From Opitutia bacterium (GTDB taxonomy: Bacteria > Verrucomicrobiota > Verrucomicrobiia > Opitutales > Opitutaceae), in the NCBI GenBank assembly GCA_947478395.1, contig CANJVR010000001.1:512001-576000 (forward strand): a stretch of DNA of 64,000 bases, read 5' to 3'. This document shows positions 1 through 64,000 of the stretch, one piece after another. The position numbers and the translations under genes are program-made. The notes beneath the pieces were generated by a model. It saw nothing but the letters and a program-made list of their open reading frames with translations, searched no databases and was not told the DNA's origin. The first letter of the stretch is position 1. Every line of letters begins with the position of its first letter.

Positions 1-76
1 CATCCTCAATGGGCTTGCCCGGTTCATAGACCGGTTGCGTGAGCACGGAGGGTTTGACCAGCGCTTCGAGTTTCAT
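1..76 (-). CDS. hisC: Histidinol-phosphate aminotransferase, N-terminal fragment (runs off window start)
   Basis: Manual translation from ATG at 76: MKLEALVKPSVLTQPVYEPGKPIED; YxPGKPIE is the typical HisC N-terminus. Not in the ORF track. Confidence 0.7.
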   Translation of the reverse strand, partial: MKLEALVKPSVLTQPVYEPGKPIED

Positions 77-334
77 CCCCTCAGACGAACACCATTCGAC
101 TCCCACGCGAAAGCCCGAAATGAAGCGCATAGGCAGCGCCGCCTGAATCGGCTGCTGGGCGCCGCGTCCGTGACGCCTTGACCGCGGCGAAATCGGCGGC
201 GCGACTCGCCTTAAAAATTCTCCTCAACCAGGGTGGAATTGGAGCCGAACGCGATTCAGGTTTCGACGCGGCCACGTTCGCGGTCGATGCCGCATTTTCG
301 CTCGAGGAATCCAATTTCACGCGGGCCCTTTGCG

Positions 335-440
335 TTCAGCCGCAGACGACGTAGCGGCCGGCGGCCCTGCCTGCCGGGTTAGGCGGCCTCGTTTCGGCCG
401 GCCGGGACGCCGGCTGCTACAGAAACCGGCCACGGAAATA
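335..440 (+). repeat. REP-like palindromic repeat, family A (GTAG...CTAC), degenerate copy
   Basis: gtagcggccggcggccctgcctgcc...ggccggccgggacgccggctgctac followed by aaaccggccacggaaa, shared with copies at 6.6, 26.2, 40.7, 50.4 and 54.8 kb. Confidence 0.75.
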
Positions 441-451
441 CCTAAAACGCG

Positions 452-1045
452 CTAAACCTTCCGACTCGCCACGCGCACCCATTGCATGCCCGCCGCCTCG
501 GCTGCGCGCATTCCGGGCTCCGCGTCTTCGAACACCAGGCAACGCGCAGGCGCGACGCCCATGCGTTGCGCCGCGAGTAAAAACATATCGGGCGCCGGCT
601 TGCCATGCGTCACATCGTCAGCCGAAACCACGATGGGAAAAAGGTCCGATAAGCCGCTGCACTGAAGAGACTGCCGGACCACGTTGCGCGGTCCGCCCGA
701 CGCGATGGCCGTCGGATGCGTTTTCGCCACCTGACGGGCAAACGCAACTACGGGCTCAATCAAGCGCACCGCCGCCAGCTTCTCGACGAAGAGCCTTTCT
801 TTTTCATGAAACACCGCCTCGGTGTCGATCGTGAGCTGGTAGTGCGCCGCGAACAGATCGGCGACGCGGCGCGTCGGCACGCCGCCGAGCGCATAAAACA
901 AATCCTCGCTCAAGGTTTCCTTCAGACCCGCGCGCTGCATCGCCGCATCCCATGCAAGATAATGCACGGGCATCGAATCGATGAGCGTGCCATCGAGATC
1001 GAAAATATAGCCCGCGAATTCTCCGGCCGGAATCTCCAGATGCAT
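452..1045 (-). CDS. HAD-superfamily phosphatase (beta-phosphoglucomutase/YqaB-like)
   Basis: IFDLDGTLIDS motif I, GKPAPD and VFEDA motifs; start moved to MHLEIP. Confidence 0.9.
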   Translation of the reverse strand: MHLEIPAGEFAGYIFDLDGTLIDSMPVHYLAWDAAMQRAGLKETLSEDLFYALGGVPTRRVADLFAAHYQLTIDTEAVFHEKERLFVEKLAAVRLIEPVVAFARQVAKTHPTAIASGGPRNVVRQSLQCSGLSDLFPIVVSADDVTHGKPAPDMFLLAAQRMGVAPARCLVFEDAEPGMRAAEAAGMQWVRVASRKV

Positions 1046-1292
1046 AAAGGCGCGGACGCTCGCACGCCCACTCCCACTTTCAATCCTCAACTTCGAGCAC
1101 GCCAAGGACTCCCGGAGGGCGGAGCTTCAAGCGCCTATCCGAATAACGAGTCCACGTCGGCCCACGCGCTGCCTCAAGGACGGCAAAACGCACACTCTGC
1201 GCCACCAAATCTTCGTTGGCCTGATACAGCGGACTCGGTCAACCGAGATGAATGCGGTTGCGCGTCCCGGCTCGAATCCTAGCTGTTCAGGG

Positions 1293-3914
1293 ATGTCCGC
1301 CACCACTGAACCCGCCGCTATGCCGACGCAGGCCGCTGCACCGCTGCAGCGTCCGGTCGCGCGACCGGAGTTACTCGCTCCCGCCGGCGACTGGGAATGC
1401 GCGCGCGCGGCCGTGGAAAATGGCGCCGATGCGATCTATTTCGGCCTCGAGCGGTTCAACGCCCGCATGCGCGCGAAAAACTTCACGCAGGCGGATCTGC
1501 CGGCGCTGATGACGTTCCTCCACCGACGCGGCGTGCGCGGCTACGTCACGTTCAACACGCTCGTTTTCACCCAGGAACTTCCCGACGCCGAAGAATATCT
1601 CCGTACAATCATCGCCGCAGGCGTCGACGCCGCGATTGTCCAGGACGTCGGCATCTGCCGCATGATTCGCGCGCTCTCACCGGATTTCCCGATCCATACG
1701 TCGACGCAAATGACCGTGACCAGCGCCGCCGGCGTAGACTTCGCCCGCGACCTCGGCGCCAACCTTGTCGTCCTTGCGCGCGAGAATTCGATCGCCGAGA
1801 TCGAGAAAATCCAAGCCGCGCAAATCTCCGCCGCCGCTGCGCTTCCGCTGGAAGTGTTCGTGCACGGCGCCCTCTGCGTGGCGTACTCCGGCCAATGCCT
1901 CACAAGCGAATCCCTCGGTGGCCGCTCGGCCAATCGCGGCGAATGCGCCCAAGCCTGTCGCCTGCCTTACGATCTCATTTCGGACGGTGAGAAAGTCGAT
2001 CTCGGCGACCGCCGTTACCTGCTCAGCCCGCAAGATCTCGCGGGGCTCGATGTCTTGCCCGAACTCGTCCGCGTCGGGATCGCGTCGTTGAAAATCGAAG
2101 GCCGGCTGAAATCACCCGAGTACGTCGCAAGCATCACGCGCGTGTACCGCCAAGCCTTGGACAAGGTCATGCTCGAACGCGGGAGCGCCGCCCCCGCATC
2201 GCCCGCCTCCGACCGCGCCCACTACGAACTCCAGATGGCGTTCTCCCGCGGCCAGTACACCGGCTGGTTTCGCGGGATCAATAACCAGGAACTCGCGCAC
2301 GGCCGGTTCGGGACGAAGCGCGGCGTACTCCTCGGCGAAATCAGACGCGTGGCCGGCGAATCGATTTCCCTCGCCCTCGCCGCTCCACTGAAGCCCGGCG
2401 ACGGCGTGGTCTTCGATGCCGGCAATCCCGCAGAACGCGAGGAAGGCGGCCGCGTTTATCAAGTCGAGGCCGCCCGCGATGCCGCGGGCGAAACCTCCCT
2501 GCGCTTCGGTCAGGGCGACATCGACTGGCGTCGCGTGCGCGCCGGCCAGCTGGTCTGGAAAACCAACGACCCCGCACTCGACCGCGAGCTGCGGGGCACG
2601 TTCGAAGGCGAAAAAATCCGCTTCCAACGCCCGATCGATCTCGAAGTCCATGGTCACGCCGGTTCACCGCTCACGCTCATCGCGCGCGACGCGCACGGCC
2701 ACGTCGCACAAAGCACCTCCGCGCTTCCGCTGACTGCCGCGGAAAACCAGCCGCTCACCACCGAACGGCTTCGCGATCAACTCGGCCGGCTCGGCGCCAC
2801 GCCGTTCGCACTTGGCGCGTTGAAAAATCTCCTCGAGGGCGAAGTCATCCTTCCCGTCAGCGAACTCAACCGTCTCCGCCGCGAAACCATCGCCGCGCTC
2901 GAAACGCTCGCCGCCCAGCCCACGCGCTGGGCCCTCGCCCCTCGGACCCCGCAGCCTTCGCCTTCCCGCGTTCAAAATGGTGCCGCGCCGACGGACGCGT
3001 CGCCCGAACTGGTCATCGTCGTTCGCAGTCTCGAACAGCTCGATGCCGCGCTCACCTGCCCGGGCATCGTCACGGTGTACTGCGAATTCGAAAACCCGAA
3101 GCACTACCGCGACGCAGTCCAACGCTTCCGCGCCTGGCAAACTCAAGGCGGCGAAAACCAGCAGACCAACGCCGAACCTTCGCGTGCGCCGAGCAGCATC
3201 TGGGTCGCGGCGCCACGGATCTTCAAACCGGGCGAGGAATGGATCCTCAAGCAGGTGCGTTCGTCGGAGGCCGACGGTTATCTCGTCCGCAACTACGATC
3301 ATCTCGCGTTTTTTGCCGCCGACCGCAAACGCGGCGATTTCTCGCTCAACGTCGCGAACCCGCTCACCGCCGCGCATTTTATCGAGCGCCACGGACTCGA
3401 GCGCGTGACGGCCAGCTACGATCTTAACATCACTCAGCTCGAAGCGCTGCTCGGCGCGGCGCCGGGCCACTGGTTCGACCTCACGATTCACCAGCACATG
3501 CCGATGTTTCACATGGAGCACTGCGTGTTCTGCGCGTTTCTCTCCTCGGGCAAGGACTACCGCGACTGCGGCCGCCCGTGCGACACGCACCGCGTGGCCT
3601 TGCGCGATCGCGTCGGCGCGGATCTTCCACTCAAGGCCGACGCCGGCTGCCGCAACACCGTCTACAACAACCGGGCTCAAACCGGCGCCGACTACGTGGC
3701 CCGCCTGATCGAACTCGGCGCGCGCCATTTCCGGGTCGAGTTTGTAAATGAACGTCCCGACGACGTGGTCCGCACGATCACGCGCTACCAGCAACTCATC
3801 CGCGGCGAAATCACCGGCGCCGATGTCTGGCGCGAACTAAAATTGATCAACCAGCTCGGCGTCACCCGCGGCCAGATGGAAACCGCACCGCAGTTCATCG
3901 CGAAGAAAAAGTAG
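1293..3914 (+). CDS. Peptidase U32 family protein with DUF3656 region (RlhA-like, probable Fe-S RNA hydroxylase)
   Basis: PELLAPAG, GADAIYFG, HGALCVAYSGQC, NRGECAQACRLPY, LKIEGRLK; start uncertain (1248 or 1293). Confidence 0.85.
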   Translation: MSATTEPAAMPTQAAAPLQRPVARPELLAPAGDWECARAAVENGADAIYFGLERFNARMRAKNFTQADLPALMTFLHRRGVRGYVTFNTLVFTQELPDAEEYLRTIIAAGVDAAIVQDVGICRMIRALSPDFPIHTSTQMTVTSAAGVDFARDLGANLVVLARENSIAEIEKIQAAQISAAAALPLEVFVHGALCVAYSGQCLTSESLGGRSANRGECAQACRLPYDLISDGEKVDLGDRRYLLSPQDLAGLDVLPELVRVGIASLKIEGRLKSPEYVASITRVYRQALDKVMLERGSAAPASPASDRAHYELQMAFSRGQYTGWFRGINNQELAHGRFGTKRGVLLGEIRRVAGESISLALAAPLKPGDGVVFDAGNPAEREEGGRVYQVEAARDAAGETSLRFGQGDIDWRRVRAGQLVWKTNDPALDRELRGTFEGEKIRFQRPIDLEVHGHAGSPLTLIARDAHGHVAQSTSALPLTAAENQPLTTERLRDQLGRLGATPFALGALKNLLEGEVILPVSELNRLRRETIAALETLAAQPTRWALAPRTPQPSPSRVQNGAAPTDASPELVIVVRSLEQLDAALTCPGIVTVYCEFENPKHYRDAVQRFRAWQTQGGENQQTNAEPSRAPSSIWVAAPRIFKPGEEWILKQVRSSEADGYLVRNYDHLAFFAADRKRGDFSLNVANPLTAAHFIERHGLERVTASYDLNITQLEALLGAAPGHWFDLTIHQHMPMFHMEHCVFCAFLSSGKDYRDCGRPCDTHRVALRDRVGADLPLKADAGCRNTVYNNRAQTGADYVARLIELGARHFRVEFVNERPDDVVRTITRYQQLIRGEITGADVWRELKLINQLGVTRGQMETAPQFIAKKK

Positions 3915-3923
3915 GAGGGCCGA

Positions 3924-3998
3924 TTAGCGCGGCGCATCAGACCGCGCTCCGGATGCGAACCCGTCCAACTCGGAGCGCGGTCTGACGCCTCGCGCTAC
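3924..3998. repeat. REP-like inverted repeat between convergent genes
   Basis: tagcgcggcgcatcagaccgcgctccg ... cggagcgcggtctgacgcctcgcgctac. Confidence 0.6.
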
Positions 3999-4014
3999 GT
4001 CGCAAATCGCCGGC

Positions 4015-4395
4015 TCACTTCGGACGCTGGATCAACTCCACTTCGTAGCCTTCCGGCGCGTCGATAAAGGCGATCACGCCGCCGTTCTTCATCGGCGTCG
4101 GTCCATCGCTCAGCGGATAACCTTTCCTCGTCATCTCGGCCGCGTACGCCACCAGATCATCGACCTCGAACGCGAGGTGCATCAGATCGGACTGCACCTG
4201 CACCGCCGGTGAGCCGGGCGGCATCTGACACAGCTCGATTTCCTCGTCGCTATTCGGCGTCGCAAGGAACGCGAGCTGGGCCCCGCGCGGCGACGTATTC
4301 CGGCGCGCGACTTTCAAGCCGAGCGCCTCGTAGAATTTCACCGTGCGCTCCAGATCGTTGACGCGCATGCGCGTGTGCAGAAGTTTTTTGATCAT
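4015..4395 (-). CDS. VOC/glyoxalase (lactoylglutathione lyase-like) protein
   Basis: LHTRMRVNDLERTVKFY, HLAFEVDD, FIDAPEGYEVELIQ; start at MIKKLL. Confidence 0.85.
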   Translation of the reverse strand: MIKKLLHTRMRVNDLERTVKFYEALGLKVARRNTSPRGAQLAFLATPNSDEEIELCQMPPGSPAVQVQSDLMHLAFEVDDLVAYAAEMTRKGYPLSDGPTPMKNGGVIAFIDAPEGYEVELIQRPK

Positions 4396-4470
4396 GACGA
4401 TCCGAGGCTGAAAACTTTCTTCCGCGTCGCCAACGTCATTTCTCGCGCCCACGTTTTTCCGCTCCACCCC

Positions 4471-6588
4471 ATGCGCTTTTTCCCTGCTTGTCTGCTCGCC
4501 GCCACGCTCGGCCTCGGTCTCCACGCTGCGCCGATCGACCGCCAGGCCCTCGTCAGCCGGCACAATCCCGTGATCACCGACGTCGATCCTTGGGCCCCGC
4601 TATCGGTGGGCAACGGCCGGTTCGCGTTCACGGCCGATGTCACCGGTCTCCAGACCTTCGGCGATGACTACTACGCGAAGGGCATTCCGCTCGAAACGCT
4701 CGCGCGTTGGGCCTGGCACACCAACGCGAATCCAAACGGTTACCAACTCTCCGACGCGAACCACGACTACACCTCGTACGGAAAAACCGTCGGTTACCCG
4801 ATGGTCCAAAGCGGGCCCGCCGGCATGTGGCTCCGCGAGAATCCGCAGGACGTGCCCATCGGCCAGCTCGCGCTCGACTTCACCCGCGACTCCGGGGCCC
4901 CGCTCGCGCCGAACGATATCAGCGCGATCAACCAAACGCTCGATCTCTGGTCCGGCACAACCACGAGCCATTACACGCTCGCCGGCGCGCCGGTCACCGT
5001 CGTGGTCGCATGCGATCCAGCCAGCGACACCATCGCCGTCCGCCTGAGTTCACCGTTGGTGGCCGCGGGTAAACTCGGCGTGCGCGTGGCCTTTCCCCGG
5101 GCGCATGACATTCGCACGAAAAATAATCCGGCGCTCGATTGGACCAAGCCGGAGGCGCACACCACCACGGTGGTCCGTCAAACCGATCGCGCCCTCAACC
5201 TTTCACGCGCGATCGACGCCACTCACTACCAATCGTCCATCGTCGCGACCGGCCCCGTGAATTTCACCGCGGATGGCCCGCACGCCTTTCGGATTCGTTC
5301 GGTTTCCGGCGACACGCTCGAGTTCACCCTCGGATTTGTCGCCGAAGGAACGTTGGCCGCCGTGACTCCGAGTTCCATTCGGACCGCCAGCGCCCAATAT
5401 TGGGAAAAATTTTGGCGCTCGGGCGGCGCCATCGATTTCTCCGGCAGCAAGGATCTGCGCGCGAGCGAACTCGAGCGGCGCGTCGTGCTCTCGCAATATC
5501 TGACCGCGATCCAGTTCGCCGGCGATTTCCCGCCCCAGGAAAGCGGGCTCACCAACAGCACGTGGTACGGCAAGCATCACACCGAGATGATCTGGTGGCA
5601 CGCCGCGCACTTCGCGCTCTGGGGCCGCGACTCATTTCTCGCGAAAAATCTCGAATGGTACCAACGGAGCCTACCGGTCGCCCGCGCCATCGCCGAGGGG
5701 CGAGGTCTGCGCGGCGCGCGCTGGCCGAAGATGATCGGACCCGACGGACGCGAAAGCCCCGGTGGCAACCCGCTCATAATCTGGAATCAACCCCACGTCA
5801 TCCATCTCTCCGAACTCCTGTACCGCAACACGCCCGCGCCGGCCACGCTCGCGCGTTATCGCGAGCTCGTGTTCGAGACGGCCGAGTGCATGGCGTCGAT
5901 GCTGCATTGGGACGAAAAGCGCGGGTGTTATCTCCTCGGGCCGCCGCTTTGGATCGCGCAGGAAATCTACGATCAGGCGACCAGCATGAATCCAACCTAC
6001 GAGCTCAGCTACTGGGCGCGCGGACTGGAAATCGCGCAGCAATGGCGCGAGCGACTCGGCCTCCCGCGGAATCCCGAATGGGAAAAAATGCGCACGCATA
6101 TGGCGCCGCTACCGCAAAAGGACGGACGTTACGTCGCACTCGAATCCACGCCGGATACGTGGGACAACAAAGACAGCCGTCACGACCATCCATCGTTTCT
6201 GATGGCGCTGGGCCAGCTGCCGGGCGACGGCGTGGATCGCGCCGTCATGCGCCGCACGCTCGACGCCACGCTCGCGACGTGGGATTGGGAAACGAAAATC
6301 TGGGGCTGGGATTATCCGATGATCGCAATGACCGCCGCGCGACTCGGCGCGCCGCAGCAAGCCGTCGACATCCTGCTCAAGAATGGCCCGAACAACGCCT
6401 ACAAGGCCAACGGCCACAATCCGCAGCGCGGCGATCTGCCGGTCTATCTGCCGGGCAATGGCGCGTTGCTCGCGGCCGTCGCCCTCATGGCCGGCGGCTG
6501 GGATGGCGCGCCCGCCGGCGATGCGCCAGGATTTCCACGCGACGGTTCGTGGGTCGTACACGCCGAAGGCTTGCATCCGCTGCCTTGA
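4471..6588 (+). CDS. Secreted six-hairpin glycoside hydrolase (GH65/GH95-like fold, family uncertain)
   Basis: Signal peptide MRFFPACLLAATL; PLSVGNGRFAFTADVTGLQT, PPQESGL, WYGKHH, WGWDYP. Confidence 0.7.
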   Translation: MRFFPACLLAATLGLGLHAAPIDRQALVSRHNPVITDVDPWAPLSVGNGRFAFTADVTGLQTFGDDYYAKGIPLETLARWAWHTNANPNGYQLSDANHDYTSYGKTVGYPMVQSGPAGMWLRENPQDVPIGQLALDFTRDSGAPLAPNDISAINQTLDLWSGTTTSHYTLAGAPVTVVVACDPASDTIAVRLSSPLVAAGKLGVRVAFPRAHDIRTKNNPALDWTKPEAHTTTVVRQTDRALNLSRAIDATHYQSSIVATGPVNFTADGPHAFRIRSVSGDTLEFTLGFVAEGTLAAVTPSSIRTASAQYWEKFWRSGGAIDFSGSKDLRASELERRVVLSQYLTAIQFAGDFPPQESGLTNSTWYGKHHTEMIWWHAAHFALWGRDSFLAKNLEWYQRSLPVARAIAEGRGLRGARWPKMIGPDGRESPGGNPLIIWNQPHVIHLSELLYRNTPAPATLARYRELVFETAECMASMLHWDEKRGCYLLGPPLWIAQEIYDQATSMNPTYELSYWARGLEIAQQWRERLGLPRNPEWEKMRTHMAPLPQKDGRYVALESTPDTWDNKDSRHDHPSFLMALGQLPGDGVDRAVMRRTLDATLATWDWETKIWGWDYPMIAMTAARLGAPQQAVDILLKNGPNNAYKANGHNPQRGDLPVYLPGNGALLAAVALMAGGWDGAPAGDAPGFPRDGSWVVHAEGLHPLP

Positions 6589-6611
6589 AGGCCCGCGCCC
6601 CGCGGTAGAGC

Positions 6612-6737
6612 CGTGTGGCCATAAAACGGTTTAGGGTCGCGGCCGGCGTCTCGGCCTGCCGGGCACGGCGTTCGCGTTTCCGCAGGCCGGGACGCCTGCT
6701 ACTACTTCGATAGCGGCTACGCTTTTGATTAAACCGC
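6612..6737 (-). repeat. REP-like family A copy
   Basis: Reverse complement reads gcggtttaatcaaaagcgtagccgctatcgaagtagtagcaggcgtcccggcctgc, matching the copy at 26201. Confidence 0.75.
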
Positions 6738-6883
6738 CCTGGAACTGGCGCGATAACGACGACGGGCTCTACCTCACGGAGCACTGGTTCGGTTACGTTT
6801 GCGCTACAGCCGAATTAAAACTCGTTTTGCCCAGCTGGGGAAATAGCCTACTCCCTTTCGTCGTCCCCTCCTGTCGCAACCGC

Positions 6884-8977
6884 ATGGCCTCGCGCTCCAA
6901 AAAGAAATCCTCGCCGCCGGCCCCCGTCTTTTTCGACCGTGAGCTGAGCTGGCTGGCTTTTAATCAACGCGTCCTCGCCCAGGCACAAAGCGACCGACAT
7001 CCGCTGCTCGAACGCGTCCGTTTCCTCGCCATCGTCAGCTCCAACCTCGACGAATTTTTCGAGATTCGCGTCGCCGGACTCATTCAACAGACCGATTCCG
7101 GCCTCATCGAACCGAGTTCGGATGGCATGTCGCCCGGGGAGGCCCTGCGCCAGATCCACACCCTCGTCACCGAGATGGTGCGCCAGCAATACAACTGCTG
7201 GCACGACCAGCTTCTCCCCGCGCTCGCCGCCCAAGGCGTGCATTTTACCTCCGCCAAAGATCTTTCGCCGGCGGAACTCAAATGGGTTCGCGCCTATTTC
7301 CGTGACCAGGTTTATCCGGTCCTGACGCCGCTCGCGCTCGATCAGGCGCATCCGTTTCCGCAGCTCGGTAACAAGACGCTCAACGTCATCGTTTCGCTCG
7401 ATAACCCCGACTCCCCGGAGATCGAAAAACTCATCGCGATCCTGCCCGTGCCGCGCATTTTGCCGCGCCTGGTCGTCATCGCCCCGAAAAAAGACGGACC
7501 GCAGCGCACCATTTTTCTCAGCGAGATCATCAAGCTCTGTGCGGGTGAACTTTTTCCCGGTTACACCGTCACCAGCGCCCACGCCTTCCGCGTCACCCGC
7601 AACAGCGATCTCTACATCGACGAGGAAGAATCCGCCAATCTCCTCAAAAAAATCGAAGACGAGCTGCGCAATCTCCGACGCGGCGCGGCCGTGCGGCTTG
7701 AGATTGAGGACGGCGTCGACGCCGAGATCTTTGCGAAATTGTGCGAGCATCTCGCCCTCGCCCAGGAATATGTTTTCCGCATCAACGGTCCGGTCAATCT
7801 GCTGCGGCTGCAGAGCCTCGCCGACATCGAGCGCTCCGACCTGAAATATCCGCCCTTTACGCCCGCCAACGCCACGCCGCTGGCGGATACCACGCGCATC
7901 TTCGATACGCTGCGCGACCAGGATGTGCTGCTGCACCATCCCTACGATTCGTTTCAACCCGTCGTCGATTTCGTCGAGCAGGCCGCGCGTGATCCCCAAG
8001 TGTTCGCCATCAAACAGACGTTCTATCGCACCAGCGGCGACTCGCCCTTGGTTCGCGCGCTCATCGAGGCCTCGAAAAACGGCAAGCAGGTCACCGCCCT
8101 AGTCGAACTGAAAGCCCGCTTTGACGAAGCGAACAATATTCAGTGGGCGAAGCAGCTCGAAGAAGCCGGCGTGCACGTCGTCTACGGTCTCGTCGGTCAC
8201 AAGACGCACTGCAAACTCTGTCTCGTCGTCCGCCGCGAAGGCCGGCGGATGAAACACTACGCTCATCTGGGGACCGGCAACTACAACCCGCGTACGGCCC
8301 GGCTCTACACCGATCTCAGCTACTTCACCACGCGCGCCGGCATCACGAAGGACGTCGCGCAGCTGTTCAACACGCTCACCGGGTTTGGTCGTTCTCCCGT
8401 TTTCCGCCACCTGCTTGTGGCGCCCTACAATCTTCACCGGCGCATCGGCGAACTCATCCAACGCGAGGCGAAGAACGCCGCCGCCGGCAAACCCGCGCGC
8501 ATCATCGCAAAGATGAACGCGCTCGTCGACCAAGCGACGATCGAATCCCTCTACGCCGCCTCCCAGGCCGGCGTGAAGATCGACCTCATTGTTCGCGGCG
8601 TCTGCTGTCTCGTCCCCGGCGTGAAGGGGCTCAGCGAAAACATCCGCGTTCGCAGTCTTGTCGGCCGTTTCCTCGAACACGCCCGCGCGATCTATTTCGA
8701 AAACGCCGGCGGCGAACCACTCATTCTTGCCGGCAGTGCCGACTGGATGCCGCGTAATTTTTTCCGCCGCATCGAAGTGGTCTTCCCGATCGACGATCCC
8801 GCATTGCGCCATTGGATGATCCGCGAATTTTTCCCAACCGAACTGCGCGACACGGCGAACGCCTATATCCTGCACGCCAGCGGCGCCTACTCACCGGCGC
8901 GGCACCGCCCGGGCGAGCCCGCCTTTTCCGTCCAGGCCCGCTGTATGGCGGCCGCGAGCAAACGCGCCGGCGGCTGA
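6884..8977 (+). CDS. ppk1: Polyphosphate kinase 1
   Basis: RELSWLAFNQRVL, SNLDEFFEIRVAGL, LHHPYDSF, ELKARFDE, HLGTGNYN, GSADWMPRN; start at MASRSKK. Confidence 0.97.
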   Translation: MASRSKKKSSPPAPVFFDRELSWLAFNQRVLAQAQSDRHPLLERVRFLAIVSSNLDEFFEIRVAGLIQQTDSGLIEPSSDGMSPGEALRQIHTLVTEMVRQQYNCWHDQLLPALAAQGVHFTSAKDLSPAELKWVRAYFRDQVYPVLTPLALDQAHPFPQLGNKTLNVIVSLDNPDSPEIEKLIAILPVPRILPRLVVIAPKKDGPQRTIFLSEIIKLCAGELFPGYTVTSAHAFRVTRNSDLYIDEEESANLLKKIEDELRNLRRGAAVRLEIEDGVDAEIFAKLCEHLALAQEYVFRINGPVNLLRLQSLADIERSDLKYPPFTPANATPLADTTRIFDTLRDQDVLLHHPYDSFQPVVDFVEQAARDPQVFAIKQTFYRTSGDSPLVRALIEASKNGKQVTALVELKARFDEANNIQWAKQLEEAGVHVVYGLVGHKTHCKLCLVVRREGRRMKHYAHLGTGNYNPRTARLYTDLSYFTTRAGITKDVAQLFNTLTGFGRSPVFRHLLVAPYNLHRRIGELIQREAKNAAAGKPARIIAKMNALVDQATIESLYAASQAGVKIDLIVRGVCCLVPGVKGLSENIRVRSLVGRFLEHARAIYFENAGGEPLILAGSADWMPRNFFRRIEVVFPIDDPALRHWMIREFFPTELRDTANAYILHASGAYSPARHRPGEPAFSVQARCMAAASKRAGG

Positions 8978-9278
8978 GCAGGTGCGTTTGCGGCGTAGAG
9001 CGCCTTTGCTCACGAGCTAGCGGGCGACTGGTTGTTGGCGGGGTGCCCTCACCCCGCAGCGGCGTCGCAAATGATCTCACGTCACGCGGGGTGCTGGATG
9101 AATCCGCCTCCATTTTAGCCCAATCGATCCGTCCGCCTTGGGCTTGGTTGCAGCCTCATTTTCGATCGCCGGAATCCCAATCACCCCGCGATCCTTCCGT
9201 TCTCAACGTCACGTCGTCAGCGCGTTTCATTCCAAATCCTGTTTTGCGCCCCACCACGGTCCAATTCCCCTCCTTCTC

Positions 9279-12083
9279 ATGCAACCGAAACCCCGCCGCT
9301 TTCTTTCTCTCTCTTTCGTTGTGCTTGGTCTCGCCGCCTCGGGCGCCCGCGCCGCCTCCGATCCTGTCGTCCCCGTCGGCTGGCTCGGCGGAACGCCCGC
9401 GCCCCTTCCAACCGGCGTCAGCTTCGGCGTTCCATGGCCGCGCGGCACGATGCCGAAAACGCAAGCGTTCGCGCTGACGACCGCCGACGGGAAATCGCTC
9501 CCGGTTCAAACCTGGCCGCTCGCCTACTGGCCCGACGGCTCACTGAAGTGGAGCGGCATCGCCACCGTCGCCGGCCCGACCAACCCAGGTGATTTCAAGC
9601 TCACGCCCGTCGCCGGCAACGTGGCCCCGGCCGCCACTAATCTCGGCGCGATCAAAGTCGTCACGAGCGACAACGCCTACGAAATCGACTCCGGCCGCGC
9701 CAAAATCCGTATTCCCAAAACCGGCGATCGTTTCATCGAATCGATTATCGTCGATGGCCGCGAAGTCGCCCGCGATGCGCGCCTCGTCTGCATCCTCCAA
9801 AACGGGCCGGACGGCGACGTCGATGCGGTGATGCCACGCGAACGCTACACGACCCACGTCCAAAACGTAACGCTCGAGCAATCGGGGCCCGTGCGCGCCG
9901 TCGTTAAAATCGAGGGTCAGCACCGTGGCACAAAAAGTCAGCGCGCTTGGCTGCCGTTCGTCGTGCGACTCTACGTTTATGCCGGACAGGAATCGGTGCG
10001 GATGGTGCACTCGTTTGTCTACGACGGCGACCAGGAGAAAGATTTTATTCGCGGCCTCGGCGTTACCTTCGCCGTACCGATGCGCGAAGAAGTGCAAAAC
10101 CGCCACGTGCGTTTTTCCGGCGAAGGTCAGGGACTTTGGTCCGAGCCGATTCAACCGATGATCGGACGTGGCGGACGCTTCGTCGCCGATCCCGCCACGG
10201 GCGCCGACGTATATCCGACGCAAATCGACGGCCGGCGCGTGCCGAACAAAGCGCAGGTCGACCGACGCGGCCAAGGCTTTCTGAACGACTGGGCAGTGTG
10301 GGATGATTTCAAACTCATCCAGCCAAACGCCGATGGTTTCACCCTCGTCAAACGCACGAACCCCGCCAGCACGTGGCTCGCCGCCGGCTCGGGCAAACGG
10401 GCCTCCGGCTTGGTGTTTGTCGGCGACGTCAGCGGCGGACTCGGCGTGAGTTTGAAGAATTTCTGGCAATCCTATCCCGCCTCGCTCGAGGTGCAGAAAG
10501 CCAGTTCGCCCGCCGCGGAACTCACGGTGTGGCTCTGGTCGCCGGACGCACCCGCGATGGACATGCGCCACTACGATATTCGGGCGCACGGCCTCGAGGC
10601 CGTTTACGAAGATGTGCAACCGGGCTTCAGCACCGCAACCGGCGTGGCCCGCACCAGCGAGTTGACGATTTTCCCGACCGCCGCCGTTCCATCCAAGGAA
10701 GATACCGCAAAAATAGCCCAGATCGGCGCCGCGCCACCCTTGCTTCTCTGCACGCCGCAATATCTGCACGAGGCGCGCGCCTTCGGCGACTGGGGACTCG
10801 AGGATCGCTCGACGCCGGTAAAATCCGCGATCGAGCAACGCCTCGCCGCCACGCTTAATTTTTATCTCACGCAGCCCGGCCAGCACAATTGGTACGGTTT
10901 CTGGGATTTCGGCGACGTCATGCATTCGTACGACGATGAACGCCACACCTGGCGCTACGACCTCGGTGGCATGGCCTGGGACAACTCGGAACTCGGGACC
11001 GACATGTGGCTCTGGTACAGTTTCCTTCGCACCGGCCGCGCCGATGTGTTTCGCATGGCCGAGGCCATGACCCGTCACACCGGCGAAGTAGATTGTTATC
11101 ACCTCGGCCAATTCGCCGGCTTGGGCTCACGTCACAACGTGCGCCACTGGGGCTGCGGCGCGAAGGAAGCGCGCATCAGCCAGGCGGCCTATCGGCGCTT
11201 CTATTATTATCTCACCACGGACGAGCGCGTGGGCGACGTGATGCGTGAAATGCTCAACGCCGATTACAAGACCGTCGACTACGACCCGATGCGGTTAGCG
11301 CAGCCGATTACGGCAGCCGAAAAGAAAATCGCTCCAACGCGGGTGCGCCTCGGGCCGGACTGGTTTGCGTTTGTCGGCAACTGGATGACCGAATGGGAAC
11401 GCACCGGCGACACGAAGTGGCGCGATAAAATTATTGCCGGTGTGGAGAGCTTGAACGCGATGCCGCTCGGCCTCCGCAGCGGCAAGAATCTTGTCTACGG
11501 CTACGATCCCGCGACCGGAAAACTTTATCAGCTCAGCGCTGACGTCGGCACGTACAATCTGGCCACGATCATGGGCGGGGCGGAAGTCGTGTTTGAACTG
11601 AACATGATGCTCGACGATGCCCGCTGGAAAAAACTCTTCCTGCAATACTGCCGCCTCTACAGCGCCCCGAAGGACACGATCCTGCGCGACATGATCAGCG
11701 GCACCGAAGGTGCCGATGCTTCCTTCGTGCGCGACGGACGGCTCGCTTCCTACGTTTACCACGAGACCAAGAATGCCGCTTTCCTCCAAGCCGGCATCGA
11801 CGCGTTGGTGCAAACCGGCCGCGGTGAACGCGCGCGCCCGGTACGACGCGTCGAAGGCGTCGCAACGCTGGAGCCGGTCGACGAAGGCCCGGGCAACACC
11901 AATGGCGCGGCGCAAACCGGTTTGGAAACCATCGCGATGCTCGGCCTAGTCGGAGATCGTTTGCCCACAAATTTTCCGCCCGCGCCGGAAGCCGGCAACA
12001 CACCGGGACGCGGAGCACGGGGTCGCGGACGCGCCAGCCCGCCGCCGGCTGCGCCAATTCCGCCCCAGCCTGTCGCTCCATAA
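9279..12083 (+). CDS. Secreted YetA/PcRGLX-like exo-rhamnogalacturonan lyase (PL26-like)
   Basis: GVSFGVPWPRG, QTWPLAYWPDGSLKW, WYGFWDFGDVMH, AWDNSE, GSRHNVRHWGCGAKE. Confidence 0.75.
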   Translation: MQPKPRRFLSLSFVVLGLAASGARAASDPVVPVGWLGGTPAPLPTGVSFGVPWPRGTMPKTQAFALTTADGKSLPVQTWPLAYWPDGSLKWSGIATVAGPTNPGDFKLTPVAGNVAPAATNLGAIKVVTSDNAYEIDSGRAKIRIPKTGDRFIESIIVDGREVARDARLVCILQNGPDGDVDAVMPRERYTTHVQNVTLEQSGPVRAVVKIEGQHRGTKSQRAWLPFVVRLYVYAGQESVRMVHSFVYDGDQEKDFIRGLGVTFAVPMREEVQNRHVRFSGEGQGLWSEPIQPMIGRGGRFVADPATGADVYPTQIDGRRVPNKAQVDRRGQGFLNDWAVWDDFKLIQPNADGFTLVKRTNPASTWLAAGSGKRASGLVFVGDVSGGLGVSLKNFWQSYPASLEVQKASSPAAELTVWLWSPDAPAMDMRHYDIRAHGLEAVYEDVQPGFSTATGVARTSELTIFPTAAVPSKEDTAKIAQIGAAPPLLLCTPQYLHEARAFGDWGLEDRSTPVKSAIEQRLAATLNFYLTQPGQHNWYGFWDFGDVMHSYDDERHTWRYDLGGMAWDNSELGTDMWLWYSFLRTGRADVFRMAEAMTRHTGEVDCYHLGQFAGLGSRHNVRHWGCGAKEARISQAAYRRFYYYLTTDERVGDVMREMLNADYKTVDYDPMRLAQPITAAEKKIAPTRVRLGPDWFAFVGNWMTEWERTGDTKWRDKIIAGVESLNAMPLGLRSGKNLVYGYDPATGKLYQLSADVGTYNLATIMGGAEVVFELNMMLDDARWKKLFLQYCRLYSAPKDTILRDMISGTEGADASFVRDGRLASYVYHETKNAAFLQAGIDALVQTGRGERARPVRRVEGVATLEPVDEGPGNTNGAAQTGLETIAMLGLVGDRLPTNFPPAPEAGNTPGRGARGRGRASPPPAAPIPPQPVAP

Positions 12084-12086
12084 TAA

Positions 12087-12146
12087 GTAGCGGAACGCGT
12101 GAGCGTTTCGTAGGAGATACGCCCCAGCCTCACGGCTTCCGCTACG
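12087..12146. repeat. REP-like GTAG/CTAC palindrome
   Basis: gtagcggaacgcgtgag ... ctcacggcttccgctac. Confidence 0.55.
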
Positions 12147-12204
12147 CCCCAAACGTCCTTTTTAGACGCCCCACCCTAAAATCCAACCGCACCTCTTTTC
12201 AGCG

Positions 12205-15081
12205 ATGACCCTTAAACTCCCTTCACGCGCCGCGGCGCTCGTCATTTTTTTTGGTGGCGCCGCGGCTTTCGCCCAGCCCACGCCTCCACCCGAATTGCAA
12301 TGGCCTGCAGTCACCTCGGTCACCAAACCGTGGTCGCGCTGGTGGTGGCTTGGGAGTATCTCGACCGAAGCGGGCATGCGATCCGAGATGAAGAAATATG
12401 CGGACGCCGGGCTTGGCGGTCTTGAGATCACGCCGATCTACGGCGTTCGCGGCTACGAGCCACAGTTCATCAATTATCTTTCTTCGGCCTGGGTCGACCG
12501 GTTGAGCTTCGTCCTAAAAGAAGCGAAGACGCTCGACCTCGGCGTCGACATGTCCACCGGCACCGGCTGGCCGTTCGGCGGGACCTGGGTCGACGACGCA
12601 GACGCCGCAAAATATCTTGCCCACAAAAGTTTCACCGTCGCCGCCGGCCAGCGCCTCGCGGAACCCATCGCGCTCAAACAGGAGCAAATCCTGACTTTCG
12701 CCGGGCCCACCAAAGTTGAGATCACCGAGCTCAAACGCCCCCTGCGCACGAATCCCAATCTCCCCGAACTCGCGCTCAACCAAGTGCGTTTTCCGGACCT
12801 GTTGCCGTTGAAACTGCTGATGGCCTTTCCCGAAAAGGGCGGAGCGCCGGTCGATCTTACAAGCCGCGTGAACGGCAATGGCCAGCTCGACTGGACCGCG
12901 CCCGCCGACGCCGGCACGTGGACGCTCCATGGCGTTTTTACCGGCCTGCACGGCAAGATGGTCGAACGCGCCGGCCCCGGCTCCGAGGGCCCCGCGATCG
13001 ATCACTTCTCGCAAGAGGCCCTGCAAAAATACTTAAAGCATTTTGAGGACGCCTTCGTCGGGCACGACGTCAGCGGCCTGCGCGGCTACTTCAACGACTC
13101 CTACGAAGTCGACGACGCCAGCGGCGAGTCGAACTTCACCCCGCATTTCTTCGAGGAGTTTCAGCGCCGGCGCGGCTACGATCTGCGTTTGGAATTGCCC
13201 GCGCTCTTCGCCACCGATGGCGGCGAAAAATCCTCCCGCGTGACGAGCGACTACCGCGAAACGGTCTCCGACCTGCTGCTCGATGAGTTTACAGTTCCAT
13301 GGCGCAAATGGGCGGAAAGCCGCGGTGCGATCACGCGCAACCAGGCGCACGGTTCGCCGGCCAACATTCTTGATCTCTACGCCGCGAGTAGCATTCCCGA
13401 ACAGGAAGGCTCGGACATCATCGGCATGAAACTCGCGTCGTCGGCCGCGCACGTCACCGGCAAGCGGCTCGCGTCGGCCGAAGCCGCAACGTGGCTCAAC
13501 GAGCATTTCATCGGCACGCTCGGCGAAGTGAAACGCGTCGTGGACGCATTCTTTCTCGGGGGCATCAATCATAATTGCTACCACGGCACCGCCTATTCTC
13601 CGCCTGACGATCCGTGGCCCGGCTTCCACTTTTACGCCGCGGTCGAACTCAATCCCAGCAACTCGTATTGGGATCACTTTCACGCGTTGAACAGTTATGT
13701 GACGCGCGCCCAGTCGTTTCTCCAGTACGGCCAGCCCGACGAAGACGTGCTGCTCTATTACAACATCCACGACCGTTGGGCGGTTCGCGGGAATGGCGCG
13801 ATGCCGCATTTCAACGGACGCACGGCCGATGGCGGATCGTATCGCTCGGCCCAAGCCTTGATGGGCGCCGGCTACGGTTTTGATTTCGCAAGCGATCGCC
13901 TGCTCACCGGCGTGACGTTTACCAACGGCGCGCTACGCACGGGCGGAGTTTCGTACAAAGCTCTTGTGCTGCCTCCGACGCAGTTGATCCCGCTCGAAAC
14001 GATGAAGAAAGTTTTCGCCCTCGCCGAGCAAGGCGCGACGATCGTCATCGAAGGTGAACCGCCCGCGGACGTTCCGGGCTTCGGTCAGCTCGATGCACGG
14101 CGGGCGGAGTTTAAAAAATTACGCGCGACGTTCGAACAAATCCCCGCGGCGGAAAGAGCGGCCGGGATTGGGCAACTTATTTGGGGCAAGGGCCGTATTT
14201 TGGTCGGAGCGAATCTGCCCGCCCTGCTGGCGCGAGCCGGCATCGCGCGCGAAACGATGGTCGACCAGCATCTGGCTTTTGTCCGCCGTAGCGAAGGCAC
14301 CGGACACCACTACTTCATCATCAACCGCGGCGAAGCGGCATTCAACGGCTGGGTCACCATCGCGACGCCCGCAAAAGCGACGGCGGTTTTCGATCTGATG
14401 AGCGGCGCGAGCGGAGTCGGCGCCACCCGCACGAACGCCGACGGCAGCAGCGCGGTGTTTCTCCAACTCGCTCCCGGCGCTTCGTACGTAGTGCGCACAT
14501 TGTCCGCGGCGCCCAGCGCGCCTCGCTGGGCAAATTGGCAACCGCACGGCGAAGCCCACCCCCTGCAGGGCGAATGGAACGTCACCTTCATCAAGGGCGG
14601 GCCCACGTTGCCTCCAGCCTTCCGCACGACCGAACTCAAATCTTGGACGGAGCTGGGCGCCGATGAAACCAAGGCGTTTTCCGGGCAGGGACGGTACACC
14701 TTGAACTTCGCGCGTCCGAGCGGAGAAAATCCTGCGTGGGCGCTCGACTTGGGCGTGGTCGCAGAGAGCGCACAGGTCGTACTGAACGGCCACGCTCTCG
14801 GCACCCTGTTCACCCCGCCCTATCGCGTCACTGTGCCCCGTGCGTGGTTGCAGGAGCGCAACACGATCGAAATCACGGTGGCGAACGTGATGGCCAATCG
14901 CATTGCCGATATGGATCGCCGCGGCGTGCCGTGGAAAAAATTCTACGATACGAATATGCCAGCGCGTCGCCGGGAGAACGCCGGTGCGGACGGGCTTTTC
15001 AGCGCCGCCGCCTGGAAGCCCCGCCCGTCAGGCTTGCTTGGTCCTGTGACGCTAACCGCGCTCGACGAGCAAGCGCCGTAG
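12205..15081 (+). CDS. Alpha-L-rhamnosidase, GH106-like, secreted
   Basis: KPWSRWWWLGS, GLGGLEITPIYG, GTGWPFGG, FNDSYEV, RNQAHGSP, PSGLLGPVTL. Confidence 0.85.
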   Translation: MTLKLPSRAAALVIFFGGAAAFAQPTPPPELQWPAVTSVTKPWSRWWWLGSISTEAGMRSEMKKYADAGLGGLEITPIYGVRGYEPQFINYLSSAWVDRLSFVLKEAKTLDLGVDMSTGTGWPFGGTWVDDADAAKYLAHKSFTVAAGQRLAEPIALKQEQILTFAGPTKVEITELKRPLRTNPNLPELALNQVRFPDLLPLKLLMAFPEKGGAPVDLTSRVNGNGQLDWTAPADAGTWTLHGVFTGLHGKMVERAGPGSEGPAIDHFSQEALQKYLKHFEDAFVGHDVSGLRGYFNDSYEVDDASGESNFTPHFFEEFQRRRGYDLRLELPALFATDGGEKSSRVTSDYRETVSDLLLDEFTVPWRKWAESRGAITRNQAHGSPANILDLYAASSIPEQEGSDIIGMKLASSAAHVTGKRLASAEAATWLNEHFIGTLGEVKRVVDAFFLGGINHNCYHGTAYSPPDDPWPGFHFYAAVELNPSNSYWDHFHALNSYVTRAQSFLQYGQPDEDVLLYYNIHDRWAVRGNGAMPHFNGRTADGGSYRSAQALMGAGYGFDFASDRLLTGVTFTNGALRTGGVSYKALVLPPTQLIPLETMKKVFALAEQGATIVIEGEPPADVPGFGQLDARRAEFKKLRATFEQIPAAERAAGIGQLIWGKGRILVGANLPALLARAGIARETMVDQHLAFVRRSEGTGHHYFIINRGEAAFNGWVTIATPAKATAVFDLMSGASGVGATRTNADGSSAVFLQLAPGASYVVRTLSAAPSAPRWANWQPHGEAHPLQGEWNVTFIKGGPTLPPAFRTTELKSWTELGADETKAFSGQGRYTLNFARPSGENPAWALDLGVVAESAQVVLNGHALGTLFTPPYRVTVPRAWLQERNTIEITVANVMANRIADMDRRGVPWKKFYDTNMPARRRENAGADGLFSAAAWKPRPSGLLGPVTLTALDEQAP

Positions 15082-15469
15082 GGATTTTGAGCGCCGGCGC
15101 GAGCCAGCCCAAAAGAATCATGCCTGAATCAAGCAGAGGCATGATTCACCGATTTCACGGAGCCGAAACCCAGAGCGGCAGAGGATGCCCGCGTCTTTGG
15201 CTCCGCGAACGCTAGGTCCGAGCCCCGTACGCACTGTGGCGAAAAATTCCTCACGGAAAGCGTGCTCGGTGCGGACCAGCTCGCGCTCGGAAAGAACTCA
15301 AAAGCCTAGGTTTGGAATCCGTGGTCAGATTGAGCCCCGAAATTTAGAAATAATCCTTCGCTGGGCCGCGACTCGCTAAATTTTTCCGCTCTCTGGCCGT
15401 TGTTCTCGGCGGACTCGCGCAGGTGCTCACGACGTGGGCCGCGCAGGGACGGCGCGGCGGCTGGACGCC

Positions 15470-15638
15470 AGTTAAAGCGCCTCGAATTGAAAGCCGGCTT
15501 TTCCCCGGCGGCGGCATCCTCCCGGCTCTTACAGTTGCGGCGGATGCGGACGCCGTTGAGGTCGCCATCGACGCGAAACGATAAGACCGCCTTCCGGTAC
15601 TTAAACCGGCTGACCGCAAACCTAGGTTAGAGGAGCAT
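15470..15638 (-). pseudogene. Decayed 5' remnant of an integrase related to the one at 24029-25276
   Basis: Translates MLL*PRFAVSRFKYRKAVLSFRVDGDLNGVRIRRNCKSREDAAA, versus intact MPQSAFTVTRFLNRNGVTSWRVDGRLHGLRIRRNFKTREEAGA; in-frame stop at codon 4, similarity lost after ~45 codons. Confidence 0.85.
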
Positions 15639-15701
15639 GCTTAGGTTACCGCGCCAACTGGGCAACCTAGCTTCGGATCTTATCCCCTCGGCGGCGAAAA
15701 A

Positions 15702-15726
15702 TGGCGGAGAGGGAGGGATTCGAACC
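15702..15726 (-). repeat. att site: duplicated 3' end of tRNA-Ser (25 bp)
   Basis: tggcggagagggagggattcgaacc is identical to 25341-25365. Confidence 0.95.
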
Positions 15727-15892
15727 TGAATCTCCGCTGCCAGCTAAGTTCCGGATTAACGCGGACTTAGTTGATGGTTAGTGGTTTAGAACGTGAAGAG
15801 AGAAGCAGATAAATGCGGAAAAGTGAAGGCAAAAACAGCGGATTGGACAACCTTTTGGCAACCTGATCGGTGGCAATTTACGCGGCTGTTGG

Positions 15893-16312
15893 TCACGTGT
15901 TCGCGACGCGATACGTTGGCTTGAAAAAGCCCACTGCACCTTTGCATTCGCGGAAGGGCAAAGGGCGGGCGTCTTCCAATACCCACCCCCACGGGGAGGT
16001 GTCTTTCCAGACCGAGCCATGCCGCCGCACGCAGGCCGTGATCGTGGCGACGCCGACGATGCCGCCGATGTCGTGCTCAAGCGGGATTTTGCGCCCGGCC
16101 CACGCGTTCCACTGCGTCCAGTCTTCTTCGTCGATGGCGGGGAACGTGGACGAGGCGTGGATGAGCACGCGTTTGGGCAACGTGACGAGGCGATAGGAGC
16201 GGTTTTCGATGTCCTTGATGCCTTGGGCAATCAGCCACGCCCACGGCTGGCGCACACTGAGGGCCATCAGGGATTTTTTGTCGTCGTTCCAGGTCGCGGT
16301 GCGGGAGTTCAT
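15893..16312 (-). CDS. ASCH domain protein
   Basis: ALSVRQPWAWLIAQGIKDIENRS, VLIHAS, GGIVGVATITAC, GWVLEDARPLPF..KG. Confidence 0.9.
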   Translation of the reverse strand: MNSRTATWNDDKKSLMALSVRQPWAWLIAQGIKDIENRSYRLVTLPKRVLIHASSTFPAIDEEDWTQWNAWAGRKIPLEHDIGGIVGVATITACVRRHGSVWKDTSPWGWVLEDARPLPFRECKGAVGFFKPTYRVANT

Positions 16313-16404
16313 GAGTTGTTGGAGATGGTGCCGACTTCGATCATATGGTCGGATCCAACGATATGATCGTCCGCGCTAACGGTCGATGTGAAGCAGGCAT
16401 GGTT

Positions 16405-19071
16405 CTACACCTTCGCCGCCGAATCCGTCCAGGCGTAGCCGTTGACCGGAAGCCCCACCGCCGCGAAGTGCTTCTTGCCGCACGCGATTTTCTGCCGCTC
16501 GTCCGCGTCGAGTTCTTCCAAGCGGGTCGCTCCTTTGGTTTCGCGCACGAGATAAAGGCGCGGCGGCTCGCCGGGCACTTCCTTCACAATCGCCCAGTCC
16601 GGATTGTAGGTGCCGACCGGCGTCTCCACTTGGAACCACCAGGGCAACTTCACAAAAAGCTTCACGTCCTGCCGCGCTTCCAGATCTTGCGCGAATTTGC
16701 GCTCCACTTCGGAATCGCACTCCACGCCGTCGTATAAACCGGCGCGGGGCGTCGTTTGCACGCGCGCGAGGTAGGGCTCCAGCTCCTTGTCGCGGAACCA
16801 CATCATTTCCCACGCGGCATCCGTGCCGCCGAGGCGCTCGTATTGCACGCCTTCAACCAGCAGGGCGCGTTTCTTCATCTCGATTTCGGAGGCGGCGATT
16901 TCGATCAGCCGTTGGGGATTGATCGCTGCCTCGTGGAGTCGGCCGCTCTCGCGCAAGATGGCGGCGAGCGTGGTGCGGGTGAGTTCGGTGCGGCGTTGCA
17001 GCTCGGTGAGGAAATCCGGCAGCGCCACCGGTGCCGCCACGCGGCCCGCGTCGTAAGTGCTGTGCACTTCCTCCACGACACCGTCGCGCGTGGGCTGGAT
17101 GGCCGCGCTCGCCACCGTGATGCGCCCGGCCTCGATCGTCTCGGGCCGCGCCCGAATTGCCGCCGCCGCCTCGGTTATAAGGCGCGGCGTCGCGTAGGTG
17201 ACGGCGTAGCGGGTGCGGTGTTTGATGCGCTCCCACAGGGCGAGAAACTCCGGGTCGGCGTCCCAGCCTTTGCGCAGTTTTAGCTTTTTGCGCTTCCGGG
17301 CGTTGTTGATGAGTCGCGCGTTGAAACGCACCCCGGCGTCCTCGAACTCGGCTTGCAGGCCGCGCGCGAAATCCTCGAAGGCTTCGCTCGCGATGAGCGT
17401 GAGCCGGTTGAGCGCGGCGTCGTGGCAACGCGTGCCGTCCTCGCGCACCGGCAGGCGCAGGCCGCGGCCGATGGTCTGGCGGCGTTCGCGCTCGGTGCCC
17501 ATCTCGCGCAGGGAGCAAATTTGAAACACGTTGGGGTTGTCCCAGCCTTCGCGCAGCGCCGAGTGGCTGAAGATGAACCGCACCGGCTCCTCCGCCGAGA
17601 GCAGGCGCTCTTTGCCGCGCATGATGAGCGCGAAAGCCTCGTCGTCGGCCTGCGTGCTTTTCTCCTTCGAGTCCACCGCTTGGCCCGCGCGTTCGGCGAA
17701 GTAGCCTTTATGCACCTGTGCCACTGGCGGCAGCGCGAGCGTGGAAAACTCCGGCGACACGCGCAGCGCCTCGTATTCGGCCTCGAACCACACGCGCACC
17801 TTGCCCTCCGCTTCCGCGTAGTGGGCCACGCGGTCGAGGAAGAAGAGCGACAACACTTTCATGCGCTGGCCGGCCGGGAGCTTCGCGATGGCCAGTTCCT
17901 TTTCAAAATGCCGGCGAATGGTCTGCCGCACTTGCACGCGCTGGATCGCGTCGTCGAGCGCGCCGCTGCCTTCGCCGAGGCCGAGGGAAAACTGGCCGAG
18001 GTCGATACGTTCGCGCCCCGGTTGGGCGTCGATGCCACGCACGAGCAGGCCGGCGTAGAGGGCGCGGTTGGCCTTGGCGGCGAGGTCGTCGCCGTGCTTC
18101 ACCGTCACGTCCTTGCGCTCGATGCCCTTCGCCGTCTGCACGTCGAGTTCCAGCTTGGCGGTGATGCCGCGCGCGCCGGGGATCGCTTTCTTGAACCGCA
18201 CGTAGGGTCGGTTGAAATCCCCCTCTTCGCGCACGCTGTCCACCTCGATGGCTTTCACGAGGCGCAGCTCGAAGGCGCGCACCGGGTCGAGTTGGTAAAC
18301 CAGATTGTAGGCGTATTTGTGGGTGGCGGAGTAGCGCAGCGTGCAGAGCGGATCGAGGCTGGCGATGGCGGCGCGGGCGCCTTCGCTTTCCAGATTCTGC
18401 GGCTCATCAAGGACGACCACGGGACGCGCCGCTTGCAGGAACTCGATGGGGCGTTGGCCGCCGAGGCGGTCGTGCGGGTTGTTGAGGATGTTCGACGCCT
18501 TGTCGAAGGCCTGGATGTTGAGCACCAGAATCTGCAGGCCGGGGCTGGTGTGAAAATGCCGGAGGCGGGAGACCTGCGCCGAATCGTAAACCCACGCCTC
18601 CAGCGGCGCGTTGTCGTAGAGCGCGCGGAAGTGATCCCGCATGAGGTCGATGCTCGTCATCACGCCTTCGCGGATGGCCACGCTGGGCACGACGACGATG
18701 AACTTGCGCCAACCGTAGCGGGCGTGGAGTTCGAGGATGGTGCGCAGGTAAACGTAGGTTTTGCCCGTGCCGGTCTCCATCTCGACCGAGAAGTGCGACC
18801 CGGCCCACGGTGTCTCGGCCAGTTCGGCGCGAGCCGTGTCGGCATGGGTGGCGAAGGTGCGGGCCTGCACCGCGCGGAGGTTGGCCTCCAGCCGAGTGGT
18901 ATCGAGATCGAGCCGGTTGCCCGCGCCCAGCTCGGTGATGAGTTGATCAACCGCTGCCAGCGGCTGCGCCTCAAACGCCCCGCCCGCCGGGCGCTGGCCG
19001 TCGAAGAGCTCGACCACGGCGCGGATGGCGTCGGCTTGGAAGGCTTGCGAGGGGTCGAACTGGATTTTCAT
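16405..19071 (-). CDS. res: Type III restriction endonuclease (Res subunit)
   Basis: SVEMETGTGKTYVYLRTI, VVLDEPQ, LRYSATH, FIFSHSALREGWDNPNVFQIC, QTIGRGLRL, YNPDWA, VRETKG; start MKIQFD overlaps the rhuM stop (ATGA). Confidence 0.95.
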   Translation of the reverse strand: MKIQFDPSQAFQADAIRAVVELFDGQRPAGGAFEAQPLAAVDQLITELGAGNRLDLDTTRLEANLRAVQARTFATHADTARAELAETPWAGSHFSVEMETGTGKTYVYLRTILELHARYGWRKFIVVVPSVAIREGVMTSIDLMRDHFRALYDNAPLEAWVYDSAQVSRLRHFHTSPGLQILVLNIQAFDKASNILNNPHDRLGGQRPIEFLQAARPVVVLDEPQNLESEGARAAIASLDPLCTLRYSATHKYAYNLVYQLDPVRAFELRLVKAIEVDSVREEGDFNRPYVRFKKAIPGARGITAKLELDVQTAKGIERKDVTVKHGDDLAAKANRALYAGLLVRGIDAQPGRERIDLGQFSLGLGEGSGALDDAIQRVQVRQTIRRHFEKELAIAKLPAGQRMKVLSLFFLDRVAHYAEAEGKVRVWFEAEYEALRVSPEFSTLALPPVAQVHKGYFAERAGQAVDSKEKSTQADDEAFALIMRGKERLLSAEEPVRFIFSHSALREGWDNPNVFQICSLREMGTERERRQTIGRGLRLPVREDGTRCHDAALNRLTLIASEAFEDFARGLQAEFEDAGVRFNARLINNARKRKKLKLRKGWDADPEFLALWERIKHRTRYAVTYATPRLITEAAAAIRARPETIEAGRITVASAAIQPTRDGVVEEVHSTYDAGRVAAPVALPDFLTELQRRTELTRTTLAAILRESGRLHEAAINPQRLIEIAASEIEMKKRALLVEGVQYERLGGTDAAWEMMWFRDKELEPYLARVQTTPRAGLYDGVECDSEVERKFAQDLEARQDVKLFVKLPWWFQVETPVGTYNPDWAIVKEVPGEPPRLYLVRETKGATRLEELDADERQKIACGKKHFAAVGLPVNGYAWTDSAAKV

Positions 19072-20126
19072 GCGGCGGGGTCTTCGTCGGGCTTGCCGGG
19101 TTTCTTGGGCGGCAAGCGCTCGGCCTTCTTCAAGCGGCGCACGTGCTCCTCGAAATCTTTTTCCACCGGCGTCAATTCCGCCCCCGCAGCAAGCTGGCGC
19201 TGGCGGTATTTCTGCCACTCCCGTGCGGCCAGTTCTTGCGCGAGCTGGGCCGAAACCTTGCCGAGCCCGGGAAGGATGTCGCGGTCGTTGACCGTGAGGA
19301 AGGCATCGAGCTTCCGGTTCCAGTCCGCCATGCGCATGGTCTTCTTCGACATGGCTTGGAGTTCGCCGAAATCGATGAACTGCGAGACGAGGCGCTCCAG
19401 GATTTCCAGCTCCTCCTTGGTGAGGTAGTTTTTGGCCACGCCCACGTCTTCACGACGCGGTTTGGGGCCCTTCCACGTCATCAGCCCGGCGTAGGGTTTT
19501 TCGGCGCTGACGCGCTCGGCGATCAACTCGGCGGCGGTGTGCCCGTGCGTCGCCCAGTGGAGCTTGTTTTGCACGCGGGCGAAGAAGTGATCCGCCTCGG
19601 CCGTCTTACGGTCGTAGTCCACGCTGGTGGAAAACAGATCGAGCACCTTTTGATAAAACACCCGCTCTTCGAGCCGGATCGCCCGGATGCGCCGGAGCAA
19701 CTCCTCGAAGTAAGGGTTGCCCTGCTTCATGCGTTCATCGTCCAAGGCAAACCCCTTGAGGATATACTCGCGCAGGGTCTTGGTCGCCCAGATGCGGAAC
19801 TGCGTGCCGCGCGGCGACTTTACCCGGTAGCCCACCGAGATGATGACATCGAGGTTGTAGAACTCGATCTTGCGCAGCACCTCGCGCCCGCCCTCGGTTT
19901 GAACTGTTGCAAATTCTGCAACAGTTCCCGCCTGCTCCAACTCCTTCTCTTCGTAAACATTACTGATGTGGCGGGAGATCACAGACTTATCACGGTCAAA
20001 CAACTCCGCCAGCTGGTTAAGGCTCAGCCACACCGTGTCGCCTTGGAGAACGACATCCACCTTCACCGCGCCGTCTTCGGAGCGGTAAAAAATGATTTGG
20101 GATTCGGGGGGCGGTTGGTCGGGCAT
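19068..20126 (-). CDS. Virulence RhuM-family protein
   Basis: TVWLSLNQLAELF, ISRHISNVY, YNLDVIISVGYRVKS..GTQFRIWAT, FFARVQNKLHWA..GHTAAELI, AKNYL. Confidence 0.9.
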   Translation of the reverse strand: MPDQPPPESQIIFYRSEDGAVKVDVVLQGDTVWLSLNQLAELFDRDKSVISRHISNVYEEKELEQAGTVAEFATVQTEGGREVLRKIEFYNLDVIISVGYRVKSPRGTQFRIWATKTLREYILKGFALDDERMKQGNPYFEELLRRIRAIRLEERVFYQKVLDLFSTSVDYDRKTAEADHFFARVQNKLHWATHGHTAAELIAERVSAEKPYAGLMTWKGPKPRREDVGVAKNYLTKEELEILERLVSQFIDFGELQAMSKKTMRMADWNRKLDAFLTVNDRDILPGLGKVSAQLAQELAAREWQKYRQRQLAAGAELTPVEKDFEEHVRRLKKAERLPPKKPGKPDEDPAA

Positions 20127-20138
20127 GGTGGCGAGCGC

Positions 20139-22040
20139 TTACACCGTTTGGAACTGGATGCCGTGGCTTTTCATTTCGAGCACGGTGTTCGTCTTGAGCT
20201 CGTCGTTGCCGTGGAAACCCACGTCGAGGCAGAGCACGCGCTTGGGCGCGAGGGCGATGACGCCGCGCAAGCCTTCGCGGGTGAGCGTGCGGCCGAGGCA
20301 GATGACGAGTGCGCCCGCCGCGAGCAGGTGAACGGGCTGACCCGCCACGGTGCGCACCTCCACCGGCGAGCCGAGGGTGATGCCGGGGTGGCCGCACTTG
20401 AGGAGGATCTCCGCGAGGAGGTCTTCATCGCTGCGGCCGTCGTGGACGTTGTGGGCCATGAGTTCGAGCTGCCGGGCGAGCCCCTCGCCGTCGCGCGGCG
20501 CGGCCTCGCCGTCCCACACTTTGAAGTTGGACTCGTCGAGACGGTAGGCACGAAAACCCTCGGCGCGGGTGCCGCCGGTGGCGAGGTCGGCCTGGCGGCG
20601 TGCGATCACCCGGCGCACGCGCTCGCGGGTGATGTCGGCGATGGTCGGGAAATCGGTGCGCCCGGTTTTTTCGGGGAGCTGCACGAGGATGAATTTGCGG
20701 TCGCCGCCGTCCTGGCGGTTCAGCTCCAAAACGGCCTGCGCCGTCGTGCCGCTGCCGCCGAAGAAATCGAGGATCAGGTCGTCGGGTTTGCCGAGCTGAA
20801 GCAAAGTTTGAAGTAGCGCCACAGGCTTTGGCGCTTGGAACAGACCCGGCTTCACCAAATCATCGAAAACTGCCTGACCCTTCTCGGTGTGGAAGTCTCG
20901 GTCGATGAAAATGGTTTTAAGCTTTTTGCGCACGACTTCTCCATCGGCGTTAACTGGTCTTGCTTTGCGATATACCTTCCATCGCCCGTTTACCTGCCGA
21001 GCGTAAAGGTCGGCGCTTTCGGATTTCACTTTTGGCTCACCCCATGTCCAGCAACCTTCAAACCCGTCTTCCCACTTGGGCCAAATTTCAATGGGAGTTT
21101 CACTGCTGTGCTCTAACGAAACTTTGCCCGTGCTGGGGTTCGCGAAAATAGCATACCAAAGTTTGCGACGATTATGTCGGCCAAACTGACGATGCGTATT
21201 GCGCAATTCTAGAGAGCGGAAGGCTCCCTTCTCGTCGAACTCATCGAACTCATCGCGGATTTGATCGGCTGATTTCTCCACTCCTAAATCCTCTTCGAGA
21301 TACCCCTTGGAATATATGAGAACTAAATCATGGGTTCGTGCGAAATGAGGATCCAGGACACGACCTTTGGGGTTGGTTTGAACCGTTACCTGCGCCACGA
21401 AATTCTCCTCCCCGAACACCTCGTCCATGAGCAGGCGGAGGTTGTGGACCTCGTGGTCGTCGATGGAGACGAAGATGACGCCGTCGTCGCGCAGGAGATT
21501 GCGGGCGAGGGCGAGGCGCGGGTGCATGAGCTTCAGCCAATCGCTGTGGTAGCGGCCGCTGGTCTCGGCATTGGTCGAGAGCGTTTGCCCGGTGATTTCT
21601 TTGTAGTGGGCCACGCCGGCGCGGAAATCGTCGGGGTAAACGAAGTCGTTACCGGTGTTATACGGCGGGTCGATGTAGATGAGTTTCACCGCGCCGGCGT
21701 AGGCCGACTGGAGCAGTTTGAGGACGTGCAGGTTGTCGCCCTCGATGATGAGGTTTTCCGTCGCATCCCACGCGACCGAGGCGGCGGCATCGGGTCGCAA
21801 GGTGCCGTGACTGGGGGCGAGCGTCTCGCGCAGGGCCTCGGCGCGACCGGCGTAGGAGAGCCCGTAGCGTTCGGGCGAGGACGATACGGCGGCGGCGCCA
21901 ACCAGCTCGGCGAGGCGGGCGGGCACGAGTTTACCCTCGGCAAAAGCGCCGGGCAGAAGCTCGCGAAGACGAGCGAGGCGCTCGGCGGCGAGATCGGGTG
22001 AAGTGAGGGGCAGGCGCGCGGGCTTGGCAGAGTCACTCAT
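20139..22040 (-). CDS. mod: Type III R-M N6-adenine DNA methyltransferase (Mod subunit)
   Basis: NLIIEGDNL, IYIDPPYNTG, PKPVALL, ILDFFGGSGTTAQAV; start at MSDSAK. Confidence 0.95.
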   Translation of the reverse strand: MSDSAKPARLPLTSPDLAAERLARLRELLPGAFAEGKLVPARLAELVGAAAVSSSPERYGLSYAGRAEALRETLAPSHGTLRPDAAASVAWDATENLIIEGDNLHVLKLLQSAYAGAVKLIYIDPPYNTGNDFVYPDDFRAGVAHYKEITGQTLSTNAETSGRYHSDWLKLMHPRLALARNLLRDDGVIFVSIDDHEVHNLRLLMDEVFGEENFVAQVTVQTNPKGRVLDPHFARTHDLVLIYSKGYLEEDLGVEKSADQIRDEFDEFDEKGAFRSLELRNTHRQFGRHNRRKLWYAIFANPSTGKVSLEHSSETPIEIWPKWEDGFEGCWTWGEPKVKSESADLYARQVNGRWKVYRKARPVNADGEVVRKKLKTIFIDRDFHTEKGQAVFDDLVKPGLFQAPKPVALLQTLLQLGKPDDLILDFFGGSGTTAQAVLELNRQDGGDRKFILVQLPEKTGRTDFPTIADITRERVRRVIARRQADLATGGTRAEGFRAYRLDESNFKVWDGEAAPRDGEGLARQLELMAHNVHDGRSDEDLLAEILLKCGHPGITLGSPVEVRTVAGQPVHLLAAGALVICLGRTLTREGLRGVIALAPKRVLCLDVGFHGNDELKTNTVLEMKSHGIQFQTV

Positions 22041-22997
22041 TTGTAAAAGCCGATAAAACAGACGGATGACCGAGGCCGTCAACGCTGCGCGCGGGCGAAT
22101 TTGCCGATGCATCAAAACGCGCGTGAATGGCGGTCGTTGCATCGCGCCGGGGGCTAGGCCCGGCGCAAGGCCGGAGCGGGAGCGCAGGCCGGGCGCTTCG
22201 CGACGGCGGCGGAGATCCGCGCTAGCGGGTCGGAGACGACGCCGCGAGGCGTAGGGGCAACCCCGACTAAGTCGGGGGCGCAGCCGCGACGTGTCGAGGC
22301 GGAGTGCCGGGGCGCGGGGGGCGGAGGAAGCGCCTTTTCACGCCGGAACGGTCGGCGTCGGCTCGGAGCGCAGCTCTTAGGCGTAGCGGAGAGGCGACGG
22401 CGTCCGTGGAGGCGTTTCGATCAGGACGTGGAATGTGGGTGACCGCGCGCAGCGCCGCCCCGGCCTGACCGGGGCGAGCGCGCGGGCACCGCGAGAGCCG
22501 GGCCATGCGGACCCGGCCGTAGGTCGCGCCAGCGACCGGAGCCGCAGGCCGAGACGTGAGCGCAGCGAACGCGAGCGGGCACGCCGACCCGCCGCCACGG
22601 CGCAGAGCGTGAGCGAACGCCGTGGTTTGCGCGGCGGTTGAGGCGAGCCCGGTAGCCTGCCGGGCGCAGCGGGGTCCCCGCCGGTCTGAACAGGACGGGC
22701 GCGACTCAGGCGTCGGGAGCGTAGCGGACGACGGCTGTGACGCGACGGCGCGGGCCCACGGAGCGCCGCTTCGCGCGGGCCACTGCACCGCGCAGGCCGT
22801 CCCCGGCGGGGTTGCACTCCAGAGGACGGAGCGGCTTGGCCCGGAGCGCGCGAGCGCGGAGGGCTGGGCGGGCCGGAGGCGCGACCACCGCGGAGGAGCA
22901 AGCAGACGGCGTGACAGGCCGGAGGCTCGGCGCAGGGCTGGCGCGACGTGTGCCGCTTGGTTGATTGGGCGGTTTTTCGCGGGCGATTTCGACTCGC

Positions 22998-24014
22998 CGA
23001 ATACCACCGCGTGTCCCACCGGAATACCACCCGGTATCCCGTCCCCTAGCACCTGGGACACGAACCCGGGTGCTAGACCGGGACATATCCCGGGATCTAT
23101 TCTTCTAAAGAAGAAGGGGGAGAGCATCGCTATCGCTCTCCCCACTTCTTTCGGCGGGACAGACAAACCGCGCGGCGTCGAGGTCGGTGTCCCAGGCGGC
23201 GGCATGGCGTGGGTTGCGCCGTGTGCGCGCCCGGAGTCACCTGACACTAAGCGTCACTTTTGCCGAGGTGACGCTAAGGGCGACACTAGCGACTGACACT
23301 ATTCTTCTAAAGAAGAAGGGAGCGAGCTACGCTATCGCTCGCCTCCCTTCTTTCGACGGGACGGAGCCGAGCCGCGCGCGTCGTGCGGAGTGGTTGGCTA
23401 CGTTGTGGCGCGAGGTGGCGCGGCGCGACGTGGTTGGCCTTGGGTAACCCACGAAGGACGGCGAGGCGGCGTGGGTGACGAAACGAGGTAGGGCGCAAAC
23501 TGCACCTGTCTTCACCTGCTTGCATCTAGCTACTCAATAGCGTTTTGCGGGCGATTTAAGCCGTCGATTTCGAGGCGGGCGGCGTTGCGGCAACCATGTA
23601 TCCCCTGCCTCCTTTGCGTGGCGTAAAACGAACGCGCGGGCCATTGGGCGCGATTCTGGAAGCCGGGTTGCGGGCGCGATTCGTTGCGTCGGTTTGAGGG
23701 TTGGGTGGCAGGCGTCGCGGTGCACCACGGCGGGTGCGTGGTGGGGTTTGCGCGGTGTGTGCGACGGGACGCGGCATGGGGGCGGCGTGGCCTGGCTGGG
23801 TCATGAACCACGGCGGCGCGCGCGGCTTTTCCGTTTGCCCGTCGAAAGAAGGTGGGGGAGGAGCAAAGCGATCTCCTCCCCACCTTCTTCTTTAGAAGAA
23901 TAGCACCAGGTGCTGCACCAGTCTTAGCACCACCCCCATTTCACTGGTGCTTAGAACTGGGGTGGTGCCGGGAAAAACCACCTCGGCGCCACCCTGGTGC
24001 TCGCGGTGGTGCCG
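22998..24014. repeat. Three related structured modules (two direct, one inverted) with identical 21-bp core CTATTCTTCTAAAGAAGAAGG; putative origin/priming sites
   Basis: Core at 23097-23117 (+), 23299-23319 (+) and 23883-23903 (-). Each core is followed by a GC-rich hairpin and CTTCTTTCG(A/G)CGGG...CCGCGCG, and preceded by its own cluster of 6-7 bp repeats. Confidence 0.85.
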
Positions 24015-24028
24015 GGTGGCGCGGGAGG

Positions 24029-25276
24029 TCACGCCGCCCGCGAAAGCGGCGCGGTTTCGGCAGAGCGGTCACACGTGACCGGATCGACGTGGGCGGCTGC
24101 GGGTTGGACGTGCATGGCGGGCGCGGTCGAGGCGGGGACGATGTTGAAAAACGCCTCGGCTTCGGCGGGCGTTTTTAGGTCGAGGTAGTGTTTGCGGATG
24201 ATCGACTCGGAGTTGCCCGCCTGGAGCGCGGCCTCGCCCATCGAACGATACTTGGCGACGTGCATCGAGATGAACGTGTGCCGCATGATGTCGTGCGAGA
24301 GCGTGAACTTTTCCGCGACGGCGGCGCGGGTGTGTTGCAGGTTGGCGGGGATGATCGGGAAGCGGTCGAGCGGGTAAGCGCGGAGCCACGCGGCGAGGTT
24401 GGGCTGGATGGTGACGGCGCGTTTCATGCGGACTTTCGAGACCTCGGGTTCGATGAGGATGACGCCGGTATCAAGGCGCACGTGTTCGGGGCGGAGTTTG
24501 AGGATCTCCCCCGTGCGCACGCAGGGGCGGATTCCTGCGAAGAGGGCGAGGGCGAAGAACGGCACGAGCGAGCCGCCGTCGATCTGTTCAACGTGGTGCA
24601 TGAGTGCGGTGGCTTGCGCGGCGCTGAGCGTGGTCGCGGAGCCGCGCCGGTGGGCGATGCGGAGGTGGGGGACTTTTTCGAGGGGGTTGGCGGCGACCCA
24701 GTCTTGGCAGAACGCGAATTTGAAGAACGTGAAGAGCACGCCGCGACGGTTGTTAAACGTCTTGGGCTTCGGGTTGCCCAGCTGGCAATGCGCGGCAAGG
24801 GCTTCGCGGGAGAGCGTGGAGAGCGGCTGGCCGGGGAAGGCGGAGACGAGGTTTTCCAGGCGGATGCGGATGTCCTTGAGTTGGCAGGTGGAGAGCATGC
24901 CTTGCGCCTCCTCTTTTTTCTTGGACGCGAGATAAGCGGTGACGGCGGCATCGACGGTGATCTCGCGCTCGGGGGCGCGGTAGTTGGCGAGGGCGTAGTC
25001 GAGGTAGAACGCGAGGGGCTTGGGCGCGTCGGCGAGGCGGCGAAACGCGGCCTCGGATTGGCGGAGCTGGTCGTCGGTGAGGAAGGTGGAGGCGCTGCGG
25101 ACGTTGCTGGCGGCTTGCGCGGCCTTGGCTTCGAGGGCGGCGCGTTCGGCTCCGGCCTCCTCGCGGGTTTTGAAGTTCCGGCGGATGCGGAGGCCGTGAA
25201 GACGGCCATCGACTCGCCAAGAGGTGACGCCGTTGCGGTTGAGAAACCGGGTAACGGTGAATGCGGACTGCGGCAT
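24029..25276 (-). CDS. Tyrosine recombinase / integrase
   Basis: Catalytic residues: FAGIRP (R), SKV (K), HDIMRHTF (HxxR), AGNS in place of GHS, RKHYL (Y); adjacent to tRNA. Confidence 0.93.
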   Translation of the reverse strand: MPQSAFTVTRFLNRNGVTSWRVDGRLHGLRIRRNFKTREEAGAERAALEAKAAQAASNVRSASTFLTDDQLRQSEAAFRRLADAPKPLAFYLDYALANYRAPEREITVDAAVTAYLASKKKEEAQGMLSTCQLKDIRIRLENLVSAFPGQPLSTLSREALAAHCQLGNPKPKTFNNRRGVLFTFFKFAFCQDWVAANPLEKVPHLRIAHRRGSATTLSAAQATALMHHVEQIDGGSLVPFFALALFAGIRPCVRTGEILKLRPEHVRLDTGVILIEPEVSKVRMKRAVTIQPNLAAWLRAYPLDRFPIIPANLQHTRAAVAEKFTLSHDIMRHTFISMHVAKYRSMGEAALQAGNSESIIRKHYLDLKTPAEAEAFFNIVPASTAPAMHVQPAAAHVDPVTCDRSAETAPLSRAA

Positions 25277-25280
25277 GTGT

Positions 25281-25308
25281 TAGGTTGCCACGTCAACTGG
25301 GCAACCTA
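25281..25308. promoter_or_regulatory. Inverted repeat upstream of the integrase (putative arm-type/operator site)
   Basis: taggttgcc-N10-ggcaaccta; near-identical copy at 15642-15669; gacaacct/ggcaacct at 15846-15864. Confidence 0.6.
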
Positions 25309-25340
25309 GCGGGCGAAAACTCCTCGTCAGAGGAGAAAAC

Positions 25341-25430
25341 TGGCGGAGAGGGAGGGATTCGAACCCCCGGTGACCTTTCGGCCACACCTGATTTCGAGTC
25401 AGGCGCGTTAGACCACTCTGCCACCTCTCC
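25341..25430 (-). tRNA. tRNA-Ser(CGA)
   Basis: ggagaggtggcagagtggtctaacgcgcctgact-CGA-aatcagg, long variable arm, ggttcgaatcc, CCA end. Confidence 0.97.
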
Positions 25431-25702
25431 GGCACGCGAACGCGGCAACGTAGGCCACACCCTCGAAAACGGAAGCCGAAAATCAGCCGCCACCTACAAC
25501 TCCCCTATTTGAGTCCAGTCAGGGATACGTCGGCGGCCCATCGCGGATTACCGGCCGCGAGAGGACCTGCAAAACGAGATCACAATCGGAAACGGCGTGT
25601 AAACTGAATGTCCGACCGGAGTGTAACGTATCACGCTAAACTCGACGATCGCAGCGAAAGCAGCGGACACCCTGGGCTCACGCCAAAGATGAGAAACGCG
25701 AC

Positions 25703-26116
25703 TCAAAGGTTCTCGTCGTCCCCGCGACCGGCCTCGGTCTGATTGGCCGGGAGATGATGGGGCAGAACCAAATAATAATTCATCAGCCACCAGCTGCGGG
25801 ACGAACGGTAAAATAAAATCGGAAAAACGATCGCCCCTACGCCAGCGAGGATGGTCGCACCGCGGCCGGAGATGACGCCGGAAAGATAGCACACGAGCAC
25901 CGGCACCAAAAATCCGGCGATCGTCACACCGTAATTTAACGACATCGAGCCGAGGAAAAACCCCTCGTCGTTCGCGCGCTCGATCTTGAGACCACACTCA
26001 CCACATTCACGGTTCACTTGGAAAAGAGTGTCTTCCTTGAAGAGGGTGCGCGCCCCACAGTTGGGGCAACGATTGGTGAGACCTCGGGTGATAATTTGGC
26101 CACGCGTGACTTTCAT
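25703..26116 (-). CDS. DUF983-like membrane protein with Zn-ribbon
   Basis: RGLTNRCPNCG..LF, CGECG, EGFFLG, two hydrophobic segments, FYRSSRSWW. Confidence 0.75.
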   Translation of the reverse strand: MKVTRGQIITRGLTNRCPNCGARTLFKEDTLFQVNRECGECGLKIERANDEGFFLGSMSLNYGVTIAGFLVPVLVCYLSGVISGRGATILAGVGAIVFPILFYRSSRSWWLMNYYLVLPHHLPANQTEAGRGDDENL

Positions 26117-26200
26117 GCTGATAGACGAGTCGACGACTAACCACGGAATGCACGGATCACACGGATAAAAATGCCACCGGCCGAAAAAGCGGCGTGTTAG

Positions 26201-26331
26201 AGCGGTTTAACCAAAAGCGTAGCCGCTAACGACGTAGCGGCAGGCGTCCCTGCCTGCCGATACGAGAACGCGGAACCCGGCAGGCAGGGACGCCTGCCGC
26301 TCCACAAAACGGCCACAGAAAAAGATAAACC
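26201..26331 (+). repeat. REP-like family A copy (most complete)
   Basis: aaagcgtagccgctaacgacGTAGcggcaggcgtccctgcctgccg...cggcaggcagggacgcctgccgctccacaaaacggccacagaaaa. Confidence 0.85.
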
Positions 26332-26389
26332 TCTCCAGCGAGTCGCCCAGCGCTTCACCCGTGTTGCGATGAACACCTAGAGGATTCAG

Positions 26390-26455
26390 GTGGGCGGGGG
26401 CCCTCACCCGCGTGGGCTCATTCCAAAAAAACAGCGTGAGGGCACCCCGCCCACA
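26390..26455. repeat. REP-like family B (GTGG type) inverted pair
   Basis: gtgggcgggggccctcacccgcg ... gcgtgagggcaccccgcccac; related half-copies near 9035-9058 and 54963-54988. Confidence 0.65.
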
Positions 26456-26482
26456 GCTCTGCGGAATCCAAAACTCACCGAC

Positions 26483-26515
26483 AAAAAAGGCGCTGCGCCC
26501 GGAAGCGCAGCGCCT
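26483..26515 (-). terminator. Intrinsic terminator of rpsB-tsf
   Basis: aggcgctgcgc-loop-gcgcagcgcct stem followed by a T6 tract on the minus strand. Confidence 0.85.
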
Positions 26516-26541
26516 GTAAGAGCAATTGCAATCAACCCGGC

Positions 26542-27141
26542 TTAGCCGCCGAGTTGGAAGCGGATGAAACGGCGGACGATGATATTCTCACCCGTTTTGA
26601 CGGTATTTTCCGTGAGCATTTCCTTCACGGTTTTCTCCGGCTGCTTCACGAAGGGCTGATCCACGAGGCACACGGTGGAGTAGAATTTCTCCAGTTTGCC
26701 CTCGACGATCTTTTGGACGGCGGCCGGCGGCTTGCCGACGACTTGGGCCGCGGCGATCTCGCGTTCCTTGGCCACATCGGCCTCGGGCACTTGATCGCGC
26801 GTCACGTACAGCGGGCTGGCGGCGGCAATTTGAAGACAGATGTCTTTCGCAAACGCACGGAACTCGTCGTTGCGGGCGACAAAATCCGTCTCGCAGTTGA
26901 CCTCGATCATCACGCCGACTTTGCCGCCGACGTGAATATAGCTCTCGATGAGGCCTTCCTTGGCGACGCGGTCAGCCTTCTTGGCGGCCGACGCCGCGCC
27001 TTTTTTGCGCAGCAGCGTGACGGCTTCCTCGACGTTACCGTTGGTTTCAACCAGGGCGCGTTTGCAGTCCATGAGACCCGCACCTGTGTTGGTGCGCAGC
27101 TCATTGACCATTTGGGCAGAGATAGGGACGGGAGTGCTCAT
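26542..27141 (-). CDS. tsf: Elongation factor Ts (short form)
   Basis: [37 protein letters not shown]; downstream of rpsB. Confidence 0.97.
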
Positions 27142-27167
27142 TCCGGGTAAAATTTACGGGGAAAAAC

Positions 27168-28046
27168 TTATTCCGCCTTCACCGGCGCTTTGCGCGGACG
27201 GACGACTTTCTTCACGACGGCGGGTTGCTCGACATCGCCTTCGACCACGGCAGCAACGCCGGCGGGAAGTTCAACCTTCGAAAGATCGATTTCGGAGGCC
27301 GACACCGGCGCGTGGGCGGCGGCTTGAGCGCCCGCACCGCGCTCGGCGCGACGCGTGTCGCGCTGCGCCAGACCGGCCTGAATCGCAGCGACGATGGTGT
27401 CGACGATGATGCGGACGGACTTCACGGCGTCATCGTTGCCCGGGATGGGATGAGAAACAGTGCTAGGATCGGAGTTCGTGTCGACGAGACCGATGCACGG
27501 GATACCCGAGCGGGCCGCTTCGGCGCAGGCGATGGCTTCGTGGTTCACGTCGACGACGAACATCGCGTTTGGCAGTCCGGGCATGTCGACGATGCCGCTG
27601 AAGTTCTTCTGCATGCGAACCATCTCGCGCTTGATCGCGGATTCTTCCTTGCGGGAGAACTTCGAGAGTTCGCCGGCCGTCTCCATCGCCTGATATTTCT
27701 TATACTTGGCGATCGATTTCTTGACGGTCTCGTAATTGGTGAGCGTTCCGCCGAGCCAGCGGTCGACGCAGAAAGGCATGTTGGTGGCCGCCGCGGCTTC
27801 GCGGACGATTTCCTTGGCCTGGCGCTTGGTGCCGACGAGAAGGACGTTGCCGCCGCCGGCGACTTTGTCTTCGAGGAAAGCGCAGGCTTTTTCGAGGGCG
27901 GCATGGGTCTTGCCGAGATCGATGATCGTGATGCCCTGGCGGTGATCGAAGATGAAAGGCTTCGAACGCGGATTCCAACGCTTGGTCTGGTGGCCGAAGT
28001 GAACGCCGGCGTCGAGGAGGTCTTTGGGACTGATGCTAATGCTCAT
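27168..28046 (-). CDS. rpsB: 30S ribosomal protein S2
   Basis: LLDAGVHFGHQTKRWNP, RWLGGTLTN, VDTNSDP, PGNDDA. Confidence 0.98.
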   Translation of the reverse strand: MSISISPKDLLDAGVHFGHQTKRWNPRSKPFIFDHRQGITIIDLGKTHAALEKACAFLEDKVAGGGNVLLVGTKRQAKEIVREAAAATNMPFCVDRWLGGTLTNYETVKKSIAKYKKYQAMETAGELSKFSRKEESAIKREMVRMQKNFSGIVDMPGLPNAMFVVDVNHEAIACAEAARSGIPCIGLVDTNSDPSTVSHPIPGNDDAVKSVRIIVDTIVAAIQAGLAQRDTRRAERGAGAQAAAHAPVSASEIDLSKVELPAGVAAVVEGDVEQPAVVKKVVRPRKAPVKAE

Positions 28047-28581
28047 AATGATCTATGTATCTACGTACACAGGTCGGCCAGTGGGCCGCCTTGCGATCGT
28101 GGGATGGTTGATGGTTTGATTTGCCCCTGCCGGATGGCAGAGCGGTCGAAAACACCGGACGACAGCCCAGCTGGCAAGAGCGAATTCGCGCGGAAGCGGA
28201 AAAGCGGACACCCCCACCCTACCGCCCCTTTCTCCAGCCGGAACGATGCATGGCGTTGAACTTCGTCACCATCTCGACGCCATCCCCTAGGGTCCTCCTG
28301 CAAAGTTCCAGGGTCCGCGCGTAACCCTCAGAAGCGGCAAAACCAACGGCGATGCGCCCAGCTCCGCCACGCTCGAAAGGTACCCGTTCTGCCGCCGGGC
28401 GCTCACCGCCCAAAAAACAACGGGCCGAGCGATACCACGTCGATGGATTTACGCATGTTGATCGTGCGGGACCGCTCCGGGCAGGCTGTTCCGCGTCACG
28501 GCGATCAAGCAGGCGGGACCCGCGCCGTTCATTCTGGCGCCGCAAGCGCGATAATTTTCCAACGGCTTTCCTCGACGCAAA

Positions 28582-29328
28582 CTAGCCGCGACGCCGGGCG
28601 ACCAGCACCAGGCTCACGCCAAAAGGAAATGGCACACGCCACATCGCCAAGCGGACGAAGATGGCGCGCAGGAGATCGTTGATCGGCCGGGCCGGCTCCC
28701 GATCTTCCGAACGACCCGCCGGCGCCGGCCGGCCCAGACGTTTCTGCAGCGTCCGCAATTTTCGCACCCACCAGACGGCCGGATAAACGACGACGTTGGT
28801 GTAGTTAACGTGGATCAGTTCCCACCTATCGCTGGTAAAAAGCGCCCGCAGTTGCGGCCGCCTATAACGTCGAAAATGATGCAGCGCCTCGTCCCAGTCG
28901 CTCCACAAAGCCATACTCGCCGGCACCGTCACGAGGGCGATCCCGCCCGGGCTCAGCAGCCGATGAAAACCGCGCACCATCGCCGCGTCGTCCGGCACAT
29001 GTTCGAGCACATCGAGCGCGGTCACGAAATCGAGCGAAGCATCGGGCAGCGGCACGGCATCGCCCGCGAGGCTCAGAATTTGCTCGGGCCGGAAGCGAGT
29101 CCGGAGCAAGCGCAACGCCTCCGCATGATCGTCGAGGACTAGCACGCGGCAATGAGCCTCCATTTCCTTCGCGAAAATTCCCGTGCCCGCACCGCAGTCG
29201 AGCAACACGTCGGTCGGTTGCGGCGGGCGCGCCCGCTGCAGCCAAGCCCGGACCAGAGCGCGTTTGCCGGAGTAGTACCAGTGCGTGCGTTCGACGCATT
29301 CGAGGTTGCTGTATTCATCGGCGTTCAT
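28582..29328 (-). CDS. Class I SAM-dependent methyltransferase (surface-glycan-associated type)
   Basis: ERTHWYYSGKR, LLDCGAGTG, LDVLEHVPDD, TVPA..LWSDWDE..HHFRRY, PFGVSL; start MNADEY. Confidence 0.85.
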   Translation of the reverse strand: MNADEYSNLECVERTHWYYSGKRALVRAWLQRARPPQPTDVLLDCGAGTGIFAKEMEAHCRVLVLDDHAEALRLLRTRFRPEQILSLAGDAVPLPDASLDFVTALDVLEHVPDDAAMVRGFHRLLSPGGIALVTVPASMALWSDWDEALHHFRRYRRPQLRALFTSDRWELIHVNYTNVVVYPAVWWVRKLRTLQKRLGRPAPAGRSEDREPARPINDLLRAIFVRLAMWRVPFPFGVSLVLVARRRG

Positions 29329-29394
29329 GCGGCGGGTTCGGACTTGTGGGAGCGTCAGCGCGCCCCGAGATTGAGTCCACGATTTTGTCCCGTA

Positions 29395-31425
29395 ATGCCT
29401 GAACCCGCCCTCCGGCTGCGTCGCCAGCTTATCGTTTTCTCCGTCGCCGCCATTCTGGCGCTGCACTTCGTCCTGGCGGTCGCGAGCAAGCGGCAAGAAA
29501 GCACCACCGCCGACGAGATCGCGCACCTCACCGCCGGCTTCGCGTACTGGCAATTCGACGACTACCGACTGCAGCCGGAAAACGGCAATCTGCCGCAACG
29601 CTGGGCCGCGCTGCCGACGTGGCTGAGCGGCGCCACGTTTCCAAAATTAGCGGACAACAACTACTGGCGCACGAGCGATGCGTGGGGCGTCGGCCACCAG
29701 TTTTTTTATGAAACGGGCGAAGACCATTTCCCGCGGTTGATGGCCGGGCGCGCGATGATCGCACTGTTTAGTGTCGGCACCGGGTTGATTATTTTTATTT
29801 GGTCGCGGCGTTTTTTCGGGACGGCCGGCGGCTTTGTTTCACTTTTATTCTATGCGTTCTGTCCCAACTTTCTCGCCCACGGAGCGCTGGTGACCTCGGA
29901 TGCGTGTATCACGTTTTTTATGCTCGCGAGCGTCGGAGCGTGGTGGCGCCAGCTGCACGACGGACGGAGGCGCGCGTGGTGGATGAGCGCCGCGATTTTC
30001 AGCCTCGCGTGCATCGCCAAGTATTCCGCGGTGCTGCTGATTCCGATGCTCGTTCTTCTGGGAACGGCGCGAATGCTAGGATCAGCGCCTCTTACTATTT
30101 GGGGCCGCACGTTTGTTACTCGCCGGAAAAAAATCGGCGCGCTCGTCGTGTCGGCGCTCGGTCATGGCGTTTTGGCCATCGCGACGATCTGGGCCGCTTT
30201 CGGTTTTCGCTATTCGGGATTCAGCCCGGCGCTGCCCGCTGCCGCGCATTTCCTTCAGCCGTTTGAAAGCGCCGTTGCCAGCATGGGCGCGCAAGGTCCG
30301 GTGGTGACCGTGCTCGCCGCATGGCACGCCCTGCCCGAGGCATTCCTCTACGGCTACGCATTCGTGCTCGAGATGTCGCAGCAACGCGCCGCCTACCTCG
30401 ACGGCGACTACAGTCTCACCGGCTGGGTGCGGTTTTTCCCGCTGGCCTTTCTTTACAAGAGCACGCCCGCGCTGCTCGTAGCGCTCCCGTTGGCCGGGTT
30501 GGTGGCGCGGCGCCGGCGATCAGACGCGGAGTCTGAGTCGTCGAAATCTCCGCGCGCCGCCCTCTACTCGGCGCTGCCGCTGCTCGTGCTCGTGGGCGTT
30601 TACGGCGCGTTTTCCCTGACGAGCCATCTCAACATCGGACACCGCCATCTGCTGCCGATTTATCCCGCGCTCTTCATTGCGACCGGCGCGCTCGGAGCGT
30701 GGGCGGCCAAACGGCGCGGCTTCGCGGTAGCGGTCGTCGCGCTACTGCTCTCGCTTCAAGGTGGAACCGCGTGGCGGATCTATCCGCACTACCTCGCCTA
30801 TTTCAATTTCATCGGCGAAGGCCCGGAGTTCGGCTGGCGGCACCTCAGCGACAGCTCGCACGATTGGGGCCAAGATTTACCCGGCCTCAAAACCTGGGCC
30901 ACGACCAACGTGCGCGTCGGCGAGCCCTTCTATCTCGCTTACGCGGGCTCGGGCGAACCCGACTACTACCAACTACCCGTACGCCGCCTGCTCATGGTAA
31001 ATGGTTTTCACCAGCCGCAGCCGTACCTCGAGCTCGAGCCCGGAACCTACGCCATCGGCACCACCGTGCTCTCCCACGTGTACGGCCAGGTGCGCGGACC
31101 GTGGACCCTCGAATGGGAAACCGAATACCAAAAGCTCCGCGCCCTCGAGCCGCTCTTTGCCGGCTATCACCGCGAGCCAAATCGCCGCGCCGAATTGTTG
31201 AAAGAGGCCCCGGCCGAAATTTGGGAGAGCGGCTGGAAGCGTTACAACCAACTGCGGTTCGCCCGGCTCTGTCACTACCTTCGCGTGCGTGCGCCCGAGG
31301 CCAACATCGGTCACTCCATCCTGATCTACCGGCTCAACGCCGATGAAATCAAAGCGGCGACGGCTGGTTCGCTGGCGGATTGGAGCGCGTTGATGGAGCG
31401 CACGATCAACGCGCGGCAGCCGTGA
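29395..31425 (+). CDS. ArnT/PMT-like (GT39/GT83, GT-C fold) membrane glycosyltransferase
   Basis: TM1 followed by TTADEIAHLTAG, PNFLAHGALVTSD, AKYSA, NIGHRHLLP, SDSSHDWGQDL; many TM segments; start MPEPAL. Confidence 0.8.
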   Translation: MPEPALRLRRQLIVFSVAAILALHFVLAVASKRQESTTADEIAHLTAGFAYWQFDDYRLQPENGNLPQRWAALPTWLSGATFPKLADNNYWRTSDAWGVGHQFFYETGEDHFPRLMAGRAMIALFSVGTGLIIFIWSRRFFGTAGGFVSLLFYAFCPNFLAHGALVTSDACITFFMLASVGAWWRQLHDGRRRAWWMSAAIFSLACIAKYSAVLLIPMLVLLGTARMLGSAPLTIWGRTFVTRRKKIGALVVSALGHGVLAIATIWAAFGFRYSGFSPALPAAAHFLQPFESAVASMGAQGPVVTVLAAWHALPEAFLYGYAFVLEMSQQRAAYLDGDYSLTGWVRFFPLAFLYKSTPALLVALPLAGLVARRRRSDAESESSKSPRAALYSALPLLVLVGVYGAFSLTSHLNIGHRHLLPIYPALFIATGALGAWAAKRRGFAVAVVALLLSLQGGTAWRIYPHYLAYFNFIGEGPEFGWRHLSDSSHDWGQDLPGLKTWATTNVRVGEPFYLAYAGSGEPDYYQLPVRRLLMVNGFHQPQPYLELEPGTYAIGTTVLSHVYGQVRGPWTLEWETEYQKLRALEPLFAGYHREPNRRAELLKEAPAEIWESGWKRYNQLRFARLCHYLRVRAPEANIGHSILIYRLNADEIKAATAGSLADWSALMERTINARQP

Positions 31426-31517
31426 AGGCGATGGCGAGGCCCACGCGAAATCACAGCCGACCACTCCGATGGAGAACCACCCGATTCAACGAGCGTCGTG
31501 CACCAGGCCCGGCGGCA

Positions 31518-33314
31518 TCATGGCGCCAGTTCCAACACCGCCGGCGGCTCCGGATCGACCGCGATCAGCCGGCTGAGCCGCGCCCAGCGTCCGCCGAAGC
31601 GTTTCTCGGCCAAGGTCTCGAGGTGAAAATTCGCCGGCAGATCGTCCTCGGGATCGACGCCGCGATCGCCCTCCGACGAAATTGGACGCAAAGCCTGCGC
31701 CACGATCACTTCCTTGAAGGTGCCCTGGAGTAGATGATACGCGATCTGGGGTCCGCGTTTCGCTCCGACCGTCGTGAGGATCGTCGGGATGCGCCAAAGG
31801 ACGAAGGGAATCGTTGATTTGTTGGAGAGAAACAGGATCGGTCCGCGGTGGCGCGTGAGGATATCGTGCTCCCATTCCACTTCGCGCATCAAGAGGTTCT
31901 CATCGGTGTACGATCGTTTCGCGATGACGGGTAGCGTGCCGATAAAAAGCCACGCGAGTAAACCGATGCCGGCGACCCGCAATCCCCACAGCTGCCAGCG
32001 GCCCAACCCACCCACCAACCGGGCCGCAAGCAACGCGAGCAACAGACACATCGGCAGCGCAAAGCGCGACGCGATCACGGCATCGAGCGCGCTCCAATAG
32101 TAGAACATCAACAGGGCGAGGTTGGCCGCGATCGTCCCGCCAAAAACGACCAGCACCAGCACGCCGGGCGCGAGCGCCGGCCGCGCCGGATTTCTCCACC
32201 AACGCACCCCGCCCACCGCGGCCCAGAGAATACCCAGCGCGCCAAGCAGGCTGAGATAAAAAGAATTGGCGAGCGCCGGCGTGCGGTTGAAAAAAAACGC
32301 CCAGGCGCCTTCGAGGTTCTCGCGCACATATCCGAGCCCAAAACGCGCCGTCTGTCCCGCCTTGAGCTGCCACAACACCGGCGTCGCTGCCAGCACACGA
32401 TTATGCCACGCGTACGGAATCAGCAGCATAGGCGCCACGATCACCGGCCACGGCAGGAGCACCCTTCCCGCCCGCAGCCAGCCCGCGAGCACGACAATCG
32501 CCACCGGCACGACAAAGATCACCGACTCATAGCGGCTCTGCGCCAGCAGCACCGCGCCCAACGCCAGCGCGGCGAGCCGGTCCCGGTCCGGCGCGCGCAG
32601 ATAGAGCGTGGCCAGCACGCACTCCACGAGAATCAAAGTAAGATTGTGCAACTCCATGCCGGCCCCGCTGGCGTTTTGAGCGAGTAACGGCAGCGTCGCC
32701 AACAAACCGAGGCTCAGCAGCGCAGGCCCGCGGCCGGCCAGTTCCCGCGCGAACCAATACGCCAGCGCGAAAAAAATCGGCGTCAGCGCCACGTTTACGA
32801 CGAAAATATTGGCCCCGCGAAACCCCGTGAGGTCGTGCAGGAGCGACACGAGAAAGACGAAAAAATACGGCCGCTTGTCCACGAATGCATCGATGGTGAG
32901 CCAGGTGCCCTCGATCTCGTACGCGCGCACGGGGGCGCCGTACTCCTTGGTCGCATGCATGTGCTGCGCCGTCGCCTCCAGCACATATTCGTCGAACAAA
33001 ATTTTATGGCCGAATGGATCCGCCGAAAGCGTGAACAACGTCGCCGCCAACAAAACCAAGCCGGCCAGGCCGGGCCGACGAACCCAGCCCACCACCACGT
33101 TCCAGCGCGACTGGACGATGCGCGTGGCATAAAACACGAAGAAGCCAAACACCCCCAAAATGTAATAGTAGGCTCCACCCACGATCCACGCCTTCACTTG
33201 CAGCGGCGTGAAAACGACGAAGCCGAGCACCAGCGCCAGGACCGCGGCGAGCGCGAGCAGGAGTAACCGCGCACGCGCGGAGGGGTCATTGAACAACGAA
33301 AAGAGCGCGCGCAT
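31518..33314 (-). CDS. Polytopic membrane protein, putative GT-C glycosyltransferase (paralog of the next gene)
   Basis: KILFDEYVL..HMH, DKRPYFF..LVSLLHDLTGFR, AQSRYES; >10 TM segments. Confidence 0.7.
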   Translation of the reverse strand: MRALFSLFNDPSARARLLLLALAAVLALVLGFVVFTPLQVKAWIVGGAYYYILGVFGFFVFYATRIVQSRWNVVVGWVRRPGLAGLVLLAATLFTLSADPFGHKILFDEYVLEATAQHMHATKEYGAPVRAYEIEGTWLTIDAFVDKRPYFFVFLVSLLHDLTGFRGANIFVVNVALTPIFFALAYWFARELAGRGPALLSLGLLATLPLLAQNASGAGMELHNLTLILVECVLATLYLRAPDRDRLAALALGAVLLAQSRYESVIFVVPVAIVVLAGWLRAGRVLLPWPVIVAPMLLIPYAWHNRVLAATPVLWQLKAGQTARFGLGYVRENLEGAWAFFFNRTPALANSFYLSLLGALGILWAAVGGVRWWRNPARPALAPGVLVLVVFGGTIAANLALLMFYYWSALDAVIASRFALPMCLLLALLAARLVGGLGRWQLWGLRVAGIGLLAWLFIGTLPVIAKRSYTDENLLMREVEWEHDILTRHRGPILFLSNKSTIPFVLWRIPTILTTVGAKRGPQIAYHLLQGTFKEVIVAQALRPISSEGDRGVDPEDDLPANFHLETLAEKRFGGRWARLSRLIAVDPEPPAVLELAP

Positions 33315-33364
33315 CGGTTCAGAATTTTGAATCGAACGACGCAGATTTTACCGGGACGCAGGCT

Positions 33365-35233
33365 TCAAGGCAGCTGCTGCAGAAAATTAGCGATGTAATC
33401 GCGGCGAAGTTTTTCGATTGTCGCGCGATCTTTCGGCACGGGCCGCAACGATGTGTCACCGCTTTTGACGATTTGCTCGCCCGCCCGAATGCTCTTCAAC
33501 CGGCTCATCCGCGTGAGCGTGAGCGCTTGCAGACGTTCCTCGCGCACCGTCTCGAGTTCAAAATCCGGCCCGAGATCGTCGCCTTCACGGTAGGCCATTT
33601 TGCCCGTCGACGGATCGATGTTGAGGCGTTGAAAAACAAATATGTCGGAAAACGTGCGATTGCGCAGATTCCACACCATCATTTCGCGGCGGTTGCGGGC
33701 CTGCTCAATGGGGGTCGCGGAAACCTGATGGGTGATCCAAAGGATCGAGTCGTTGTCGATCACGAGATAATCGCGCCGCGGCTGGTCAGCGATAAAGGCG
33801 CGGCGCCACGCCGTCTCCCGGCCCGGCAAATATTCCTGGCTGTAAGCGTGCGCCGCCATCGAAGGTACGCCTTGGACGAGCACGGCGACCACCGCGACGC
33901 CGAGAAGAATCCGCGCCACCGGGCCGCGCGCGAGCTGCGGCAAAATGGCCAGAATCGCGATCACCATTCCCAAGTGCGTCGGCAGACTGAGGCGACGTAT
34001 AACGGGATCGTCGAAGCGCCCCCAGAAGTAACACATCATCAGCCCAAATTGAGCGATGAACCCGATCGCAAAAAATGAAGTGAGGACCACCGCGGGTGTT
34101 TCGCGCCCCAGCGAACGAAATCGTTTCACCAGCAGCAGCAGAAAAAACGGCACGGCCATCGCACCCAAGGCCGAGAGCAGAAGCGAATTGGGTTGATCGG
34201 TGGCTTTGCCGAAAAAAAATGCCAGCGCGTGGGTGAGATTATCCGGAATATATTCGAATGAAAATGGCTTCGTGTAGCCCGGCTGGCTGAACATCTGCCA
34301 GGACGACCCGCGCAAATCGAATATTCGATGATGCAGCGGATAGTGCACGAACAGCAGCGGAGCGAGCACGACTGGCCACGACATCACCGGCCGTCGCTCG
34401 AGCCACCAGACCCAGCCCACCGTGAGCGCGACGGGCAAAAGATAAACCACCGATTCGTACCGAACTTGCGCCAACAGCAGGCCGGAAAAGAAAAACGCCG
34501 TAAACGTCGCCTCATCGCGTCGGGTCACGAAGCGCACCCCCAGCAGCATCGTGCCAAGAATCATCACCAAGTTGAGCAATTCGAATCCGCCGCCCGTGGC
34601 GTTGTGCGCCAGCAGCGGCAGGCCGGCCCACAAGGCGACGCCAATCCAACCCGCGATCCGGCCGGCCAGCAGTCGGCCCGTGAGATTGACGAGCCAGAGA
34701 AAAATCGCCGTGAGCACGCCATTGAGCAAAAACGCATTGGTCGGCCGGTAGCCGGTCAGGTCATGGACCAGCGACTCGAGAAACGGAAAGAACAGAGGAC
34801 GCTTATCCAGCACGCCATCGATGATCGCGAACGTTCCCTGAATGTCGTTACCGCGAATCGGCGTCAGCGCCGTGCGGTCGAAGTGCATGCTCATCGACGT
34901 GCCGAGCAGCATGATTTCATCCATCACGATTTTGAACCCGAAGCCTTCGTGAACCATCAGTACCGAAACACCGATAGCGATGACTCCCACCGAAGCCCAA
35001 TCCACCGTCCGCCATGACCAAGCCAGTGCTTCGGTCCTAAACCCCAACCACAGAGCGACCGAAAACATCGCAAAGGTCACGAGCATCAGCCAATAGCCGG
35101 CATGCGTGACAAAAACCACCGCGGCCGCGTCGGGCACGAGAGCAAAGCTCAGCGCCAGTGCGAGCAAAGTTGACGCGACAAACAGCCAAAACCGCAGGCC
35201 GAGACTGAGATTTTTCACCAGGGAGGATGACAT
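33365..35233 (-). CDS. Polytopic membrane protein, putative GT-C glycosyltransferase
   Basis: KIVMDEIML..SMH, DKRPLFF..LESLVHDLTGYR, AQVRYES; start MSSSLV. Confidence 0.7.
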   Translation of the reverse strand: MSSSLVKNLSLGLRFWLFVASTLLALALSFALVPDAAAVVFVTHAGYWLMLVTFAMFSVALWLGFRTEALAWSWRTVDWASVGVIAIGVSVLMVHEGFGFKIVMDEIMLLGTSMSMHFDRTALTPIRGNDIQGTFAIIDGVLDKRPLFFPFLESLVHDLTGYRPTNAFLLNGVLTAIFLWLVNLTGRLLAGRIAGWIGVALWAGLPLLAHNATGGGFELLNLVMILGTMLLGVRFVTRRDEATFTAFFFSGLLLAQVRYESVVYLLPVALTVGWVWWLERRPVMSWPVVLAPLLFVHYPLHHRIFDLRGSSWQMFSQPGYTKPFSFEYIPDNLTHALAFFFGKATDQPNSLLLSALGAMAVPFFLLLLVKRFRSLGRETPAVVLTSFFAIGFIAQFGLMMCYFWGRFDDPVIRRLSLPTHLGMVIAILAILPQLARGPVARILLGVAVVAVLVQGVPSMAAHAYSQEYLPGRETAWRRAFIADQPRRDYLVIDNDSILWITHQVSATPIEQARNRREMMVWNLRNRTFSDIFVFQRLNIDPSTGKMAYREGDDLGPDFELETVREERLQALTLTRMSRLKSIRAGEQIVKSGDTSLRPVPKDRATIEKLRRDYIANFLQQLP

Positions 35234-35372
35234 TAACGAAGATCGAGGCCTGCAGCAGAAAGAAGTAACGCGGGGCAACCTTCAATCGCCGCGAACGCGG
35301 GCATATCTGAAGCGTAAATCTCGCCGGAAACCACGGGGCTAACGTCGCTGGAAGGACTGGCGCGGGGCAAAT

Positions 35373-35404
35373 AAAAAGCCGCCCGAAAAAATCCGGGCGG
35401 CTTT
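35373..35404 (-). terminator. Intrinsic terminator after the pilin gene
   Basis: aaagccgcccg-loop-cgggcggcttt stem with T tract on the minus strand. Confidence 0.8.
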
Positions 35405-35423
35405 CGATTAAAATGAGGAACGA

Positions 35424-35780
35424 TTAGGGTAAGTAGGTGATCGTGCGAACGCCGGAGATGCCGCTGACCGTTATCGTTACACCCTGCGTGAAGTTGGCCG
35501 GGTAGGTTTCGCCGGCGACGGTGTTCAGCGACTTCACATAACTCGTGGGACCGACGAGGAGGGCCTGGGTAACGGTGGAGACACCGTGTTCGAGGAAATA
35601 TCGGTCCGCCGCGGCAGACAGCAGGCGCGCATTGTCGAGCACCGCTTTATCCTGGGTGGTTTGGCGGACCTTCTGGAAGGCCGGAATCGCCATGGCGCAC
35701 AGGAGACCCATGATGACGACGACAATCATGAATTCAACAAGGGTGAAGCCCTTGCAGGATTTTTGAGGCATGGTGATCAT
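35424..35780 (-). CDS. Type IV pilin-like protein (prepilin N-terminal cleavage/methylation)
   Basis: KG|FTLVEFMIVVVIMGLLCAMAIPAFQKVR; short Ser/Thr-rich C-terminal domain. Confidence 0.9.
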   Translation of the reverse strand: MITMPQKSCKGFTLVEFMIVVVIMGLLCAMAIPAFQKVRQTTQDKAVLDNARLLSAAADRYFLEHGVSTVTQALLVGPTSYVKSLNTVAGETYPANFTQGVTITVSGISGVRTITYLP

Positions 35781-35925
35781 AAGTGGTCTGGATAAATAGA
35801 GGAAAAAAACTGCTAGTGATTAGTAATACCTTGGTCCCCAACGAAATCGCAAGGTCTAAAAAAGGTGAACTCCGCCGGTGATGGACATCCGGCTTCGTTC
35901 ACCGAAACCCGCGCCGAACGAGGCC

Positions 35926-36393
35926 TTACGACCGCGTTTTTTTGCGGGAAACCTTCGTGGTTTTCGGTGATTTGGCCGCTCGTTTTTTGGCGGATGGCGT
36001 CGCGATTTTTTTCTTCGGTGAAGCCACCCCGAGCAACTTCGGCACCGATACTTCCTTCGCGTCTTTCCACAAATTTTCGAGCCCGTAACGTTCGCGTTGT
36101 TCGAGCGTGAAGAAATGCAACATGACATCGAACGCATCGATCACCATCCAGCCGCTCTCCTGCGGAATTTCCATGCCGACAATGCGGGCGTTCGCCGCGT
36201 CCAAGGCTCGCTCGGCTTCGACGCGCAAGGCGCGCAGATGCGGCTCCGAAGTCCCGGTGGCCAAGATCAGGAAATCCGTGATCGAGGATTGCTCGCTCAC
36301 ATCGAGCACGCGCAAATCCTCCGCTTTCTTTTCATCGAGGGCTCGGCAGCACAGTTTTACCAACGCGAGCGAGTCGGACTTCTTCAATTTCAT
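35926..36393 (-). CDS. rsfS: Ribosome silencing factor
   Basis: ALDEKKAEDLRVLDV, TDFLILATGTS, GWMVID, RERYGLENLW; start MKLKKS overlaps the nadD stop. Confidence 0.92.
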   Translation of the reverse strand: MKLKKSDSLALVKLCCRALDEKKAEDLRVLDVSEQSSITDFLILATGTSEPHLRALRVEAERALDAANARIVGMEIPQESGWMVIDAFDVMLHFFTLEQRERYGLENLWKDAKEVSVPKLLGVASPKKKIATPSAKKRAAKSPKTTKVSRKKTRS

Positions 36394-36977
36394 CGAGGGC
36401 CGAGATAAAGACCCTTCTGCCGGATGTAAACAATCGCCTTGTGCGGCACGAAATAATCGAGCGACAAGCGCCGGCGCTCCCGTTCCCGCAGCTCCGTCGA
36501 GCTGATCGCCAGCAAATGGCCGTCGCAACGGCGCAACCGCAGACCGGAAATATCCTCGCGCGGCTTCACCGGATAACCGGGGCGTTCGAGGAAGATAAAC
36601 TCCACCAGCTTCGCCAGCTCAACGATGTCTTTCCAAAGATGCAGCTTCGGCAGTTGGTCGCCGCCGATGATCCAGTAAAGTTCGTCGTCGGGAAAACACG
36701 CGCGAAAATACCGCGCCGAATCGACCGTGTAGCTCACCCCGCCTTTTTTCAGCTCGTAGTCGGAAATCTCGAAGCGCTGATCCCATTCGACCGCCGCGCG
36801 CAACATCGCTAGACGGTCTTCCGCAGACGATTGCATATCGCTGGGTTTGAGCGGCGCCTGGGCGGCCGGCACCAGAAACAAGCGGTCGAGACCGCATTGT
36901 TCATAGGCATCCTGCGCCGCCATCAAATGTCCGAAGTGCACGGGGTCGAAGCTCCCGCCCAAGAATCCGATTTTCAC
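36390..36977 (-). CDS. nadD: Nicotinate-nucleotide adenylyltransferase
   Basis: [36 protein letters not shown] start. Confidence 0.95.
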
Positions 36978-37104
36978 AGTTTTGGCACCGTTGCCACCGC
37001 CTCCCAGCCCGGCAAGGCCCAATTCCCGGCCGGGGCAAACAACGGACAAGCCGGCACGATGGCGCCGGAATCGATCGGAAATCCGCGCGCCCGAGAGGCG
37101 CGTT

Positions 37105-37190
37105 TGGTGCCCGGGGCCGGAGTCGAACCGGCACGCCTTTTCAGGCAAAGGATTTTAAGTCCCGTGCGTCTGCCATTTCGCCACCCGGGC
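37105..37190 (-). tRNA. tRNA-Leu(TAA)
   Basis: gcccgggtggcgaaatggcagacgcacgggact-TAA-aatcc, variable arm, ggttcgactcc, ACCA end. Confidence 0.95.
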
Positions 37191-37406
37191 GGATGCGCGG
37201 ACACCAGCCAAACCGCCGAAAGCATCCGCCGCCAGAAAATCCGCATCCCTTAAATGCCACCGGACCGACTTCGCCCTCCGCCGCCGCTTTCGATCTGACA
37301 GTTCTCAATTACGCAAAAATTCTCGCGAGCATCAGCCGGGCCCAGTCAAACTCGGGCCAGGATTCACCCCCCGTTTCGTCAGGCAACCCCTTAGTTTCCC
37401 TTCCCC

Positions 37407-39872
<2,466 letters not shown>

Positions 39873-39895
39873 GGGACGGAAAATATTAAAACCTT

Positions 39896-39931
39896 CGAAA
39901 TCGTGAAACGGGAAACCGTTTCACGATTTCG
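39896..39931. terminator. Perfect 16-bp hairpin with GAAA loop between convergent hppA and HNH genes
   Basis: cgaaatcgtgaaacgg-gaaa-ccgtttcacgatttcg. Confidence 0.7.
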
Positions 39932-39971
39932 TCGTTTTACGTTCTCCCATTCAGAATCGCAGGATCCCCTC

Positions 39972-40589
39972 TCAATCCTCCAATTCCACGTTCCAATAAG
40001 CCACGTCGAGGAAATCCTTCCAGACTTCGTGGTGTTGTTTGCCGAGCACGAGCGAAATTACCGGGCGCCATTTCGGGCGGACCGGTTTGCGGATCAACCG
40101 CATCTGCGCCGCGTGCGGCAGGCGGTTCGCCTTGCGCGAATTGCAGCGGATGCACGAGCACACGATGTTTTCCCACGTCGTTTTGCCGCCGGCATCGCGC
40201 GGAATCACATGGTCGAGATTGAGCTGCTCGCGTGGTAATACCTTCGAGCAATACTGGCAGGTATTCTTGTCCCGCTCGAAAACATTGCTGCGGGTCAGCT
40301 TCAGCTCCTTGCACGGCAACTTGTCGAAAAACGTCAAAAGAATCACCCGCGGCAACCGGATCGTGCGCGTCGGCGTGCGGACCGTCTCCAACGCCACGAG
40401 CGGTGGATTGCTGACCGAGAAATCGATCCAATCCATCATTGAGAACATCCGGAAGTCGTCGTCGTGATGGTGGACGACGTGCGCATGCCCCCGGGCCAAA
40501 AGAGCGAAAGCGCGACGTGCACCGATGACGTTCACCGCCTGCCACAGGCGATTTAATACCAACACCGGTTGATCGAGAGCGATCTCCAT
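39972..40589 (-). CDS. HNH endonuclease family protein
   Basis: VLVLNR, LPRVILL, RDKNTCQYC, LDHVIPRDAGG..WENIVCSCIRCNSRK; start MEIALD. Confidence 0.9.
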   Translation of the reverse strand: MEIALDQPVLVLNRLWQAVNVIGARRAFALLARGHAHVVHHHDDDFRMFSMMDWIDFSVSNPPLVALETVRTPTRTIRLPRVILLTFFDKLPCKELKLTRSNVFERDKNTCQYCSKVLPREQLNLDHVIPRDAGGKTTWENIVCSCIRCNSRKANRLPHAAQMRLIRKPVRPKWRPVISLVLGKQHHEVWKDFLDVAYWNVELED

Positions 40590-40677
40590 ACGGGGACATC
40601 GCAATAGCCGTGCCACTCTGCCGCTGTCAAGCGGCGGGCCGTGACGATCACGTGGATTCGTCCACGAGAGATCGATC

Positions 40678-40778
40678 CGACGTAGCGGCAGGCGTCCCTG
40701 CATGCCGAAATGAGGCAGGCGAACCCGGCAGGCAGGGACGCCTGCCGCTACACCAAACGGCCACGGAAAAACTTAAAC
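40678..40778 (+). repeat. REP-like family A copy
   Basis: gtagcggcaggcgtccctgc...ggcaggcagggacgcctgccgctacaccaaacggccacggaaaa. Confidence 0.85.
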
Positions 40779-40782
40779 TGCC

Positions 40783-42567
40783 TCAGTCCCGCTCCTGCCC
40801 CGTCGCCACCGAGGGCACAAGTGACTCACCTTTGACGCGAATGCCCGTGAGTTTCTCGACGACGAACAGCGCTTGGTCCGACGCCACGTCGACGAGCGTA
40901 TGTCGCTGATGAATGTCGATCGCGCCCACGATGCTGGCGGGCAGACGCGTCACGCCGGCAATTTTCCCGACGACATCCGCCGGCGTCACCAGATTCTTCC
41001 GTCCGACGTTAAGAAAGATGGTCGTGAAACCCTGCTCCCGACCCGTGCGAGCTTCCGGCTGAAAACCGTCGACCTGGTCGCGCGGAGCGCCTGGGCCCGA
41101 TGAAAACTCCGCGACCGGCGCTTCACGCTCGCGCTGCGGCGCCGCAACCCCGCCCGCTTTCTTTGCCGCCCACGCCGGGGCGTCGTTCTTCCGCTCCGAC
41201 TTTGCCCCGGCCTTCATTGCGGAGCCGGTGGAGGACGGTGCCGATGCCGCCGCCGGACCGCCGGTGGGCCCGCCCGCTGGGCCGCCTTGCAGGAGATGAA
41301 TCAACGCCGAGCAGATGTCCGTGCTCATGTAGCCCTGTTCGAGCAACCGATCGATCATGCGATCCTGCTTCCGGAATTTTCCCGCGTTCAGCGTGTCACG
41401 CAGTTTTTCGAAAAACACGTTCTCGCGCGCTTCCTCGACTTGGTCGAGCGACGGAATGTTTTCACGGCGAATCTTCAGCTTCGCATAACGAATCATGCTC
41501 TGGAGCATCCAGAGCTCCCGACCGGAAACGAAAGTGAAAGCCCGGCCTGATTTGCCCGCGCGGCCCGTGCGGCCAATCCGGTGAGTGTAATCTTCCGCGT
41601 CGTTCGGCAGGTCGTAATTGAAAACGACCTCAAGGTCGTCGACGTCGAGTCCGCGCGCGGCAACATCGGTCGCGACGAGAAACTCGAAGCCCCGCCGGCG
41701 GAATTTCTCCATCACGCGGTTGCGCTGCATCTGCGTGATGTCGCCGTGCAGCCGGTCCACCGCGTAGCCGCGCGCCGCGAGATTTTCCGCGAGTTCGTCG
41801 CACATGATCTTCGTGCTGCAAAAAATAATCCCGAAGCGGAAATCATGCACATCGATCAGCCGCGTGAGCGCCTCGATTTTAGAACGGCGGTCGACCTCGA
41901 AATAAACCTGGTCCACCTGCGGCGCGTTCTGCGCGGTGGACTCGACCTTGATCCACGCCGGGTCGCGGCTAAAGCGTTTGATCAGGTCCTGAATGGCGCG
42001 CGGCATCGTCGCCGAGAAAAACAACAGCTGCCGCGTCTCCGGCACGGCCGAGAGAATCTTCTCGATGTCGTCGCGGAAACCCATGTCGAGCATCCGGTCG
42101 GCCTCGTCGAGAATCACCATCTTCAGCTTGTCGAGTTTCAGCGAGCCCCGCTCCATATGATCCATCAACCGCCCGGGTGTGCCGATGACGATCTGGGCGC
42201 CGGCGTCGAGCCCCCGGAATTGGCGCTCATAACTTTGCCCGCCGTAAACCGGCAGTTCGCGCAGGCCGCGTTTGAAGAACGCCAGTTTTGCCACCTCCTC
42301 CGCGACCTGGACGGCCAATTCGCGCGTGGGCAGGAGGATCAGCACCTGCACCGCCTTGCTGTGCGTATCAACTTTATCGATCGCCGGAAGGGCGAACGCC
42401 GCGGTCTTACCCGAGCCCGTCGAGGACTGCCCGACGACATCGCGCCCCGTGAGGACCGTCGGAATCACCGCGGTCTGAATCGGCGAAGCCTCCTCGAAAC
42501 CCATTTTTTCCACGGCCTTGAGGGCTTCAGGCGAGAGACCGAGTTCGGAGAAGAGACGTTTATCCAT
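40783..42567 (-). CDS. DEAD-box RNA helicase with C-terminal DbpA-type RNA-binding domain (DeaD/CshA-like)
   Basis: TGSGKT, PTRELA, TPGRL, LDEADRMLDMGF, FSAT, ARGLD, HRIGRTGRAG. Confidence 0.95.
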   Translation of the reverse strand: MDKRLFSELGLSPEALKAVEKMGFEEASPIQTAVIPTVLTGRDVVGQSSTGSGKTAAFALPAIDKVDTHSKAVQVLILLPTRELAVQVAEEVAKLAFFKRGLRELPVYGGQSYERQFRGLDAGAQIVIGTPGRLMDHMERGSLKLDKLKMVILDEADRMLDMGFRDDIEKILSAVPETRQLLFFSATMPRAIQDLIKRFSRDPAWIKVESTAQNAPQVDQVYFEVDRRSKIEALTRLIDVHDFRFGIIFCSTKIMCDELAENLAARGYAVDRLHGDITQMQRNRVMEKFRRRGFEFLVATDVAARGLDVDDLEVVFNYDLPNDAEDYTHRIGRTGRAGKSGRAFTFVSGRELWMLQSMIRYAKLKIRRENIPSLDQVEEARENVFFEKLRDTLNAGKFRKQDRMIDRLLEQGYMSTDICSALIHLLQGGPAGGPTGGPAAASAPSSTGSAMKAGAKSERKNDAPAWAAKKAGGVAAPQREREAPVAEFSSGPGAPRDQVDGFQPEARTGREQGFTTIFLNVGRKNLVTPADVVGKIAGVTRLPASIVGAIDIHQRHTLVDVASDQALFVVEKLTGIRVKGESLVPSVATGQERD

Positions 42568-42672
42568 ACCCTAAACTAGACACGGCTTGGGGCGAAAGAG
42601 AGACAAAAGCGCGGCCCGCGCTTGTCGGCCGCTGGCCGAGATTCGTAAAATAGCTATCGGCTCAGCGCTTGA

Positions 42673-43413
42673 TCACTCGAAGGGGGCCCGGCTCACGTCG
42701 AGATCAGGCTTGGTGTTCCAGCGCGGTTTCCAGCCTGGTTTCTCGATACGCGTCCGAAAAATGACGGTGTTGTCGAGATCGAGATCACCGCTCCAAATAA
42801 ATTTCGCGCCTTTGAAATCCGCGGCGTAGAACGTTTCCTTCGGTCCAACGCGCTCCTCGGGATATTCCGTCGCATTCGACCAAGCGCTGTCGTCGAACGT
42901 CACCGTCCACCACTTTTCGGGGATTGGGGTGTGTTCGACCTTGGGATTTTTCACGTCGCGGTCGAGCGGGCCCTTAAAGAAACTCTGCACCTTCCAGGTC
43001 GCATTTGAGACGGTGCCGTCAGCGAATTTGATGATGAAGCCGCCATCGCCGATGTGATCCCCGTACTCCAGACCGGTCTTCGGATCGGCGTTGTCCTTCA
43101 CCATCACGGCAATCGTCATCGGATATTCCGGCAAAATATCCACGGCCACGACGTTGTGCGGCGTGAACGGGATGGAATCAACGGCCGTCAGCCTTCCGTT
43201 GATAAACAGCACGAACCAGTTGTCCGCGTACACGTTCACTTTGATCGTGTCTGCCATCGTCGGCTTGATCAGACCATTGTCGTCCGGAGAACCCTTTCGG
43301 CCCGGACCGCCACGACGCGGCGGACCCGGCGGACGGTCCTGAGCCAACGTGAGGGCGACCAACCCGCCCGTAAGGGCGACAAGAGCGAATACGCGTAAGA
43401 CGGAATGCTTCAT
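42673..43413 (-). CDS. Secreted hypothetical protein (beta-sandwich/lectin-like)
   Basis: Signal peptide; VYADNWFVLFING, IGDGGFI, AKFIWSGDLDLDN; last gene of a co-oriented operon. Confidence 0.7.
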   Translation of the reverse strand: MKHSVLRVFALVALTGGLVALTLAQDRPPGPPRRGGPGRKGSPDDNGLIKPTMADTIKVNVYADNWFVLFINGRLTAVDSIPFTPHNVVAVDILPEYPMTIAVMVKDNADPKTGLEYGDHIGDGGFIIKFADGTVSNATWKVQSFFKGPLDRDVKNPKVEHTPIPEKWWTVTFDDSAWSNATEYPEERVGPKETFYAADFKGAKFIWSGDLDLDNTVIFRTRIEKPGWKPRWNTKPDLDVSRAPFE

Positions 43414-43431
43414 GGAGAAAAAGCGGGTGCT

Positions 43432-44913
43432 TTAGGGCGCAGCCTGCGGTGAGGGACTCACCACATAGCGATGGGTTACGGTGCCCGTTTTTCGTCCGTC
43501 CCGCTCCGCGTTGGCCGGGTAAGCGCGGACGTATTCGACGGTCGCACCTGGGGGCGCGACACTGACGCGCAAAATTCCCGACGCACCTTGAATCACTCCG
43601 CTCTTGTAACCGTATTCCTCTGCACTGCGCACGTCGTCGGCTCGCGCGTGGCCTGGCTGCGGCACGAGTTGGTAGACGACACCATCCCTTTCCTGCCGGT
43701 CGTAAAAATGATCGTGTCCGTGAAAAACGATCGAAACGCCGGACCGCACCAAGAGGTCGTGGATCGGAATGCCCCAACCGGGCCGGTGCGCAGCGAACGT
43801 ATCCCGACCGTCGAGCTCGTGACCACCCCACTCGAAAAATTGCGAGGCCTCCGCGCCGCCCCGGCCCTCACGACTCTCGCCGCCCACGAGATTGTGGAGA
43901 AATAGAAATTTGTAAGGAGCCGGGCTGGTTTCCAGCGTGCGTTTCAGCCAATCGTATTGGGGCCGGCCCAACGTGCGGCCCCAGTTGTCGGCGTCGCGGC
44001 CCCCGCTTGTGCTGAACCAATACGGGTCGAGCACGACAAAAAGTGCATCGCCCCATTCGAACGCATAGTAATCTTGGAGCATCCCCGCCGAAGGATGCGG
44101 CACCGGATTTCCGCTATAGAATCCATCCGGCACCGGATTCAAAAAATATTTTTTCCGCATCGCATTCGACCAAATGGCCATCGCGTCGGCGCCGTTCCCG
44201 CGCCGCTTGATCTCTTCACCGTCATGGTTGCCCAGCGCCAAGAACACCGGCGCTCCGCGTCCAATGAGCCCGAGATAATATCTCTGCGCCAAATACTGCG
44301 GGAGCGCATCGTGAAAATCGTTGCGCTTGTCCGTCATGAAGGTGTCGCCGAGGTCGAAATGAAAATCCGGCCCGGCCGCGAGCGCGTTCGCCAGGCTCTT
44401 GCTGTAAACGTCCGGATCCGTCCCGAAATCCAAATGCGAATCGGATTGCACGGTAAAGGTGAACGCCGCTCCGCGCGCTCGAGCCGTGGAAAAGCTATAC
44501 ACGGCGCTGACCGCTGCCTCGTCACCCGACTCCGGCCTAAATTGATAAAAATAGCGGGTGTTCGACTTGAGTCCGCGGAGCACGATCTCTTCCGGCTGGT
44601 CTCGCGCGAAGGTGCGCGCGGGCACACTCGCCGTAAGTTTGTCTGCCGCTTCGCCGTAGACGATGGTCGCTCGCAGCTCGCGATAAGCCAGCACGCTCAA
44701 CGTGACCGAGTCGCGCGTCGGCCGCCCAAGGATGAGATCGTAGCGATGCGCAGGGACATCCGTGACAAAAGCCAAGGTCGGCATCCGCGCACCGCCGCTG
44801 CCTCCGCCATTTTCGCCTCGGCGCGGCTGAGCTTGAAGCCAAATCGCGCCCAGTATTACGCTCAGCGCAATGCGCAAGATTCCCGTCGGATTTCCGGCGA
44901 GAGGAAGCTTCAT
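43432..44913 (-). CDS. Secreted metallophosphoesterase (purple acid phosphatase-like, FN3-like N-domain)
   Basis: SDSH, DLGDTF, LGNHDGE, FLHN, FHGHDHFY. Confidence 0.85.
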   Translation of the reverse strand: MKLPLAGNPTGILRIALSVILGAIWLQAQPRRGENGGGSGGARMPTLAFVTDVPAHRYDLILGRPTRDSVTLSVLAYRELRATIVYGEAADKLTASVPARTFARDQPEEIVLRGLKSNTRYFYQFRPESGDEAAVSAVYSFSTARARGAAFTFTVQSDSHLDFGTDPDVYSKSLANALAAGPDFHFDLGDTFMTDKRNDFHDALPQYLAQRYYLGLIGRGAPVFLALGNHDGEEIKRRGNGADAMAIWSNAMRKKYFLNPVPDGFYSGNPVPHPSAGMLQDYYAFEWGDALFVVLDPYWFSTSGGRDADNWGRTLGRPQYDWLKRTLETSPAPYKFLFLHNLVGGESREGRGGAEASQFFEWGGHELDGRDTFAAHRPGWGIPIHDLLVRSGVSIVFHGHDHFYDRQERDGVVYQLVPQPGHARADDVRSAEEYGYKSGVIQGASGILRVSVAPPGATVEYVRAYPANAERDGRKTGTVTHRYVVSPSPQAAP

Positions 44914-46310
44914 GGATTTGCCCTCGGCCGCCCGCCTTTGACGCCGCCCCGCGGCCCCGGCGGTAAGTCATTCGAGTCTTTTTTGGTGGGATCGTAGTCC
45001 GGATTTCGCACCGCCATTTGGGCGTTCACGTTTTTAAGATAGGCCGCGAGACGACCGTCGAGGTCGGCAACTTTTTCCGGCATCGAGACGGCGAGGTTTC
45101 GGCGCTCAGAGGCGTCGCGCGAAAGATCGTAGAGAAAGCGGCCCCCGTTTTCGTAGACGTGAATCAGTTTGTACGATCCGACCATGATCGCCGACGCCGG
45201 TCCCAGATTACCGGAATCGTAATGCGGGAAATGAAAAATTAATTCCTCGCGCTCCCGGCTCACGACGCCAGCGCCCACTTTGTCCCGCCAAAGACCGACC
45301 AAACTTCCACCTTCGACGCCGGCAGGAATCGGCGCCTTCACTCCGGCCAGTTCCACGACGCTCGGCAGAACATCCATCGCCGTTACCGGCACGTGCGAGC
45401 AGACGTTCGCCGCGACACCGGGTCCACGAATCAGAAACGGCACCCGCAAACCGCCCTCGAGCACCCCGCCCTTGCCCCCGTTCAAGGGTTCATTCGCGCC
45501 CCGACCGGGCGCACCGTGATCAGCGGTATAGATCACGAACGTATTTTCAGTGAGCCCCAAACGATCAAGCGCGTCGAGCAGCCGCGATACGGTTTTGTCC
45601 ACTTCCGCGGCGTCGGCCGCTGCGCCCACGGCTCCTCGGTTGGCCGCTTTCTGTTCCTGATTAGGGTAGTGCGAGAGCTGCAGATAGAACGGCCGTCCGG
45701 CTTGCGCAGCGCGCGCGATGAAAGCGATGCCGCGATCCGTCATGCCTTCAGCCTGCTTGGGATTCGGATTGGCGACGTTGTCCGGTCCTCCGTTGTTCGT
45801 CGGTCCGTCACTTTCGTCGAAGCCATGCCGGAGAGGTGAAACCCGTCCGAGGTGCCACTTACCAAAATGCGCTGTGATGTAGCCGGCGTTTTTCAAAAGC
45901 TCGGGCAACGTCGTCTCGGCGGTCGGCAATTCCAGCAGCGGCTCGGGCGGAATCAGGACACTGCCCGTGCGCGAAAACGTGCTGTCACGCCCAATGCCCA
46001 CAAAGGTCATGTGCAGTACCGCGGGACTTTTCCCCGTCAGCAGCGCGGCGCGGGAGGGGGTGCAGCGGGGCGACGCCGCGTAGCCGTAGGCAAAGCGCAT
46101 ACCCTCCCGCGCCAAACGCTCAACCGCTGGGGTCCGAAAGATCGGACTTTTCGACTCGGGGCTGCGATCGTCCATCGCAACCGAGGTATTCGACCAGCCC
46201 TGAGCCTCGGTCATAATCACCACGAAATTCGGCGATCGCGCCGCCGCGGCCGACCAGCCTTGCCCAGCGGCGAACAAGGTCAGCACGAGACCGATAAAGG
46301 ACTTTTTCAT
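44910..46310 (-). CDS. Sulfatase family protein (atypical metal-ligand motif)
   Basis: CTPSRAALLTG, HFGKWHLG, EGGLRVPF; N-terminal TEAQG replaces the usual xDDLG; start MKKSFI. Confidence 0.85.
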   Translation of the reverse strand: MKKSFIGLVLTLFAAGQGWSAAAARSPNFVVIMTEAQGWSNTSVAMDDRSPESKSPIFRTPAVERLAREGMRFAYGYAASPRCTPSRAALLTGKSPAVLHMTFVGIGRDSTFSRTGSVLIPPEPLLELPTAETTLPELLKNAGYITAHFGKWHLGRVSPLRHGFDESDGPTNNGGPDNVANPNPKQAEGMTDRGIAFIARAAQAGRPFYLQLSHYPNQEQKAANRGAVGAAADAAEVDKTVSRLLDALDRLGLTENTFVIYTADHGAPGRGANEPLNGGKGGVLEGGLRVPFLIRGPGVAANVCSHVPVTAMDVLPSVVELAGVKAPIPAGVEGGSLVGLWRDKVGAGVVSREREELIFHFPHYDSGNLGPASAIMVGSYKLIHVYENGGRFLYDLSRDASERRNLAVSMPEKVADLDGRLAAYLKNVNAQMAVRNPDYDPTKKDSNDLPPGPRGGVKGGRPRANP

Positions 46311-46327
46311 GGGAGCAGAAAATGTTC

Positions 46328-48013
46328 TCAACGATCCGGCCGGGGCGGCCGACCCCGCCCGTCGTTCGGCGCGGCGGAACGTTCGTCACCAGGACGAGAA
46401 TAGATGACCTTAAGCTCCGCGCGGTCGAGGATGCGATCCTTCATGGCCGCCAGCAGCACATCGCGACTCACGGCGGAAGCAGCGACGGCAATGTCCACCG
46501 GCGCGGAAAGCGCGTAGACCGAAAGAATGTATGTCTTCGGACCAGGGCCCTTCGAGTGCGGCGGCGCATAGCCCACGCGTCCCGTGATGCTATTGCTTCC
46601 GAGCGTGCCAACGCCCTGCACATTTCGCGGCAGACTCTGAATGTCTGCCGGAAGATTATAGAGCGTCCAATACCACTTGATCAGACCCTCCGGATCGACG
46701 TGGTGCATGATCACGGCGTAACTTTTCGTCGCTGCCGGCGCACCGGCCCATTCCAACGGCGGGGTGGCACTCGAGCCGTCGCCGGTGAAATCCACGGGGA
46801 GGTTGCCGCCGTCGACGACCACCGGACTTTTGAGCACAAAACCTTCCGCGCGCTTCGGCACGGACGCCGGCGGCGCCTCCGTGCGGCGCGAACCACCCGA
46901 TGAAGGCAGATCGTTGCGTTCGCGCGGCGGCGGTCCGCCGTTTCGTGCGCCGCCACGACCTCCATTATAAATTTGGTCGGTCGTGGAACCGTCAGCCGCC
47001 ACGTATTGAAATTTCCATCCACCGTCGGCCGTCGCGGTATAGTTCACTGCGGCCGGTCGCCCATTCAGGGTATATTTGAGCGAAAATGTTTTTTGGTCGG
47101 CCGACGCGGTGAATCCGGTAATGGCCGTACCCCGTAGCGGCGCCGTCGCCGGGCGCACCGAACGCGCCCTCGGTTGCGGATCGACTTGACCGTCTCGCTC
47201 CACGACCTCGCCGTGAAAACCACCGTTGACGTAGGGATATTTCAGCGACGCGTGATAGTGGTAACCGAGCGCTGAAGTCGTGTGACCGTTGAAGGCATCG
47301 AGATTTCCCGCCGGTGAACCATCGGGCTCCGTCAGCCCAAAGATCGCATAGCCATCGAGGGCAAACGCGATCGGCTTTTCAGCGCCCAGGACGCTTTGCA
47401 GATGCAAGGGCGCGACGTGGTAGTGGTAGTCATCTGCCCGGCCGCCGTGTCCGCCCCAGCGATCAAGTTCGCCAATTTCCTGCGAGAGTTCACCCCGATT
47501 GTTTTGCGGATTGAAGATCGGAATACCATTCGCCGCGAGGGCGATGGCGCCCCGGAGAAATCGATCCCTGATCGATTGCGGCTGGGTCGCTGGAACCGGC
47601 CGCAGGGGAATGCGCCAGGCGTTGTCACCGAAATACGGCTGGGGCAGCGGCACTTGCTGCTGCCAGGCGGTGATCCCGATCATCATGTCGTGCGCGGGCA
47701 GACCGTTGCTCTCGACGTAGAGAAAATCGCGATCCCATCGTATGCTCACCCGGGGCGCGAAGGCCGCGAACGGCGCGGCTTGCACCGGACGATTGTCCGC
47801 AGCCTGACTCGTTCCCGCGCCGATGGCCCGCGTTGCCCCCGCTTGCGCGAAAACCCCGGCACGCACCACGGCCACCAGCGGCGGCGATAGCGACGCATCG
47901 TAGTGAGGGTGCAACGGATCGCCGGTCACGTTATGCGCCAGCACGGGCACCGCCCCTCTCATAATGAACGCCCCGACCACACCACTCCACGCGAGCCTTC
48001 GCATCGAATTCAT
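46328..48013 (-). CDS. YHYH domain protein fused to a C-terminal YbhB/YbcL (PEBP) domain
   Basis: SNGLPAH, GAIALAANGIPIFNP, DDYHYH, FALDGYAIFG, GYHYH; then PPLEW..P..TKSYAVIMHH.DP, YAPPHSKGPG. Confidence 0.85.
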   Translation of the reverse strand: MNSMRRLAWSGVVGAFIMRGAVPVLAHNVTGDPLHPHYDASLSPPLVAVVRAGVFAQAGATRAIGAGTSQAADNRPVQAAPFAAFAPRVSIRWDRDFLYVESNGLPAHDMMIGITAWQQQVPLPQPYFGDNAWRIPLRPVPATQPQSIRDRFLRGAIALAANGIPIFNPQNNRGELSQEIGELDRWGGHGGRADDYHYHVAPLHLQSVLGAEKPIAFALDGYAIFGLTEPDGSPAGNLDAFNGHTTSALGYHYHASLKYPYVNGGFHGEVVERDGQVDPQPRARSVRPATAPLRGTAITGFTASADQKTFSLKYTLNGRPAAVNYTATADGGWKFQYVAADGSTTDQIYNGGRGGARNGGPPPRERNDLPSSGGSRRTEAPPASVPKRAEGFVLKSPVVVDGGNLPVDFTGDGSSATPPLEWAGAPAATKSYAVIMHHVDPEGLIKWYWTLYNLPADIQSLPRNVQGVGTLGSNSITGRVGYAPPHSKGPGPKTYILSVYALSAPVDIAVAASAVSRDVLLAAMKDRILDRAELKVIYSRPGDERSAAPNDGRGRPPRPDR

Positions 48014-48120
48014 GCCCAACGCTACCCGCGCCGCATTAAACCAACCCGCGCGTTTGGATTAATATCCTGTCATTTTTGGCGGCTTGACCCGACCTTCGGC
48101 TCGACGGGAGATGAACAGAC

Positions 48121-48816
48121 GTGAAAATCCTGGTGCTGGAGGATGACAAAAAACTCGCCGGGCTGCTCAGCAAGGGACTTGAGGCGCAGGGCTTCACCGT
48201 GGATTTTTGCGACCATGGCGACGAGGCCTACGCACTCGCGATGACGCGTTCCTACGACGCTCTGGTCCTTGACATCATGGTCCCCGGCCGCGACGGCCTG
48301 AGTATTCTGCGTAATCTCCGCGAGCATCACCTCGCCGTGCCGATCGTACTCGTGACGGCGCGCAGCGCGCTCAACGAACGCCTGGAGGGCCTCAACCTCG
48401 GTGCCGATGACTACCTCACCAAACCGTTCTATGTCGATGAGCTCATCGCGCGCCTACACGCCGTCACACGGCGCGCCGCCGGAAACGCCCTCACCCTCCT
48501 TCAGCACGGCCCCGTAACGATCAACCTCATCACGCGCGAAACCCGGCGCGCCGGCGAACTCGTCGCCCTCACCGCACGGGAATTTGCCCTGCTCACCTAC
48601 CTGCTCCGCTCCCCCGGGCGGACTTTCACGCGAGCGCAAATCTGCGAGCACGTGTGGAATTACCATTTCGATCCCGGCACGAATCTCGTCGATGTCTATG
48701 TCCAGCGCCTGCGCCGCAAACTGGAGACTGACCCCGAGGTCTCTCTGATCGAGACGGTCCGCGGTGTCGGCTACCGTGCCCGGGTGCGGCCCGCCAGCCC
48801 GCCACTTCCCCCGTGA
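48121..48816 (+). CDS. OmpR-family response regulator (CusR/CzcR-like)
   Basis: ILVLEDD, LDIMVP, GADDYLTKPF, LTAREF, NLVDVYV..LRRK, TVRGVGY. Confidence 0.93.
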   Translation: MKILVLEDDKKLAGLLSKGLEAQGFTVDFCDHGDEAYALAMTRSYDALVLDIMVPGRDGLSILRNLREHHLAVPIVLVTARSALNERLEGLNLGADDYLTKPFYVDELIARLHAVTRRAAGNALTLLQHGPVTINLITRETRRAGELVALTAREFALLTYLLRSPGRTFTRAQICEHVWNYHFDPGTNLVDVYVQRLRRKLETDPEVSLIETVRGVGYRARVRPASPPLPP

Positions 48817-50276
48817 ACTCTTTCCGGCTCCGGCTCGCCCTGCTCGTCGGTTCGATCACCGCCGCCCTGCTCCTCGCGGCGGGCCTACTCGCGTGGCAAA
48901 TCACGATCCGGTTCAATCTCGACCGCCTCGACCGCGAATTGCGCAACCTGGGCGCGGCGAACCTTGATCGCGTCGTGGGCGACGAACATTGGCGCCGGGT
49001 CGAAAGTGCGCTCCGCTTCGTGTCCGGGGCGGATCGACCGCCCGGTTACGCCCTGTGGGTCGAGAATTACGGGCGCACGATCTACCGCTCCCCCCATTGG
49101 CCGGAAAAAATTTCTCCGGCCTCGCTGCCGAAACCAGGCCCCTATGAAGGCGGCCTGACGTTTTCTACCCTGCCTCCACCGCCGCGCCCAGGTGAATCAC
49201 TTTCGCCGCGCAACCCGCCGCTGCCGCGCCGCGAACCCATTTTCTTAGATGCGTCGGCGGACGGCCATGCGTGGCGGCTCGCGGTGATGGGGACGCCGTA
49301 CACCACACTCGTACTCGCGGCCGATAGCGACGACTTCAACGCCAGCCTCGTCCGGTTGCGCCACGTTTTTCTCACGGCGTTACCCGGGGCGCTTTTGCTG
49401 GTCGGTGGCGGAGCCTGGTTTCTCGCCGGGCGCGCAATGCGACCCGTGCGCGCCTTCTCCCAAGCGGCCGAACGCGTGACCGCGCGCGGGCTCGATCAGC
49501 GCATCGTCACGCCCGCCAACGATCGCGAGTTCCAGCGACTCGTCACCGTGTTCAATGAAATGATGGACCGGCTTGAAACCAGTTTTCATCAGGCCACGCG
49601 TTTCAGCGCCGACGCTTCGCACGAACTAAAAACGCCGCTCGCCTTGCTTCAGGCCGAGCTGGAACACGGCCTCGCCTCGGCTCCCCCCGGTTCTGCGCAA
49701 CAACAAACCTGCTCCAGCCTCCTCGAGGAAGTTCACCGTCTCACTGCGATTGTGGAGAAACTGCTCCTGCTTTCCCTGGCCGACGCGGGCCGCCTCGAAC
49801 TTCATCTCGAATCGGTCGATGCCGCTCCGATCCTCGCGAACGTAATCGAGGACTGCGCCGCGCTGGCACCACATCTCAAAGTCGAAAGCCCTGTCACCCT
49901 CCCCCAAGCCTTGGTGCGGGCGGACATCGTCCTGCTCGAACAGGCGCTCCAAAATCTCGGGGGCAATGCGATCAAATACAATCGGGACGGCGGACGGATC
50001 CGCTTCGAAATCGCCGTCGAACAAAACCGCGTTGCGATTTCCATCGGCAACACCGGCCCCGGCATTTCCGCAGCCGATCGCGTTCACCTATTCGAAAGGT
50101 TTCATCGCGGCGATCGTGCGCGCCGGCGCCAACCCGGCGCCGGCGTGGGGCTCGGCCTGAGCCTCTCCCGGGAAATTCTCCGCGCGCACGGCGGCGACCT
50201 CACGCTCGCTCCATCGCCCGACGACTGGACGCTTTTTATTGTGACGCTCCCATTCGCGTCCGCTCCCCCTGCCTAA
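48813..50276 (+). CDS. HAMP-containing sensor histidine kinase (CusS/CzcS-like)
   Basis: Two TMs, FSADASHELKTPL, NAIKYN, GPGI, FERFHR, GLGLSL; GTGA overlap with the regulator. Confidence 0.92.
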   Translation: MNSFRLRLALLVGSITAALLLAAGLLAWQITIRFNLDRLDRELRNLGAANLDRVVGDEHWRRVESALRFVSGADRPPGYALWVENYGRTIYRSPHWPEKISPASLPKPGPYEGGLTFSTLPPPPRPGESLSPRNPPLPRREPIFLDASADGHAWRLAVMGTPYTTLVLAADSDDFNASLVRLRHVFLTALPGALLLVGGGAWFLAGRAMRPVRAFSQAAERVTARGLDQRIVTPANDREFQRLVTVFNEMMDRLETSFHQATRFSADASHELKTPLALLQAELEHGLASAPPGSAQQQTCSSLLEEVHRLTAIVEKLLLLSLADAGRLELHLESVDAAPILANVIEDCAALAPHLKVESPVTLPQALVRADIVLLEQALQNLGGNAIKYNRDGGRIRFEIAVEQNRVAISIGNTGPGISAADRVHLFERFHRGDRARRRQPGAGVGLGLSLSREILRAHGGDLTLAPSPDDWTLFIVTLPFASAPPA

Positions 50277-50359
50277 AGCGACGCCACTTCCTTGGCGTTT
50301 TCACGGAGGAAACAATTTCCGGCGCGCGCTCTCGCGGCAGACGGGGCGAAGAAACGCAG

Positions 50360-50441
50360 GTAACGAAGTCGCGGCAGGCGTCCCTGCCTGTCGAAACTAG
50401 GCAGCCGAACACGGCAGGCCGGGACGCCCGCCGCGACTTAC
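50360..50441 (+). repeat. REP-like family A copy
   Basis: aagtcgcggcaggcgtccctgcctg...ggcaggccgggacgcccgccgcgactt. Confidence 0.7.
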
Positions 50442-50718
50442 CCGTTTCAGCCCCCTCATGAAAGTGGACCACGCCAAACTGTCCGACTCCGTCAGTACCC
50501 GCGTTTTCAGAGGCGGTGGCCCATGGTCATAAACGGTCTCGTCACCTAATCCAGACGTCCGCGTATTCCTTGGTTCTACCCCTTCGCATCATGACTTTGC
50601 CTCGCTCCACTGCTGATGACACCCGTGCGGGTCCATCGATGAAGGGGGCTGGCGGCACCCAGCCCGTCGCTGACATGAGCTGCTCGAGCGCAAGCCGCAC
50701 GTTCAGTCCGGTCTCAGA

Positions 50719-51903
50719 ATGAGGTGCGCTGAAAAGCCCAAATTGAGCACAGGCCCGACGATAAAAGCGTTTAGGAGCGCGATCGCGTTGCTCATCCTCG
50801 CCTCGATCCAGGTCGTCCAGGCTCACGATCCGTTTTCGAGCGTCGCCAACGCCCGGATCGATGCCACCGGCACCACGGTCGAAATCACCCTTGGCCGCTC
50901 CACGGTGAGCAGCTCGTTTCCCGAACTGCCTCCGACGGTCGACGACGACAACCTCGCCGCCGCCACGTCGCGACTCAAAGAAATCGGTCGCGAGTTCTAT
51001 CGCATCACGACTACGTCCGGCTCGCTCAAGCCCGGCGAGGTCGAGGTCACGTTGTCGATCGAGAGCGACCTGATATTCACCGTACACTACCCGCGACCAC
51101 CGGAGGGTCCGGTAGATTTCCGCGCGGTTTACCTCGAAAAAATGCCGTCCGATCACGTCGGCACCCTCTTTGTCGAAGACGGAGCCGGACGGAATTTGGG
51201 CTGGAACTATCTTGATGCCACGAACCCGGCGTTGCGGATCACGTACCCCCTTGGTGCACCGGCAACGGCGGCCGCTTCGGCTGCGAATCCATCCGCGCCC
51301 GCCGCCGCACCCGACGCAGCCTTGACCGCGGCGGCCAACACGCCCCGCTTCCGCGCGTTTATAAAGCTCGGCGTCGAGCACATCCTCAAGGGCTACGATC
51401 ACCTGCTTTTTCTCTGCGGACTTCTGGTCGCCTGCCGCCGCCTGCGTTCGATGGCGGGAATTATCACGTGCTTCACCCTCGCGCACTCAATCACCCTCGC
51501 GCTCGCGGCGCTCGATGTGGTCACGATTCCCAGCCGGATCGTCGAACCCTTGATCGCGGCGTCCATTGTGTTCGTCGGCGTGGAAAACCTACTGCGCCGC
51601 GACTCCGAGCCCAAGGGCCGCTGGGCGCTCACGTTCGCGTTTGGCCTCGTGCACGGCTTCGGTTTCGCCAGCGCGCTCAAAGGCATCGGCCTCGGCTCCG
51701 GCGGCGCGTCGCTGGTGGCGCCGCTTTTCGGATTTAACCTCGGCGTGGAAATCGGCCAGCTCGGCGTCGCCGCCGTGGCCCTGCCGTTGCTGTTGAAACT
51801 CCGCCAACAGCCCGCCTTTGTTCGTTACGGTCTTCCCGTCGCTTCATCCATCGTCACGCTCTTGGGTGCCTACTGGCTCCTGCAACGCACGCTTCTCCCA
51901 TGA
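50719..51903 (+). CDS. HupE/UreJ family membrane protein with periplasmic N-domain
   Basis: AHD after a signal-like segment; LGVEHILKGYDHLLFL, FTLAHSITL, VEPLIAASI, FGLVHGFGFA, FNLGVEIGQL; start uncertain. Confidence 0.88.
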   Translation: MRCAEKPKLSTGPTIKAFRSAIALLILASIQVVQAHDPFSSVANARIDATGTTVEITLGRSTVSSSFPELPPTVDDDNLAAATSRLKEIGREFYRITTTSGSLKPGEVEVTLSIESDLIFTVHYPRPPEGPVDFRAVYLEKMPSDHVGTLFVEDGAGRNLGWNYLDATNPALRITYPLGAPATAAASAANPSAPAAAPDAALTAAANTPRFRAFIKLGVEHILKGYDHLLFLCGLLVACRRLRSMAGIITCFTLAHSITLALAALDVVTIPSRIVEPLIAASIVFVGVENLLRRDSEPKGRWALTFAFGLVHGFGFASALKGIGLGSGGASLVAPLFGFNLGVEIGQLGVAAVALPLLLKLRQQPAFVRYGLPVASSIVTLLGAYWLLQRTLLP

Positions 51904-52988
51904 AAATTACCCCGCTCCTCCGCCTTTCATTCGCGCTCGGCGCCCTGCTCGGCGGGCTCCGTTGTGTCGCCCTCGAACGGCCCGACGTGCCTTTCAAGAT
52001 TTTCCAGTTCCCCGCCGACCAGATCCCGCGCATCGACGGCAAAATTGATGATTGGGCGATCGTGCCCGAGGACTACGTCGTGGGCACCGACAAGCTCGTC
52101 GACGATAGCGGCCGCGGTCGCGTGGTGGATCGCAAGAGCCTCGATATCCGGGTGCGCGTGGGCTGGGTGAAAGGTCTCAACCGCCTGTATTTTCTCTACG
52201 AGGCGACCGACGATTACTGGGATTTCGAGCAACCCGGACTGCACAACGACACGTTCGAAATCGTCGTCGATGGCGACATGTCGGGCGGACCGTTAATCGA
52301 CCGCTTCCACCCCGAGAAGGACCTGAATGCGCGCGACAAATATTTTTCGTTTCAAGGCGCGCACGCGCAGAACTACCACATCATGACGCCCGCCGAGGGC
52401 AAAGACTGGTGCATGGCGTGGGGCCCGCAGGCGTGGTGGATCAAGGATCTGCCCTACTCGAACGCGAAGTGCTTCTACACGTTCAAGCATGGCGAAGGCG
52501 GCAAGCTGGTCCTCGAGTTTTGGGTCACGCCCTTCGACTACGCGGGCGCCGAAGGTCCGGGACGCGCGGTCGAATCGGTGCTGCGCGAGAACAAGGACAT
52601 CGGCCTCTGCTGGGCCATTATCGATTACGATGGCGCGAACAAAGGCAGTAGTTTCTGGAATCTCTCGCCCAAACACACGATGTACGGCCAGGCGAGCGAG
52701 CTCGTGGCGTTTAAGTTGATGCCGCTCGAGCCCGCCTTCGTGAAACCGATCGAAGCCCAGTGGGCGTTCAAGACACTCGACATGGACCGTCGCCTGGTGG
52801 CGTTTCAGGACAAATCCGCTGGCAAGATCACGACTTGGAAATGGGATTTTGGCGACGGTACAACCTCCGGCGAACAACATCCGATTCACACCTATGCCAA
52901 GACCGGAACCTTTGTTGTGGTCCTCGACATCGAGGGGCCTGACGGCAAATCGCGTCGCTCAAAAATCTGGGACGTCGTTTTAAAATAG
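51900..52988 (+). CDS. Secreted CBM9/DOMON-like protein with C-terminal PKD domain
   Basis: PRIDGKIDDW, LYFLYEATDD, DTFEIVVDGD; C-terminal WKWDFGDG..S.EQHPIHTY. Confidence 0.75.
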   Translation: MKITPLLRLSFALGALLGGLRCVALERPDVPFKIFQFPADQIPRIDGKIDDWAIVPEDYVVGTDKLVDDSGRGRVVDRKSLDIRVRVGWVKGLNRLYFLYEATDDYWDFEQPGLHNDTFEIVVDGDMSGGPLIDRFHPEKDLNARDKYFSFQGAHAQNYHIMTPAEGKDWCMAWGPQAWWIKDLPYSNAKCFYTFKHGEGGKLVLEFWVTPFDYAGAEGPGRAVESVLRENKDIGLCWAIIDYDGANKGSSFWNLSPKHTMYGQASELVAFKLMPLEPAFVKPIEAQWAFKTLDMDRRLVAFQDKSAGKITTWKWDFGDGTTSGEQHPIHTYAKTGTFVVVLDIEGPDGKSRRSKIWDVVLK

Positions 52989-53021
52989 CCGTTCACCTCT
53001 TCCAACTCTCCCACCCGCTTT

Positions 53022-54794
53022 ATGAAATCATCTCTCATTCTCCTCCTTGCCTTGATCGCTCTCCCCTTGGGTGCGCGTGCCGCCGAATACGATGTCCGCG
53101 CCTACGGCGCCACCGGCAACGGCAAAACCATCGACAGTCCCGCCATCAATAAAGCCATCGAGGCCGCCGCGGCCGCCGGCGGTGGCGTCGTGCGCTTTCC
53201 CGCCGGCACCTACCTGAGCTTTTCGATCCGGTTGAAGAGCCACGTTACGCTGCACCTTGAGCCCGGCTCGGTGATTGAAGCGGCCACGGCCTCGCCCGAA
53301 TTAGGAAACTATGATCCGGCGGAGCCGAACGAATGGGGCGATAAACAATATCAGGACTACGGTCACAGCCATTTTCACAACAGCCTGATCTGGGGCGAAA
53401 ATTTGGACGACATCGCGATCACCGGCTCGGGCCGTATTTTCGGTAAAGGTCTAGCGCGCGCCAACGGTGGCGGCGGCGCCCGGCGCGGTGCCGGCGGCGC
53501 TGCCGGCGGACCCAACGGCACGCTCGATCCGGCCGGCCCCAACGGCACGCTTCCTCCCGGTACAGCCCCAGCGGCACCCGCGGCGGCGGCAGCCGGTGCT
53601 CCTCCTGCGGGCGGGGCTCGCGCGGGCGGCGGCGGCGGTTTCGGCGGTCCCCCGGGCGGCGGCAACAAATCGATCGCGCTGAAAAACTGCCGCAACGTCA
53701 CGCTGCGCGATTTCGCGATTCTCCAAGGCGGCTGGTTCGCCCTGCTCGCGACCGGCGTCGACAACTTCACGATCGATAACGTCAAGGTCGACACCAACCG
53801 CGACGGCTTCGACCTCGATGGGTGCCGCAATCTCCGCATCTCCAACTGCAGCGTCAACGCGATCAACGACGACGCCATCGTGCTCAAGAGTTCCTACGCA
53901 CTCGGCGAACTGCGCGCGTGCGAAAACATCACGATCACCGGCTGCCAAGTCAGCGGCTTCGATCCCGGCACGTTCCTCGACGGCACCTACCAGACGACGC
54001 AGGCCCTCGCCAGCGATCGCGACGGCCCAACCGGCCGCATTAAGTTCGGCACCGAGTCGAACGCTGGATTCAAAAATATCACGATCTCCAACTGCGTCTT
54101 CATCCGCAGCCGCGGCATCGCAATCGAGAGCGTCGACGGCGCGATCATCGAGGACGTCTCGATCTCGAATATCACGATGCGCGACGTCTCGAACGCCGCG
54201 ATTTTCCTCCGTCTCGGCAACCGCGCCCGCGGACCCGAGGGCACGCCGGTCGGCGCCATCCGTCGCGTTTCTATCAGTCACGTCACGGCCTCCAACGTCG
54301 ATGCGCGTTACCCGATCATCATCGCCGGCCTGCCCGGCCACCCGATCGAGGACGTGCGCATCAGCGACGTTCGCGTCGTTTCGCGCGGCGGACTCACGCT
54401 CGACGATGCGGCGAAACAACCCGCCGACCTCGTGAACACGTTTTTTCTGCGCGGCGCCGGTCTGGCGGGTCCGCGCGATCCGTTCAATCCACCCGAGCAG
54501 GAAAAAGGTTACCCTGAACCTTCGATGTTCGGCCTGCTGCCGGGCTACGGGCTCTATGTCCGCCACGCCGCGCGACTCAGTTTCCGCGACATCGAATTTG
54601 GTTTTGTGAAAGACGACACCCGACCCGCCATCGTGCTCGACGACGTGGCCGGCGTGGAATTCGACCACGTGAAAGCGCAGCGCGCCGGCGGCGCGAAATT
54701 CTTCGTACTGCGCAACGTGAAGGATTTCACGACTCGCGCCGTCGCGGGCGTTCCCGACCAGCAGAAAGCCAGCGCCGAAAACAAATCGCTCTGA
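53022..54794 (+). CDS. GH28-family pectin glycoside hydrolase
   Basis: YDVRAYGATGNG..DSPAINKAI, FPAGTY, NRDGFD, DDAIVLKS, RIKFGTES. Confidence 0.85.
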   Translation: MKSSLILLLALIALPLGARAAEYDVRAYGATGNGKTIDSPAINKAIEAAAAAGGGVVRFPAGTYLSFSIRLKSHVTLHLEPGSVIEAATASPELGNYDPAEPNEWGDKQYQDYGHSHFHNSLIWGENLDDIAITGSGRIFGKGLARANGGGGARRGAGGAAGGPNGTLDPAGPNGTLPPGTAPAAPAAAAAGAPPAGGARAGGGGGFGGPPGGGNKSIALKNCRNVTLRDFAILQGGWFALLATGVDNFTIDNVKVDTNRDGFDLDGCRNLRISNCSVNAINDDAIVLKSSYALGELRACENITITGCQVSGFDPGTFLDGTYQTTQALASDRDGPTGRIKFGTESNAGFKNITISNCVFIRSRGIAIESVDGAIIEDVSISNITMRDVSNAAIFLRLGNRARGPEGTPVGAIRRVSISHVTASNVDARYPIIIAGLPGHPIEDVRISDVRVVSRGGLTLDDAAKQPADLVNTFFLRGAGLAGPRDPFNPPEQEKGYPEPSMFGLLPGYGLYVRHAARLSFRDIEFGFVKDDTRPAIVLDDVAGVEFDHVKAQRAGGAKFFVLRNVKDFTTRAVAGVPDQQKASAENKSL

Positions 54795-54804
54795 AGATCG
54801 TAAC

Positions 54805-54935
54805 GCGGTTGAACCCAAAGCGCAGCCGCTAACGCCGTAGCGGCAGGCGTCCCTGCCTGCCGGTTTCGGTGTCCTCGTGTCGGCCGGCAGGGTCGCCTGC
54901 CGCTCCACAAAACGGCCACGGGAAAACCTAAACCG
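54805..54935 (+). repeat. REP-like family A copy (followed by a family B half-site)
   Basis: aaagcgcagccgctaacgccgtagcggcaggcgtccctgcctgcc...gcctgccgctccacaaaacggccacgggaaa. Confidence 0.85.
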
Positions 54936-55103
54936 CTCTAACCGGCGGTTGGAAAGAAATGGACGCGGGTGAGGGCACACCGCCCACAAAGTCGGACGGT
55001 TTTAAACGGTCGCATGGACGAGGCTTCACGCGATCCCGATTGGACCGTTCGGACTTATATCCCTCGCGCCCGCAACGGAAGTGCGTCTCGTTTTCTCATC
55101 CCC

Positions 55104-56459
55104 ATGTCCTCACTCCCCTCCTCTCCGCTGCTTGCGGCCCGCGCGATGTGTGCCGTCGGCACGTTCGTCGCGCTCTCCACCTTTTCGTTGTCGGCGGCGA
55201 ATTCTTCGCCCAACTGGAAATTCGATTTCGGCACCGCTAACGCTGCACCCGGTTACAGCGCCGTGACGCCCGCCGAAACCTATTCCGCCGAACGCGGCTT
55301 CGGCTTCGAGCCCGGCAGCGGTGCGCTCGTCGCCACCGACCGCGGCGGCAAGGATCCGCTCACGGGCGATTTCATCACCAGCAACCAGGCATTTTTCTTT
55401 TCGGCCAATGTCCCCGAGGGTAACTACCGCGTCCGCGTTACGCTCGGCGACAGCGCCGGCGAATCCACCACGACGATCAAGGCGGAACTCCGCCGCCTGA
55501 TGGTCGAGCACGCCACGACGAAATCCGGCAAATTCGAAACCGTGGAATTCATCGTCAACACCCGCTCACCGAAAATCACGGCCGTCGGCGACATCAAGGA
55601 AGCCGTCGTCAACCTAAAGGCCCCGCGCGAGAGCGAGCAGGAAGCCTGGGCTTGGGACGACAAAATCACCCTTGAGTTCAACGACAGTCATCCCGCGATC
55701 TGCGCCGTGGAGATTACCCGCGTCGACGTCCCGACGATCTACGTGCTCGGCGATTCCACCGTGTGCGACCAGTCGAAAGAGCCGTTCGCCAGCTGGGGCC
55801 AGATGCTCCCGCGGTTTTTCCAGCCGGTCGTCGCGATTTCGAATCACGGCGAATCGGGTGAAACGTATTCGTCGTCCCTCGGACGCCGCCGCATCGACAA
55901 AATCGTCAGCACGCTCAAGCCCGGCGAAGTCGTCCTCATGCAGTTCGGCCACAACGACCAAAAGGAAAAAGGCGAAGGCAAGGGCCCGTTCCTGCACTAC
56001 AAGGACAACATCAAGAAGCACGTCGCGATGATCCGCGCCCGCGGCGGCGTTCCCGTGATCGTATCGCCGATGGAACGACGCGCCTTCGACGACGCCGGCA
56101 AAGTCCGCCGTTCGCTCTCCGATTTCGCCGAGGGCGCCCGCCAGGCCGCGAAGGAAATCGATGCGCCATTCATCGACCTCAACGCCATGAGCGTGCCGTT
56201 CTACGAATTCCTCGAGGCGAAAGGAAAAGACGTTTCACGCCAGGCGTTCGCCGGCCAGGACAACACGCACCACAACAACTACGGTTCCTATGAACTCGCG
56301 AAAGCGATCGCCCAAGGCCTGCGCGAGGCCAAGGTCGACGTTGCGAAATATCTGCGGCCCGACTTCACGGGCTTCGACCCGCGTCATCCGGATCCGTTGG
56401 AAACGTTCGCGCTTCCCGCCACGCCGGGACGCCAAGGCCCGCGCCCCTTGGGGGAGTGA
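55104..56459 (+). CDS. Rhamnogalacturonan acetylesterase (CE12, SGNH) with N-terminal beta-sandwich
   Basis: WKFDFG, GDSTVCDQ, SWGQML, QFGHNDQK, DNTHHN; start uncertain. Confidence 0.85.
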   Translation: MSSLPSSPLLAARAMCAVGTFVALSTFSLSAANSSPNWKFDFGTANAAPGYSAVTPAETYSAERGFGFEPGSGALVATDRGGKDPLTGDFITSNQAFFFSANVPEGNYRVRVTLGDSAGESTTTIKAELRRLMVEHATTKSGKFETVEFIVNTRSPKITAVGDIKEAVVNLKAPRESEQEAWAWDDKITLEFNDSHPAICAVEITRVDVPTIYVLGDSTVCDQSKEPFASWGQMLPRFFQPVVAISNHGESGETYSSSLGRRRIDKIVSTLKPGEVVLMQFGHNDQKEKGEGKGPFLHYKDNIKKHVAMIRARGGVPVIVSPMERRAFDDAGKVRRSLSDFAEGARQAAKEIDAPFIDLNAMSVPFYEFLEAKGKDVSRQAFAGQDNTHHNNYGSYELAKAIAQGLREAKVDVAKYLRPDFTGFDPRHPDPLETFALPATPGRQGPRPLGE

Positions 56460-56483
56460 GCGAGTTCGAATTTTTTACCTGCC

Positions 56484-56544
56484 TTAGCGCGCGGCTTTAG
56501 CCCGCGGTTTGCCTCCCGCAACGCGGGCTGAATCTTCGCGCTAC
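56484..56544. repeat. REP-like inverted repeat
   Basis: tagcgcgcggctttagcccgcg ... cgcgggctgaatcttcgcgctac. Confidence 0.55.
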
Positions 56545-56858
56545 TTCTCAGCGGTCAGCTTGAGCAGGTCACGCAAGGCCATCCCATCCGCGCCGCGGAG
56601 ACGTTCAGGAGGAAAGCGAATTCGGCGGCAAAGGCCCGTAGCACTGGTGAGTAACAACGCCACCAGCGAGGGATCCGCTTCACGGGACCCGAAGCAAGGG
56701 GATTGATCCCACGCGCCGGTTACGCGCCAAGCGGCGAAGGCAGCAACAGAGCGCTGGCTTCCCGCCGGCGCACGGTTGAATATTCGCACCAGTCCGCTTC
56801 TCATCGCCTCTTTCACCCTCGTCACTCCGGTCCTTTCTGTCTTCCGGTTTTCTTGCCC

Positions 56859-58487
56859 ATGATCGCCCTTATTCGCTGTTGGCCCGCCGCCATTTTCGCT
56901 ATCGCCGCCTGCGCCGTGACGCTCTCGGCTCAAACTCCGGCCGCGCCCAATCTCCTGGCCTCGGGCGGCAACTCCGCCGGCTTCGACATGGCGCCGGAAA
57001 CGCGGCTGGCCGTCGTTGAGGCCGCGGTCGCGCAGATTCCTTCCCAGATTCCCGCGGGACCATTCGAGCCGACGTGGGATTCGCTGAAGAAGAATTATCA
57101 CGTGCCCGCCTGGTTCTATGAGGCGAAGTTCGGCCTCTTCATGCACTGGGGCGTCTATTCGGTCCCCGCGCACCACAACGAATGGTACGAAAAACACATG
57201 TACGGCGCGGACCGCGCGTGGCACGTCGAGCATTTCGGCTCGCAGGAAAAATTCGGCTACAAGGATTTCATTCCGCTCTTCACGCAGGAAAAATTCGATC
57301 CCAACGCCTGGGCCGAGCTGTTCAAAAAAGCCGGCGCGCGCTTCGTCGTTCCCACCGCGCAACATCACGACAACTTCGCGCTATGGGACAGCCAGGTCAC
57401 ACCGTTCAACGCGAAACAGATGGGCCCGAAACGCGATCTCATTGGCGATCTCGCGCAAGCCGTCCGGGCGCGCGGGATGAAATTCGGCGTTTCCAATCAC
57501 GGCATTGAAAATTTCCAGTTCATCAATCCGCCGAAGGACCTCGCGGACCTGCTGAAGGCGAAACAGGCCGATCTCTATGATCCGAAGTGGGCCGACTTTT
57601 ATCACGTGGCCGATCGCAGCGACGCCGCGTGCGAAAAATTCCTCGTCGACTGGTACGCACGCAACGTGGAGCTGATCGAAAAATATCGGCCCGACATGCT
57701 GTGGTTCGACAACGGCGTCGACCAGCGCTACCTCGATCCGCTTAAGCTCCGCATCGCCGCGTACTATTATAACCGCGCCGCCGAATGGGGGCAGGCGGTC
57801 TCGATCAGCACCAAGAAGGCCGCCTACGCGCCCGGCGGGGACAACGTCGCGACCATCGGCTCGATCATCGATTTCGAAAAGATTGGCGCCCGCTCCCCCG
57901 CCGGCATCCGCCCCGGCGCGTGGCAGGTCGACCACCCGATCGGCACGACCTGGGGCTACACGAGCGACATGAAGATCTCGAGCGCCGCCTCCATCGTCGC
58001 CGCGCTCGTCGACACCGTGAGTCGCAATGGCGTGTTTCTCCTCAACCTTTCGCCTAAGGCCGACGGCACCATTCCGCAGGAACAACAGGACACGTTGCTC
58101 GGCGTCGGCGCCTGGCTCGGCGTCAATGGCGAGGCTATTTACGGCACCCACAACTGGACCACCTTCGGCGTCGGCGGCGGGCGCGGCGATAAGGGCCCGC
58201 ACGTGCGCTTCACCGTGAAAGGCGAGTCGCTCTACGCGATCGTCATCGGCACCTACCCGACGGAGGAAATCACACTCACGTCCCTGGCCGAGTCGGCCGC
58301 GCTCGAAGGACGGATCACCGGCGTCACGTTGCTCGGCAGCAGCGAGCGGGTCGACTATCGCTCCACCCCAGACGGACTGAACGTAAAATTCCCCGTGGCA
58401 GCGCCCTGCAATTACGCTTACACCCTCAAGATCGACGGTCTGAAAATGAACGCGTCGACCAACACCCCCGACGGTAATCCGCTTTGA
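56859..58487 (+). CDS. Alpha-L-fucosidase (GH29)
   Basis: PTWDSL, AKFGLFMHWGVYSVP, AQHHDNF, PDMLWFD, LLNLSPKADGTIP, NGEAIYGT. Confidence 0.9.
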   Translation: MIALIRCWPAAIFAIAACAVTLSAQTPAAPNLLASGGNSAGFDMAPETRLAVVEAAVAQIPSQIPAGPFEPTWDSLKKNYHVPAWFYEAKFGLFMHWGVYSVPAHHNEWYEKHMYGADRAWHVEHFGSQEKFGYKDFIPLFTQEKFDPNAWAELFKKAGARFVVPTAQHHDNFALWDSQVTPFNAKQMGPKRDLIGDLAQAVRARGMKFGVSNHGIENFQFINPPKDLADLLKAKQADLYDPKWADFYHVADRSDAACEKFLVDWYARNVELIEKYRPDMLWFDNGVDQRYLDPLKLRIAAYYYNRAAEWGQAVSISTKKAAYAPGGDNVATIGSIIDFEKIGARSPAGIRPGAWQVDHPIGTTWGYTSDMKISSAASIVAALVDTVSRNGVFLLNLSPKADGTIPQEQQDTLLGVGAWLGVNGEAIYGTHNWTTFGVGGGRGDKGPHVRFTVKGESLYAIVIGTYPTEEITLTSLAESAALEGRITGVTLLGSSERVDYRSTPDGLNVKFPVAAPCNYAYTLKIDGLKMNASTNTPDGNPL

Positions 58488-58492
58488 TTCCC

Positions 58493-59392
58493 ATGAAACT
58501 CGCCCACCTCGTTCCGCTGTTCGCCGCGCTGTTTGCGCTTTCCGCCCACGCTCAAACGGCCCCGGCTGAAAAAGCCCCCGATCTCGCCGCCAACCCCGCG
58601 CCCGTCCGCGGTATGATCAACCCGGCGCTGCCATCGATTTTTGTCGCGGGGGATTCCACCGCGGCCAAGGGCAAGGGCGAAACCCAACAAGGCTGGGCCG
58701 TGCCGTTCGCCGATTATTTCGACTCGGCGAAAGCGAATGTGCTCAACCGCGCGCGCGGTGGCGCCAGCACGCGCACGTTCATCGCCTTGGGCTTGTGGGA
58801 CCAGATCCTTGCCGATCTAAAAAAAGACGACGTCGTCCTGATCCAGTTCGGGCACAACGACGGCAGCCCGGTCAACGAGGCCGAGTCCGTCCCGGTCTCG
58901 GCCCGTCGCTCTCGCGGTACGATTCCCGGCCTCGGCGAGGAAACCCAGGAAATCGACAACATCATCACGAAGAAGCACGAGACCATTCACACGTTCGGCT
59001 GGTATATGCGTAAGATGATCGCCGACGTGCAGGCCAAGGGCGCGAAGCCGATCGTGATTTCTCTCACCGCCCGCAACATCTGGAGCGCCGACGGCCGTAT
59101 CGAGCGTGGCTCCGGCCGTTACAGTCAATGGTCGTACGATATCGCGAAAGCCGCGCACGTGCCGTTCATCGACCTCACGACCATGATGGCGGATAAATTC
59201 GACGCGATGGGCGCGGAGAAAACCAAGGCACTCTATCCCCAGGATCACACGCACTTCAACGCCGTCGGCGCCGACCTGCACGCCGCCGCCGTCGTTGCCG
59301 GTCTTAAAACCGTTCAGCCCAATCCCATCTCGAAGCTTCTTTCCGCCCAAGGCGAAGCCTTGACGCCGGCGCCAGTCGCGACCGCGAAGTAG
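58493..59392 (+). CDS. Rhamnogalacturonan acetylesterase (CE12, SGNH)
   Basis: FVAGDST, NRARGGASTRTF, IQFGHND, DHTHFN. Confidence 0.88.
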   Translation: MKLAHLVPLFAALFALSAHAQTAPAEKAPDLAANPAPVRGMINPALPSIFVAGDSTAAKGKGETQQGWAVPFADYFDSAKANVLNRARGGASTRTFIALGLWDQILADLKKDDVVLIQFGHNDGSPVNEAESVPVSARRSRGTIPGLGEETQEIDNIITKKHETIHTFGWYMRKMIADVQAKGAKPIVISLTARNIWSADGRIERGSGRYSQWSYDIAKAAHVPFIDLTTMMADKFDAMGAEKTKALYPQDHTHFNAVGADLHAAAVVAGLKTVQPNPISKLLSAQGEALTPAPVATAK

Positions 59393-59599
59393 GTCGGTTT
59401 TCCGACCTAACGGCTTGGGAAACGCTCGAACTCGAGCGGCAAATCACCCGCGGCTTACAGACGGCAGGTCAAAGACCCGACCTACACCAGCCACCTGTGG
59501 CACGGGTTCCCGCACGTGTCAGAACAGGAAGCCACCTGCGACGCCATCGGCGGGTTGCAGGCACCCGCCGGCACCCAAAAATCGGGTGGACCCGACCGT

Positions 59600-61129
59600 T
59601 CACTTCTTCCCGTGCGCCGCGAAGAAATCGAAGGCGTCGGCCACCGCAACCGACGGCGCCGTGTCATGCGTGGCACCGGGATAGATCTTCACCGTCGCAT
59701 CCACCCCTTTTCCCTTCAGCGCTTCACCGATCGCCTTGGTCGCGCCGGCCACGCCATCTTCGCTACCGGCGTAAACCATCATCGGAATTTTCTTCACCCT
59801 CTCGACGTCATAGTACGCCCCAACCGCCGCGTTTGAACCGCCGATCGCCACCGCCGCCCAGTAGTCCGCATATTTCTGCGCAAAGTAGTGACCACCCTGC
59901 CCGCCCGCGGAATAGCCGAAGAGAAATATCCGCTTCGAATCGATCGGATACTCGGCCTTGATGAGATCAAACACGTGCATCGCGTCCTGCTCGCTCCACT
60001 CGGAACGCACCAACATCGGAGTTGTCGAGCCGTTCACTCCGCCAAATCCGCCGCCCGCACCCAAACCGCCGCGTCCGCCGCCACCTGGCGCCGCCGCCGG
60101 AGTCGGACCAAATTGCTGCGGCGCAGCCATCGACGCAGCCATTCCGCGCGCACCGCGCTCCCGGTTAAAAGGAACGTAGTTAAAGCCGCCGTTCGGCCAG
60201 TAAGCCAAAGGAGCCACCATCATGAAGCCGTGTTTTTCCGCCGTCTGCGGGATGACGCGGCCGTCGCGGTCGAAATAGAAATCCTGATCGCGACTGTTCC
60301 CGTGCAAAACAAAGACCAGCGGCAGCGCCGTTTTTCCGTCCCAGTTTGCGGGAACATAAACCCGATACGGCAGAATCTCGTCGGCCTCTTTCATGTGGTA
60401 ATGCCGCACCAAATCTCCGCCCGCGCGAACCACCGGATCCTTCCCCGCTTCCAACGCCGCAAGCAGCTCCGCCGATCGCTTCAGCCCGGCACTAAAATCA
60501 TAAAGCTTCTGCACCCCGGCCTGCGTGAGTCCGAACTCCGGCGCGCCGTTGGCCGAGCCGTACACGCGTTTTCCAAGGTTGATCACGCGCGCGAGGTCGA
60601 ACGGATAAAGCACACTCGCCTTCGCACTCTCGTGCCCCGTGATTTTTGCGAGCCGCTGGGTGAAACTGATCTGCTTCTCCTCAAGACCGGCAACGAGCAC
60701 GACGTGCCGCTCCAACTTCGCGATGATCGCATCGCCGTCGAACAGTTCCGCCACGTAGCGGTAGAATCCATCGGGCGCGCTGCGGAGGTCTGCCATGAAT
60801 GGCACCGGCGTCACCGCCAGATTTCCCCCGTAAATCGTAAACGTGCCGAGTTCCTGCACCGGCTTCGGCTCACCGTCCCACGACGCGAGCGCGACCTTGA
60901 GGCGCAGCGCGCCCTTCGACGTGTAGGCCACCGGGCTCGTCTGTGTAAGCCAGCCGAACATCGGACGCGTGGAATCAGCCACCATCCGATCGGTGCGCAA
61001 CGCGAGCGAAGCCGCAAAGTCAGGCGCAACCGACCCAGGCACCGCACGCGCCGCCGGCTGCGCGCCCGCGAAAGGCGTGGCGAATCCGCAGAGCGCAGCG
61101 CAAAGACCAATCAGTTTAAGTCGTTTCAT
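59600..61129 (-). CDS. Secreted alpha/beta hydrolase (esterase/PHB-depolymerase-like)
   Basis: PYRVYVP, PLVFVLHG, IDSKRIFLFGYSAGG, GSEDG, YPGATH; start MKRLKL. Confidence 0.8.
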   Translation of the reverse strand: MKRLKLIGLCAALCGFATPFAGAQPAARAVPGSVAPDFAASLALRTDRMVADSTRPMFGWLTQTSPVAYTSKGALRLKVALASWDGEPKPVQELGTFTIYGGNLAVTPVPFMADLRSAPDGFYRYVAELFDGDAIIAKLERHVVLVAGLEEKQISFTQRLAKITGHESAKASVLYPFDLARVINLGKRVYGSANGAPEFGLTQAGVQKLYDFSAGLKRSAELLAALEAGKDPVVRAGGDLVRHYHMKEADEILPYRVYVPANWDGKTALPLVFVLHGNSRDQDFYFDRDGRVIPQTAEKHGFMMVAPLAYWPNGGFNYVPFNRERGARGMAASMAAPQQFGPTPAAAPGGGGRGGLGAGGGFGGVNGSTTPMLVRSEWSEQDAMHVFDLIKAEYPIDSKRIFLFGYSAGGQGGHYFAQKYADYWAAVAIGGSNAAVGAYYDVERVKKIPMMVYAGSEDGVAGATKAIGEALKGKGVDATVKIYPGATHDTAPSVAVADAFDFFAAHGKK

Positions 61130-61381
61130 TGGGGTGATCGTGGAGATGGGATTTAAAATAGGGCAGATATCCGACCTGCCTCCGACTCCGCTGCCATCGT
61201 GAACAAAGCAAAGAGTCCACTGCAGCGGCGTCTCACTTTGTCGCACCCACTCACTGAATTCTTCGCCACCCTCAGAATAACCACAGGAGAGTGTCGGGGT
61301 TGGAGGTTAGGAAGGGTTTTCGGCAAAACGGTTTGATCTGGCTTTTCCGAACGGAGGCCGCCCGCGAGCAGGCTACCTCCT

Positions 61382-62740
61382 TCAGACCTCCAATTTGCCG
61401 GTGCTGTCGCCGAGCTTGTCCGCGCGGACATTCATGCGATCGAGCAGGCCGAGGTAGAGATTCGTGATCGGGGTATTCTCGGCCACGCGCACATGCCGTC
61501 CGCCCTTGAGCGTGCCGTTACCTCCGCCGGCCACGAGCACCGGAAGATTTTCGTGCGTGTGCCGGTTGCTGTCCGAGATACCGCAGCCGTAAACGATCAT
61601 CGAGTGATCGAGCAAGGTGCCATCGCCGTCCTTCGTCGTGCGCAGCCGATTCAGGAAATGCGCGAACAACTCCATGTGGTAGGTGTTGATCTTGGTCAGC
61701 TTCGCCAGCGACTCCGCCCGGTTCTGGTGATGCGAGAGGGCATGATGTGGATCCGCCACGCCAATCTGCTCATACGTGCGGACACTGCCTTCGCGGCCGA
61801 CGACCATCGTCGCAACGCGCGTGAGATCCGCCTGAAACGCCAGCGCCTGCAAATCGTACATCAGCCGCGCGTGTTCGCTGAAATCCGAAGGCACGCCCGA
61901 GGGCTTGTTGAAATCGGGTGTGGCGACGGGCGTGCGTGCCTCCGCTTGCTCGATCCGTTTTTCGAGATCGCGGATGGTCGTGAGATATTCGTCGAGCTTG
62001 TGGCGATCCGCCGGCCCCACTTGTCCGAGCAGCCGGCGGGTTTCCTCGCGAGCGCTGTCGAGGATGCTCTTCCGGTAATTGGCGCGGCGCATCCGCGTTT
62101 CGGCACTCACGCTCGGATCGAAATCCCCGAACAGCCGCTCGAACAACAACCGCGGATTCGTCTCCGGCGGCAACGGCGTGGAAGGTCCGCGCCACGCGAT
62201 GCTATTCGTGTAAGCACAGCTGTAACCCGAGTCGCAGTGGCCGACGACACGGTTGTCGTCGAGGCCCAGCTCCAGCGAGGGAAAGCGCGTCGTCTGGCCG
62301 ATCTGCTCCGCCGCGACCTGATCAACTGAGATGCCGGCGAACAGATCCGTGCCGCCGGTTTTCTTCGGATGACTTCCCGTGAGAAAACTCGCGCCCGCGC
62401 GCGCGTGATCGCCACCGCCATCGCCGAGCGCGTTAGCCTGATGATTGATCAACCCCGAAATCACCATGCTCTGTTCGCGAAAAGCCTCGATCGGTTTCAG
62501 GATGCTCGGCATCTCGAACGCCGCTCCCTCCACCGCCGGCGTCCAATGATCCATCACGATTCCATTCGGCACATAGAAATACGCCATGCGAAGCGGCGCG
62601 GCTTTCGCCGCCGCCGCCGCCAGTTTAGAGGCCTGCCCGAACGCTGTCGGGATCATCGAGTCGAGCATCGGGACCGCAATTGCCGCGCCGAGACCGCGGA
62701 TAAAGTGACGCCGCGGAATGTGTTTGCCGGTGAGAATCAT
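61382..62740 (-). CDS. DUF1552 domain protein (Tat-like RR N-terminus)
   Basis: IPRRHFIRGLG..VPMLDSM, YVPNG, ISVDQVAA, FPSLELG, PPETNPR..FERLFG, HHALSHH, DGDGTLLD. Confidence 0.9.
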   Translation of the reverse strand: MILTGKHIPRRHFIRGLGAAIAVPMLDSMIPTAFGQASKLAAAAAKAAPLRMAYFYVPNGIVMDHWTPAVEGAAFEMPSILKPIEAFREQSMVISGLINHQANALGDGGGDHARAGASFLTGSHPKKTGGTDLFAGISVDQVAAEQIGQTTRFPSLELGLDDNRVVGHCDSGYSCAYTNSIAWRGPSTPLPPETNPRLLFERLFGDFDPSVSAETRMRRANYRKSILDSAREETRRLLGQVGPADRHKLDEYLTTIRDLEKRIEQAEARTPVATPDFNKPSGVPSDFSEHARLMYDLQALAFQADLTRVATMVVGREGSVRTYEQIGVADPHHALSHHQNRAESLAKLTKINTYHMELFAHFLNRLRTTKDGDGTLLDHSMIVYGCGISDSNRHTHENLPVLVAGGGNGTLKGGRHVRVAENTPITNLYLGLLDRMNVRADKLGDSTGKLEV

Positions 62741-64000
62741 GATTTGGGGGCCGCCGGAGCGCGGAGTCGGAATTGCGGGGTGTTGACGATACCGAGCACG
62801 AGGCTCGAAAAACGATAATCGGCGGCGGGGAGTTGAGCGGCGATTTTGCGAACCGCGCTTCGATCCGACGGCGTGAGGCCGCGGCCCAAAGCATAAGTGA
62901 GCAGCTTGTCGCTAATGCACTCCGCGAAGTCCATTTTGTCCACCTTTAGAATGCCCGCGAGCTCAAGCGGCCCGTTGAACGTCCGCCCGTCGGGCAAAGC
63001 GCCCGAGGCGTCGACGGGAAACTTCCCGTTATCGTCCCGCCACGCACCAACCGCATCGAAATTCTCCAGCCCGAAGCCGAGCGGATCCATTCGCACATGG
63101 CACGAAGCACACACCGGATTAGCGCGGTGCAGTTCAAGCTGTTCGCGCATCGTCTTCGTCACGCCGATCGCTTCCTCGCCGAGACTCGGCACATCGCCGG
63201 GCGGCGGAGGGGGCGGAGAATTGAGGATGTTTTCGAGAATAAACTTTCCCCGCAGTACCGGCGACGTGCGATTAGCATAGGATGAAACCGTCAACACACT
63301 CGCATGCGTCAGCACGCCCTGACGCCGCGCCTCCCGCGGCAGCGCCACTTTCCGAAATCCGATCCCTTCGACGCCGGAAATCCCGTAATACTCGGCCAGC
63401 CGCTGGTTGAGGAAACTGTAGTTCGCCTCGACGAAATCGAGTACGCTCCGGTCTTCCTGCATGATGTAGCCGAAAAGCTTTTCTGTCTCCTGCTGCATCG
63501 ACATGCGCGTGTAGTTCGTGAAGTGCTGAAACGCTTTCCGCTCCACCGTGTGCGACTCCAGCGCGCGAAATTGCAGCCACTGCCCGCCAAAATTCTCAAC
63601 GAGCGCGAACGCCTTTGGGTCCTTGATCATCCGCCGCACCTGCGCGTCGATCGCGCCGGGCTGTTCGAGTTTTCCCGTGTCGGCCAGCCGCAGTAATTCG
63701 TCGTCCGGCATCGAGCTCCAGAGAAAATACGAGAGGCGTGTCGCGAGCTCGTGCGGACTCACCCCGACGGCCGACGCCGCCGGCGGATCGCGTTCCAACC
63801 GAAAAATGAAATTCGGCGAGATCAACATCCGCGTGAGCGCCAGCGTTAGTCCTTCCTCGAAGGAATCGCCGTCCCTTTGCACCAGCTCGACCAGCTTCAC
63901 CAAAGAATCGACCTCGTCGTTGCTCACCGGCCGGCGGTAGGCGCGATGCGCCAAGTCAGAAATGATTTCACGCGCGCGCGCCGCGGAAACTTTCCCCGCC
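62737..64000 (-). CDS. DUF1592/DUF1588/DUF1585 multidomain protein, C-terminal part (runs off window end)
   Basis: RAYRRP, SPNFIFR, ELATRLSYFLWSSMPD, GQWL, TSPVLRG, CASCH..MDPLGFGLENFD, YALGR. Confidence 0.9.
   Translation of the reverse strand, partial: AGKVSAARAREIISDLAHRAYRRPVSNDEVDSLVKLVELVQRDGDSFEEGLTLALTRMLISPNFIFRLERDPPAASAVGVSPHELATRLSYFLWSSMPDDELLRLADTGKLEQPGAIDAQVRRMIKDPKAFALVENFGGQWLQFRALESHTVERKAFQHFTNYTRMSMQQETEKLFGYIMQEDRSVLDFVEANYSFLNQRLAEYYGISGVEGIGFRKVALPREARRQGVLTHASVLTVSSYANRTSPVLRGKFILENILNSPPPPPPGDVPSLGEEAIGVTKTMREQLELHRANPVCASCHVRMDPLGFGLENFDAVGAWRDDNGKFPVDASGALPDGRTFNGPLELAGILKVDKMDFAECISDKLLTYALGRGLTPSDRSAVRKIAAQLPAADYRFSSLVLGIVNTPQFRLRAPAAPKS

Follow-up and report, generated by a model that had tools for sequence, protein, structure and literature searches.

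We found an att-bounded island of 9,670 bp at a tRNA-Ser gene of a freshwater bacterium (Opitutia), within a window of 64,000 nucleotides, that encodes a tyrosine integrase as its sole lifecycle protein and carries three replication origin modules with different iterons. Judged by their similarity to single origins elsewhere, the three modules are origins of different helper types, the helpers being prophage-like elements that carry one such module behind a primase-helicase gene (Rep). The island lies outside every satellite family tested and is most likely a multi-helper replication hitcher. It is probably a minimal satellite that is excised, replicated and perhaps also packaged in trans by several seemingly tail-less helpers. 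Its parts are of known kinds; new are their combination and the dependence on helpers to which it points. The borders and protein genes of the island are the following.

25341..25430, minus strand: tRNA-Ser(CGA), the integration target, whose 3′ end (about 25335-25365) forms the attL core
24029..25276, minus strand: tyrosine integrase, 70% identical to one helper integrase
20139..22142, minus strand: Type III methyltransferase (Mod), cargo; the true start is probably after the first ATG
19068..20126, minus strand: RhuM-family protein, cargo (PADLOC PDC-S05)
16405..19218, minus strand: Type III restriction subunit (Res), cargo
15893..16279, minus strand: ASCH-like small protein, cargo (weak Pfam match, below the cut-off)
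15696..15726, minus strand: attR, a 31-bp, 97% copy of the tRNA 3′ end

The intact integrase gene and the att sites show that the island integrates by means of this enzyme. As the earlier note on this DNA had claimed, the island contains neither Rep nor a primase, and the same holds for its genome: a profile of 38 Rep homologues, which reached 1e-301 in the positive control, gave a best E of 0.58 against all six frames. Helper head genes and the excisionase are absent from both the island and the genome, and the 77-aa HTH_17 excisionase-like gene that adjoins the integrase in helpers is missing beside the island integrase. No terS was found in the island. The 2 kb between integrase and cargo are non-coding and hold no conserved small ORF; a conserved ORF that could explain the repeats was looked for, and none was found. 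Overlapping long ORFs in this region were rejected as genes and regarded as shadows, because they contain frameshifting indels and their variation is not biased by codon position (68/70/67 for the longest). Just past attR, at 15522-15695, lies the start of a second element with a 33-codon integrase stub, left over from an earlier tandem insertion at this tRNA.

We then compared the three modules, each of which consists of an iteron block and an invariant part.

22998..23096, plus strand: module 1 iteron block, proximal type A (GGGAYA / GG(A/T)(T/G)CTA) with distal AATACC repeats of type A2
23097..23180, plus strand: module 1 invariant part with core (23097-23117), hairpin (23111-23150) and tail
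23237..23298, plus strand: module 2 iteron block, TGAC(A/G)CTA, type C
23299..23384, plus strand: module 2 invariant part with core (23299-23319), hairpin (23313-23352) and tail
23814..23903, minus strand: module 3 invariant part with AT-rich core (23903-23883), long hairpin (23889-23846) and CGCT loop
23904..24014, minus strand: module 3 iteron block, TGGTGC(TA) in both orientations, B/D/E-like

The identical 21-bp core reported at 23097(+), 23299(+) and 23903(-) is present at exactly these positions, and modules 2 and 3 do converge. These are the only three copies in the 3.3-Mb genome, even with up to three mismatches allowed, and the same three modules are the sole strong matches of a module HMM. 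Each iteron cluster is exclusive to its type, as had been noted: upstream of the cores lie five GGGAYA-type repeats in module 1, four YGACRCT repeats in module 2 and six TGGTGC repeats in module 3, with no repeats of the other types, against a genome background of 0.04-0.07 per 100 nt. The type-specific repeats stand on one side of the AT-rich core, and the hairpin and a type-independent tail stand on the other; the last iteron reaches into the core and ends with its bases 1-3 (CTA). The tail of module 3 reads TTTCG..GGG..CCGCGCG, and its invariant part is oriented as in the helpers. The hairpins described earlier are real, but their description was too short: they comprise AAGAAG...CTTCTT plus the GC stem, 15-17 bp with a 9-nt loop, and extend into the core. 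Since the hairpin takes up half of the TTCTTCT-AA-AGAAGAA palindrome, the two structures are mutually exclusive. Across 21 modules, 97.5% of the stem cells are paired and the stem changes are two-sided in 31 cases and one-sided in none (0/500 shuffles as high), counts that are inflated by the kinship of the sequences; the CGCT was built into most of the search patterns. G-U pairs are never used in the variable stem columns.

Pattern scans for the module yielded 14 metagenome loci, 15 genome loci and 4 viral loci. Four of the genome loci (L053, L058, L059 and L062) contain no module and were dropped as chance matches; likewise, all four matches of the core 20-mer alone in viral contigs are chance occurrences in AT-rich coding DNA. 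A search of 400 genomes of the family found the module in eight besides that of the window and added three loci. In total, 28 loci have a single module, or 25 once three duplicates are removed. In 23 of these 25 distinct loci the module lies at the 3′ end of a primase-helicase gene, as had been proposed for autonomous relatives, and in the two exceptions (L035 and L048) the contig ends within 140 nt. The preceding gene encodes a 668-aa primase/RepA-like helicase of verrucomicrobial prophage-like elements, with 98-134 nt between its stop codon and the core (23 loci measured, redundant ones included), and a RusA-like gene follows the module in all single-module loci except L048 and L050. By position and homology, the modules are the origins of these elements. 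The earlier note had named a lack of any link to replication or mobilisation genes as one outcome that would speak against its reading; the link to replication genes is tight. Mobilisation in the oriT sense is not supported, as no relaxase was seen beside the module in any helper. Most of the loci are labelled Verrucomicrobia or Rariglobus, and two MAGs are labelled otherwise. Distant Rep relatives (L014-L033, 25-33% identity) have no recognisable core, and annotated phages and plasmids gave no module match.

Each module of the island resembles a different set of helper origins, with a shuffled maximum of 45% as the reference for iteron identity. The iterons of module 1 are 87% identical to those of the type A helper L009 and 48% to type B, and its hairpin is 100% identical to that of L009; its two distal AATACC repeats belong to a second helper type, A2. 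Module 2 matches type C helper origins with 71-76% in the iterons, and its hairpin is 100% identical to that of the type C helper L037. The iterons of module 3 reach 60-65% to types D, B2, E and B, and its exact helper was not found among the helper origins compared, the nearest of which stands at 65%.

We then investigated the Rep proteins. The middle of Rep is an AAA_25 helicase with RSF1010 RepA as its best PDB match (E 5e-5, profile search). Residues about 200-290 match the PrimPol AEP domain (E 0.009), and the N-terminal half is nearest to RepB_primase/PriCT clusters (0.96-0.97). The parallel with RSF1010 drawn in the earlier note is therefore apt for both the helicase and the primase part. 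The resemblance of the loops to CS-6 of single-strand origins, which the note also suggested, was set aside, since the origin reading does not require it. The last 90 residues are variable, and their predicted fold, helix-strand-helix-helix-hairpin (pLDDT 78), has a topology that fits a winged-helix-like domain. Structural matches to this domain are weak (Z up to 4.8) and mostly winged helices, and Foldseek returned nothing for it at E 0.001; the full-length predicted fold is poor (pLDDT 48) and has RecA-like matches only.

Iteron type co-varies with Rep, as the earlier note had suspected, and it tracks the C-terminal domain, not the helicase. In 13 helpers (the frameshifted L039 was left out), identity between iteron blocks rises with identity between the Rep C-termini (Spearman 0.73, Mantel p 0.0003) and between the 8-residue putative recognition helices (0.85); for the helicase part there is no such correlation (-0.06, p 0.67). 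Because of the kinship among the helpers and the similar habitats of many of them, these Mantel p values are overstated. In L009 and L055, for example, the helicase parts are 99% alike, the C-termini 48% and the iterons 45%. At least six iteron types are paired with helix variants of one Rep scaffold: H/NYxRKSD in type A, HSIRQPE in B, HNIRQPE in B2, T/ATIRRPE in C, TMIRQPS in D and HTIRHPD in E. Type B is represented by L055, type A2 by L036 and type E by L096, and the complete genome to which L055 and L057 belong has both types A and B. This strong covariation suggests that the iterons are read by a putative C-terminal winged helix. The trees agree with it in part. The C-terminal tree requires 6 type-label changes, the lowest number attainable (10/200 shuffles as low), and the helicase tree 7 (67/200); the C-terminal tree does not resolve type C as one clade, and the rejection of its monophyly for the helicase part is borderline (p-AU 0.049). 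There are 25 helix variants among 77 of 120 Rep homologues (P0001-P0120), and NYxRKSD (type A2) accounts for 48 of the 120.

The helpers share a gene order. On the left are the integrase, an excisionase-like HTH gene, two unknown genes and genes for a Sak4-like protein, an exonuclease, DUF669 and an SF2 helicase; these are followed by Rep, the origin, RusA, two small genes and a hairpin-rich gap, and then by terS, terL, portal, protease, scaffold, capsid, two 64-aa genes and cargo. The excisionase-like gene is present in eight helper loci and as a stub in L051, and was not found in L038, L043, L046, L060, L050 and L048. All seven head modules whose right side is visible continue into defence or other cargo, and no tail family was found among 25 hand-picked ORFs downstream of head modules, so the helpers may be capsid-forming satellites themselves, possibly of an undescribed lineage. 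A full head and packaging module, with no recognisable tail, connector or lysis genes, is seen in L057/L070, L071, L073, L091, L095, L097 and L098. Head-tail adaptor, connector and HNH genes, which belong to cf-PICI, were not found among the helper ORFs scanned, which include part of the small ORFs; the one weak head-closure match lies within a helicase-like cargo protein of 928 aa. In five helpers the capsid gene is followed by two conserved membrane-like ORFs of 64 aa that have no family match, and then by defence cargo.

Intermediates also occur. L094 and L051 encode Rep without head genes, and L050 has a truncated Rep; together, these three look like reduction steps from helper to island. 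L050 (1360-2526) consists of an integrase and the helicase and C-terminal domain of Rep, with no primase half, followed by a type A origin, and L048, from the same genome, holds a module that lacks RusA and lies near a Cas9-like gene. Both are candidates for intermediate or primase-borrowing elements. Two related elements stand in tandem at one tRNA-Ser in L093-L096, one with head genes and a type E origin and the other with a type C Rep and origin; in the latter, no head genes were found in 18 kb downstream. A head-encoding element of the same structural family (L072 / L098 / L099) has a Toprim-like primase and an AAA_25 helicase instead, indicating that head and replication modules are exchanged.

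Besides the island in the window, we found four Rep-less multi-origin islands (L038, L060, L046 and L043). None of the five encodes Rep in the available sequence, which is a 2.5-kb contig for L043 and is cut at the cargo ends in L038 and L060, and the two searched genomes with such an island (that of the window and G305) have no cognate Rep. What G305 does contain is an element with head genes, a Rep of another type and a related pre-terS segment. The whole 3.3-kb core of the window island is shared with L038 and L060 (93%, tRNA-Ser CGA) and with L046 (82-90%, tRNA-Ser GGA, different cargo), and L043, which is integrated at a tmRNA gene and has a more distant integrase, shows two converging modules on its contig. 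Thirty loci around the closest integrases contained no new multi-origin island. Over L038, L060 and L046, core plus hairpin are identical at 517 of 522 positions; integrase third positions in the same three relatives are 87-89% identical and two long non-coding tracts 80-93%. In contrast to these neutral-like sites, core and hairpin appear to be under purifying selection, and by this comparison the multi-origin islands form a family under selection. Whole iteron blocks have been exchanged (63% and 71%) while the sequence on either side of them stayed 89-100% identical: module 1 of L046 is now A2-like (74%), and module 3 of L038 and L046 is nearest to type E.

The island has three further features.

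22170..22995, plus strand: GC-rich non-coding tract with 13 GCGN(N)AGC mini-hairpin motifs antisense to the genes and 3 on the other strand
22078..22168, minus strand: pre-terS-like segment, 72-77% identical to the ~100 bp directly upstream of helper terS
23620..23638, minus strand: second motif copy CGCGCG(TTCG)TTTTAAGCC, a motif found just upstream of helper terS

The segment at 22078..22168 marks the border between conserved core and variable cargo, as the shared core stops exactly there, and on sequence grounds it is a candidate packaging site or late promoter. The pac sites of headful phages lie near terS. We consider it an even question whether this shared segment allows the helper terminase to package the island. 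The second copy of the central motif of this segment occurs between modules 2 and 3 in six elements (the window island, L046, L060, L043, L050 and L048), against a background of 0.13 per 10 kb. The non-coding stretch 23495-23681 between these modules is 67-70% like L050 and L048. A one-sided mini-hairpin tract precedes the pre-terS segment in islands (13-16 motifs) and in helpers with head genes (8-15); the two tracts are analogous in position and not homologous. Part of the island tract (22781-22960) matches at 77-87% sequences beside RAYT-like transposase and RHS-like genes of other genomes (L067, L068, L069), which suggests a REP-like mobile piece.

A cycle of the island can be proposed. 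In a cell with an active helper of the primase-helicase family, the helper excisionase may permit excision of the island. The helper Rep would then bind the iteron block that matches its recognition helix, open the AT-rich core and load its RepA-like helicase, and its RepB'-like primase would prime at the extruded hairpin; these steps are suggested by domain content and by analogy to SaPI and RSF1010. Three origin specificities would widen the set of usable helpers, like the several oriT mimics for staphylococcal plasmids, and the island may pay its way through its anti-phage cargo. The non-autonomous, multi-helper reading of the earlier note is supported by the adjacency to Rep genes and by the C-terminal covariation; replication in trans itself we infer. 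More speculatively, and rather less probable than the hitcher reading as such, the island could be a satellite of satellites. It would collect and exchange complete origins from a family of capsid-forming elements without tails, depend in trans on the excisionase, Rep and terminase of these elements and keep up with switches in Rep specificity by swapping iteron cassettes, giving three tiers of parasitism (tail donor, head-forming helper and multi-origin hitcher). No attP/attB joints were found in four runs (contigs only, possibly the source samples), in which the depth of the element equals that of its flanks; this proves little because contigs break at att repeats.

The main rival is that the modules are a decoy or incompatibility array, which titrates or stalls the Rep of incoming helpers and protects the host without any spread of the island. 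Cloned phage origins act as resistance elements in lactococci, the island has defence cargo, three specificities would cover several invaders, and excision was not seen in the contig-level reads. A sponge needs iterons only, however, and it is the type-independent core and hairpin that are most conserved (517/522). Moreover, nearly the same island core is found in different genera, at two tRNA-Ser genes and beside different cargo, which requires horizontal spread. We therefore regard a pure decoy as unlikely, although the decoy and hitcher roles may coexist. Somewhat less probable still is a relic, in which successive helper integrations at tRNA-Ser followed by deletions left three functionless origins. 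Elements often integrate in tandem and decay at this site, as the integrase stub past attR illustrates, L051 and L050 are decayed helpers, and G000 (the genome of the window) and G305 lack a cognate Rep. Functionless remnants are difficult to reconcile with purifying selection on core and hairpin beyond neutral-like sites, or with iteron blocks that were replaced symmetrically once the islands had diverged. It also speaks against a relic that almost no coding DNA of Rep and RusA is left around each origin, and that the distant L043, integrated at a tmRNA gene, has its modules in the same convergent arrangement.

Two other readings have very little probability. In one, the island is a conjugative hitcher of the iOriT type, and relaxases acting in trans use the modules or the GC-rich tract as origins of transfer. 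Islands with an integrase, a cis site and defence cargo are described as common in the available text of a preprint (bioRxiv 10.64898/2026.01.13.699239), and the hairpin-rich tract at 22170-22995 has no helper homology. The natural neighbours of the modules are nevertheless primase-helicase and RusA genes in terminase/capsid elements, and the plasmid match is limited to a 40-nt GC stretch at chance level outside the cores. In the other, the least probable of all, the modules are an array of structured small RNAs or terminators. Stable hairpins are followed by CTTCTTT, and one was scored as terminator-like, but an Rfam search returned only two tRNAs and left the modules unmatched, a promoter scan found no sigma-70-like promoter, and the terminator count is 4 versus 3.3 in shuffles. 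In addition, the absence of G-U pairs from variable stem columns and upstream repeats that track a DNA-binding domain both argue against an RNA. The replication hitcher stays the preferred reading.

The helper Rep and origin are the SaPI design on a different helicase, with an RSF1010-like hairpin. In SaPI/PICI pri-rep-ori, as far as the accessible text goes, the origin lies directly 3′ of the primase-helicase, whose C-terminal winged helix reads element-specific iterons (PMC9371898; PMC6092414). The helper origin likewise lies 3′ of a fused primase-helicase gene and has short iterons in both orientations, but the helicase is RepA/AAA_25-like and not of the SaPI type, and PICI iterons flank the AT-rich region on both sides, whereas here they occupy one side opposite the hairpin. 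Like PICI and SaPI, the island has an integrase and lies between att sites at a fixed place in the chromosome; it differs in having three origins in place of pri-rep, alpA, xis and terS. RSF1010 (IncQ) oriV, in the portions of the sources available, involves RepA, RepB', RepC and ssiA/ssiB (PMC8567376, PMC13037366). The helpers resemble it in the RepA-like helicase, the RepB'-like primase and the combination of iterons with a conserved hairpin, a likely priming signal; unlike RSF1010, they have one fused polypeptide without a separate RepC, one hairpin per origin instead of two ssi sites, an integrative, chromosomal and capsid-linked context, and no sequence match to plasmids. According to the available part of PMC10085698, cf-PICI have an integrase, a replication module, terS, terL, portal, protease and capsid and show no tails, as do the helpers; the differences are a portal and protease of other PHROG families, the pair of 64-aa membrane-like genes behind the capsid gene and a size over 20 kb.

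The nearest known logic is multi-subtype oriT mimicry, reported for staphylococcal oriT mimics of pWBG749-family plasmids in the accessible text of PMC8136818. With oriT mimics and iOriT islands taken together, the common features are protein-less cis sites copied from helpers, a constant core with variable specificity repeats, a specificity that a few residues of the helper DNA-binding protein switch, and an integrase with defence cargo. The sites captured here, unlike theirs, are replication origins of capsid-encoding elements; iOriT islands are recognised by oriT homology to a relaxase-encoding helper, whereas the module homologues flank primase-helicase genes.

Beta- and deltasatellites of plant viruses need a helper for replication. 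A 2023 statement, in the available text of PMC10690885, is that all known phage satellites use their own replicases, capsid-encoding exceptions aside. Within what is accessible of them, MiniFlayer/MulchRoom (PMC10690885) and some VEIMEs (PMC9618062) resemble the island in depending on a helper for replication; the former, satellites in Streptomyces, encode capsids and have no origin described, the replication mechanism of VEIMEs is left open, and neither is described there with several origins of different specificity. The accessible portions of reviews and surveys (PMC11389934, PMC10085698, PMC6092414, PMC9618062, PMC10690885) mention helper-dependent replication and satellites lacking replication genes, and captured-origin arrays are absent from these portions. 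A literature search, whose coverage is short on subscription papers and supplements, found no description of an integrase-only multi-origin island. Protein-based satellite finders would miss such an island, which would pass for a defence island that is inert. Replication hitchers have a recognisable signature in origin cores that recur with different iterons, in parallel with oriT-only islands. The iteron types and helix variants offer a natural, testable code for initiator-origin coevolution, which would be useful for orthogonal replicons in Verrucomicrobia.

Elsewhere in the window, the region 29152-35278 encodes large polytopic membrane proteins and a methyltransferase-like ORF; these ORFs appear glycosyltransferase-like by eye and are unrelated to the island.
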